Assembly (NCBI GenBank): GCA_951406725.2
Contig: OX597820.1
Span: 104,532,001-104,596,000 of the forward strand
From: Octopus vulgaris
Lineage: Eukaryota
Length of the DNA: 64,000 bases
Reading direction: 5' to 3'
Under the pieces are notes generated by a model that saw only the letters and a list, made by a program, of their open reading frames with translations, made no database searches and was not told the origin of the DNA. Shown here piece by piece: positions 1-64,000 of this stretch. How positions within the stretch are numbered: the first letter of the stretch is position 1; each line of letters opens with the position of its first letter. The position numbers and the translations under genes were made by a program.

Positions 1-61
1 TCAGTCTCAATTAGTGACAATTGAATTTTTCCTTTTTGTCTTTATATTGCATATAGCTGCC

Positions 62-64
<3 letters not shown>

Positions 65-121
<57 letters not shown>
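65..121. repeat. (TA)n microsatellite
   Basis: Perfect AT dinucleotide run. Confidence 0.95.
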
Positions 122-123
<2 letters not shown>

Positions 124-1236
124 CCTCTGTGCCAGTGGCACGTAAAAAGCACCAACCGATCGTGGCCGTTGCCAGCCTTGCCTGGCACGTAAAAAGCACC
201 CACTACACTCACGGAGTGGTTGGCATTAGGAAGGGCATCCAGCTGTAGAAACATTGCCAGATCAGACTGGAGCTTGGTGCAGCCTCCTGGCTTCCCAGAC
301 TCCGGTCAAACCGTCCAACCCATGCTAGCATGGAAAGTGGATGTTAAATTCTTTACTTGAAAAACAAGTAAAGATAGAAGGCTGGAACAGCATCCATCTA
401 TAAAATCCTTTTCGTGTACCCCATGCTAGCAAGGGAAAATTAATTATAAAAGAGCTAATGATATATACCATCCTCATTTAATGTCCCTTTTTACCATGCT
501 TGCATGATGATGATTACTACTTACCGTGGCAGTATTGAGTTTACAATATTAATCTTTGAACTGTAATGCTATCATACAACTTGCTCCATCTAAACATTGA
601 ATATAGAGCTTTACAGTGACTCTGTAATAGTTTGGTCTGCTGGAAATGACAGTGAAATCTACCTCAAATTGTACCCTATTGTCTTTTAGAAAACAGAAGA
701 ACACTTTGGATAGTGAAAGCTGAAATATAACATGCTTAATGGGAAAAAAAAAAGAATGAGATAGTCACAGCTCCAACGTTTGTTCAACCAGGCCCAATGT
801 GGCAGTAAAGAACAACATGAAACACAATGCTTGTTTATGTTGTACAGTTGGAGATTCCAGCAGCAGTTGCCAAGTTGCACTCTTATTCATACAGTTCAAT
901 ATTAATATGCTGTAATGCCATAGGTAAATCCTCCACTCACTACTAATAAACAATCTCTGTTGAATCAATTACATCAGAACTGATATTCGTCCCAGCTGGA
1001 CTGTGCTCAATTTATTTTACTGCAAAATTTCAAGTGATGGTCATGGTGGCTGTTTGTTTCATTGTAATTAACATAAAATAACCTGGTATTTCTTTCCTTG
1101 ATACAATTGTGGTAGGAATTTTAAACTTTATTTATATATATTTATTTGTCATTAGCTAGCTATGAAGTTAATTAATTTCTTAGAGAAGGTAATCACCTAG
1201 TTTCACACAATACCAACTGGTCTTTAAGAGATTTAA

Positions 1237-1453
1237 CCCTTTAGCACTTAAACTGGCCATATCCGGTTCCAAATATTCTACTTGTTTTATGCTCAACCTG
1301 ACTAGATCCAGTCTTTCACACCTACCCTACAATGTCAGTCTAAAAATAAACACTCACATCATTGAAATCTTAAAGCTTTGAGAGAATGCATGAATAATTC
1401 AAAACAATGTGAATAAGCATTACATTTGATAGAGTAATCTGAATGTTTAAGGG
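1237..1453. mobile_element. piggyBac-type MITE
   Basis: TTAA-CCCTTTAGCA...TGTTTAAGGG-TTAA; second copy at 1821-2011. Confidence 0.75.
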
Positions 1454-1512
1454 TTAAGCTGATTTTATTCTGTGCAAGCATTTGAACCCGACCTTTGCTT
1501 TCTCCCTATTCA

Positions 1513-1805
1513 TGTTGTTTGTTCCTTCTTGAACCATGCCTGGCTCATAAGGGCCGGTTTCCTTGGCGTATTGGTTTCCCACCTGGATGGGACACTGGTC
1601 CATTGCAGGTGAGCCGCAAGATGCAGGAGGAAAGAGTGAGAGAAAGTTGTGGCAAAAGGGTCAGCAGAAGTTCACCATTACCTTCTGCCGGAGCTACATG
1701 GAGCTTAGGTGTTTCACTCATAAACACACAATGCCCAGTCTGAGATTCAAACCTGCAATCCCTCGACTGCGAGTCCGCTGCTCTAACCACTAGGCCATGT
1801 GCCTC
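1513..1805 (-). mobile_element. tRNA-derived SINE with 9 bp target-site duplication
   Basis: Minus-strand head tggcctagtggttagagcagcggactcgcagtc...ggtttgaatc (A/B boxes); ccctattca at 1504-1512 and 1806-1814; related head at 44094-44390 (+). Confidence 0.8.
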
Positions 1806-1820
1806 CCCTATTCACATTAA

Positions 1821-2011
1821 CCCTTTAGTATTTAAACTGACCCAGGTGTTCTACTTGTTTTATGTTCAAACTGGCCAGGTCTGGTCTCTCATACCTATCC
1901 CACAATGTCATTGTTAAAAATAGTCACATCATCATCAAAATATTGAAGCTACAAGATAATGCATGAATGTGAATAAATAATACATTTGACAGTAATCTGA
2001 GTGATAAAGGG
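1821..2011. mobile_element. piggyBac-type MITE, second copy
   Basis: TTAA-CCCTTTAGTA...GATAAAGGG-TTAA; internal similarity to 1237-1453. Confidence 0.75.
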
Positions 2012-5000
2012 TTAACTTGGGGATGCTCAAGCCAGGCATCAACCATATCGGTCTCAAGAGCCTGGGAAAGCCTGAAAATGTTAAGAGCACTGACTATTCC
2101 TTGTGTGAAAATATCTAATATTCAGGCTTTGTTTAAGCAACCATTAGTGACATCAGTGAAGTATCCCCACCACCCCTGAATGTGATGGGAAATTTAAACT
2201 ATTGCAGAAATCCATTTACAAGGAGTTGTATCTAACCAATATCAGCAAAGGAAAACCTGATCAGCATAATTACAATTTCTATCTAATTCACTATATGAAC
2301 TTTGTTCATCAGTAATGTAGGTTATTATCTATTGAGAGAAAAAAAATGTGTTATCATGTTTTGTTTTTATAACGCTGGGTAATGCGCACTAAAGTGGGTT
2401 ACTATAACACAGTTATATAAAACAAAATACAAGCTTTCCCTAGATAATATTCTATATTACTGATGAACATGAATGAACTAACAGATTAGAAACAAATTGT
2501 AATCATCATCATTATCTTTCTATGATGGTATTTATTAAATATGCTGTATTGTAGGTTGTGTTTGTTGTTGTTACCATTATAGAATGGTATTGAAATGAGA
2601 TACATTTCCAGAAGATTCTACTTTCTAAGAAAACCGCTTTTGAAAATGCTGGGAAGTAATTATTATTAAAAATATTTTTCATCCATCTATTGCTGATGCT
2701 GTAATAAGTATTGTGGTACACTGGAGCTTATCCAAGTTTTCCTGTTGGCCACTTTTTGGGAGACTGACTCTCACTTCTTCCACCTGATGTTAGTTTACCT
2801 CAGGTTTTGTTTAAGGAATTTAAGCTTAGAACAACTACATGCACTGGTCAGTTGAGACAGTGGAACATTCTCTCGTGTTATATTTCTTTTATGTTGTGTC
2901 ATTTAAAAAAAACATTTGCAGTTCCTACTCACCATTTCTCCTTTCTCCTACTAAATGTGAGTAGCCATGCAGATCCTCTCCAAGAAGCTGCTCTTCTCCC
3001 ACCTCCTTTTCACACAGTTTAACCCCTCATCCCCTTGCATGAAGCTGACCCCCACACACACACACACACACCTCTTCTAGGGTTCGTTGTCCTGCAAGCT
3101 GCATGGCAACTGCAATTGTGTAGGTGGCATGAAAAGAAGCTCCCAGTACACATTGTTAAGTGAATAGCATTAGGAAGGGCACCAAGCTGTAGAAGCCATG
3201 CCAAAGCCGACATTGGAGCACAATGCAGTCCTGTGATTCATTGGATTCTGTCAAACTGTTCACCCCATGCTAGCATGGAATGTGGATGTTTGATAATGTT
3301 GGCAGTGGGCTGGCAGAAACATTAGCACGCTGGGCGAAATGCCTAGCGGTATTTCGTCTACCGCTACATTCTGAGTTCAAATTCTGCCGAGGTCGACTTT
3401 GCCTTTCATCCTTTCGGAGTCAATTAAATAAGTACCAGTAAATCACTCGGGTCAATATAATCGACTTAATCCCCTTATTTGTCCCCTCTATGTTTAGCCC
3501 CCTGTGGGCAATAAAGAAATAAATAAATGTTGATGGTAATGATATCACTTCATCTAGCCTAAATTTAATTAAAGGAATCCTTAAATGTGAATAGGCAGAC
3601 AATATTGCCAGAAATGTACAAGTGAATCCAAAGACACAGTCTTTGGAAGTGCAGCTGTGCTAATAATAAGCAGCTGAAGTTAGAAAAGCTCATCATTATA
3701 TCTGCTTCAAACTTCCTCCTCATAGTACTTATTTACATCTCAGTAGAGAGAATGGATGCAAAATGAGTGCCTTAGCTTTGGACATGGAACAAGAAGCAAG
3801 TTAGTTTAATTAACTTGTGACTGTCTTCGTTATGATAATAGTTGAAACAAACAGCTGATGGATATTTTTATCTCTAAAACCTTTTAATTATCCTGCATGG
3901 AATTTTAGATTCCTTATATAATTAATGAAATGTCATCTTAATGCATCTTGTTTATTTTGGCACCTCATAGATCAAGTCTTGACACACTCACTCTCTCCCT
4001 CTCTCACTTTGTCACTGACTTTCCTAATTGTTCTCTAAGATCTAGTTCTTCTTGGTTATCTCCTTATCTTGCTGCGTATCTTCTGTGGTCAGTCTCAGCT
4101 TAGTTAACCATCATCATCATCATAATCACCATCATAGATTATCATTTAATCATAAATTTATCATTAACAGTCTCCTATATATGCTTTCTTTCTTTATGAC
4201 CATATTGTAGTCACTGCCTCATGCTATGATATTCATCATCATCGTTTAACGTCCGTTTTCCATGCTGGCATGGGTTGGATGGTGCAACTGGGGTTTGGGA
4301 AGCCAGAAGGCTGCGCCAGGCCCAGTCTGATCTGACAGTGTTTTTACGTTTGGATGCCCTTCATAATGCCAACCACTCTGTGTGTGTAGTGGGTGCTTTT
4401 TACGTGCCACCTGCACAGGTGCCAGACGAGGCTGGCAAACGGCCACGATCGGATGGTGCTTTTTACGTGTCACTATCCCTTCCTTTGACTGTAATGATAC
4501 CTTATAGAATAACACTTCTCTTAAATTTGATGATATCCTTCAGCAAAGTCTTCAGTGTGAGTATGTGGTTTGTGGGGTCAACCACGTCCTCCACTTCATT
4601 TTTTGTAAATCACTCATTCTCATTTAATTGTATATATTTTAATTGTTTGTTTATTCATACGTTTTGTCTCATTCGATACCCTGACCCCCATATTTGTTTT
4701 GTCTGTCCTCATATCATCCCCTCTTTTTCTCAACCTTATGGTGCATAAAGAAATTCTCTTTCTGTGTATTTTTGCTATCATAGACAATTACCTTTTCCAT
4801 TCTATATTGAAACAAATAATCAAAGAAGGATCAATTATATATTGCACTGACTGGAGCCTTCCTTGATTATATGTTTTAATATAATACAGTGTCTCTTTAT
4901 TTGAATATCATGTGATGATATTGTATTTATTGCTCTTCAGGCCTAAACTAAGCACTGAGATAGTGTTCTCTATACCATGGCCAGCAGTAAAGAAATTGTG

Positions 5001-5679
5001 CAGTTCCATTTACATGAACTTTTATTTATATCATATCACTAGACTTTGTAGGCTTTTTAAAGCATGTTGAAAACATAGACTGTGCAGAATTTTGGTACAG
5101 TTCAAACTAATCCATAATCTACCAGCCAAACTAGAGACGGTTCTTGTGTGTGAAATAGTGTTCCATCACCAGAAGATTATCACAGCAAAACATGAGTTAG
5201 AACTTCAAGATTTGCTGTTCTGAATTACACTCCTACAGTTAGTTCCAGTGTATCTATGGCGGAGACTGAACACTAAGCATATAAAATATCACCAAGATGC
5301 AGGAAGAGTACAAGACCTAATTTGTAAAATATGAGGGTCAGGAAAAAAAATATATATGTATGTGTGTGTCTGTGTTTGTCCCCCCAATATCATTTGACAA
5401 CCGATGCTGGTGTGTTTACATCCCCGTAACTTAGCGATTCGGCAAAAGAGACCGATAGAATAAGTACTAGGCTTGCAAAGATTAAGTCCTGGTGTCCATT
5501 TTCTCGACTAAAGACAGTGCTCCAGCATGGCCGCAGTCAAATGACTGAAACAAGTAAAAGAGTAAGTCTTTTTTGTTTACAAACATTACAAGAAGCTTGA
5601 ACATGCTTTCATGGTGACCTGCAACAATTCTGTCTGTATAAACAATGTAGCTTAAAATTATGACAAATTATGATTCAAT

Positions 5680-5890
5680 CAATTTCTATATAGAGCTGAA
5701 ACCAGGACTAAAAAGGAACCTCAAGATTGATTTGTTGATTCATACATCAGGCATCTTGTATGGGCTCAACACCTTTCATTGTATGAGTACAAGACCAAAA
5801 GGGAGATTTATGGACATATTCCATCCATCTCAACTATTATTGTTCAGTGCAGAGTAGGCTTTGTTGGCCACAGCTATTGTGCTGAACATG
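5680..5890 (+). mobile_element. Old RTE LINE fragment related to the 54290-54790 element
   Basis: FLYRAETRT...AQHLSLYEYKTKREIYGHIPSISTIIVQCRVGFVGHSYCAE aligns with YGSETWT...[41 protein letters not shown]. Confidence 0.7.
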
Positions 5891-6402
5891 TCACATGTTT
5901 TATTATGATGACTGGCGTCCGTGCTGGCAGGGTGCAAAGAGCACCATACGAGTGTGATCATTGACAGAGCGGCTAACCGGCTTCCGTGCCAGTGGCATTT
6001 AAAGAGCACCATTCAAGCGTGATTGTTACCAGTGTCGCCTTACTGGCACTTGTGCCCGTGCTAGTCACATGTTTTATTATGATGACTGGCGTCCGTGCTG
6101 GCAGGGTGTCAAGAGCACCATCCAAGTGTGATCATTGCCAGAGCAGCCAACTGGCTTCCATGCCAGTGGCACGTAAAAGGGCACTATTCGAGCGTGATCT
6201 TTATCAAAGTCACCTTACTGGCACCTGTGCTGGTTGCATGTAAAAAGCACCCACTACACTTTTGGAGTGGTTGGCGTTAGGAAGGGCATCCAGCTGTAGA
6301 AACTCTGCCAAATCAAGATTGGAGCCTGGTGCAACCATCTGGTTCACCAGCCCTCAGTCAAAATCGTCCAACCCATGCTAGCATGGAAAGCGGACGTTAA
6401 AC

Positions 6403-6433
<31 letters not shown>

Positions 6434-7110
6434 ACCTCCACACCCTACTAGAAGTTGAAGATCTCTCAACTACATTGCTATTATCAGAAAGCACACAAAC
6501 TGAAAGAGTAGAGTGGCTGACAAAAGGCTTTACTGTATTCAGTTAGTTTCTTTTACATACTCAGTTCAAATCCCACCAGCTTTAACTTTGCCTTTGGTGA
6601 AATGCAGGGGTTGATATGATTAGCCATTCTCTTCCATCAAATGCGTGACCTTACGTTAATAAACTAGCGTTCATATGTATACTACTGTTAGTACTGGTCA
6701 GTAAACTGTCCAATGTTGACTGCATGGTTTAAGCTGAGTCTCTCTTACTTTGCTTCTCTGCCATTTTATATCTACTCTGCTGTCTGTCTGTCTCTCCTTA
6801 CTGTTACTCCTATTCTTATGATGGTGGTATCTTGTCATATTATATAATCTTTTCTCCACAACTTTCTTCCTTTCTCTCTTTCTCCGTAGGAAAACATTCT
6901 TGTTGTTTGACCTCTTTCTATTGGAGCTATCAATCAACTGAGCAGAGATAACTTTTAATCTTGGCTCTTGTGGCTGTGATTGTTGTTGGTATAATTGTGT
7001 CTGTCTGTGTGCTTATTTTTCTTACAACTAAATTTCTCGGCTGTCTTTAAGTCTAGTTTCTCTATTTAACCTAGATATTGTGCAATATTTTATTAACATG
7101 TTTGACACCA

Positions 7111-7148
<38 letters not shown>

Positions 7149-9052
7149 TTGATGGGGGAGAGGCACTTTAGCTCTGTTCAGTTTGTCAAATTTCTGCTGT
7201 TTTTTTACTATATTATAAACACAGTGGTATAGCTCTGATTTCTTGATGTCCCTCACCCACCCATGGAATTGGAAGTTGTGTGATCACATATGGAATCTTT
7301 TTATTTATATTGTTGCATGTCATCTTAATGATGATAGCCTAAATCTTAGGGCAACATACTGTGTTTAGGAAGCTCCACACAGACTTACTCAGCTGATAGT
7401 ATTTTGTATTCACAAAGTTTGACATGCTTTGACATGGTACATATTTTGGAAAGACAAAATATGCCACTGGCCTCTATTTTGAATTACAAAAATAAGGACT
7501 GCAGAACCTTTTCATATTGGAGGTACTTTGTGAAAGACAACATTTCATAAGTTAATGATGTTCTGACCAGATGCAGTATTAGATTTAAAGAAATTGATGA
7601 CCTTTCTACTGATAAAGACCATTAGTGAAAGTTGATAAGCCAGTGTTGAATACATAACATCACATGTTTATTGGAGTTTATTGAAGAAGGTACTATAGGC
7701 AGAGGATCAAAGCTATGTATAGTAACTTGTTCAAGTAATCATAACACCAACTGTGGTCAGTAGATGAGACCAAGGGGAAAATATCCTCAAGTTACAGCAA
7801 AGTCTATTAAGAGAGAATTCATTACTTTATTATTTGTTTAATGGTTGTTTATGATTCTCATTATCATCTTAAGCAGAGCTGGCAGAATCATTAGAAATTT
7901 GATAAAAGTTAAACTATAATTATTCATAGTGCATGTATGCCATTTTCTGATATTACCCATGATAGCACAAATATACTCCTAGAGTTAGCCATCATGTGAT
8001 AAGTAGCACTATAGTTCTGTTCACTATTTAGTTACAACCTTCTCTAGTCTCTTTATCTCCTCTTATTTTTTAGATCTGTTTCTCCATGGAGTCATTAGTT
8101 AAAACAGTCTTCCATACATCATATCACCAACCATTTTCAGATTTCAGTATCTTTACCATAAGCAAGGCAGCACGCTGGCAGAATTGTCAGTATGCAGGAC
8201 AAAATGCTTAGAGATATTTTCTCCATCTTTACATTCTGTGTTCAAATTCTACTGAGATCAACTTTGCCTGTCATCCTTTTGGGGTTGATAAGATATGTAC
8301 CAGTTGAGCACTGGGATCTACATAATTGACTTATACCATTCCCACCCCTGAACTTCTGGCCTTGTGCCAAAACCTGAAGCCAATATCTCTACTGTAAGGT
8401 CCTGTATCATGAAATCTAACCATGTCACTTCTTCCCTTGTTTCCCTTAGTTTACATCTTCCACTATGGATACACTATGGCTTTCTTTCACTTAGTACTCA
8501 TTGTCTGTTCATTTAACTTCTTCGTACCAATACTTATCCATCTCTGTGTATATCATCTAATATCTTTAATATTCACCCTCACCTTTCAGTTCGCTTGTCC
8601 TTTTATCTAGATAGTGTTTTACATATAATAATATGACTCATTTCTCTCCAAGATCACCATCTTTTAGCATCCACCTATTCTTGTGTGGTAGGTAGATAGT
8701 TTGGATGGTTTGACAGAATTGGCTCCAGTGTCAGCTTTGGCATAGTTTCTATGGTTGGATACCCTTCCTACTGCCATCTACTTAACAGAGTATATGAATA
8801 GGTTTTTTTTTTTGTGACACCAGTACCTCACTATTCAGTAGCATCACATTTTATACCAATGATTGGTTATTGTAAAAAGAATTCCAAATATCATTACTTC
8901 AGTCTTGCTTTAGGTGACCAGCTGCCTTGATACTTCTCCATCATGAACATTACACTTTCAAGTCCTTAGATTCTTGGTGCTGGTTACCTGGTTTCCATGG
9001 TGAATAAGTAGCTAAGATCAGTCATAACATTCACTCCTGAAAGAGATGCCTG

Positions 9053-9211
9053 TGTAGCAATATTGAGCTGTACACTCTGGCGCGAAATAAGTCGAGAGAC
9101 AGACTGCGCCAGCTGCCAACCAATCAGATCAGTGGATACAACAGGGTCAAACTAGCCAAAGATGGATGTAATATCAAATGAGATCATTCAAACAGTGAGG
9201 ATATCGCTATA
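9053..9211. mobile_element. Probable short solo LTR (Gypsy-like/TRIM) inserted in a SINE
   Basis: Inverted ends TGTAGCAATAT...ATATCGCTATA (TG...CA with one change), 4 bp TSD cctg on both sides, 159 bp. Confidence 0.5.
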
Positions 9212-10834
9212 CCTGTCTGTTGCAGAGTCAGTCATTTTCAGCTAAGTGAACTGGAGCAATATGAAATAAGGTGTTTTGCTCAAGAACACAATGCACTGCC
9301 TGCTCCAGGAATTGAAACCACTATCTTGCAACCATGTGTGTGGTTGCCTAATCATTAGGCCACATGACTTCACTGTCTCTCACGATAGTATATGTAGCAG
9401 ATGAAATATCACCACTGAAGATTCAGACTTCCCTCTAAATTTTTTTTATTCAAATTTTGTTGGAGTTTTAACTCTACTTCTACACAATCCAATGATGGAT
9501 ACTGTATGTAGCTGTTTTACTTACTAGAAATAACAGCCTCAAAACCACTCCACCATCTAGAAGAAAAAGAAGACAGACAAGTCTGTATCAAATTGAATCA
9601 TGTTGTTCTAAATACATTGTATGAATAAGAAACAGCATTGGTAACGATGGGGTGCTTTTGGTGATAAGTCGAGTGAACAAGAACAATTCTGGGGCAAAAT
9701 ATTACAACAACAATTTTGAGTGAGCTTAGTGGAGAAGAAATTGAGTGCATTTCTGACAAGATTGCTTAAGTCTCCATTACCATCTCCTGAGAAGTAAAGC
9801 TGAAATAAAATCCCAGTGTGTGTGTGTGTGCATAGGTTTGTATGTATATATGTGTTTGTGTTATATGTATGTTTACTCTGCACCAACTGTTATACACTGC
9901 TTCTTATAGCAACTACCCCCACTTAGAAACTTTAACATTTGCAATATTTTTTCTTTACTACTCGTTTTTGTAAGAAAAGCATATCTTTTTTATTATTTTG
10001 TTTTATGGTGTGGTGGTAGTGGGCTGTTTCTGGCTTTCATAAATTTTATTTATTTATGCATGTGTGTACATGTTGATGTGTGTATGTGTGTGTGTAATAT
10101 AAAAGTGGGTATTTCTATATAACTTTTATTATTTTTTTTATGTTCTGCCTATTTGAAACTTCTCTTGCAGTTGTGTTTGATTCAACCAAATCATTAGATA
10201 CTTTTACACTGAACTGTCACATTTTTTGCCTTGTGAAACATGAACACCAAAACATGCTTACTCTAGTAAAATAACTCCCTAACAGTCTTTAAGAAAGTTT
10301 TTACCATTCCTTTTCCAGGAGAAAGAATATACTCATGTAGCTACTACTACACTGGCAGCTAACTAATCTAACAACTAGATTTGTCTCCTTTACTAACGTT
10401 CCATTTTGATGGGGAGTATTGTGTGATGTGAAGCAGAGGGACTGCTAGATTATAATAAGATTAATCGGATTAATTTCTTTGATTTGTCATCTGATTAGTG
10501 AGCCTTAAAGGGATTATAAATATTGCCTTAAGTTATTCAGTTATTTACATACAAAATTTTTCAAAAATGACAAACATAAATACAGATGCAGGCGTGGCTT
10601 TCAGATAAGAAGCTTGCTTCCCAACCACATGATTCTGAGTTCAGTCCCACTGCGTGGCACCTTGGGTAATTGTCTTCTACCACAGCCTCAGGCCAACCAA
10701 ACTCTTGTGGGTGGATTTGTTAGATGGAAACCAAAAGAAACCCATTGTCTATATATATACATATATATTGCGTATGTATCGTTGGCGATTTTCTTTCTCC
10801 GTCTTCCCTTCCTTGGACCTTTCCTTTTTCTATG

Positions 10835-10866
10835 TTTCTGATGAAGAGCTCCACTCGAAACATTAA
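10835..10866 (+). ncRNA. Degenerate minimal hammerhead motif in a PLE-type repeat (~10768-10965)
   Basis: ttt-CTGATGA-a-gag(ctcca)ctc-GAAAC-att-aaa; probable CpG decay of GAAACGTT. Confidence 0.6.
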
Positions 10867-10963
10867 ATCCTCCTTTCTTTTCTTTCCTGAGTGTCCAATA
10901 ACACTATACTTGTTCCACGTCCTTGCGTTGTTGTGTTTTCTCTTTGTTCATGTTTGGATTAAC

Positions 10964-10995
<32 letters not shown>

Positions 10996-11989
10996 TGTAT
11001 GTATGTATGTATGTGTGTGTGTGTGTGTCAGTGCTTGTCCCCCACCACTGCTCGATAACTAGTGCTGGGGTGTTTACATCCCTGTAACTTAGTGATTTGG
11101 CAAAATAGATTGACAGAATAGGTATTAGGCTTTAAAAAATAAGCCAATCTCTTTGACTAAAACCCATGAAGGCAGTGCTCCAGCAAGGCTGCAGTCTAAT
11201 AACTGAAACAAGTAAAAAATAAAAGATAGCTATGTTCAACCCATCCCAGTATGGAACGTGGGTGTTAAATGATGATGATGAAATATTTTCATTAACAAAA
11301 TAACAAAATCTCAGACTTAATCTTTACTATATAGTGAAACCATGAATCACCTTTTAAACATTTAAATTTTTATTTTTAGTTTAATTTTTATTTTAAGAAA
11401 TCATCATTATTTTGTTAATTTTATCAAATTGCTATTTATAAACCATTTCTTCTCAAAATTTAGTTTTTCTTTTTTATATTTTATATCATCTCAGTTCTAA
11501 GAGCAAAAAGCTGTCAGAAATATTAGAACATCCTACTAAAAGCTCACAGCATTGGTTGCTACTTTATCTGACTTTGTGATCAAACACTAGAGATCAAACA
11601 AAGTATTTACTGGTACACACTGCACAGAAAGTTTAAAATTACTGACATCTTCTGCATTGAAAGTGTTAAAAAAATATAGAAAACCATTGCAATTTTTCAA
11701 GCACATTATTTACATTATTTACTATTGACAGCTTGTTTGTTGTTAACACAACATTTTGGCTGATACACCCTTCAGCCTTCATCAGGTGTCTTGGGGAAAT
11801 TTTGAACCTGGGTTCTCATTCCTAAGGTATTTTTTCGATGTTGTTGTTGTTATTATTATTATTATTCAGGTCACTGCCTGAAATCGAACTCAGAATCTTG
11901 GGGTTAGTAGTCCGCACTCTTAACCACTATGCCATATGCCCGTGGGCAGTTGTAGAGGTTCAGCATGACATCCACTGAGCCACTTCCTT

Positions 11990-13200
11990 GTGGATATAAT
12001 CAGTCCATTAGCAGGAAAGTCAACATCATACGTGAAGAATTCCACCTACTTCACAGAATTGATCAAGGATACCCCCATTGAATCCAACCAGATGGTGTGT
12101 CTAGATGTGATAATCCTGTTCACCAAAGTCCCAACTGGTGAAGCACTATCGGTTATTCAAGGAAAACTAGTGACAGACACCCATCTAAAAGAACGCACTA
12201 GTATACCAATAAGTAACTTGATGGAAATGTTGACTTTCTGTGTAGAAAGTACCTACTTCAGTATGGACACTGATATATATCGACAAGAAGAGGGTTTAGC
12301 TATGGGTTCACCATTGTCACCGATAATAGCCAAAATATACATTGAGAATTTGGCTTTAAGGTCAACACCACTAAAACCAACCCTATGGCTGCAATATGTT
12401 GATGACACCTTCATTCTCTGGTCCCACCAGAAAGATGTCCAAGTGCTGTTAGATCATGTGAACTCAATAAAGCCACCCATGCAGTTCACAATGGAAAAGG
12501 AAAAAGACAATCAGCTAGCTTTCCTGGACGTATTAATAACATGCACCAAGTATGGATTCAGATCCGTATACTGCAAGCTGACCTTCACTGGATGATACCT
12601 CAACTTCAACTCCCACCATCCATACAGTGTAAAAAGAAGGATTGCTCAGTTCCTAAAACATCGAGCAATGAATATAAGTAGCGATCGTGATACCCACCCC
12701 AAAGAAATGATCAAGCTCAGTAACAATCTATTAAGCAACAACTACCCCAAAAACATACTCTCCACTCCAATTATGTAGAGAGGATGAAACCGATAAACTG
12801 TCCACAATCTGTCTACCCTATGTGAAAGGCCTCTCCGAAAAGATACAAAAGATATGCGGCCCATATGACATCAGGACAGTATTCAAGAGTAATACGACAC
12901 TTCGCAAATATCTCTTTCCAGTAAAACCACCAATAGAAGAGAATATGACTATGAACTGCATGTACTCCATCCCATGTAATTGTGGTAGGTTATACAAAGG
13001 CAAAAGATGCCACCCCTTCAAAATAAGGGTAGAGCAGCATCGCAAAGCTGTGACATGGGGAGATATTGATAAATTGGATGTAGCTGATCATGTATGAAAA
13101 AATGGAGACCATCTCCCCCAGTGGGATGAAGTTAAAATAATAGACAGAGAACACCACTGGAAAATACAAAAACTAAAAAAGCAGCACATATGCTAGGACA
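11990..13200 (+). pseudogene. PLE reverse transcriptase / GIY-YIG endonuclease, interrupted by stops and frameshifts
   Basis: ORFs 11990..12595 and 12822..13097; homologous sequence continues past in-frame stops at 12593 and 13095. Confidence 0.88.
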
Positions 13201-13454
13201 CAACAACCTCCTAAGCAGATATGAACAGCATATGGGGTACCGGTATTAAGGAAGGATAGGAGAATATTAGATTTATAAGCCCTAAAATTCACCCCATAAT
13301 TGTCCACGGGCATATTTCATAGTGGTTAAGAGCGCGGGCTACTAACCCCAAGATTCCAAGTTTGATTCCAGGCAGTGACCTGAATAATAATTACAATAAC
13401 ACCAACAACAACAAAACCTTAGGAATGAGAACCCAGGTTTGAAATTTCCCCAAT

Positions 13455-13498
13455 ACACCTGATGAAGGCTGGAGGGTATATCAGCCGAAACATTGTGT
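13455..13498 (+). ncRNA. Minimal type I hammerhead ribozyme motif in PLE pseudo-LTR (mirror copy at 11746-11789, - strand)
   Basis: acac-CTGATGA-a-ggctg(gagggtatat)cagcc-GAAA-c-att-gtgt. The two copies together reconstruct GAAACGTT, with a palindromic ACGT stem III. Confidence 0.75.
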
Positions 13499-14969
13499 TA
13501 ACAACAAACAAGATGGGGACAAATGTCCATCAATTGTAAATAATGTACATAATTCCTCATCTCTTAAATATAGAACTGTATTAAATTTGTCAAGATCTTT
13601 AAGTATCACCAGTATGAATTTTCTAAATCATCAATAGGGGTTCTTTTTTATGGCACCACCAATAGTGAGGTCACCATGTTATTCTCAAGATTAAAATGCT
13701 TCCTCAACTGAGTGGAGATGTATATATATAGAGAGAGAGTGGAGCGAGAGAGAGGTAGTATTATGGTACATATTTAATAGAGGATCAGGTACTGGTTTCT
13801 TGTTGCACAGGCGATACATGGGTACCTTGCATTATATAAGGGTGAGTAGGAGTAATAGGGTTGAAGCTGGAAAGAGAAATAATGATAGTGATAAGGTGTC
13901 AGAGCACACCCCCAAGGTTCATAAGGAATTTTTTTTTTAGTTTTAAATTATATTTTTAAAAAAATCTCTAAGGCACCTTGATATCCATTGCTCTACCGCC
14001 TACGTACTCTGGCACACATCTTGACAACTATTGGCTTACAGTTGCCTTCAGTCTGGTTATATATCCTGTTTCAAATCCTGTCTAGACTTTCTTTACTTTC
14101 TTGTTATTTTCTTTACTTTTTTTTTTGTTGTTTTTAGTAAGTCATGGCAGTAACTGGATAAAATAAGTACTAGTGATATTCAATTTGACTTCAATTTTCA
14201 TTATCACTGAGTCATCCTTAAAAAATACCAGTAATACACTATACAATTCAATGAAAAACATCCCTCCTCTGCAAAGATTATCTTTGAGACCAGCCAAAAG
14301 AAATCTATATTGTTTTCATACCAATCTTTGAATGTCTTTTACAGAATCAAATTTTAATAATCTATTAGATGCATCTGCCCCCTCCTTTTTACAGTCACTA
14401 CCCTACTTTTTCCAAACTAGAGAATTCCAGTGGAGATATTAAGCAAAGTGCTTAAGTGTGGAATCAGGAAAGTGAGACACAAAAGTGGGTGATGAAAAGA
14501 GTGTCAGATAAATTTGGTGGATCTGAATGGAGAAAATATTCAGTTACTTGTTCAGACGTGCAGGGGTTCTTATAGTAGTATTAAAATAAGTAGAGAGAAA
14601 AGATTGGGAGAAACACCGCACCTGTGAGTGAAGGTGAGGTTATCAGTCAAATGGGATTTATCTAAATGTGTGTATAACATTGTTCGGATCTTTTCGGTTT
14701 GAACGGCAGTTTTTAACATAATTTCTAGGTAACTAAAAAATTTTAAACTTCATATACTGGTAAAATGTGTTTATAAAACATCTTTTTCTCTTGGCTTTAT
14801 TGACAAAATTCCATGCTGCATCTCAGAATGCAACACGGAATATTGTCAGTGAACAGGTCGCAGTCTCAAAGCGATGAAAATATTTTGACAAATTAAATTT
14901 AAATGTTGAAGTGAATCTAATGGATTTTGTGTCTTTCTTAAATGGCTTATAAAAACCTTCCACGCTGCA

Positions 14970-15012
<43 letters not shown>

Positions 15013-15960
15013 TTGTCTCCCACCACCACTTTACAACCAGTGCTGGTGTATTTATGTCCCTGTAACTCAGCAGTTTGGCAAAAAAGATTGATAGAATAAG
15101 TACCAGGTTTTAAAAAACAATTACTGTGGTGTGCTACATTTGATTAAAAATTCTTTGTGGCAGTGCTCCAGTATGGCTGCAGTCTGACTGAAAGATAAAA
15201 GATAAAAAAATAAATCCAATTAGGTGTTTATGTGAATTCAGAACTGTTCATATTTGTCCAAACCCACTGACAAATACAAAGGACTAATATATATTCATAT
15301 AAAGTAAACAGTTTTTTTTAAAGTTACCTCTGCAGATATTCCATAGAAATTAGAGCCAGCACTGATTTGTTACGTTTCATAGGTAAATATACCTGTGTAA
15401 CCAAAGCAATTGAAGAAAAATAGATAATAGGTGTAGTAGGTATATATGCATATTTCAAGAGTTCTTGCTCCTTCTTCAGTACCACAGCCAACCTATTAAT
15501 CATCCACAAACACATTGCTTAAATAGTCACTAAATATAGCGGTGTAACATAATTGGATTTACCAATTTTACACAATAAACACATTCCTGGCAATTAAAAG
15601 TAAACAGTTGGAGCTTGAGAATCTAGGAATAGTCTGCTTTCCTAATTAATGAATATAAATACTTCAAGAATGGAAATAATTAAAATCCAATTTATTCTAC
15701 TTTAGAACTGTTTAACTTCATATCTTCTCTTTTACAACCGTAGCTGTTTTGTGGTTACATGTACTTAGTTCTGCCATATTTGGTAAAGGTGGATTCAATA
15801 TTGCTTTTTATATATATGTATGTATGTATGCATGTGTGTGTGATACTTGGGCACTTGTGCTTTCCGTATTCTTGCAGAATATTGGAAATAAGTAACACTG
15901 TGTAACAGCAACACTCATTTACACTATTATGCAATAAGGGGATGCACACATGCACACACA

Positions 15961-16002
<42 letters not shown>

Positions 16003-16262
16003 CATGGTGGGCTTCTTTCATTTTCCATCTACCAAATCTGCTCACAAGGCTTTGGTTGGCCCAGGGTTATTATAGAGATCACTTGCCCAAAGTATCATGC
16101 AGTAGGACTGAAATTGAAACCACGATGTTTGCTTCCCAACCACAACTTCTTACCAAATAGTCACACCTATACCTTATTGATTACAGTCCAAAACAATACA
16201 TGTCATTTAGCTATACACCTCTCCTACAAATACATGACTTTGTATACCACTATACCTTTGGT

Positions 16263-16470
16263 GGTGTTGTTTAGCCCTAGGCCAACCCTGATCAAGCAGG
16301 TTTATGATCTAAAGTATTCAAGACATGTCCATTCCATTTCTCTAGAGATAATTTATCTTTGGTTACATTATCTAATATATCCTTTTTTATTTGAATTTAT
16401 TTCTTATGATGCTTGTATGTCATCTAAGATAGATTTGACTGCTATTTCTAGCAACTTGAGTGAGCAGGAA
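16263..16470 (-). repeat. Old dispersed repeat (SINE-like), many decayed copies (e.g. 24510-24690, 30145-30330, 40490-40765, 54810-54980)
   Basis: Recurring ttgtttagccc.agg.ca.ccctgatcaagcag...gactacattatccaatgtgtc...tgctatttctagc. Confidence 0.6.
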
Positions 16471-17949
16471 GAGAATCCCATGTTGTTTTTCATCATTTTT
16501 CTTTCCTCTCATAGGAGAAATGAAAAGTGATATGGAAAACCCCAAAAGAACTGCAATATATTTCTTTACTACCCATAAGGGGCTAAACATAGAGGGGACA
16601 AACAAAGACAGACAAAGGGATTAAGTCGATTACATCGACCCCAGTGCGAAACTGGTACTTTATTTATCGACCCCAAAAGGATGAAAGGCAAAGTCAACCT
16701 CGGTGGAGTTTGAACTCAGAACGTAATAGCAGACGAAATATCGCTAAGCATTTCGCCTGGCGTGCTAACGATTCTGCCAGCTGACTGCCTTAAAAGAACT
16801 GCAATAGGCATAGGTCGTGTGGTAAGAAGCTTGCTTCCCAATCGTATTGTTCCAGGTTCAGTCCTGCTGCATGGTACCTTGGGCAAGTGTCTTCTACTAC
16901 AGCCTCGGGCCAACAAAAGATTTGGTTGATGGAAACTCAAAGAAGTCCATCGTGTATGTGTGAGGTGTGTATCTTCATGTCTGTCTCCCATAACTGCTTG
17001 ACAAGTGGTGTTGGTGTGTTTACATCCCCATAACATAGCAGTTCAGAAAAAAGAGACCAATTGAATAAGTATTAGGCTTAAAAGCAAAATAAGCCCTGGG
17101 GTCAGTTTGTTTAAGCAAAACTCTCAAGGTGCTGCTCCAGCATGGCTACAGTCAAATGACTGAAACCAGTAAAAGATAAAAGATATTTGTCTGATTCTGT
17201 TCTGTGCTTTTTAGCCCTACACATCTATTTTGAATTAATATTGCTTCCACCACTAATAACGAATTTTTAATAAACCTGTCAGCTATTTGCAATACCAGTG
17301 ATTTGTTATTCAGTTTTCTATATATCAGTAGAGGCTAAATTTTTCTATTTTTCTTTTTGTTTTTTCTTTTTCTAAAGCCAGCATTATGTGACCTATGAGA
17401 AAGTTGATTGGTATTTCTAGAATCCCGCATTGACTCAGTAGAGACTTTTCTATCATTTTTGCCTCTCATAAAAAAAAATAGAAACAAAACAAATATATAT
17501 ATATATATATAAACTTCAGTATAAAAAAAAATATCAAAACAAAAAAACCTTAACCTTTCAGTCGTTAAATATCCATTACTTTTCCTTTTCAAGTGTTTAA
17601 TTTAGTGATTTTCTCATAAATCATAGTCTCAATAAGTAAGTGCCTGTAGTGTATTCTAGAAGCCATAAAACTGATTGTTTTAGGTGCTTTCCGACTGCAT
17701 AAAGAGCTGCATTGAACTTATCTACAGTACAAAGCTTAATAGTTAAACTTCCTTTTTGACTCACTGCATTTCTGGTTCCTTTTTATTACACAGCTTTTAA
17801 TATATTTACTTCTATGTTTAATGTGTGTGGGTGTGAGTCACACTAACCCCAGGGCCTGCAGAGTTCAGTCCCACTGTGTGACACCTTAGGCAAGTTTCTT
17901 GGGACAACCAAAGACTTGCAAATGGTAACTGAAAAAAGCCCATCATATC

Positions 17950-17987
<38 letters not shown>

Positions 17988-18274
17988 TGCATGTGCTTGT
18001 GCACTTTCATTTTCTCCAGGTCAGTATTATATCTCCTTCGGTTGACTTTTTCCTTCAAGTCATTTCAACATTTTGAACCATTAATCCCAACACTTTTTTC
18101 TCTCTCTGTTTTTTTTTCTTTGTTTCTCAATTTTTTTGCTCATTCCTTTCTGTCAAAGAGCATAGGCTCGAAACGTCAAAAACTTTTCCATTTTCATGAG
18201 TATCAACCTAATATATCTTACTTATTGTTCCCTCACCTGTCATTGTCTTTTGTATAGTTGAACCATATATATGA

Positions 18275-18600
18275 AGGTACATGGCTCAGTGGTTAGAGTG
18301 TCGGACTCACAATCACGAGGTAGTTTGATTACCAGACTAGGCTGTGTTGTGTTCTTGAGCAAGACACTTTATTTCATGTAGCTCCAGTTCACTCATCTGT
18401 AGAAATGAGTTGCGACATCAGTGGGGCCAAGTTGTATTGGTCTTTCCTTTGGATAACATCAGTGGTGTGGAGAGGGGAAGCTGGTATGCATAGGTGACTG
18501 CTGGTTTTCCATAAGCAACCTTGCCCAGATTTGTGCCTCAGAAAGTAACTTTCTAGGTGCAATCCCATAGTCATTCATGACTGAAGGGGGCCTTTACCCT
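18275..18600 (+). mobile_element. tRNA-derived SINE, separate family
   Basis: Head tggctcagtggttagagtgtcggactcacaatc..., then gttcttgagcaagacactt; related minus-strand pieces at ~9215-9370 and ~50480-50670. Confidence 0.7.
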
Positions 18601-18660
18601 TTATATATATAAGATAAAAAACCAAGGCTGTATAGATATTAGAGTATTTATAAATAGAAA

Positions 18661-18712
18661 ATCTTACAGCTGTTTCTCGGATATTAATTAATAATATCCC
18701 TTCATCAGAGAC
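18661..18712 (-). ncRNA. Type I hammerhead ribozyme motif in a PLE 3' fragment (~18610-18900)
   Basis: Reverse complement reads gtct-CTGATGA-agggatatt(attaatt)aatatccga-GAAAC-agct-GTA-agat. Confidence 0.7.
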
Positions 18713-20379
18713 GGTGTGAGAGGAAAAGTTAAGTCATAGTTAGTTTATTACGCAAAAGATTCTTATATACAAACGCTGACATAGAACCAACGTTGAACCA
18801 TTTATTCACAATATTACTGAATCTGGAACTTAACTATGGTCTGTCTATAGCACTTATTCAGCATTACCTGACACCTTTGGGTCTCAATGACACCATTATC
18901 TCTTATATATATATATATATATATTATATACACACACACTTACACTCTAAATGTTTGTATCCCCTGCTTTCCTATCTGATCTTTGTATTTTATAGGTTTG
19001 ATTTTTTAAATTACTATTTACATAGGTGGGGACATTCAGTTTGCCAATTTACATTAAAATATGAATTGTTGCACAAGCTATTCTGATTTATGACTTTTTT
19101 AGTGTATTTTATCTATATTTTTTTTCTAAACAATAACTATTTACTTTGTAGAGAACATTTTTATCCGTGAAATGGGTGTGTCATCTTTTCTAGCTAAACA
19201 GTAAGAGTTGATGTCATTGTTTAACCTAGATCAACACTGATTGTGTAGGCTGATAAAAAACAAAAAACCATGAAGCCATAATCTCCTTTGTCCTTTTTGG
19301 CTTGTTAGAAGTAACTGGAAAATCTTCCTCAATTGTATCTTGTGTGTGTGTGTGTGTGTGTGTGTCTCTTTTACTTGTTTCAGTCATTTGACTGTGGCCA
19401 TGTTGGAGCACCACCTTTAGTCGAGCAAATCGACCCCAGGACTTATTCTTTGTAGGCCTAGTACTTATTCTATCAATCACTTTTGCCGAACCGCTAAGTT
19501 ACAGGAACGTAAACATGCCAGCAGCGGTTGTCAAGCGATGTTAGGGCGACAAACACAGACACACAAAGACACACACACACACATATATATACAACGGGCT
19601 TCTTTCAGTTTCTGTCTACTAAATCCACTCACAAGGCTTTGGTCAGCCCGAGGCTATAGTAGAAGACACTTGTCCAAGATGCCACGCAGTGTGACTGAAC
19701 CTGGAACCATATGGTTGGTAAGCAAGCTACTTACCACACAGCCACTCCTGTGCCTATGATTTATTAAAAGCTGTAACTTCAGGTGTTCTGATTTTCATGT
19801 TTCTGATCTTTGAATCTTTTATAACTTTTACTTTTTCCATTCATTAGACTGCAGCCATACTGGGGCACCACCTTGAAGGATCTTTATTTTTTTAAAAAAC
19901 TTATTGTAAGCCTGGTACTTATTCTATTGGACTCTTTTGCTGAACTGCTAAGTTATGGTGACATAAACACACCACCAATGGTTGTTGAGTGGTGGTAGGG
20001 GGACAAACACGGACACAAAGACACACACATACATCGTGCTTCTTTTTGACTTCTGTCTACCGAATCCACTCACAAGGCTTTGGTCAGCTTGAGGCTACAG
20101 TAGAAGACATTTGCACCTGGTGCCATGCAATGGGACTGAACCTACAGCCATGTGTTTGGGAAACAAGCTTCTTACCATGCAGCCATTCCTGTTTTTTTTT
20201 TCTTTCAATTCTTTCTTTTTCTTGCTTTGTATGTGCAAACATGTATACCCTCATATATAGATATAGCAAGTGTGTGTGTGTTTGCATGTGCTAAAGTTCC
20301 TAAAATGAATATGGATTTTTGAAAAGATTTATCTTAATTTACTATATGCATTGACACATGTTCATACATACACACACTA

Positions 20380-20960
20380 TTCTAAGTGTGTGTGTCCTTA
20401 GTATGCTACTTTATGGCACTGAGATGTGGAGCCTCTACTCCAGACAGGAACAGTGTCTCAATGTCTTCCGCCTTCATAATTTGAGACGCATCTTGGATAT
20501 TAAGTGGACTGACCACATCACTGACACCAAAATCCTCGACTGTGCCAAGATACCCACCAGCACCATCTACACTAGCTCAGTTATGAATATCGTATGCCGG
20601 ACAGAAGGATCCTAAAAGACCTTATCTATGGGGAATTGGCCACCGGCGCAAGAGCATGAAGTCACTTGATCTGGATGTCCTAAGATGAGAGGAGGTTGCA
20701 AATGATTGCCTACACTGGAAACAAACACTGCGAAAGAGGATGAAGCAAGTGGAAGAAAACAGGAACTCACCATCAAAGAAAAGCGCACTCGATGGAAGGA
20801 AGAACTAGTAGTGCCGGCAGAGAGCTCCTTCAAATGCACTCGCTGCATGTGTCACTGTGTGGGCTTGTATGGCCACAACAAACACTGTACCACCATCAGC
20901 AGCTGACACGATTTCTTTGGGTGCAGATCCATAGCCTCTTGAGACTGATGGATGCTTGCT
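20380..20960 (+). mobile_element. RTE/BovB-like LINE 3' fragment, decayed
   Basis: VLSMLLYGTEMWSLY...LRRILDIKWTDHITDTKIL, PKDLIYGEL, and a terminal C2H2-like FKCTRC...GLYGHNKHC. Confidence 0.82.
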
Positions 20961-21288
20961 ACTACTGTACACACACACACACTTATATCAATCACCTTGG
21001 TATAGTTCCCTGTTTTTTTTTTAATAATTAATTCACTAACTACTCTGCTCCACCTTGACACAGCAAATGCAATGTTAGCAGACATTTTAAATTATTTCTT
21101 ATGAAATCATTCAACAAGCTACATTGGATGTTTTCCATTGTACTGCTTTTTTCCTATTTTCTCTTTCCCCTCAACATGTGCATATATATATGTATATATA
21201 TATATGTATGTATGTATGTGTGTGTGTGTGTGTGTGTATATGTATGTATGCATGTATGTATGCATATGTATATATATATATGATTATG

Positions 21289-21325
<37 letters not shown>

Positions 21326-22202
21326 TCCTTGCAGGGTAATCTAAGATCGTCTATTAAAACTTAACTATTTGCTGCAACCTGATCCTACAGTTGCTGTTGT
21401 CGTAGACAGTGAATAGCAAATTCATTGAACAAACTGTCATCTACTTCGTTGTAATCTATAACTACTGTGTTCTCTTTGTCACCATTGTCTCCTGTTTGTT
21501 TACTGTGATGTCACCTTGGTGAATAACATACTTCACACCAATATACACGTGAGATTTTTACCTGCCTAATCAGGTTAGCTATTATGTTCTAGTTAGTTTT
21601 CTACCACCTCTTGACTATTTAAACAACACATAAAGGCTGAATCTTTCTCTATATGGTAGTAGGAGGTGGAATACAGCAATAATAAGGAAATGGAACTGAT
21701 TATTATTGCTTAAAAATGTCTTTTTATTAAGGTTCTTTGACCTTTTAATTGGCACAGGAGCAGACATGGCTGTGGGGTAAAAAGCTTGCTTCCCATCCAC
21801 ATGGTTCCAAGTTCAGTCCCACTGAGCAGCACCTTGAGCAAGTGTCTTCTATTATAGCCTCAAGCCAACCGAAGTCCTTTGAGTGAATTTGGCTGATAGA
21901 AACTGAAAAAAGCCCATCATACATACATTTCTATATATATATATATATTTTTACATACAAAATTTAAAGGACTGATCACTAAAAGTGGACGGTCAACATG
22001 CTAGATATAGACGTCAAATCGCTATTTTCCACGCTATTTTTTCGTGGAAAATAGCGATTTGACGTCTATATCTAGCATGTTGACCGTCACTTTTAGTGGT
22101 CAGTCCTTTAAATTTTGTATGTAAAAATATTTTAATCTTCGGATTTTTTTAATGTGCTAGGCCACTGGTTTTAATTGATTAATATCAATTTCTACCCAAA
22201 TT

Positions 22203-22245
<43 letters not shown>

Positions 22246-22907
22246 TATATAATACAAAAATGGGACAAGAACACAAAACATCTTGACAGTTAGGTGAAAC
22301 AAAAAAGGGACAACAAAATATCCAGACAGACGATACAAGGAAAACATTTAGTTTTCTATCCTCAGTCAAGTTCCAGATTATATTTGAAATTCCAGCTGGT
22401 TATACTTGAGATTGCTCCAATCTGGCCAGCCCCAAGGAAAAATAATCTAAGAGCATTACATTTCTTGGAAGAAAGCATTGAATGTATACAAAAACAATGT
22501 TGGGAAAAAAAACAGAGAAATGTTACAAAAATACAAATAACATAACAACAGGTGTCTTTCGACTAAGGATGAATTAAATTAAGCTGGCGTGTGTGGAAGT
22601 AAAGCCTTATGGCAGGGACATAAGATTTAACAAGCATAGGAAGGAATATAGATGTTGCACAGACAGTAGTCCAACCAAGAAAGAAAGGTCAGGCCTGGCC
22701 GAACACTGGTCACATGGGGAGAGAAGAGGTAGAGGTAGAGGGATAGAAGAATTTAGGAGGGGCGAGAGAAAAATGAAAGAGACACAGTGAAGTGAAAGAG
22801 GGAAAGTGAGCATGACGGGAAGGCCAGGAAATGTGAGAGAGGGGGAACGAAAGATTGAAGTGTGAAAGGGCTGATAGAGAGAAGGAAAGAATGAAAGAAT
22901 ACAAATG

Positions 22908-22990
<83 letters not shown>

Positions 22991-23720
22991 TTGTGTGTTT
23001 ATATATATATATATCTTTATGTGTGTCTTTGTGTCTGTTTGTCCCCTACCATCACTTCACAGCTGGTGTTGGTATGTTTACATCCTCATAACTTAGCAGT
23101 TTGGCAAGAGAGACGATAGAATAAGTATCAGGCTTAGAAAAATAAGTTCTGGAGTTGATTCATTTGACTAAAAAGCAGTTCTTCACAGTCTAATGACTGA
23201 AACAAGATAAAAGATATTTTTGTTGAAATACACTGCTTTTGTTTTAATTTTTAAAATCATGAAGAATTTAGGAAAATAACTGTAATTTTAAAGCTAGTAT
23301 TTGGAATATTAATAGGTCTAAATTTAGATCACTTTAAAACAGGTCACTTGGATTATAAGCCAAAGATGTTCTCAAACAGGTTGGTATTAAAAAGGTTAAC
23401 AGAGTGGAACTGTATATAATTGGTGGATTTAACCTCCAGTGAGGAATGAGGAACCTCCATTGTCACCGGAAAGTTCTATTGGGGTTAAAATCCAAATAGG
23501 AAGGTGGAAAATTATGATATTGTAAAACATTTAGTCTAGTATTTGTTTGTGGTTTTCAATAGCAACCATCTCTACCAAATAGAAAGGAACCAAGAGCATC
23601 ATGAACCTATCACTAATACTCTTATGAAAGGCAGGTTAGTATCAAAGGGGTTATTCACTGTGTCTGTTTTAAGATGATAGGTGTTAAATGAGGGAAATTT
23701 GATTGCTATTTTTAATATTA

Positions 23721-23950
23721 GGCGGCGAGCTGGCAGAAACGTTAGCACGCCGGGCGAAATGCGTAGCCGTATTTTGTCTGGCGTTACGTTCTGAGTTCAA
23801 ATTCCGCCGAGGTCAACTTTGCCTTTCATCCTTTCGGGGTCGATAGATTAAGTACCAGTTACGCACTGGGGTCGATGTAATCGACTTGATCCATTTGTCT
23901 GTCCTTGTTTGTCCCCTCTGTGTTTAGCCCCTTGTGGGTAGTAAAGAATA
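23721..23950 (+). mobile_element. SINE family C with Meta-domain-like core, representative (others ~3300-3520, 8165-8380, 16558-16790(-), 28810-29160(-), 43283-43515(-), several at 49110-50912(-), 53538-53740)
   Basis: Shared ggcggcgagctggcagaaacgttagc...gagttcaaattcc...gcctttcatcctttcggggtcgat.aattaagtaccag core. Confidence 0.88.
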
Positions 23951-25402
23951 ATATTTTTAATGTTAAGTGATTACATAATAGATAGATTTCCTTAATATTT
24001 TGTGAAAGTCCATTCATTGGAGTGTATTTGTAATTCAAACAGCCAAACTTTCTTAATGTAAAGGGAACAAATTTATGGGATACTTGGTCACAAGAGATTG
24101 TTGTCATTAAAGCAATGTTTAGAAACTACTCTTTATAAAGCAGCCAAGCATGTAGGAAGAAGGAAGCAGATTCAAGGACTATGCCGTTTGCTTTGTCTTC
24201 CTGTTTACATGCTTAAAGACAGGCTGGTATTATAGCTTGTAAGAAGTTCCCACGACAAATTCATTTGTTTAAAGTCTTTTGAAACCATAGTGTGATCTCA
24301 ATGTATTTAGTCAGAAACTATAAATATCTCATGTATAATGAAGCTGCCAGTAATTGTATTATTATTATTATTATGATAATGATGATGATGACTAATGTTT
24401 AATAATCCTTCAGGTTTATGTCAACTAGAAATGTATTATTCAACATGTATATTATTGTCTACTATTGTTTGGTTAGGATAGTGTAGCCCTCTTTGGCTTA
24501 CTATTGTCATCATTATTCAGTCCCAGATCAGCCTCCAGCAAGTAGACTTGTAACCAAAGGCATTCCAGCCATGGCCATTTTATATTTTTCTCAGATATAG
24601 TGCATCGATGACTATATTACCTAATGTGTTCTCATTTTCATAGGAGTGTACATTGTATGTAAAACTTGATTGCTATTTCTAGCAAAAAGGTTCATTCATT
24701 GAGCTCCAAGTCAGTTCTGATTAAGAATATCTATGGTTAAATATGTTTCAACCAAAGCCCACCTATCCTTTTTTGCTTCAGGCATAGTGTACTGAGGACT
24801 ATATTTTCCAATGTGTCTTCGTTTTTTCTAAAAAAAACAAGTGTAATTTCAAGGAGATTTGGCTGTTTTCTCTAGCAAGTTAAATATCCTTGTTGATACT
24901 CTCTAGTTGACTCCTGTTCAAATGACATATTGGACTCTAACAGTAACTTGTATGTGCTAGTCTGTCCTGTATCTATGCTGTGACCAACAATTTGTCTGAA
25001 AGCTGTCCACAGTTGGCAACCACCAGTGAAACTAAGTGGGAGGAGCAACCAACAGCAGGTGTATGCCAGCTGCCATAGGCCCAAAGATCATGTTTAACCT
25101 GTTATCACACCTTTAATTGCTTGTATTACCATTGAATTGCCATAGTGATCAGTTAGATTTCTGAGTTCATTCCATAGTATTCTTTTAGTCTTGTTTCAGT
25201 CATTTGACTGTGGCAATACTGGAGCCCCACCTTAAAGTGTTTTGGTCAAAGAAATCAACCACAGGACTTATTCTTTATAAGCCTAGTACTTATTCTATTG
25301 GTCTTTTTTTGCCAAACTACTAACTTACAAAGATATAAACACACCAACATCAGTTGTCAAGTGATAATGGGAGGGACAAACACAAAGACATAAATATATA
25401 TA

Positions 25403-26692
25403 TCAGGTCATCCCATAAGTTCTGTCCGAATTTTGAATAAAGAAAACAAGTGATCAGATGTTATATTTAATTGTAATTTAATCATCAATGTACTTTCCCT
25501 GCTTATCTACAACTCCCTTCCATTTATTTGCAAGCTTCTTAATCTCATCAATGTAAAACTCTTTTGGTTTCCAAGCGAAGAACTCTGAAATGTCAGTTTC
25601 AACCTCCTCCTGGCTTGCGAAAGTTATGTCCCCCAAATGAGTTTGTAAGCTACGAAACAAATGGTAGTCTGTAGGAACAAGGTCAGGTGAATAAGGTGGA
25701 TGGGGAATTTTTTCCCAACCAAGCTCTTCGATCTTGTGTGATGTGATCTTTGCAGGGTGGGATCACACATTGTCCTGATGAAACATCACTCCTTTTCAAT
25801 TCACTAAAGCAGGTCTTTTTTTTACTTCAAAGCTTGGTTCAAACGCTCTAATTGTTGACAGTAGACTTGAGCATTAATTGTTGCATTAGGTGGTAACAAT
25901 TCAAAGTAAATTACTCCTTTGCAATCCCACCAGATAGAGAGAAGAACCTTTTTTCCATGAAGTTCCCTTCTTGGTTGTGGTTGAGCTTTTTCTCTTTTAC
26001 CAAGCCACTGTTTATGACATTTAGCATTTCGATAGAAGATCCATTTTCTGTCACCGGTCAGAAGTCTATCCAAAAAGGGTGAAATGAGTTTGCGAGAATG
26101 GAGAGAAGAGCAGATGTCAACTCGGGATTTGCGGTTGATTTCGGACAATTCATGAGGCACCCATTTTCCAACTTTAGGTACCTTTCCAAGTTGTTGAAGA
26201 TGACAATGAACAGTTGTATGGTTTGAACTAAGCTTTATCGCCAATTCCTCGACTGATAATGCAGGATTTTCTTCAAGTAATACCTCAAGGAGCTTATCAT
26301 CAAACTCAACTGGACGTCCTGTTTAACCTTCATCTTCAAGGCTGAAATCTCCACTTTTGAATTTTGCAAGCCATCTTCTGCAAGTTCTTTCATTCAAGCA
26401 TTCTTTCCCATAAACTGAGTGTATGTTTCGAGTCGCTTCGGCTGCAGAGTTTCCTTTTCTGCACTCATAAAGCATTATATGCCTCAAATGCTTTTTAGAT
26501 ACTTCCATGTTAGAAAGGGTTTTAATCAAAGAAATTTTAATTCTGTTATTCTGTAAAATAATATTTAATTAGTTTAAATGTACACAAATGCATAAAAATG
26601 ATTTTTAATTCCATTAGACATTCTAAAATACTATTAAATTTCATTCAATTTAAAAAAAGGTAAAATTGGACAGAACTTATGGGATGACCTGA
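25403..26692 (-). mobile_element. Full-length mariner (Tc1/mariner, DD34D) DNA transposon, decayed
   Basis: 25 bp TIRs tcaggtcatcccataagttctgtcc / ggacagaacttatgggatgacctga, TA on both sides, 1290 bp long. Confidence 0.95.
25478..26508 (-). pseudogene. Mariner transposase pseudogene
   Basis: MEVSKKHLRHIMLYE...GDFSLED, WVPHEL, TGDRKW, HQDNV*...HPPYSPDLVPTDYHLF with 34 residues between D2 and D3; split across ORFs 26323-26529, 25822-26244 and 25478-25660. Confidence 0.92.
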
Positions 26693-27879
26693 TATATACA
26701 TATATATACACGACGGGTTTCTTTCAGTTTCTGTCTACCAAATCTACTCACAAGGCTTTTTTTATTTTTATTCTTTTGTTTTTTATTATCCTGGTAAGAT
26801 TTGATATCAGAATCTTATCTGTTGCGTAAATAGCACCAAATACTGTATGACATTTAGTTTTGTGTTCCACAGTTTCTGTTGAGAGATTGTTAATTTCATC
26901 ATCATTGTTTATACATTTGCTTTTGCATACTCACATGGGTTGGGCAGAATTTTGTTGAGGCAGATTTTCTCCAGTCAGATACCTTTCCTGTTGCCAACCC
27001 TCACCCATTTCCAAATAAGGTAATATTTCCCCATGACTAGACATGTTTTTCATGGAAGATTGCAAACAAAGAACACCTTTCATTTCTGACTATCACACAA
27101 TGTCAAAGCAAAAAGACACATTCTCTCACTTACTCACTCTCACAATCATACCATATATATATGGTTGGCCCAAGGCTATAATAGAAGACACTTGTCCACA
27201 TGCATTGAAATTGAACTCAGAGCCATGTGGTTGAGAAGCAAGCTTCTCACATCACAAATTCAAATCTGGAGTTTCAAGTATTTTAGTCTTTTTTTTTTTA
27301 AAGTTCTGTTATATATTTGTATAGTCAAGCAGTTGACACCTCTCACTTGCACTGTCTAGCTTATTCCACCTGAATCCATTTTAGATTCTGAACTAAAGTT
27401 AAAAGAAGGCCTGTAGAAGAATTAACAAATATTATTGATAGGTGTGGTAGAAGAGAATCTAAGTAATCTGTTTTCACTACTACTACTACTACTAAATAAT
27501 AATGATAATAATATTATCAATGGCAATTGGTTTCAAATTTTGGCTTATGACCAGCAATTTTAGGAGGAGAAGGGGTAAGTTTGTTACATTGATCCTTGTG
27601 TTAAACTGGTGCTAATTTTATCAACACTGAAAGTATAATAGGCAAAGTTAACCTTGATAGGATTTGATCCTGAAACATACAAGGTTGGAACAAATGTAGC
27701 ATTACATTTCTTTTTCTGCTGTTCTATCAATTCTGCTAGCTCTCTATAATAATGATATTGTTATTGTAGTACACCCATTCAACAAACTAATTACGAAAAT
27801 TAGTGATAACTGTACAAGTCAATTATAAGTATTTGAGTATTCTAATGGTTTATACACACACATACACACATACACACTC

Positions 27880-28097
27880 AAGGGGGTGCTGCAAAGTTCC
27901 TGGCTTTAAGGATATCGCAAATGACCTGATTGAAGGCCTATCCTACCAAGTTCTTTTGCAGGGCTTAGAAAAAAAACTGAGGGGCCATTGCAATAAGTGT
28001 GTGAATCCAAGAGGGGGATATGTTGAATAAAATCATAATTAACTGATCCCCTTGTATTTTCTTTTACCCAAAGTCAGGAACTCTTCAGCACATCCTT
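27880..28097. mobile_element. Tc1/mariner-derived MITE
   Basis: TIRs agggggtgctgcaaagttcctggcttt / aaagtcaggaactcttcagcacatcct; a sister copy in the opposite orientation lies at 58123-58340. Confidence 0.75.
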
Positions 28098-28125
28098 GTG
28101 TTTGTATATATATATACATACATAC

Positions 28126-28244
<119 letters not shown>

Positions 28245-30726
28245 AGTCTCCAAATCTCTCGTTCTTTTGTCTCTACTTTGATGATCCAGCCTGATGCCTT
28301 ATTGCCATTCTTTTATCTCTTTTTCCAGCTCCACCCCAATTACTCTCACCCACTCCTGTATGAGGTGAGTAGCCATGTATATCCTTTACAACAGGTGCCT
28401 TTTATGTGTCACTAGCCACAACCAAGATTTCACTTAGCTTGGCATGTCTTCTCAAGCACAGCAAATTGCCAGAAGTCTAGATCACTTGTAATCACCTACG
28501 TATATTTACTTACCTAATACATATATAATGCTGCCCAGTTCAAAATGATCGACAGGTCAAAATGAACCACAGCCTGCTCAGTTCAAAATGCTCTAAAACC
28601 TGGTACTAATCCTTGGCCCAGTGGTTAGGGTCACTGTTGCAGTATATTGTATACCTTGATGTATAAGGCCAGGGAAATATTCACCTGCTGACACCACTAC
28701 CACTTCCCTACAACTATTTCCCTACATCTACTCTAGATAAATGGCTCTTGTGGCAATGAATTGGGTGTTTCCACTCACAAAAGCTCAATAAGCTAGATAT
28801 TTATATTCTTTTCTAGTCTAGGCACAAACAAATACTAGACTAAATGTTTTACAATATCATAATTTTCCACCTTCCTATTTGAATTTTAATCCCAATAGAA
28901 CTTTCCAGTGACAATTGAGATTCCTCATTCCTCACTGGAGGTTAAATCCACCAATTATATACAGTTCCACTCTGTTAACCTTTTTAATACCAAAAATTTT
29001 GGTTGATTAGATCAACCCTAGTATGCAACTGGTACTTAATTTATCAATCCCGAAAAGAAGAAAGGCGAAGTCAACCTTGATGGAATTTGAACTCAGAACA
29101 TAAAGACAGGCAAAATACTGCTAAGCATTTCACCCAGCGTGCTAACGTTTCTGCCAGCTCTGACTATGGATGCCATATACTCACACTCACCCGGTCATTC
29201 TCTCAGCTATCTATCAAGACCCACTTACTCTTATTCACTCCCTCATCCACTTACACTCAACTAACTGTTCGCCCACTCTGTCAACTATTCACTCATTCAC
29301 ACTCACATACATTTATGCATGCATGCAAAATCACATGCATATATGTGCTCACACAATTACAAAACCTGAGCACTTTCACTCTCATACACAACACACACAT
29401 ACACCACCCACACTCATACACGAGCATTTTATAATCCTAGTATTGATTTCTTTAGTGACATGTTTACATTAGTCATTAATTGATCCTATAGAGATAGTTA
29501 GTTATACTCTTGTGGCACTCTTCTAGTTTTGTTCTCCTCCTCCTACCACCACACTCCACTGAGTGAACCAAAGGTAATAGTTCTATCCCCCCTCCCTCCA
29601 CTCATACACATTGTTCTGTTTTTCATAGCTTACTTATATACACATGGGTGGTCTAACTAAACTATTCATTCCCAGCCAACATTCACAAACTCCTACTATT
29701 ATAACATATCTACTGTCACCACTGCCTTATTGTGTACCTGAATCACCACCATTACCTCTGCCATTCTACTTCTTACCTGACACACTTTATTCATACACCT
29801 TCCTCATTCATCATAGATTATAAGTACTATAAAAAAAAAGTTTTACAGAACTATTCATAGAACATGTATCTAATCCACTGTATATGGCCCTAGATCTGCT
29901 CTGTAGTCAAAAATGTTCCAGTAGGGACCATTCTGCCTTATTCTCACTTATTGTATGTAGTAGACCACATTATTTAATTTGTCATTCTTTTTAAAGATAG
30001 TAAGATGTGATTTGAAAGAGATTTGACTGTTATTTCTTGCTGCTCAAACATGTGAATAGAGGCTCCTTTGATTCAGTCTTCATTTAAATTTTTATACATT
30101 TAGTATCATATAAACAGTGCAGTAGCTTATAAATAATTCTGGTTATGACCCAGATCAGCACTGATTAAGCAAACTAACGATTTGTTTCTGTTGTGACCAT
30201 CAATTTCTGACATAGTGTATCTAGGACTACATTATCCAGTGTCCTGCTTTTCCTTAAATGGTAAGGTGTGATTTAAGGGAAAATCTAGTTACTATTTCTT
30301 GTAGGTTTCACAACCATCAATGAGGTTTTCTCTTGGATCAGTTTTATTGTTGCCCTCTTGTGTGGTGATCTTGATACTTGTTGCCTTGTTAAACAATACC
30401 ACTGGCTACTTGGATGCCTTTAGCAGATGTTGCCCAGCCAGGTTTTCTCACTCAGTTGCCTCTTTGCTTTTTTTTTTTCTTTCCCTTAAAGAAATTGATC
30501 TTCAGATGGCCAGACCAAGCATTCTCTACTTCACTCTCACAAGTCTCCTCTACCTGATTCAACATGGCAGGCATAGCTGTGTGGTAAGAAGCTTGCTTCC
30601 CAACCACATGGTTCTGGATTCTATCCCACTACTTGACACCTTGGGCAAGTGTCTTCTCCCATAGCCTCCAGCTGACCAAAGGCTTGTGAGTGGATTCAGT
30701 AAGCAGAAGCTGAAAGAAGCCTAATG

Positions 30727-30776
<50 letters not shown>

Positions 30777-32077
30777 GCCAGTGGCACGTAAAAAGCACCA
30801 TTCGATCGTGGCCGTTTGCCAGCCTCGTCTGGCACCTGTGCCGATGGCACGTAAAAAGCACCCACTACACTCACGGAGTGGTTAGCGTTAGGAAGGGCAT
30901 CCAGCCGTAGAAACATTGCCAGATCAGACTGGGCCTGGTGCAGCCTTCTGGCTTCCCAGACCCCAGTTGAACCGTTCAACCCATGCCAGCATGGAAAGCA
31001 GACGCTAAACGAAGATGATGATGATGTGTGTGTGTGTGTCTTAGCGTCTGGTCCCCACGACCATCACTGCTTCACAACCAGTGTTGGTGTGCTTACATCC
31101 CTGTAACTTAGCAGTTCAGCAAAAATGAAGCTTAACAAAAAAAGAAAACAAAAATGTACTGGAGTTGATTCATTTGACTAAAAAATTTTCAAGGCAGTAC
31201 CCCAACATGGCTGCAGGCTAATGATTAAAACAAGTAAGGTGAAGAAAGACTAGTCCCACTCTCCACTTCTCATCTCAATAAACTAAAAAACAGAGAGTGG
31301 TTGAGGAGTTAGTTTTCTAATTTATGGTACTGCTTTGGAACAATTGGATCTTTGTTATTCATTCAGTAACTTGGCATGTCAACTAATTAATTGCCTTTGG
31401 TCAATATATGTAGCTTTCATTTATTCTTCTAGCTAATTTTGTCTGTGATAATTTTGAAATTTACTTCTCCAATTCTCTTAATTATTTTTGTGGTGAGTAT
31501 TTTAATTAAATCTAGTCTACGACCTAATTCTTGATACCTTACTAATACTTTTATAAAAAGTACGTAGTGTATGGAAGTCTGTAAGTTTATTTTTTTTGAA
31601 ATAAACCTTAATTTACAACAAATGAGTTGCTGTCTCAACACAGTTTTAAATAATAAATATGGTGCTTCATTCTGAGGATCTTGATAGCTTTTGTGAAACC
31701 TTTTGAATCTCTTCACCTCTCAGTTCAACGGGTACTCTGATTGATCCAATTGAAATAATTACTAGAATTGATTTCAGTAACCCTTCCCTCCCTCCCACAT
31801 AAGGTAAGGTCTTGTGGTTATGTTGGAAATTATATGTATAGGCATGGCTGTATAGTTGATATTACTTTGCAACTACATGGCATCTGATTTGAGTCCATTG
31901 AACAGCACCTTGGGTAAGTATATTCTACTATACCCTCAGGTCAACCAAAGTCTTGTGATTAAAATTTGGTGGACTCTAGTTCGTACACCACTACAAACCA
32001 TATATATATATATATACACATATCCATGCACAGATTTTATATATTAAGAAAAAGGAGGTAGTCAGATTATTGGATAA

Positions 32078-32118
32078 ATATTATCACTTTCATCTTGTTT
32101 CCAAGACTCATCAGATAT
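32078..32118 (-). ncRNA. Degenerate minimal hammerhead motif
   Basis: Reverse complement reads atat-CTGATGA-gtcttg(gaaa)caagat-GAAA-gtg-ATA-atat; stem II is capped by a GNRA loop. Confidence 0.6.
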
Positions 32119-32807
32119 AATATTTTACAAAAAATTTTATGCCTTTTATATAAATCTGGAAGAGAATATTATTTGTATGTGTCTGTATGTATATCATCAT
32201 TTAATATTTGTCTTTCATGCATGCTGGCATACATTGAATGGTTTGACAAGAACTGACATGTTGAAGGGTTGCATTGTGCTCCAGTGTCTACTTTGCCCTG
32301 TTTTCTATGGTTGCATGCCCTTCTTAACACTGTATAGGCATGGCCCTGTGGTTAAGAAGTTTGCATCTTGTGGTTTAATGTTCTTACTGCATGGCATTGC
32401 AGGTAGGTGTCTTCTCCTATGGTCTTAGATTGATCAATGCCTTGGGAGTGGAATTGCTATACAGATCAGAATCGTTTTGTGTGTGTCTGTGTGGGTATCC
32501 TTCTTCTTGTCTTGATGTTGTTTGCCCACTGCATAAAAACAAGATCACTGTCCATACAAATGGTGCCATTATTTATCATCTTCAATGAAAACATGTCTAG
32601 CTAGTGAATTGTTTATTTGAAGGACCAGAAGAAATAATGCCTTACTTGGAAACAGGTTAGGTTTGATAAGAAATGCAGTTGGCTGTAGAAAAGCTGTTCC
32701 AGTAAGTTTCCTCTGAGCCATGCCAGCATAGTAAAAGGGTAATTTAAATGACAAATGATATAGGGATTGGATTTTCTTTTAAAATTATATTTGAAACATT
32801 GATGATA

Positions 32808-33170
32808 AGTGTAGGAGTGGCTGTGTGGTAAGTAGCTTGCTTATGAACCACATGGTTCCAGGTTCAGTCCCACTGTGTAGCACCTTGGGCAAGTGTCTTC
32901 TACTATAGCCTAAGGCTGACCATTTGGATTTGGTAGATGGAAACTGAAAGAAGCCCGTCATATATATGTATGTATGTGTATCTGTATCCCCCCAACATCG
33001 CTTGACAACTGATGCTGGTGTGTTTACATTCCCGTAACTTAGCGGTTTGGCAAAAGAGATTGACAGAATAAGTACTAGGCTTACAAAGAATAAGTCCTGG
33101 GGTCGATTTGCTCGACTAAAGGTGGTGCTCCAGCATGGCCACAGTCAAATGACTGAAACAAGTAAAAGTA
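32808..33170 (+). mobile_element. tRNA-derived SINE family A, near full-length representative (other copies ~10587-11225, 16806-17180, 19340-19757(-), 19830-20190(-), 21754-23215, 25190-26760(-), 30567-31220, 39145-39553(-), 45973-46396, 51850-52980(-), 58735-59100)
   Basis: Repeated head ggagtggctgtgtggtaag...ggttcagtcccactg, CORE-like ccttgggcaagt, central (TA/TG)n, and 3' end ccagcatggccgcagtcaaatgactgaaacaagtaaaagag. Confidence 0.9.
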
Positions 33171-34019
33171 TAGTTTAGGGAAGTTGACTTTTCCAGACAA
33201 AATGCTACCCCACCTACCCTACAGCTGTTTAGCTTGACTCCAGCTACACTGATCTTGTTAGTTCAAGCAGGGCCTGCAAAAATTATGTGCCCTGCTCATC
33301 CTCTCATGGCTAACTCAAAAAAATGGACGAAAACCCTCTCTCAATTCTCCAAATTTCATATTAAATGTGTGGGAAGGTGACTGCATTCAATATTTTATAT
33401 AAAGTCTTTCCAGAAGATTAACACCAGCTGTGTGTGAAGTATGAAAGGAACTGAGTCACATATTAGAATCTTTGATTATAGAAAAAGATGCAAGTTATAT
33501 TTTAACTATGTTATTTATGAATACTTATTGTTTAGCAGCTTCTATGTTGCCTTATATAAACTAAACACAGAAGTTATCTCTTTGGACATGCTTTAGTATA
33601 TTAGACTCCATCTTATTGTAAATTTGATATAAATTAAAGAAAGAAGATAGCTGTGTTCACTGCTTCTGCCAGCTTATATGAAACAAGATCCTATAGAATC
33701 TTTTAAAATCTCCTCTTTCTCCTGCTTTCCTATTTAATCTCTTCAAATCCACCACTACTCCCAATACATGTCAACAGCATTTTTACTTGGTTAATCCTTA
33801 ATGAATCATGAGGATCCATGTGATTAGTATTTGTTTAGCACTGAACAGGTGGGAGATAAATCTTCCACTGAAATGAAGTTTTATCTAAACACAGAAATTT
33901 TGTCAAAATTCGCTTAGAGAGAAACTGAGTTGATAATATAAACCAGTTACACACTCATCAATTTTACATTGCTGCCACTGTTTACAGCAATTTACTATCC
34001 TTAGATTTCATGAATTGAT

Positions 34020-34520
34020 GGTGCTCTCTTTGATCCACAGTTTTTCAGCTCTGGTGTGCCCCAAAGTTTAGTTATCCTCAAAACTCTTCCTTGTATATAT
34101 CACTGGCCCACTTGCCATTACCATCAATACTCACTCATATGTAGATGATATCACCACTTCTTTCCTTTTTACCTTTCCCTTTTAAGCATCATCCACATCC
34201 ATTGTGGACACCCTGTAACAAACTTACACTGCCTCCATAGATAGAGACCTCAAAACTACTCTCAGACCAATTTTTACCTCTATTTACTGCACAGAGATTC
34301 AGTCACTACATATAAACAAAACATTGTCACCCTTAAACATGAACAACATGCTACTAAAACCTTCAGAGTTATGACAAATGCTAGACCTGGTCATCACTGA
34401 ATCTCTCATTTGGCTAACAGACATATGCAATATAACAAAAACTACAATACATAAGACTGGCTTTCTACACTTAGGTTTTGAAATAGTCAAGTCTATCTCT
34501 CCTTTTCCCTTCCATTCTGT
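34020..34520 (+). mobile_element. Highly decayed CR1/Jockey-group LINE RT fragment
   Basis: SSGVPQSLVI...LFLVYI...HSYVDDIT, across frameshifts, resembles SGVPQGSVLGP.LF..YINDL...YADD. Confidence 0.6.
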
Positions 34521-34566
34521 AAATGTAAATTTAGGTTGGAAGGTGAGGGACTGTGTCACTGTAGAC

Positions 34567-35185
34567 CAGTGCTTCTCAAACTATCTGATGTGGCATACTG
34601 GCAGTTTTTTTTCTTCCCCACCAATGTTCTAGGGACTGTCCCTAGAACATTGGTGGGGAAATATTAATTTATACTGGAAACAATATATATAATGAATATA
34701 ATAAAAGTTGACAATTTTTTTTATCTTATACTAGCACTATGACCTGGTGATGCCAGTTCATAGTGCTAGTGCATTTATATACAGCTGCGTGCGTGCGTGC
34801 ACACATACACGCGAGTACTGTCCAAATCTCCAACCAATCACATACAGCTAGCTGGCATTCAATTGGCGTATCAAGTGTCGGGCATTTTGATTGGGTTTTG
34901 GATAGAAAATTCATGAAAAAAGTCACTTCTATTGATTTTTTTAATGGCTTTGCGGGGTGACTGGGGAAATGTAACGATGTGCATGACCACCCTTGGACGG
35001 TTTTGAATGACCATAGAAAGTGCGAGCTCTCTAACTGAAAAATTGTGGACACACACACACAGACAGACATTTTGCCATTTAAATATAGAGAGATTTATTT
35101 TGTAAACAAATAATACAATAATGCATAACCATTTTATAATGTTTCTTTTCTGGAAACTCACCACGTACCAGCTGAAGACTATCTG
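34567..35185 (+). mobile_element. hAT/Charlie-like non-autonomous DNA element, right end not found
   Basis: Begins CAGTGCTTCTCAAAC (hAT-type TIR); interior is richer in CpG than the flanks. Confidence 0.4.
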
Positions 35186-35514
35186 ACAAATTTTGCTTTC
35201 TGTATTTGGTTTGTAAGATTCTCGATTCGTTGAAACAAATCTTGTGTTTTGTTGATGTATTTCACTAAAATTAAAACCCTGTTGTTTTAGTTCTTATAAA
35301 CAAAGGGGTTTAAAATTTGTTGTTTAAGTTCCATTAATCATATTGATAAATTAATAGTAATAATAAAAAGAAATGCTGCATATTGTATTATGCAGATGCT
35401 TGTAATCATTCATAAAGGTGCCTATAATTTACCAAACTACCAACATTGCCCCATTGTCAGTCATTGAGATACTATGCGCACACACATACACCATTACATA
35501 ATATTTATATAGAG

Positions 35515-35805
35515 CAAGGTCGCTGTCAGTGCCACTGGACTGGGTCCTGTGTAGGTGGCACATAAAAAGCACCATTTCAGCGTGGCCGTTGGCAGTACCG
35601 CCTGACTGGCCCTCATGCCAGTGGCACGTAAAAGCACCCACTACACTGTCGGAGTGGTTGGCATTAGGAAGGGCATCCAGCTGTAGAAACTCTGCCAGAT
35701 CAGATTGGAGCCTGGTGCAGCCATCTGGGTCGCCAGCCCTCAGTCAAATCGTTCAACCCATGCTAGCATGGAAAGTGGACGTTAAACGACGATGATGATG
35801 ATGAT
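35515..35805 (+). mobile_element. SINE family B with (GAT)n tail, representative (others ~121-350, 4232-4470(-), 5910-6430, 30775-31025, 36376-36562, 39572-39772, 57457-57807(-))
   Basis: Shared aaaagcacccactacactc.cggagtggttggc.ttaggaagggcatccagctgtagaaac...ccaacccatgctagcatggaaagcggacgttaaac(gat)n. Confidence 0.9.
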
Positions 35806-37194
35806 TCTGTAGCTTTCTTCTCTCCTCTGCTTCCACTCCTCTAAGATACAGTTGACATTCTTTACATAGTTTATCATTCAACTTTCTTATTCACCTAAAG
35901 TACTTTTGATTATTTACCTAGTCAGTCACCCAAATTTAAGGTGTTCCACTCAGGGACAGTGCAGGAGTGTCTAGAGTTCTGTTAGAAAATTAATATCTTC
36001 TTCCTGTCTTTTTATTTCAAAACTTTCTGTTCTTGCTTTAAAATGATTTTTGGCCTATTATAATTTTGTTACTACAGTTGCACAGCATGATTATTATCTG
36101 ATGACCTCAATCAGTTTACATTTACGTCATTTACTGCTTTGTATATCTGTTTACGTCACGTGTGACATAAATAGCTCATCGATTAATATAGTAATGATTT
36201 TCAACTAGGTTGGGGAATTCTAACCACTTGAATTCATTCCAATGTTGTTACTGGTACTCGTTTCATTACAAAGGGCACATCTCCACTACACCAACATTGC
36301 CAGTAGCAGATAAAAGACAGCAAAATCAACTTCTGATGGCATTTTAACTTGATGCTAATATAAGTAATGCCAATTGGACTACACTCACGGAGTGGTTGGT
36401 CTACTACACTCATGGAGTGGTTGGCATTAGGAAGGGCATCCAGCTGTAGAAACACTGCCAGATCAGACTGGAGCCTGGTGCCGCCTCCTGGCTTCCCAGA
36501 CCCCAGTCGAACCGTCCAACCCATGCTAGCATGGAAAACGGACATTAAACAATGATGGTGATATAAAACCTATGAAATGCTTCATACATTTGGTAAGGTT
36601 CAGTGTCAGAATATGACCTCAACTTAACCCAACCCAACAAATACTCAATTAATTTTCATTTTCTACAAAGGGACTCTGCTTGAAATATTCTTATCTCTTT
36701 GCATCACACATCTATGTGTGTGTGTATTTTGCAAATTTATTTAACTACTTTTATATTAACACAGACCATGTTTACTCTCCTTGAAACTAGTTTGTTGGTT
36801 TCCTGGCCCTTCAGAATACTGCACTCATCAGGATAACCCCCATTTCCCCATTTTTTGTCAGTCAGAGCAGCAGAACTTTATTGATAAAAGAAAAAAGGAA
36901 CCATCACATATTAATCTGCATCAATTATACATTTCAGTTCCAGCTAAATTAAAGAAATTTATAATTACCAGGGGTTCAAGCTAAATTTGACAGTCTGTAT
37001 AAAAGGAAAAAAAAATTGGGGGGTTTCCTGATATCTGAGCTAGGTAGCAATCAGCCCCTTTTGCTATCATTCCCAGGGCACCTATGACAACAGGTATTGT
37101 TTTAGTCTTCAGGTTCCACATTTTGCTCATTACTATTTCAAGATCTTTATACTTGCTCAGTTTATTTCAAGATCTTTATAATTGCTCAGTTCAT

Positions 37195-37281
37195 TATTGT
37201 TGTTGTTCTTCTCCTCCTCCTCCTCCTCCTCCTCATCATCATCATCATCATTACCATCATCATTATTATTATTATTATTAT
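37195..37281. repeat. Compound trinucleotide repeat (TGT)(CCT)n(CAT)n(TAT)n
   Basis: Direct observation. Confidence 0.9.
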
Positions 37282-38727
37282 GTGCCCTGATGCAATACCA
37301 GGCAGTGGCTCTCATGGCTTCCACTATGTCAATGGAGGAAGGTAGATAGCAGAATTGGTAAATGATTTGACAAAATGTTTTTGCTGTATTTAGCTACATA
37401 CCTTTGTGTTTGGAGTTCAATTCTGCTGGAATCAGTTTTTGCTTTTCTTCCTTTTAATTGGGAGTTATTCAATACGCTGTTCTCCCCTCCAAATTTTTTC
37501 CCATGTATCTATGTAAGAAATAATTAAACTGAATTTAAGATATCTATTTTTCTCTCATAGTTAGAAAGCATTCTAGTTTGAAGTAGCAACAATTTAAAAC
37601 TCAAACAGTTCATTAATCACAAAATTAACCCTAACCCTAATTACGAATGAACTGTCATATTTGCTCACATAGAACAATTATTGCCCATATCGGAGACGAT
37701 GAAAGAAATTCTAATCACATTTTATTGTCCTCAGTGTACTGCAGGTAACAGAGCCGATTACAGATTCATAAAGATCTGAGATTATATACGATTGACTCTA
37801 TCTTAATCCACTTAATCTAATAATAAACTATTGTTTAATAAGCTTTCTAATAAATTGTGCAGCACCTCAATGAACTTTGGAATATTAGCTGCTAATTTAC
37901 TCTTCTCTTAGTGCTCATCATTGTCTTTCTCTCTCTATCTCTCTCTTACTTCCACTCACTCTTTTAATCTCTCTCATGAACACTATACCAATCTACCTAC
38001 TGGCCTACCCTGCTTACTGTTTTCCATCTTATATCTTCTTTCTCTCTTTAATCTTTATTAATGAGAAGACAAAATAGAATCAGTATTCATATAATTCTTC
38101 TTTATCTTCACCATGATACTGGACAATTTGCTTCAGAATAGAAATGTCTGCTGTCTCATCAACAATGAGAAAATTTTGTCACCTTCAGCTTAGATACAGA
38201 GTTGAATTCACTGTTCACCTAAAAAAAAAAAGCTCTTAGTCCTTTCAGTTCTACCAAGCTTTATGTCCTTTACTAATTTTGAATTTGGATAATCTTGGCT
38301 ATGAAGCCTAAATAATTTATTCACTGATTCCTATAAATAAGTCAGAACTCTTGTTAGACTCTTGCGGTGGTTTTCACTGAAGAGACACAATAAAGTTGAA
38401 ACACCATGGTGTCTCAAAGTCTCCTTACATCAGTGAATCATATGTCTAAAGAGAAGACATGTTCTCCAATGATAGAAAACAATGGCAGTCAACACATTCA
38501 TGTTTAAATCTACCAGAACGTATTGAGAATGAATAGATTATGTTATTGTTTTGATTCTCACTATTCTAGCATGCTTTTGATCACATTTGTTCAGTCAGAG
38601 CATACGTGAGGCAAAAAATGTAATTTGTATTGTCTTAGAACTAACATATGAATTGTTCTGTTTTCCTACTTACATCTGCCTTACTTAAAAAAGTATATTT
38701 ACAATGAAATGTTTGACTCTTTTATAG

Positions 38728-39004
38728 CTGCCACATGGTGGAGTGGATATGACATTTGGAGAACTACAAGAGATTTCTGCTCATCAGCAGAGAGAGCTGG
38801 AGGCACAACAAAAAATCTTGCTAACCAAAGAGCAGCGCTTGAAGTACTTACGGAATCAAGATGCTCAACACCAACAAACGATTGCCGAGAATGACCAGCT
38901 TCGGAAACTTCGTGAGAGGGTTGAATCCCAAGAATTGAAACTGAAGAAATTAAAAGCTCTGAAAGGTCAAGCTGAACAACAGAAGCTGAACAATGGCAAT
39001 CTAA
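38728..39004 (+). CDS. ASPP: ASPP exon, N-terminal coiled coil ([15 protein letters not shown]...KLNNGNL)
   Basis: Acceptor tttatag|CTG and donor CTAA|gtgagt; ORF 38743..39018; strong similarity to ASPP1/2 residues ~120-215. Confidence 0.93.
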
Positions 39005-39891
39005 GTGAGTACTTCTGATCAGAATTGGTATTTGTTGCTTCAGTTTCATTGGTATCATAACATTATGGAGAAACCATAAGTTCAAGGGTGATGGTTTGTT
39101 TATAATTTTCAGAAGAAACTTTACATTTGTGTGTGTGTGTGTTTCCTCTTTTTTGTTTCAGTCATTTGACTGTGGCCATGCTGGAGCACCGCCTTTAGTC
39201 GAAAAAATCAACCCCAGGAATTACTCTTTGTAAGCCTAGTACTTATTCTATCAGTCTCTTTTGCTGAACTGCTAAGTTATGGGGATGTAAACACACTAGC
39301 CTCGGTTGTCAAGCGATGTGGGGGGAACAAACACAGACACACAAACATATACACACACACATATATATATATATATATACACATATATACGATGGGCTCC
39401 TTTCAGTATCCGTCTGCCATATCTATTCACAAGGCTTTGGTTGGCCCGAGGCTATAGTAGAAGACACTTGGCCAAGGTGCCATGCAGTGGGACTGAACCC
39501 GGAACCATGTGGCTCGTAAGCACGCTACTTAGCACACAGCCACTCCTGCGCCTATATATAATATATATATTGGCCCTCATGCTGGTGGCACATAAAAAGC
39601 ACCCACTACACTCTCAGAGTTGTTGGCATCAGGAAGGGCATCCAGCTGTAGAAACTTTGCCAGATCAGATTAGAGCCTGGTGCAGCCTCCATGGCTTACC
39701 AGACCCCGGTCGAACCATGCAACCCATGCCAACATGGAAAGCGGATGTTAAACAACTATGAAGATGATGATGATATATATATATATGTATATGTGTGTGT
39801 GTGTATGTGTGTGTGTATATATGTGTGTGTATGTGTGTGTGTATATATGTGTGTGTATGTGTGTATATATATATATGTGTGTGTGTGTGTG

Positions 39892-39932
<41 letters not shown>

Positions 39933-42900
39933 TGTACATGCACACTTACGAAAGAAATAAATACTGGGGTTGATTTTGTTTTGTTTTTTTACTAAGATTC
40001 TTAAAGTTGGTGCCCCAGCATGGCCACAGTCTAACAACTGATGAAGCAAGTAAAAGATAAATGATAAAGTCACAATGTAGTTTACTTGGAAGAAATATTG
40101 ATAGCAAAGAACCAATTGTTACAAGATGGTTTTACTTTTTATATTTTTCATGTGTCTTCTGAATTATTCCAGTTTTCTCTCTTCTGTGTATAACACTGTT
40201 GCTATTATTGATGCTTGCATCTGTTTCAATACTATACTGAGACATAAAAGAATAATTCATGTCAGTGCTTAAGTAACTAGATTCAGTTGCACTATTCTCC
40301 TCTTTTGTTATTATATTCTTCCATTGGAGATAATGATGTAATAGAAATTCATTGACAAAAAGAAAAAAAAATGAAATGGTTGTACCATTGGACTTGATAT
40401 ATAATACTCAGCTTGCTTGTGTCTGCCTGTCCAACAATAGCTTCTATTCCTATATCACAGTCAAGATGAGCCACTTTGGGAGTTGCTCTTTTGTTGGTTG
40501 ATTTACTAGAAATAGGAGCCAGCTCTTCCTCTAATTGTACAGACTAGTGTTGGCAACAGGGCATCCAGAAAATCTGCCTCAGCAAACTGTGTCCAACCCA
40601 TGCGAGCTTGGAAAAGTGGATGTTAAAATGATGATGATGACAGTTTTAAAAAGAGGACTCATCGGATAATGTAGTACTAGACATGCAATATCTAGTGGGA
40701 TAGTCATGGCTGGAATACTTTTATTCATAAGTCTGCTTAGTCAAAGCTGACCTGGAGTTCAACAGTAACTTCACAATTGGGTGTTCAGAAGTAGCAATGA
40801 CATTCATCTATTTTGAAATATTAATTACTCTTGCAATATACAAATATATAAATTTGCCAATCCTATCCCACCCATCTTATAGACATGGTAAATACATGTA
40901 CAACACTAATAATCAATAAAATAAATATTTCCCTTTAATTATCAATAAGAAAATTAATCATTTAGTGATTGTGACCTTTTAGCAACCATCATCTCTTTTG
41001 TTAATTTCTTGTCACAGAAAGCAATTTCATTGGTTGTGATATGCATCTCTCATATATTATGCACTGGACCACATTTCTTTCATAGCTGACCTCTGGTCAC
41101 GTATGGCTGTGTGTTGAAGAAATTCACTTTGCAGTCAGTAGGCTCTGGGTTCAATCTCTTACATTACCCTGGGCTAATGCCTTCAATAACCTAAGATTGA
41201 CCAATGCCTTATGAGTGGATTTTAGTTGATGTAAACTCTATGCGAGCATGTGTGTGTACTTTACATGCATATATATGTGTGTATGCAAGCATGGAAAAGG
41301 GGATGTTAAATAATAATAATGGATTGTGTGTGTGTGTAGAGGGAGAGAGAAGAGTAGAGAAATGCAGTAAAAGTTAACAAGAGGGGCAGGATGGGCATAC
41401 ATACTAGGCTTGGTGATAGGCAATGAGTAAAAAAATACTACATAAAGTGAGAAAATCATAGACAGAGGAGGAGAGGGAGTAAATGACGTAGTATTTATGG
41501 GAGGAGCCATAGATGAGAAATTTGTTCAATTTTATTCTAAAGAAATAAATTTGGTTTCCACTTTTGGCAATCAGTATTCATTCCATCATTTTGTATAAGC
41601 ACCAAGAAATTCAATAAAGGTTAATTTATAATTATTGTATGTATGTTGTATTTCCTGATATTACGCATTGTAGCAAAAATATTCTTCTAAAGTTGCCTGT
41701 CGTGTGACAGATAACACTCTACTCTGTGTGTGTGTGTATACATACATGCATGCATACAAACATACATACATATGAGGTAGCTTTGGTGAAGCATTATGGT
41801 ATAATTTTAAAGAGATTTGTAGTGTAAAGCTGGAACAGCATTGTTTTGGCTTTTCACAACAAATCTCTTTAAGATATATAAATATATATATATATATAAA
41901 ACTAAAGACTAATGCTTTTCAATATACATTACTTATGTTATATTTGTCAAAAAGCCCCTTACCTTTGATAATATTAGAGATATAGTTGGAAACCTACAAC
42001 AGCTCACAATGTAATAAAAAATAAAAAGTAGTGTGAGAATTATTGAGTTTTGTTATGTAATCAAATATTCATTCGATCATCTCATCAGCTTCTACTTATT
42101 CAGTTAGTGAAACTGGCTTAACAGTATTATATTGTTTACAGTCATGTAGCTACTAATTACTAATTACAATTTACATAAGCTTTTACTTCTTCTTACTTCT
42201 CTGTTTTAGATGTGAAGCAGTTACCTTTCGTATTATAATATCTCATTTAGCAATGATGTGCAGCTTAGCTCTCTCTTTTTTTGTCTCCTCTTTCTTTCCT
42301 CTATTTATCCACCCACATTGACCCACCTAGCTGTCCAATAATCCATCCACCCATCATCCTTATGCCCATCCATGTAGCCATCTATCTATCCATCCATCCA
42401 TCTATCCATCACCCACTAATCTTTATATATAAAACTTAAGTTGTGCGTGTGAGAGTCTGTCTCCTCCGATATAGATTCCTAACTACTCCCACATTTTGCG
42501 GTGCAGTTTAACCAAAAGCGGGTATCTTATTGTTGTGATTCATATCGAGCCCTTCTGGGTATTAGCACGCGTCTACGATGATAAAAAAATTTACCATCAT
42601 TTTTTCACATTTTTAATGCATTTTTGCTCGGTTTATATAAGGGAAGTAACTCTAAAAATGCTTATATAGTTATTTCCCTTACAAACCCAAGCAACGCCGG
42701 GCAATACTGTTAGTTCCTGTGTAAAAGAACAATTACTGTGTTGTGTGTGGTAGTTAAAAGGACATCATTAATGTGATGAGAGAGAGAGCATTTGTTGGGA
42801 ACAACCACTTTTCCAAATTATTTTCACTGTATAATGAGAATATTGATAACATTAACTGAAGTTTTGAAACTATGTTTTGAAACTTGCATTATAAGTGATT

Positions 42901-44055
42901 CTTGTAAATAACAACCACTGATTTATGTCTTCAGATTCTGAACTGGAATCCATAAAAATTCTATTCACTGAGAAAGAAAAAGAATTAGCTTTGGCTGTGG
43001 CCAAGGTGGAGCAGTTAACAAAACAGCTTGAGCAGATACGAATTGGGGCATTTACAATAAATGGTAAGATCAATCCAGATCACCCCAACGCCATGGCTGC
43101 CATTGAACTGGACAAACTACGGAAGAAATTGGCGGTAAGTTAAATATTTTACTTTTCTGCAAGTTTTGCTTTATAGAATTAATCCCTGTTTGATGGGTGG
43201 GTCACAACCTAATATTCAAGTACAGAATGCTAGGGAGCCTTAACGAGAGGAAACATATAAAAAGTTATGGAGGTCTACTTACCTATTTCTTTATTACTCA
43301 CAAGTGGCTAAACATAGAGGGGACAAACAATGACAGACACAGGTATTAAGTCGATTACATCGACCCCAGTGCGGAACTGGTACTTAATTTATCGACCCCG
43401 AAAGGATGAAAGGCAAAGTCAACCTTGACGGAATTTGAACTCAGAACATAATGACAGACGAAATACCGCTAAGCATTTCGCCCGGTGCACTAACGTTTCT
43501 GCCAGCTCGCCACCTTACCTGGCAAGTGATTTGATCTGAGTCCATGTGGTGAAACTAAACAAGTGCAGCATGAACAACATGTGCTAGTCATTCAAAAATA
43601 CTCAGAGATTAACTTCACTTAAGCATTTATTGTTTGTAACTTGATGCAATGAAATGTTGTCAATGACCAGTTCTCAGTTTCACACAACAAAAACTGTAGC
43701 ACCATATTACAAACAAATATTTAAGTGAAGTTAACAGTATTTGTGTGTTACTGAACGGCTAACATGTGTCTTCGATGCTGCAATCGTCATGTCACGAGTT
43801 GTCTTCTGTATTTGTTGATGTACTTAGACGTTAAATTGTATGTGTATTTGAGAAGACTACCTAGCATTTTCCAGGAAATAAAGAACGAAGATGGTGTCAG
43901 TTTGTTGAATGAAAATCTTTTGCCTTTCTTTCAACTCTCAGACACCCATTGTATATATATATATATATATATATTAGTAAAAACGGTAAGATAACAAAAG
44001 AAAGAAAGAGACCTCAATATTATGTAAATAGAGGAAATTTTACATATTATTTTAC

Positions 44056-44094
<39 letters not shown>

Positions 44095-46144
44095 GAGGCG
44101 CAGTGGCCCAGTGGTTAGGGACTTGCAGTCGTAGGATTGCAGTTTCGATTCCCAGACGGGTATTGTGAGTGTTTATTGAGTAAAAGCACCTAAAGTTCCT
44201 CGAGGCTCCGGCAGGGGATGGTGGTGATCCCTGCTTGTACTCTTTCGCCACAACTTTCTCTCTTTCTTCTGTTGGCCTGCTCGCTTAACCAGCAGGGTGG
44301 AGTCATTTGAAGGCTAAAACAATGTGAACCGCATTGTGACCAGCGATGTGTAGCAACATCTGATAGCCTGGTCGGTCACGGTAATCACAGTTATATATAT
44401 ATATATATCTTTATACACCACACTAAAGTTGTACACATAAAACCCAAAGGACATTTCTCTCTGCTGCCTCTCAGTTTACTAAAGATTCAGATGAACTCAT
44501 TCTCTAAACACACTATATTATCTTAAGAGAATGACAAATACAATAGGTAATGTAGTTGTAAATATTCCTTGAAAAGAGATGATAATGGCTGGATTGTCTT
44601 TCATCATAGCTCTAAGGTTGACTTGACTCTAGTCAACAACAAAAATACATGAAATATGAAAGAATTCTTTTTTTTTCACTGGACCTCATAATCTGCCTAT
44701 TCATTTCTTTTCATCTCTTCAAAATCAAATCTCTTACTTTCACTTATGTAAATCTACCTTTCAAGATATTTAGACTGACACTTAAAATCGATGTTTTTGT
44801 TTAGATCCAGGTCAGTTCTGATTCTGATTCATCAGAATTATGACCAAAGATGCTCAAATCATCATCATTTTGTCTTTACTAAAGTAGGAAATGTATCCTG
44901 GATACGTGTCTCCTTCCTTCTTTGTGATGGTAAGGTGTAATTCAAAGATGTGGTTTAGAGGTTCACTCTTTAAGTGTTATTGCCAGAAACAGTAGAGCAA
45001 TAGACAGAATGCCTTGGTGGATGCTGTGTGATTATGAAGTTTGCTTCCCAAGAAAATGGTTTTAGGTTCAGTCCCACTGCATGGCACTTTGAGCAAATGT
45101 TTTCTACTGTAGTTCTGGGCTGACTAAAGCTTTGTGAGCAGATTTAGTTGACAAAAACTGAAAGAAGCCCATTATATATGTCTGTGTGTATACACTTACA
45201 TAGATAGACCCCTTTATATTATGTGGTGGTTTTTAACAAATAGCACAGTCATACAAGCAGTGTCCTTCATTTCCTATACTGTGTGGGGACATATCCAGTC
45301 TTGGTAAAATATTACCATACTTGGAAACAGTTGAGGGTGGATCACAAGAACATCCTGCCATAGAAAATCTGCCTCAACAAATTCTGTCTGAACCATGGAA
45401 GCATGGAAAAGTAGACATTAAAACAATGTTGATGACAAAGAGGATGATGATGATGACAGTAACAATGGTGACTTCTGAGTTCAAATCCTGTTACGGTCAG
45501 CTTTGTTTTTCATCTTGAAATTAATAAATACTAATCAAGTACTGGGATCAATTTAAATATGTTTGTACCCCTGTCCTAAACTGCTTTTGCTTGTTTTTAT
45601 GTTAGAAATTATTACTATTGTTATTAGTAACTATAACTAGTTGTAAATGTGGTGAATATCTTGTATGTATGAAGTTGGTTATTTATTTAGACATGTCTTT
45701 TACTTGTTATGTTTATATATTTGTTTTGCAAGATTTTTGATGTGAAATCGTGTGTTGAAACAGATATTGTTGTATTTAGGAATGGTCATTTTGCCAGTTT
45801 AGCCAATAAAAACACACGCACTATATATTTGGTGTTACTTTGCTTCAGTGTCATTTAGTAAGGAGAGACACACAAATAAGAAAGAAGAAAGCAAAGGACC
45901 ACTGATGCGGTCACAGGAGTGTGATGAAAGAACTCTGGCCAAAATAAGATTAATTTTAATGTAAAAAAAATAAGGCGCAGGAGTGGCTGTGTGGTAAGTA
46001 GCTTGCTAACCAACCACATGGTTGCGGGTTCAGTCCCACTGCGTGGCATCTTGGGCAACTCTCTTCTGCTATAGCCCCGGGCCAACCAATGCCTTGTGAG
46101 TGGATTTGGTAGACGGAAACTGAAAGAAGCCTGTCGTATATATG

Positions 46145-46185
<41 letters not shown>

Positions 46186-49100
46186 TTGTGTGTCTGTGTT
46201 TGTCCCCCTAGCATTGCTTGACAACCGATGCTGGTGTGTTTACATCCCCGTCACTTAGCAGTTCGGCAAAAGAGACCGATAAAATAAGTACTGGGCTTAC
46301 AAAGAATAAGTCCCGGGGTCGATTTGCTCGACTAAAGGCGGTGCTCCAGCATGGCCGCAGTCAAATGACTGAAACAAGTAAAAGAGTAAAAGAGTAACGC
46401 TGAAGCAAAGTAACACCAAATATATAGTGCGTGTGTTTTTATTGGCTAAACCGGCAAAATGACCATTCCTAAATACGTCTTTTACTTGTTTTCACTAAAC
46501 TGATATTTGTTCTAATGTTCTGTTTACTATATAGCTGCACAATAAACTGAATGAACAACAAAGCATCAAGATGAACAACCAGCAAGATTTGTTAATGAAA
46601 AAGAGGCGTGATGTGAGTCAGATGGATAAACGGATAGCAGAACTTCAGTTGAGATTGAAGAAACGTTTAGCACAACAATTGCAGCAGCAGCATCAGAAAT
46701 CTAACAATGCTGGGCAGCAAAACAAGGTTCGACCGGCCAGTAACGTGGCTGCAGTTGAACCGTACCATCACGCTCCTCGCCATCAAAATATATCAGTTGA
46801 TGAAACGCATTCTGATCTGGCATTCAGCAAGGAGAAACCGAAATATCAATCATTGCCTAATAATATATATAACAACCAAGAGAATATAGCCATCAATGAA
46901 ACACCTCTTCCTGGTTTCAAAAAAACAAAACCTGATGATGTTATTGAAGACTATCAAATCCCTTTGGTTGTGTCAGTTGATAAATTTCCAACCAATGATG
47001 GAAATAACAGCAACTCTTCCCAGTATCCTACTAAAACAAAACAGATAAGTCCTTCAGTGAATAATGATACTCCTCCTAAATTCCCATCAAATCGGCTATC
47101 CGCAAATATTTCTAACTTTCTTCCAAAACCATTTGGAAGTACATACAGTACATCAATGTTGTCTGGCCGAGGAAGCAACTCGTCACAAAGCAATGTCATC
47201 CCAGATGAAGTGCGGCAAGATGGCAGTGGTCAAAGTTCACCTGCTACTAGTGAAACCTCTCAGAACGGTATTATGGTTCAGAATTTAAGTAACTTTGTGC
47301 CTTCTACTAAAAGCAATAGCCCGCAGTTTACCCAAGCAGATACTACTATTCCATCCAAGCAATTCCACTATAGTTCTCCAGAATCAAACAATTGTGACAC
47401 AACTGATAGTGTACAGAAAAAACTAAATAATAATTTACCAGTTACATCAGTTAATGGCTCTACGTATAATGGTTCTGTAGATTATAAAAAATCTTTCAAT
47501 TTACCTCAAAGTGAAACTTATGATGATATGAAAGAAAGCAAGCCAAATGCACAAATATCACCTACAATAACTAATGATAAGCCAACTTTGATGACATCCA
47601 CCTCTAAAAATATTACATCTGATTCTGGCTCTACTCATTCTGTGAATACAGCACCAAGTAAACCTCAGTATGCTTCCAATAGTGTTATTGAGAATACCTA
47701 CATGACACGACCCACTTTGCCTGAGAATCATTATGTGGCTTCTCTTCACCATGCAGAAAGTACACATCTGAATGGTAATCAGGGAGGTCAGGTTTCACAA
47801 ACTGACCATACATCATCTGGTTTCCAAAACAAAGTAAAATCTATTCCTCCTTTGATTTCTTCAACACCAACACATCGAGATCTGGCATCTGATAAGGGGA
47901 GTTTCAAAGCAAATACTCCAAAGAATATGCGAAGAAAACATTCTGAGTTTGAGCATGAGGAGTATGTGAAGACTTTGAAAAAAACAGCTGATTCCAGTCG
48001 GTCGGTGTCCACTAGTTCCATTTCGGCAGTTTCGCAATACAAACCTGATACTAGTGATTACACCTCGTCTAATGATAACCGACATTGGCAGATAAATGGT
48101 GAAAACATTCCGGAAAGTGTAAATCAAACTTCCTCCTCCAATTCTTCTGGAGTTAGCAATGGAAACCAACAAAATAGTAGCAACAATAATACCAAAAGCA
48201 ACAAGTTGAAAGGACCAACAACTAAAAACCTGCCCAAGAAGTCTCTTTTAAAGACCAATAGTTCCAAAAGTCACTCAAGAAGAGTATGTTTCGATCCTCT
48301 TGCTCTTTTGTTAGATGCATCACTAGAAGGAGAACTTGGACTTGTTATGGAAACGGCACATCGTGTAAGTTATAAGTACCTGCATTGTATCCTCACTTTC
48401 ATTTCTTAGTATTTCATTTTGATTATTTAACTGTATTCTAAAAATTTATATTCTTATGAAAGACCAGGTTAAATACTTCAGTCTTTGCTTGTCCTGTATA
48501 TTACATTGATACACAGCACATATTTCCCTGGTATCCATTCCTAATTTTTTTTTCAACCTTTACAGTAATTTGGGATTTATGAAAGTAAAGCTGTTTATTA
48601 CTCAGAATGTACGAAACAAGGGCTAACTAAAAGTCTGAATACAAGCATGGATCATCATCATGTAGCATCTGTTTTCCATGCTGGCATGGGTTGGACAGTT
48701 TGACAGGAACTGGCCTGCAAGAGAGCTTCCCAGACTCCAATAGTCTATTTTGGCATCGTTTCTAAGGCTTCATGTCCTTATGGGATGTACTGGGTGTTTT
48801 CTACATGGCACACGGGTGCTTTTATGTGGTACCAGCATGGATGCTTTTTACATGACACTGGCACCTGATGTTTAGAGCAAATTTATGAAAATGCTTTTGA
48901 CAGGTATAGGGCTAAGAAATACTTTAAGCTGACCTAATAGAAGTATCAATAATGTTTTCTTTTATAATAAGTATTAATAATAATTTTACTTATAGTGCTG
49001 CATTATACTATTATGTTGTTGTTGCATATTTCCCATTGAGTCCTTATATGATTACTACTTAAAGTTTGAAAGTAAAATTATTCAATCTATAAGGGATAAA

Positions 49101-49390
49101 AATATTAATTTCAAAGTTTGACACATGGCCAGCAATTTGAGGAAGTGGATAAGTTAATTACATCAACTCCAGTGTTCAGCTGGTACTTATTTTATTGACC
49201 CCAAAAGGATGAAAGGCAAATGAAATGATGCTAAGCATTTGCCCATGTTTACGATCCTGCCAGCTCACTGCCCCAGAATTTTGAAATATTTCTTTCATGA
49301 TCCAGATATTCTGAGATATTTCGGAACAATGTCTTGAAGACTCTGATTATGCCTCTCTTTCTCTCTGCTTTTCATCTCTCACTCACTCAC

Positions 49391-49426
<36 letters not shown>

Positions 49427-49472
49427 ACTCTCTCTCTCTCACTCACACTCTCTCTCTCCCCCTCTCTCCTTC

Positions 49473-49506
<34 letters not shown>

Positions 49507-50928
49507 TTCATACACACCAACACAAGGCTACCATTTTCAAAGAAGACTGTGATACTTATTTTATTGATTCCCATATGAATGACTTGCAAACGTTGGTTTA
49601 GAACTCAGAACAAAAGCAACATGGTGTTTAGCTTTAATACTGTAGTTATGCATTATTTATTTCTGTACCCATTCTTACAGTCACTGCACTAATTAATAAT
49701 AATAATAATTACTATTTCTAATTTAGGCATAAAGCCAACAATTTTGAGGGAAGAGGGTTGGTCAGTATCATTGACCCTAGTTCTTGACTGGTTCTTATTT
49801 TATTATCCCTGGGTGGATGAAATACAGAATTGACTTTGGCAAGATTTGAACTCAGAATATAAAGATCTAGAATGAAAGCTGGAAGATATTTTTTCTCTGT
49901 GCTCTAACAATACTGTCAGCTTGCCACTTTATAACTGTTTCTAAATCAGGCCAGCATATTTTTTTCTTATAAAGAAGTTAAAAAAAAGGTGTTAGTTGAT
50001 ACCATCAACCCAGTAATCAACTGATACTTGATTTTATTGATCCCAAAAGGATGGAAGGCAAAGTTGGCCTTCATGGGATTTGAACTTAGAATAAAAGAAT
50101 CAGGAGAAATCTCACAAAGCATTTGTTCTGATGCTCTAACAGTTCTGCTAGTTCACTCAATATTAATAATCATTTCAAATATCAGCACAAGACTAGCAAT
50201 TTTGGATGAGTGGGTAAGTTGATTGCATCAACACCAGATTACAATTAGTACTTATTTTATTGACCGTGAAAGGATGAAGGCAAAGTCAACCTCGGCTATA
50301 TTTGAACTGAGAACATAAAGACAGACAAAATGCCACAAAGCATTTTGCCTGGTGTGCTAAAAATTCTGTCAGTTCACCATGTTTATAATAATAATAATAA
50401 TAGACTATCTTGTTGAAGACGATATATGAGTGTTCAGTTTTTTGCCAAATAACTTGCTCAAAGGATTTGTTCATGGTGATCAAATGTATGTGCCATGCAT
50501 TAGCTCTGTCAAATTGATGTTGTCTGAGCGAGTGCAGTGTACCATGCATCAGATGTTGAAGTGATCGCAGAGCAACTTAAGATGAAGTGTTTTGCTCAAG
50601 AATACAGTGCATTTGTGAGTGCAGCACCCTAACTGCGTTTGTGAGTGCAACATCCTAACCACTAGGCTATATGCCCTCGGTAAATAATAATAATAATAGT
50701 AATAATCCCTTCTACTAAAGACACAAGGCCTGAAATTTCTTGAAAGGGGACTAGTCGATTACATCGACCCCAGTGCTTCACTGGTACTTAATTTATCAAC
50801 CTCAAAAGGATGAAAGGCAAAGTTGACCTCATCAGAATTTGAACTCAGGACACAGTGATGGGCGAAATACTGCATTTTATCAAGCTGCTAACAATTCTGC
50901 CAGCTCGCCACCTTCGATGATGATGATG

Positions 50929-50966
<38 letters not shown>

Positions 50967-52115
50967 GAGGATGATGATAACAACAATTGTGTTTTTCTTT
51001 TTAGCTTCACTAAATCTAGCAATGTCTCAGCTGAGGGAAACCTAGAAAATTTAGTTGGTAATCTAATCCATATGTATATGTCATGTCTGCTTATGTATCT
51101 GAAGAAGCTGCTTTCAGTATATGCATCTATAACATAGAGCTATGGTTTCTCTTCCTCTCCTCTTCATTCCACAAAGTCATGAATGTTGCTGTTGCTTCCG
51201 CCTTAATGAATATTTCCCCTTCTTAATAAGGGTTGATGGTAGTGGTTAACTTAGAGAGGGCCAGGGAGCATGTATTCTATGGCAGCTACAACAACCATCC
51301 AACTTGTCTTAAATATGATCCAATCAACCAACTCCCATCCCATCTTTACAAAATCCTTTTCTACTTATATCTCCATATTTTTTTGTTTTTTGTAATTTTT
51401 AGCTTGGTATTTTTGGTTGGTGTTGTGGTGGGTAATTATCCTATCATATTTCCCACTGACTTATACAACTGTTGTAGTGTGGTTCCTAGAGGATGAGGAA
51501 AAGATCCCTCAGCTGTTTGTTCTTCAAATGAAGAAATCATATACTAAAGAATACATTTTATCTTACATTTACTCTAAATTCCTATTAGAGGTTAGAATTC
51601 TATTATTAGATCATACAGCAATATTACAAAAATGAGAATACTTTATCAAATTTCATGTGTATGCAATTGAAGTGGTATAAAATAAAAATAGCCATTTATG
51701 TATCAATGTATATACAGCATTGGACAGGCACGTTACTGCAATTTATTGTCCAAGATAAAACTTCATATTGTGTTTAAAAATACAATATATATATAAAATA
51801 TTGGAAGAAGATAAAAATTCCCCTTCAGTATATCATTTCTTAAGAGTGTCTTTTATTTTTTATCTTTTAATTCTTTACGCATTAGACTGCATTCATGCTG
51901 AGGTACCAACTTGAAGAATTTTTGTTGGAATGAATTAATCCTAGTTCAAATATTTCCAAAGGCCGGTACTTACTCTCTTGGTTGCTTCTGCTCCACCTCT
52001 AAGTTAATGGGTCATAAACAAACCAACATATATATATAATCTGTATAATATATATATATATATATAATGAATGAATGAATCTAATATATATAATATATAT
52101 ATATAAATGAATGAA

Positions 52116-52155
<40 letters not shown>

Positions 52156-52750
52156 ACAGAAAAGAGGAATTTCGGTTGTCCCCACGTGGTGGATTGTAAT
52201 GTATATAAGAAATTAAAAAAGGAAAATACGCACACTTACATGGTTTTAATATAATTTTTAATATATCGACCGGTTTCGCAATCGCTATTCATGATATAAT
52301 GTTTAATTTATATGAATATATATTTTTTCTTAAGAAGAAATTTGCTCCATGTTGTTTGTAATGAAATTCACGAGTGAATGACTTCACAAGTAGACAAATA
52401 AAGGGAGGTAATTGGTTTTTTTTTTTGTTATTGTTGTGTGTAGGGGAGATAACTGTTCAGCTTTCGCTAATGGGTGAGGATTAAATATGTGTACAGAAAA
52501 GAGACAGGTTTAAAAAGGGATTTATGAACAGTGATGTAATATGTAAAAATAGAAAAGTTGGTTATGCGTGCATATTAAGAAATGTTTTATATTTTTCAAT
52601 GAAAAACGTTTCTCTATTTAAGCATTCTAGTTGAGAGATTGTGTCTTTGCACTGGTAGAAAGGGAAGACTGTAAAATTTGGTTTGATGTTACCTGCACAT
52701 TTTTTTATGTGTTCACTAACGTATATGTATATATATATATAATACATAAC

Positions 52751-52805
<55 letters not shown>

Positions 52806-55800
52806 ATACATATATATAACATATGTATATATATAACATATACAGTTTCTCTCTATCAAATCCACTCACAAGGCTTTGGTTGACCTGAGGCTATAGTAGA
52901 AGACACTCAAGTTACTAAGCTGTGGGACTGAATGCAGAACCTTGTGGTTGGGATGCAAGCGTCTTGCCACACAGCCATTCCCTAAATTTTATGTTGGATA
53001 AAAACTGCAATTACTTCCTTGTCATTGCTGTATACACATTAAGTATGATACATGGATACCTATTGAATTTATTCAAGAGTTCAATTAAAAACACTATCAA
53101 AAGATTTTTCTTTAGATATAATTTGAGCAAAACACTGTAAAACTACAGAGTAACAGGAATTCTTCAAAACTAAAATTTGTGTCTCTGTGAATGTTTGAAT
53201 TAAATTTTTTTTTTTTTTTTACCTGTGTGCATGTATTAACAATCATTGCTCTCTCTCCAGCTTCCTTTAATCTGTCACACATCTTCAGAGTATGTCTATT
53301 AATATTAATGATGATGATAATAATAATAATAATCACAGCTATCTATCTTCAGGGGTGTTCTACCCTGTCAAATTTTCACATTGGTTTATTTATGAACAAC
53401 TAGTGCTATTTCTGGGTGATTTGCTCCATTATATGACCTGACATGGAAAATATATCAAACAAGATAATACAGTGAACAGGATTAATAACTAGGCAAATTT
53501 AAACAATTTACTAATATTAAAGAGATACTAAATCTGTGAACTGCCAGAATCGTTAGTTTGCCGGGCAAAATGGTTAGCGGCATTTCATTCATCTCTGTTC
53601 TGAGTTCAGATTCTGCTGAGTTTGACTTTGCCCTTCATCTTTTCAGGTTTGATAGAATTAGTACCAGTGATCACTGGATTTGATGTAATCAATGTACTCC
53701 CTTCCTCAGAATTGCTGGATTTGTGCCAAAATTTGAAACCAGTATTAAATACTATTTCCTACTCAGACATTTTTAGCTTTTACCTTGTCTTCTTTAATTG
53801 AATAAGTTATTAATTGTTATTAATTTGTATTTGTTTATCCAGGTATCAAATGCCAGTGCATCTAACGAGGAAGGTATCACTCCTCTGCACAATGCCATAT
53901 GTGCAGGACACCATGATATTGTGAAGTTTTTGGTTGAGTTTGGCTGTGATGTTAATGCCCCTGACAGCGATGGATGGTAAGATTGTGTTGTTATTTAACA
54001 CCAGATAAACTCTGAGGAAAGATGTTCTGGTTATGACCATCTCATCTTTTTTTCAGTCATAGTTTATCTAAAGCTACATTGTCAAATGTGTCCTTTATTT
54101 TTTTTTTTTTCAAGATGGTGGTAGTGCAATTTTGAGGGAAACTTCTCTGCTATTTCTAGCTGATTACATAGATTCTCTTCTATTGGCTCTAAGCTTATGT
54201 TTTAACTTGACAGAGGCCCTCCTTATTTTGGTGGTTTTGATGGGGATCAAGTCTAGACATCCCCATGATAGGATCTTGTGGAGATATCCTAATGATGATA
54301 ATGATATGCATAAAATCTGGTCATCAAATCCAAGTAGAGATTTCAAACGTAAAATCTTCAAAGCCACAGTTGAACCAAAATAGTGTATATGGCTCAGAAA
54401 CCTGGACGTTATCAAAGAAGCTTGAGAGGCGGTTGGATGGAACTTACACTTGCCTCCTTATGAGAGCTCAAAATCTCTCGTGGAAGCGTCATCCAACCAA
54501 AGTACAAATATATGGGAAATTACCACCTGTATCATCTCTCATGAAAGGCATGAGAGTCCAGTTTGCTGGACATTGTTGTAGAGCTGAAAATGAGGTAATT
54601 TCTACTCTTCTCTTCTGGAAGCCATCCGCTCGCGATACCAGAGGGCGCACACTCTCCTACCCTGATGTAATCTCCAGGGATACCTGCATCCAGCAACAGG
54701 ACCTCCGTAATGCTATGATGGACCGTGAAGTCTGGCGTAACATAGTAAATTCCATTGTCTCGACCACGGTCGAACGATGATGATGATGAATGATAATGCA
54801 GTTGTTGTAGCTGTTGTTTAACCTTGGGTTAGCTTGTATCATGCTGACCTATAATCAATGATGTTCCAGTCATGATATCTTTATTGTATCTAGTATTACA
54901 TTGCTAGTGTGTTCTTCCTCATTTTTTAGATGATAGGGTGCAAGCTGAAGTAGTTTTTAGCAGGCTGAGTGACTGTGTAAAGGCTTAACCAGTTTGCTCA
55001 ATAACAGTAAAGTAAGCCACCTTGCAGAAGAGAAAGTGGGTGTACAACATAACCAGCTTCTTGAGATTCGATACTAATCTTTAAGGTTAAAGGAATTGAT
55101 CTGTTGGGTTTACGTCTTTGTTAATTTTCCTGTTTGTATCCTACAGTACTTTGTGCAGTGTATTGAGATGCTTTAGGCTTAGACCTACAGAACCATCTTG
55201 TGTAGTTATATGTATGTATGTATATATAAATTTGAATGAAAGCTATCCACATTGTTGTTGATTAATCTGTATCAGTTGTTAATCTAGTTGACATGTAGCA
55301 AAGAGATTTATAACCAACAATCTCAATGTTCTTCATGTGTTCCCATTTTTCACCACTAAGCTACGCTCTATATATCGCTGGTATTTATTGGACCACGACA
55401 GGCTTTAGATGTCTGAATAACTCATCCATGTGTTGGGTATGATTTTTTTTTAAGGGCTTAAAATATGATGAAGCTTTACTTAAAACTGTAGGATTTATTT
55501 TTTATAGGTTAGATTTGACCTTTGTATCCTTTGATAACATGACCTCACTAGAACTTCTCTGATTGGTTCATGTCATTAATTTTATTATTTTCTGGACCCA
55601 CTTTTAGTGTATGTATTTACAAGATTTATATATTGCTGCTTGTTGGTTGTTTTGATTTCCATTTATCACTAGCTATCTTATCTACAAGACAGATCAGTGC
55701 ATATTCATTATTGATATCTTAGTTTAGGAATAAAGGTTCCTATTTTGAATCCAGTGGGGATTAAGACACCTGATAATAATCAGAAATCAAACAAAACATT

Positions 55801-58800
55801 GTACAGAATAGACATTAAATGATAATGATGATGATGATACAGGCATGGCTATGTGGTTAAGAATTTTGATTCCCAACCACATTGTTCAGTTTCATTTCCA
55901 CTGTATGGCATCTTGGTTAAATGTCTTCTGTGCCACCTAAAGTCCATTTTATATGTGTGCGTGTGTGATTTTCTACTTCCCTCATGTTTTTGTGTACATT
56001 TTGCTTACTGGTCATAAACAATAGCTTTGCTATTGGTGTAATCTGTTTGCAGTCCACTATGAAAGCATGTTCAAGTTTCTTGATATGCCATAACATTTTT
56101 TATTCATTTTTAAAACATTTTTGTGATATTTGTAAACAAAAAGGTTTTCTTCAGCGTCATTTCTTTCCAATTCTTCCCATAAGCTTGTCTGAGCAGTTTG
56201 TTGTTTGGAAACAGGTGGAAGTTAGCAACAGAAATGGTAGCTGGTCAAAGAAAACTCTGCCCTACTTTCATCTGACTATGCAAGCTTGGAAAAGCAGACT
56301 GAGGAATTTAAATACAAGGTTTATAATTAGGAAAATTACAATTGCATTAATAAGAATTCATCTTAGACATTATGATAATTGGCTTATTTTGTTCTGGGGA
56401 TGCCAAGGTAATTGATGTGCTTGAGAGAAGATATAGCTGTTATATTTAGAAGTTAAGCTACAAACCCTTTCATTGAATCCATCATCAAACAATGTTCTAG
56501 ATATTTGTCAGCCTAATGTCATTTCATTCCACATCTCTTTCTACAGGACGCCTCTCCATTGTGCTGCATCTTGTAACAATTTATACATGGTGCAGTTATT
56601 AGTGAACCATGGTGCCTGTATATTTGCAACAACACTCAGTGACCATGAGACTGCTGCCAAGAAATGTGAGGAAGGTGAAGCTGGTTATGAGATATGCTCT
56701 GATTATCTTTACAGTAAGTTATTCACGTTAATATTATTTTATTCATTTAAACAGCTGCTTTATTTAAATGTTTGTTATTGATTTTTCCACAGATTAATGA
56801 CTGTTGTGTAAAATATACTAAATTGAATACTTAGATAATTTTATCTCAGAATGGCAATAATTGCTGTATTATTGAAAGCTAATCTCATTTCTGGAAAATT
56901 AGAAAGAAAATTTGGTATACACACACCCATGTGTGTGTGTGTAGATTCTTGAAGGGCTTTCTCCATGGATTTTTATACAAGAAAGTTTTACCATCTTCAC
57001 AGAAATTTTGGAAGCATATATTGCAACAGTTTAGCATTTAAAGGCCTACATTTATTTAATTACCTTCTAAAAGAATCTAAAAGATTTAACCATATTTTCC
57101 CTTAAGACATACAAGAAAAGTTGTGATGAAGAATAGTACTATATTTGACCCAAATAAACTATCAGTAAAAAGTTTTAAGTAGAATAAAGCAGTTTTCTTC
57201 AAATTATAGGTCAACCACACTACAATGCTAAATGTGACAAAGATTGATCCTCATCATATACAACAGTAAAGGTGTCTACAACAACAAAGACAGTCAGATA
57301 CATATTTTACTGAAATGAATATTGACAATCATTGTATATTATTTTAAAATATTGAATATTATATTTTTGTGGCTAAATCTGTAACAGTTCAATGTTTCTA
57401 TGATATTGACCTTCCCAGAGTTGGTAATTAACTGTGATAGTTCTGTCTGTTCTTGGATCATCATCATCATCATTTAACGTCCGCTTTCCATGCTTGCATG
57501 GGTTGGACAATTTGGTTGAGGACTGGCAAACCAGATGGCTGTACCAGACTCCAATCTGATCTGGCAGAGTTTCTACAGCTTGATGCCCTTCCTAACGCCA
57601 ACCACTCCGAGAGTGTATTGGGTGCTTTTACATACCACCGGCATGAGGGCCAGTTAGGTGGTACTGGCAACGGCCATGCTCAAATGGTGCTTTTTATGTG
57701 CCACCTGCACCATTTGAGCATGGCCGTTGCCAGTACCACCTAACTGGCCCTCATGCCGGTGGCACGTAATAGCACCCACTACACTCTCGGACTGGCTGGC
57801 ATTAGGAGTGGATGTGTAAGATATAGAATCTGGTTTCTCAGAGCAGCAAGACATTACCAATACCTTTCTCCCCAGTAAGAGTACTATATCTACTGCATGG
57901 TGAAGTGATATTTCAGTCTACACACCATTCAAGGTTGTGTACAATGTTATACATTTGGTTTAACAGTTTAAAGACATCAGTAATTTTATAGACCTCAGAT
58001 TTTACAATTGCTGTTTCAATAATTCTATACATCAGATTTCACCAACAGAATGTATTAGCAACTCTACACATCACAGCTTCTATAGTCATAGGTCCTCTCT
58101 GCCATAACCCACATCTGATGTATGAGGGGATGCTGAAAAGTTCCTGGCTTTCAGTAAAAGAAAATACAGGAGGATCAGTTAATTATGATTTATATACAAC
58201 ATATTCCCCTTTCAGATTCACACACTTGTTACAGCAGTCTTTCAGTTTTTCTAAGCCCTGTGAAAAAACTTGGAAGTTTGGGCCTCCAACCAGGCCTTTC
58301 ATGATACCCTCAATCCCAGGAACTTTTCAGCACCCTCTTGTATGTTGACCCAAGCTGAACGTTATTTCTGCTTTATCTTTAGTTAAACAAAAAAAGGCAG
58401 TTTTTACCAATTATTAACTAAACTACCTGCATGTTTTTTTTCTTTTTTTTCTTTTAGGTGTGCAAGAAAAACTTGGAATTGCCAATAATGGTAAAGTGTT
58501 TACAATATTTTCGTATGAAGCCCAGAATTCTGATGAACTCACCTTCAAGATAGGTGAAGAGATAACTGTCCTACGCAAGGGAGATGAGAATGAGAAAGAA
58601 TGGTGGTGGTCTCGTATTAAAAATCGTGAAGGCTATGTTGCTAGAAACATGATAGGAGTAAGTACTCTGCAGTTTTCATTTATTTTAATGACACAACTTA
58701 TCTCGATTTTCATTCTGTTAGGTACATATAAATGCTGGGATGGCTGTGTGATAAGCAGTTTGCTTCCCGACCACATGGTTCTCGGTTCAATCCCACAGTG

Positions 58801-59776
58801 TTGCATGTTAGGCAAGTGTCTTCTCTTGAAGCTTTGGGCCAACCAAAGGCTTGTGAGTGAATTTGGTTGAGAAAAATTTAAAGAAGTCCATCATATATGT
58901 GCATGTGTTGGTCCTTCACCACTAGCTGACAGCCACTGTTGGTTTGTTTATGTTCCTCATAACCTTGGGGGTTCAACAGACTAGCAGAATAAGTACCTGG
59001 CTTAAAAGTAAGTACAGAGGTTGATTTGTTTGACTAAAACCTTCAAGGTAATGTCCCAGCATGGCTGCAGTCCAATGACTGAAGCAAATAAAAGATGAAA
59101 GGTGCACAAGGTATTTGAGGACAGTTATATACTTACACAAAAATAACCCTTAGAAATGGACAATAATGCCTTTTTACTGAAAAAGGTTTTGAGGACAAGA
59201 GTAAACATATTATAAATCTCTGAACGAGATGTAAACAGTAACCGCTCAACAACGTAAAGTATACTAGCCATATCAATATGGCTAACCACTAAGGGTGGGT
59301 GTTACTGTAGCTTTTAGCCCCAGGAGATCATTGTCTCCAGCTGGCTTTAGGCACACTTTCTGTGCCCTTATGATATTTGCAAAGGGAGGTCATCCTCTCT
59401 CGTAACCTAAGCGATACGCACGGACTGCAGTTTCGAGTGCAGTCCGTGCTGTAGAAAATCGATCAATAAACGCCGTCCAACCCATGCTAGCATGGCAAAG
59501 TCGATGTTAAAAGGATCCTGATGTAATGCTTATTTTCATCTGTCTAACTAGCTATACATTGTATTTGCATTCATGTATACACATTTCTGTTTGTAGGTAT
59601 TTTACTAATGTATACATTTTTGTTTATCTACCCAATTAGCTATTTGTGTTTGTATTTATTTATGTATAAGTGAATTTATATAGCTATATGTATCACTCAT
59701 TGCATCTTATTTGCTTTTGTTTTTTCAGTTACAACCAAGAATACTGGCAGAGGAAAGCCGTTGGTCAAACAGCTAA
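38728..59776 (+). CDS. ASPP: ASPP-family protein (apoptosis-stimulating of p53 protein; TP53BP2/PPP1R13B co-ortholog), 5'-partial, join(38728..39004,42935..43134,46535..48364,53843..53976,56547..56713,58458..58657,59729..59776)
   Basis: Seven exons with AG/GT boundaries and compatible phases (1,0,0,2,1,0) join into 2856 nt, i.e. 951 aa plus TAA. The translation matches the ASPP2 coiled coil ([35 protein letters not shown] vs [36 protein letters not shown]), [18 protein letters not shown], ankyrin repeats and SH3. Confidence 0.95.
39772..39930. repeat. Compound (TA)n/(TG)n microsatellite (similar runs at 21180-21325, 22906-23015, 28105-28243, 52730-52840, 60595-60785)
   Basis: Direct observation. 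Confidence 0.95.
42420..42713 (+). mobile_element. Non-autonomous Helitron
   Basis: 5' end A|TCTTTATATATAAAA; subterminal GC hairpin ccc.agcaacgcc.ggg and a CTAG-like (TTAG|T) 3' end; A/T insertion site with no TSD. Confidence 0.65.
42935..43134 (+). CDS. ASPP: ASPP exon, coiled coil ([33 protein letters not shown]...[10 protein letters not shown])
   Basis: Acceptor tcttcag|AT and donor GCG|gtaagt; 200 nt; matches ASPP2 FQQKQRELVLAVSKVEELTRQLE...AELDRL. Confidence 0.93.
45973..46396 (+). mobile_element. Young, full-length SINE family A copy
   Basis: CpGs retained; complete head and (gtaaaaga)n tail. Confidence 0.9.
46535..48364 (+). CDS. ASPP: ASPP large exon (610 codons): end of coiled coil, disordered linker, SILK-like and RVxF motifs, start of ankyrin region
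   Basis: Acceptor tatatag|CTG (LHNKLNEQQ, cf. LRNKLNQEQ) and donor CGT|gtaagt; contains ORF 46571..48409 with [19 protein letters not shown] and KSLLK...[19 protein letters not shown]. Confidence 0.95.
49352..49518. repeat. (CT)n/(CACT)n polypyrimidine microsatellite
   Basis: Direct observation. Confidence 0.9.
52152..52722 (-). mobile_element. PLE 3' fragment (end of GIY-YIG plus pseudo-LTR with decayed hammerhead at 52262-52298)
   Basis: Minus-strand [23 protein letters not shown]...[16 protein letters not shown] resembles a PLE GIY-YIG C-terminus; tatatc-ATGAATA-gcgattgc-GAAAC-cg-GTC-gatata; embedded in (TA)n. Confidence 0.7.
53843..53976 (+). CDS. ASPP: ASPP exon, ankyrin repeat ([45 protein letters not shown])
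   Basis: Acceptor ttatccag|GTA and donor TG|gtaaga; canonical ASPP ankyrin motif GITPLHNA. Confidence 0.95.
54290..54790 (+). mobile_element. RTE-clade LINE 3' fragment with (GAT)n tail
   Basis: [33 protein letters not shown]...[12 protein letters not shown]...MDREVWR, followed by gatgatgatga. Confidence 0.88.
56547..56713 (+). CDS. ASPP: ASPP exon, ankyrin repeats ([55 protein letters not shown])
   Basis: Acceptor ctacag|G and donor TACA|gtaagt; [12 protein letters not shown] motif as in ASPP2. Confidence 0.95.
58123..58340. mobile_element. Tc1/mariner-derived MITE
   Basis: TA-tgaggggatgctgaaaagttcctgg ... ccaggaacttttcagcaccctcttg-TA. Confidence 0.78.
58458..58657 (+). CDS. ASPP: ASPP exon, SH3 domain ([66 protein letters not shown])
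   Basis: Long polypyrimidine tract, ttttag|GT acceptor and GGA|gtaagt donor; SH3 signature DELTF...EWWW...EGYV.RN. Confidence 0.95.
59729..59776 (+). CDS. ASPP: ASPP last coding exon ([15 protein letters not shown])
   Basis: Acceptor gttttttcag|TTA, phase 0; LQPRI aligns with ASPP LYPRI; TAA at 59774-59776. Confidence 0.85.
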   Translation, partial: LQPRILAEESRWSNS

Positions 59777-60627
59777 CAGAGTTAGCCAGCCAAAGTTGTT
59801 TTGTTACACTTTAATTTATACTCACTGTAGTCATCTTAATCTTGATCTGATACATGCTCATCCCTGTTATCATCATCATCATCATCAATCATTGGTAATA
59901 GAATACTTGTGTTTCTGTAAATATTCGATTAGTTTGGCTACAGTTGAGTTGGTTTACAGACACATTTGAACAATAACAAAGCACAACAGAACTGTCTCTG
60001 ATTACTTACTCCAATGACAGTGATCAATCAAACCACATTCATTTGTTACCCCACATTCAACCATCTCATTAAGAAATCATTATATATATATGTATATATA
60101 TATATATATATATCTGTATAATAAAACATAACTCTATAATATTTCCTTTGATTTCTTTAATCTGTTTGTCAATCCCTCAACTACATTTAAAACACTGCTC
60201 ACTCTCCAAGCTACTGGTCATTCTGTACACTACTAGTTTCTTTATCATTTTTCATTTGTTTGTTTTGACTCCTTTCCTACATTGGTAGGGCTGTTAACAT
60301 TCTATATCTGCTGGAAGGTTGGCAAATCAAGGTGCTCAATTAAGCTGGAGCTTGTTTGAAATTTAAGTCAAGTAGAGACTTAGCAGGGTGGAAAGGGATT
60401 AAGATGGATCAGAATAGGGTTGGTCATAGTAATTCAGTTGCTTGAAGTTAGCGGCTAGGGTGGGCCCAAAATGCTTATAGACTTTAATAGCTTTGTTTAC
60501 TACTATAAATGAAAAATTACTGTAATCTGTAACATTTTCCCCTTAATTTGTCACTGTAATCCTTATCAGTTACACCTCTCCTTTACACATACATACATAA
60601 ATATATAATATATACATGCATGTATAC

Positions 60628-60660
<33 letters not shown>

Positions 60661-60915
60661 TCTATGTATGCATATATATATATATATATATATATACATC
60701 CACACACACATATGTATGTATCCACATATATATATGTATATATATGTGCATGTATGTATGGAGATATATATAAATATATATAATATGGGGGTTTAGTTCA
60801 TGGATAAACAACTAGGTATGCTAGATAAGTACTGTAATGGATTACTAGGGCTCCACGGTTATAGCCAAGGTGGTAGTTATGGAGCCATTGCAGATTTCTG
60901 ATTTAGTGGATATAT

Positions 60916-61538
60916 AATTGTTTAAGGGGACAACAAACGTTAAGGCAAGACAAACATCTCAAGTCATATACATTATTATTATTATTGGAAAAAAATTCAA
61001 AGTCTTACAGCTACTTCTGAGATATTTCATCATCGGAGACAAAAGGGAAAATAAGAAGGATATAAATTAATGAAATGACGACATAGAGGACAGGAATAAA
61101 GGAATAAGGAGATGAAGAAAAGGAAGCATAAAAGTTCACAGTTCAACTTCCAATCATGTAGAAGTCAGTCTAAGTCCTTAGGTGCAATCCTGCGTAAATC
61201 CATGTAGGTTAAAATCCTGACCACTAAAAATAAATAAATGGATTTATGCAGGATTGCGCCTAAGGACTTACGGACTGACTTCTACATGATTGGAAAGTTG
61301 AACTGTGAACTTTTATGCTTCTTTTTCTTCATCACCTTATTCCTTTACTCCTGTCCTCCATGTTGTCATTTCATTAATTCATACCCTTCTCATTTTCCCT
61401 ATTTGTCTCTGATGATGGAATATCCCATACTCTGGGATATCCCAGAAACAGCTGTAAGTCTTTAAATTTTTTTCCAATAATAATGTGTGTGACGTGAGAT
61501 GTTTTACCTTGCTTTAAAGTACGTTGTCCTCTTTAACA

Positions 61539-61542
<4 letters not shown>
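60916..61542. mobile_element. Pair of inverted PLE-type pseudo-LTRs (arms ~60916-61203 and ~61238-61542) with no ORF
   Basis: Arms are reverse complements (e.g. caatcatgtagaagtcagtc / gactgacttctacatgattg); each has a hammerhead motif, decayed in the left arm at ~61002-61040; flanked by TA/CA runs. Confidence 0.8.
61405..61460 (+). ncRNA. Type I hammerhead ribozyme motif with intact core
   Basis: gtct-CTGATGA-tggaatatccca(tactc)tgggatatccca-GAAAC-agct-GTA-agtc. Stem II is 12 bp with one mismatch, stem III is palindromic, and the cleavage triplet is GUA. Confidence 0.8.
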
Positions 61543-61576
<34 letters not shown>

Positions 61577-62213
61577 TATACACACATGCATACACACCTT
61601 CTCCTTCACTTATGACTAAGTTCGATTCTGACTGACAGGTTGTAAATCAATGTATGTCAGATTTATATTTTTCAACACTATTTTCAATCAAATGGATTAT
61701 AAAAATATAAAACAGAAATTTAATCCATAATTATTGTACATAATGTGAAAAATACTCTTCATTTGAAAGTTCTTTTGTCTTATAATCTAGCAACTACTCT
61801 ATTTCTGGTATTTCCCATTCTAATTCTAGATTGTTTTTTTCTAATTGTATTCACCTTCTTTCCGCCTTCAAACTGCTAGATAATCTGCATTTTATAGTCT
61901 AAATTAATAGTCTTCCTTGATTTCTTAGCTGGTGCATCTGTAGATGAAAGCATTTTCCTTTTACAGGTCATTTTAGTGGTATTTCAGACACAGTTGCTAC
62001 AAATCCACATGCAACTGATGTTTGGAAGTGACTGAGTGAAAGACAGTGGCAGGCAGTGAATGCCTGGGTCTGCAGGAGGCCTTCATTGCCAGATGCTGCC
62101 ATAGTTATCATACACACAGCTGCCCCATGTCTAAAAATCGATTATTTATTTATTTATTTATTGTGGTTATAAGTGCAGATGGTCTTAAGTTGTATAGGTC
62201 ATAAGTCTAGGAG

Positions 62214-62273
<60 letters not shown>

Positions 62274-63082
62274 ATGAACAATGGAAATGAATGGTGAGGA
62301 GACAACTGTATGGTTAATACACTTTAAAAATATTGGAAAGTTATAGTTTTATTAGTGTAATGATAGCAGTGCCAATGATAATGGATATTTATAATTTAGT
62401 ATCTGCATGCCAGTGATGTTTGACAAAATTCTGAAAAAACCTACAAAATACTAGAATTTAATATATTTAAGAAATGAACAGGTTCAGCTTTTATGGAGTT
62501 GTATTGTTGTTCTTAGCCCCATATCAGCTGTGACTGGGCCAATCTATAACACACTGCTGGCTGAACGAGTAGATGCGTCCCACATATCTGTTGCTTAAAT
62601 TATACCTAATTTAGAACTATGTTAACTGCTCCAGCCTGCAGTGATGAATTGCATGGAATACAGTGTGACAACCTGGATATGAAGTACAGTGTCTAATTCA
62701 TTCCTGTACACATGCAGATTCTGGTGGTGGCCATACAGAGGCAAGCAATGTGGATTTGGTCAGCATCACAATTACTGAGTCTCTGAATATATTGTTGGTG
62801 ATATACATCTCAACATGGTGTTGTTTTTTGAGGCTGTTGTTATTAATGTATCATAGAATTTAGTAACTACCTATTTTTGAGTTTGTTTGTTTTTTTCCAC
62901 AGTGGTATATGTCTGTGCCTACATTTAGCTTAACTACATAAACATGTAGTCTCTCATACTGTTTAGAAGTCAAACAGCATTTCCCAGATCAATTATTAAA
63001 AAAAAAATCCCATAAAACTTCAAATAACAAGTGCAAATTTATTTTTCTTTCTTAAATGAAATTTTTTGCTATTAATAGAAAT

Positions 63083-63088
63083 AATAAA
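63083..63088 (+). promoter_or_regulatory. Candidate poly(A) signal for ASPP (alternative candidate at 60120-60125)
   Basis: AATAAA followed by T/GT-rich sequence. AATAAA is common in this AT-rich DNA, so the call is weak. Confidence 0.3.
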
Positions 63089-63387
63089 GATATTTATTTG
63101 TTTTACAATTTGCTAATGAAAATACAAAAAAATATTTTTTTCTAAAAAGGAATGGAAAACGTATTGCCAATTCAGTGGCAGTGGTTCAATCCTACAATTC
63201 TGCGTATATAGCATGTGTCCATTACTCTAGTGTTAAATTGACCTATAGCTTCTGAATGGAAATTGGGCAGAAACTTTTTTATGTGTGATGTGTGTGTGTC
63301 CATCACCAATATTTAACCTTATATCTTCCAATGCTGTGAGTTGCATACGGCACCAAACTTCGGACGGACGGATGGGCGGATGGATGG

Positions 63388-64000
63388 ATTAGTCACACAG
63401 GGCTGCACACAGACGGGACAGATTACAAAGTAGAGCTTTTCTTTTTTTGGAGGAAAAAAAAAAGGTGGGGTAGGTTTTTGATTAAAAGGGAAAGGAAAAA
63501 AGGGGAAAAAGAAAAAAAAACGATCAATAGGGATCGTGTATCAGAGTGTCATGATGTACGGTGTAAAGGGGGAAGCAGATAAGGTTTATCCGTGGGAAGA
63601 AAAGCCTACGGAAAAGGCCACGGTAACCTCGGTCAATATTGTTACATGTTACCACATTTGTTTGCAAGTGGGTAACCCTCTGTTTTCAATTTCTGGGTTC
63701 ATAGGATTATGCTCAAGGTGGCTTCGTCATTCATACGTGCCATCCTTACTACATTCACCCATCTTTTTTTAAACATTCGCTACGCAAAACTTGCCTCTCT
63801 ACTCTCACTTTCCTTTTCAAGTGATACTTGAAGAAGTTGATGAAAGATTGTCCGGAGAGGAAAGTGTTTGTCTCCAATCCTTTCAGACGCGTCCACCAGA
63901 TACATTCTTTCGCCATAGCCACAAGGATGATGAAAATAGCTCTTCCTTCCCGTTTGAAGGAAGGAGGCGTGACAATATTGACGATAGACTCGGCTAATAA
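63388..64000 (-). mobile_element. L1/Tx1-clade LINE 3' end (ORF2 C-terminus plus 3' UTR), continues beyond the window
   Basis: Minus strand reads ESIVNIVTPPSFKREGRAIFIILVAMAKECIWWTRLKGL...FFKYHLKRKVRVER (AK..IW..R motif), then a frameshift and a pyrimidine-rich UTR. Confidence 0.7.

What the first reader, a model, noticed from the sequence alone, without database searches (positions are those of the whole stretch)
60916..61542. ~600 nt fold-back with an intact-core, sense-strand hammerhead ribozyme 1.1-1.8 kb downstream of the ASPP stop codon
Seen: two ~290-300 bp inverted arms separated by ~34 nt. The right arm has CTGATGA, a 12 bp stem II, GAAAC-agct-GTA and stem I gtct/agtc (one mismatch) at 61405-61460 on the ASPP strand. 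The antisense copy in the left arm is decayed (CCGATGA, GAAG, shortened stem II). Known: PLE pseudo-LTRs carry minimal type I hammerheads with palindromic stem III that can cleave as dimers, and coleoid cephalopods edit dsRNA heavily via ADAR. Inference: if the ASPP 3' UTR reaches here (AATAAA candidate at 63083), the mRNA has a long dsRNA stem that pairs poorly around the ribozyme. That could act as a switch between hairpin (edited or stable) and self-cleaving folds, or as a co-transcriptional cleavage/termination aid.
Basis: partly seen in the sequence, partly recalled or inferred. Interest (0 to 1): 0.72.

Follow-up and report, generated by a model that had tools for sequence, protein, structure and literature searches.

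The report
Inverted Penelope retroelement end near ASPP
The 600-base hairpin behind this gene is the doubled, mirror-image tail end of a common Penelope-type jumping gene, and the self-cutting RNA motif inside it is predicted to be locked in the hairpin, so it is likely an ordinary insertion scar rather than a gene switch.

Summary
The fold-back and the hammerhead motif are real. The arms are 60915-61206 and 61235-61542, 259 of 285 aligned columns identical, folding z = -33.7. They are two head-to-head copies of the 3' end of a repeat with at least hundreds of arms in this genome. Longer copies run into a decayed RT plus C-terminal GIY-YIG frame with Hydra-clade Penelope signatures. 13 of 27 unbiased insertions also carry an inverted arm. 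One arm ends at a short site and the other about 140 nt further on: the Penelope one-sided tail. The switch reading is not supported. The 5' core and the cleavage triplet pair with the left arm (P about 1.0), and forming the hammerhead costs about 46 kcal/mol. Stem I carries a rare break, no same-family sense partner for dimer cleavage lies in the window, and no constraint is visible. A textbook-like polyadenylation signal lies at 60120, upstream of the element. Whether any ASPP transcript includes the hairpin stays open. The scan found this kind of element before on other DNA of this genome. Verdict: new family member of a known kind, low interest.

The parts
59729..59776 (+). Last coding exon of the ankyrin-SH3 (ASPP-like) host gene, ending in TAA
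   Evidence: Sequence (acceptor ttttcag); stop ends at 59776; Ank and SH3 in the two preceding exons
60116..60175 (+). Proximal polyadenylation signal: TGTA directly before AATAAA (60120-60125), then a T-rich downstream stretch
   Evidence: use as the main poly(A) site is inferred
60761..60782 (.). (TA)n run at the left insertion boundary
60783..60914 (-). One-sided 'tail' (about 132 nt here, about 140 nt in the family) on the left arm only, ending at the family's long 3' end
60915..61221 (-). Left arm: antisense copy of the element's 3' end (pLTR region); 61207-61221 is family sequence without a partner in the right arm
   Evidence: 6.3% from the family majority
61002..61040 (-). Damaged hammerhead of the left arm (CCGATGA, 17-nt stem II deletion between ATATCCCA repeats, GAAG), with a perfect stem I
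   Evidence: the same deletion recurs in one other insertion
61207..61234 (.). Hairpin loop and inversion junction; two overlapping AATAAA start at 61229 and 61233
61235..61542 (+). Right arm: sense copy of the element's 3' end, ending at the family's short 3' end (TTTAACAATTA)
   Evidence: 7.5% from the family majority
61405..61460 (+). Type I minimal hammerhead motif: stem I 3 of 4 bp, stem II 11 of 12 bp, palindromic ACAGCTGT stem III; predicted cut after A61456
   Evidence: cleavage untested
61543..61575 (.). (CA)n run at the right insertion boundary
63083..63088 (+).

Best explanation
This is a 5'-truncated insertion of a Penelope-like retroelement with Hydra-clade signatures, made of two head-to-head copies of the element's 3' end in a TA/CA microsatellite, and its hammerhead is the element's standard terminal motif, predicted to be locked in the duplex and likely inactive here. 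Shown: family membership, arm geometry, two fixed 3' ends, the link of longer copies to RT and endonuclease remnants, and the microsatellite target. Inferred from PMC11167929 and PMC8557442: the GIY-YIG endonuclease cut both strands of the TA-rich site; reverse transcription started at two internal sites of the element RNA about 140 nt apart, one per DNA end; both cDNAs stopped after about 300-440 nt and were joined head to head. That gave one short-ended and one tailed arm. The copy has since decayed at the family's ordinary rate. Predicted: whichever strand is transcribed, the antisense arm comes first and captures the sense arm as it emerges, so the ribozyme fold is not reached. At most the hairpin is a passive ADAR substrate in read-through RNA.
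For: Repeat family: 1839 first-look candidates, with the best other copies 82-91% identical; 235 exact genome matches of one 19-mer against 0 for the reversed control. Six of 15 loci picked by the endonuclease region carry pLTR sequence downstream of it (L031, L033, L034, L036, L039, L042). L076 shows the order RT (FDITMG..LYTDD), CxCX5C, YYTG, LLNKH, pLTR piece, tail, matching the Hydra description and alignment in PMC8557442 (compared by eye). Inverted arm in 13 of 27 insertions picked by a motif outside the core. Of 100 arm hits, 39 end at the short site and 38 at the long site; of 35 head-to-head pair rows, 21 are long+short, 0 long+long, 1 short+short, 13 truncated or mid-tail. Divergence is ordinary: 7.5% and 6.3% against a median of 7.8% in 59 arms. 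Of 70 arms, 14 keep core plus perfect stem I, better than this copy. Hammerhead fold costs 46.5 kcal/mol in the full hairpin, 41 with all left-arm A read as G, and 11.7 with all left-arm A unpaired. Metazoan minimal hammerheads showed no monomer cleavage (PMC4209133); the Anolis PLE hammerhead needed the element's protein (PMC11167929).
Against: The right-arm core letters are all canonical, which holds for only 25 of 70 arms. One 101-nt contig of another organism (X16, 4 differences, no gap, depth 8.2) spans the left arm's deletion, while the nearest other sampled arm differs at 18 places, so the insertion has likely persisted across a species split. Pfam support for the endonuclease is weak (GIY-YIG E 0.047, below cut-off; RT piece no hit), and no full-length copy was found. 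Folding models do not score the hammerhead's tertiary contacts or protein help.
Confidence: 0.9

Rival explanations
1. Passive element with a real side effect: a long ASPP 3' UTR isoform or read-through RNA includes the hairpin, ADAR hyper-edits it, and this alters that isoform's stability or nuclear retention. The hammerhead plays no part.
For: The duplex is long and stable. Octopus has exceptionally high hyper-editing and dsRNA potential, and a lizard Penelope is heavily edited (PMC5625713 passages). Run X1 holds 0.50 of the sampled words of 59730-61530, while a transcript ending at 60145 explains at most 0.22.
Against: There is a textbook-like proximal poly(A) signal at 60120, and further AATAAA at 61095 and in the loop (61229, 61233) could end a long isoform before the right arm is complete. 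Differences in the laid contigs show no A>G excess (1 A>G of 6, 8 and 3 changed places in X1, X3 and X6) and coincide with family alleles also seen in X16.
Confidence: 0.25
2. One reading: a domesticated 3' UTR switch in which the RNA toggles between the edited hairpin and a self-cleaving hammerhead fold, or the ribozyme aids termination.
For: Canonical core letters on the ASPP strand; the left arm's deletion leaves 61425-61449 poorly paired. Precedent: Clec2 3' UTR hammerheads (PMC6155905 passages). Two contigs from two studies stop at 61456, the predicted cut (X1 54 nt with 0 differences; X3 64 aligned nt with 5 differences), which is a weak hint at most.
Against: C3-A9 and G16.2-A17 are paired to the left arm at P about 1.0, with a 46.5 kcal/mol penalty. 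Stem I is broken at a position intact in 26 of 30 copies. Stem III has 2 bp and needs a dimer; the only other family relative in the window is on the minus strand (18708). There are 2 differences from the majority in 56 nt against 4.2 expected, P=0.20. The 40-mer through core and stem II is identical at 11 genome places, so the X1 contig cannot be assigned to this locus. The canonical U4 may itself be CpG decay: arms of one insertion differ C/T in 7 of 13 pairs and are never C/C.
Confidence: 0.04
3. It is a non-autonomous retrozyme or a MITE-like fold-back DNA element that moves as a unit.
For: The unit is short and non-coding, with many copies; two direct pairs about 1.05-1.08 kb apart are among the 100 listed 19-mer matches.
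Against: Inversion points and arm lengths vary from copy to copy while the 3' ends are fixed, and longer copies continue into RT and endonuclease remnants. That pattern fits 5'-truncated retrotransposition, not a fixed unit.
Confidence: 0.04

Closest known systems
Hydra clade of C-terminal EN+ Penelope-like elements (Craig et al. 2021, PMC8557442), including Hydra-1_Obim of Octopus bimaculoides
   Same: C-terminal GIY-YIG, CxCX5C linker, CxxC..E..N..CxH, divergent RT4(B), (TA)n targets, 3' hammerhead with palindromic stem III; many listed Hydra hammerheads have a mismatch at the base of stem II (U.U), as this family has C.A.
   Different: Not Hydra-1_Obim: its listed hammerhead differs, and four short motifs of this family have 0 hits in the supplement (long lines there were cut or wrapped). 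Stem II is 12 positions against 3-7 in the listed Hydra motifs, core position 4 is C in about 45% of copies, and the tail is about 140 nt.
Inverted-pLTR plus tail insertion structure of EN+ PLEs (Adineta Pen2a, PMC3846280; Anolis PAc, PMC11167929)
   Same: Head-to-head inverted 5'-truncated copy, tail on one arm only, AT-rich target.
   Different: The tail is about 140 nt against the 30-40 bp given in those papers.
Minimal type I hammerheads of metazoan PLEs (Cervera and de la Pena 2014, PMC4209133)
   Same: Long stem II, short stem I, palindromic stem III needing a dimer; pairs on opposite strands 100-700 bp apart were already noted there.
   Different: Lacks the G10.1-C11.1 closing pair (U-A here); stem I is broken in this copy.
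Domesticated hammerheads: Clec2 3' UTR, RECK/CTCL introns (PMC6155905)
   Same: A hammerhead motif on the sense strand near a host gene's 3' end.
   Different: Those are conserved across distant species; this one sits in a decayed high-copy repeat, shows no constraint and is paired to its own antisense copy.

Membership tests
Hydra-clade PLE | GIY-YIG endonuclease C-terminal to RT | tested here: met
   Order RT, linker, EN, pLTR piece, tail in L076; Pfam GIY-YIG only E 0.047, below cut-off. Tested on family copies, since this insertion has no ORF.
Hydra-clade PLE | CxCX5C linker | tested here: met
   CNCRSGTDC and CNCRSGNVC in 2 of the 3 longest copies; decayed in the third
Hydra-clade PLE | [quoted passage not shown] | tested here: met
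   CELCVKE..LLNKHNE..CKH in L019; similar in several of L031-L045 (output partly cut)
Hydra-clade PLE | CCHH motif absent from EN | tested here: inconclusive
   None seen by eye, but all copies are decayed
Hydra-clade PLE | Divergent RT4(B) of the FDVTMG..AEVCELVG type | tested here: met
   FDITMGLSNSAQVTDLVGLFL..GLYTDDAL against the Fig. S7 alignment, compared by eye
Hydra-clade PLE | DKT and RWK motifs near the N-terminus | tested here: inconclusive
   The 3 longest copies fetched are 5'-truncated before that region
Hydra-clade PLE | Single ORF, element under 3 kb; placement in the RT tree | not tested
   No full-length copy fetched; no reference sequences on hand for a tree
Hydra-clade PLE | Insertion into (TA)n | tested here: met
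   Most of 43 scored arm ends run into TA, CA, TG or CT microsatellites; this copy sits between (TA)n and (CA)n
EN+ PLE insertion structure | Inverted 5'-truncated copy and one-sided tail | tested here: met
   13 of 27 insertions inverted; 21 long+short, 0 long+long, 1 short+short of 35 pair rows. The tail is about 140 nt, longer than published.
Minimal type I hammerhead | CUGANGA, GAAA, NUH core with palindromic stem III | tested here: met
Minimal type I hammerhead | G10.1-C11.1 pair closing stem II | tested here: not met
   U-A here; C.A in 48 of 73 arms. Listed Hydra and PLE-X motifs also carry U.U or C.A there.
Minimal type I hammerhead | Match to an Rfam hammerhead model | tested here: not met
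   0 hammerhead families among 64 and 7 matches; the window's other PLE hammerhead (13459) was missed too
Minimal type I hammerhead | Self-cleavage | not testable with these tools
   Needs an in vitro assay
Domesticated 3' UTR hammerhead (Clec2 type) | Conserved above neutral expectation | tested here: not met
   2 differences in 56 nt against 4.2 expected, P=0.20, and one of them breaks stem I. Power is low and the orthologous right arm was not seen.
Domesticated 3' UTR hammerhead (Clec2 type) | Present in the host mRNA | tested here: inconclusive
   contigs only, RNA status guessed

The most novel reading that the evidence does not exclude
A long ASPP 3' UTR isoform reads through the proximal signal and carries the 600-nt hairpin; ADAR hyper-editing or an RNA-binding protein opens the duplex enough for the hammerhead to fold and cut, so a Penelope scar became an editing-gated self-cleavage switch on a p53-pathway mRNA in an octopod.
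Probability: 0.04. Interest if true: 0.72.

Novelty: new member of a known kind. Interest (0 to 1): 0.16.

Why it matters
As found, it matters little for ASPP: it is one of many Penelope insertion scars. Two general points follow. First, head-to-head geometry puts the antisense arm first on either strand, so such scars are predicted to silence their own ribozyme and to feed ADAR instead. This may help explain why they are tolerated near genes and why octopus RNA is rich in dsRNA (inference). Second, the family's two fixed ends about 140 nt apart, used one per arm, extend the two-start-site model shown in vitro for PAc to a Hydra-clade element with a much longer tail, which can be tested. If the switch reading were true, it would be an editing-controlled ribozyme in an animal mRNA; the five literature searches run here returned no such case, but they were not aimed at it exhaustively.

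Tried and rejected
Rfam: no hammerhead model hit at either sensitivity. Sequencing runs: no RNA holder listed on record; RNA status is a guess for all. Laying X1, X3, X6 and X16 on 60790-61540: no listed piece spans the stretch. The three RNA-guess runs have no cover at 61024-61049 (the left arm's deletion) or 61232-61257 (the junction), and at 60927 and 60950 almost all their depth carries the family allele, so what was laid comes from other copies. A hole proves nothing: a hyper-edited or hard-to-copy hairpin would also leave one. Protein search with the RT piece among longer proteins: 0 of 504 candidates at E<=0.001. The ESM Atlas gave unnamed clusters at 0.96 and HTH_animal/RVT_1 clusters at 0.93-0.95, leads only. 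Naiad clade considered and rejected: EN is C-terminal here and a hammerhead is present. Subfamily explanation of the C4/U4 split: the best linked site has Fisher P 0.001 uncorrected, and arm pairs are discordant, so it is not resolved; G5-to-A is rare (3 of 75), which simple CpG decay does not predict. Hairpins before the two 3' ends: the consensus fold of 25 tails returned no structure, and single-sequence hairpins are weak (-1 to -8.5 kcal/mol in 6 of 25 folded), so this is not claimed. The dimer fold of the isolated motif is 6 kcal/mol above the best dimer fold. Search of earlier findings by this sequence: nothing. No paper was found on the U4C variant; the cost of losing G10.1-C11.1 is recalled, not read. 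Supplements of the bioRxiv preprint were not seen and may list related families.

Full report
Observation. The window at 60915-61542 folds back on itself. The arms 60915-61206 and 61235-61542 share 259 of 285 aligned columns, and the RNA fold is -397.5 kcal/mol with z -33.7. The right arm holds GTCT CTGATGA, stem II, GAAAC AGCT GTA AGTC at 61405-61460 on the gene's strand. The upstream gene ends in ankyrin and SH3 exons and a last exon at 59729-59776. Rfam has no hammerhead hit here.

It is a repeat. The right arm gave 1839 first-look candidates in the own genome; the 40 scored were 82-91% identical apart from itself. One 19-mer just before the core occurs exactly 235 times, and 0 times read backwards. 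Copies share 3' ends and vary at the 5' side. Two copies continued 840-940 nt upstream into the end of a reading frame. A search with that part gave 41 matches from 197 candidates, and 6 of the 15 loci fetched carry pLTR sequence downstream. In L076 the order is RT motifs, CxCX5C, GIY-YIG-like YYTG, LLNKH, a pLTR piece and the tail. These match the Hydra clade as described in PMC8557442 (section 11 read; supplement alignments; hammerhead table), compared by eye. Profile support is weak because the copies are decayed. That paper lists one octopus Hydra family, whose hammerhead differs from this one.

The fold-back is the family's normal insertion shape. Thirty loci picked by the 19-mer are 27 insertions, and 13 carry an inverted family piece upstream. 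Over 75 loci, less 7 duplicates, 77 of 100 arm hits end at one of two fixed points about 140 nt apart. Of 35 head-to-head pair rows, 21 pair a long with a short end, none pair two long ends, one pairs two short ends, and 13 have a truncated or mid-tail arm; three loci give more than one row, and the first 30 loci were chosen by likeness to this copy. In the window the left arm has the tail and the right arm the short end, between (TA)n and (CA)n. Inverted copy, one-sided tail and microsatellite target are the published PLE signature (PMC8557442 passages; PMC3846280 passages). PMC11167929 (parts 1-2 of 4 read) showed in vitro that the tail is the stretch between two internal RT start sites; applying this here is inference. 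The tail here is about four times the 30-40 bp reported.

The hammerhead is not special. This arm is 7.5% from the family majority against a median of 7.8%. Of 70 arms covering the motif, 25 keep the canonical core and 14 keep core plus perfect stem I. This copy has lost a stem I pair that 26 of 30 unbiased copies keep. It has 2 differences in 56 nt, P=0.20 against neutral. Core position 4 is C in 14 of 30 copies and in 13 of 31 exact 40-mer matches. The two arms of one insertion differ C/T in 7 of 13 scoreable pairs and are never C/C (4 duplicate rows and 2 unscoreable loci dropped from 19 rows). So the left arm's CCGATGA is a family allele, and the right arm's canonical U4 may be CpG decay; the rarity of G5-to-A is unexplained. 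The base of stem II is C.A in 48 of 73 arms, like the U.U or C.A in the published table.

Could it cut? In the full hairpin, C3-A9 and the GUA triplet with the 3' stem I strand pair with the left arm at P about 1.0; only 61425-61449 pairs loosely. Forcing the hammerhead costs 46.5 kcal/mol, against 14.7 in the right arm alone. Reading all left-arm A as G leaves 41.0, and forbidding them to pair leaves 11.7; editing would also hit core adenosines of the right arm (inference). Stem III has two pairs and needs a second sense copy, and the only family relative in the window is on the other strand. Minimal PLE hammerheads showed no monomer cleavage and low dimer cleavage (PMC4209133, parts 1-2 of 4 read), and the Anolis one needed the element's protein. 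The antisense arm lies 5', so no co-transcriptional window is expected. These are model energies without tertiary contacts.

Is it in the mRNA? This is open. AATAAA at 60120 has TGTA before it and a T-rich stretch after it; others lie at 61095, 61229, 61233 and 63083. One RNA-guess run holds 0.50 of the words of 59730-61530, more than the 0.22 that a transcript ending at 60145 explains. Laying 4 of the 24 listed runs on the element showed short contigs of other family copies and no A>G excess. Two contigs from two studies stop at 61456, the predicted cut. This is a weak hint for the family, not for this locus, because the same 40-mer lies at 11 places and contigs do not show ends. One contig of another organism spans the left arm's deletion with 4 differences, against 18 for the nearest other sampled arm, so the insertion likely predates a species split. 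Octopus hyper-editing of repeat dsRNA is documented (PMC5625713 passages), so editing is plausible if the hairpin is transcribed.

Comparison and verdict. It works like, and by the testable features belongs to, the Hydra clade of Penelope-like elements; DKT, RWK, full length and tree placement remain untested. It fails the one test available for a domesticated hammerhead such as Clec2 (PMC6155905 passages). The bioRxiv preprint 10.64898/2026.07.22.740005 (passages) does not mention octopus. One search for Penelope, octopus and hammerhead together listed two papers; PMC6962438 was seen only as a listing. Earlier notes of this scan describe similar elements on other DNA; they are leads, not support. 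Verdict: new family member of a known kind, interest 0.16.

Noticed in passing
family-wide; window 60783-60914: The tail between the two fixed 3' ends is about 140 nt, roughly four times the published 30-40 bp, and head-to-head insertions use one end per arm (21 long+short, 0 long+long).
   Followed up: yes
window 61410; loci L046-L075: Hammerhead core position 4 is C in about 45% of copies; arm pairs are often discordant and never C/C, while G5-to-A is rare (3 of 75), which simple CpG decay does not explain.
   Followed up: partly
window 11705-13553: A second PLE, by recalled motifs Penelope/Poseidon-like, in an intron of the same gene: RT remnant (PF00078), GIY-YIG-like end, inverted terminal repeats and a hammerhead motif at 13459 (+).
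   Followed up: partly
window 18652-18712 (-): A more distant relative of this family's hammerhead (74% over 65 nt) with the same GAAAC AGCT GTA, antisense to the gene.
   Followed up: no
window 36831 (-), 10838 (+), 38377 (+): Further hammerhead-like core matches in a relaxed scan; stems not checked.
   Followed up: no
window 21945-22130 and 57590-57807: Two shorter near-perfect fold-backs (94% and 88% self-identity) in introns.
   Followed up: no
window 61229-61238: Two overlapping AATAAA sit in the hairpin loop and could end a read-through transcript before the right arm is made.
   Followed up: no
window 25478-26568 (-): Decayed frames resembling a mariner/Tc1 transposase (label recalled, no call).
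   Followed up: no
G000 C3:28792973/28794024 and C6:50725487/50726567: Direct pairs of the family 19-mer 1051 and 1080 bp apart, probably partial tandems forming pLTRs.
   Followed up: no
L076:4500-5030 and related loci: The family's RT-EN linker carries long Asn/Thr-rich trinucleotide runs, like the N-rich inserts described in Adineta Penelope ORFs (PMC3846280 passage).
   Followed up: no
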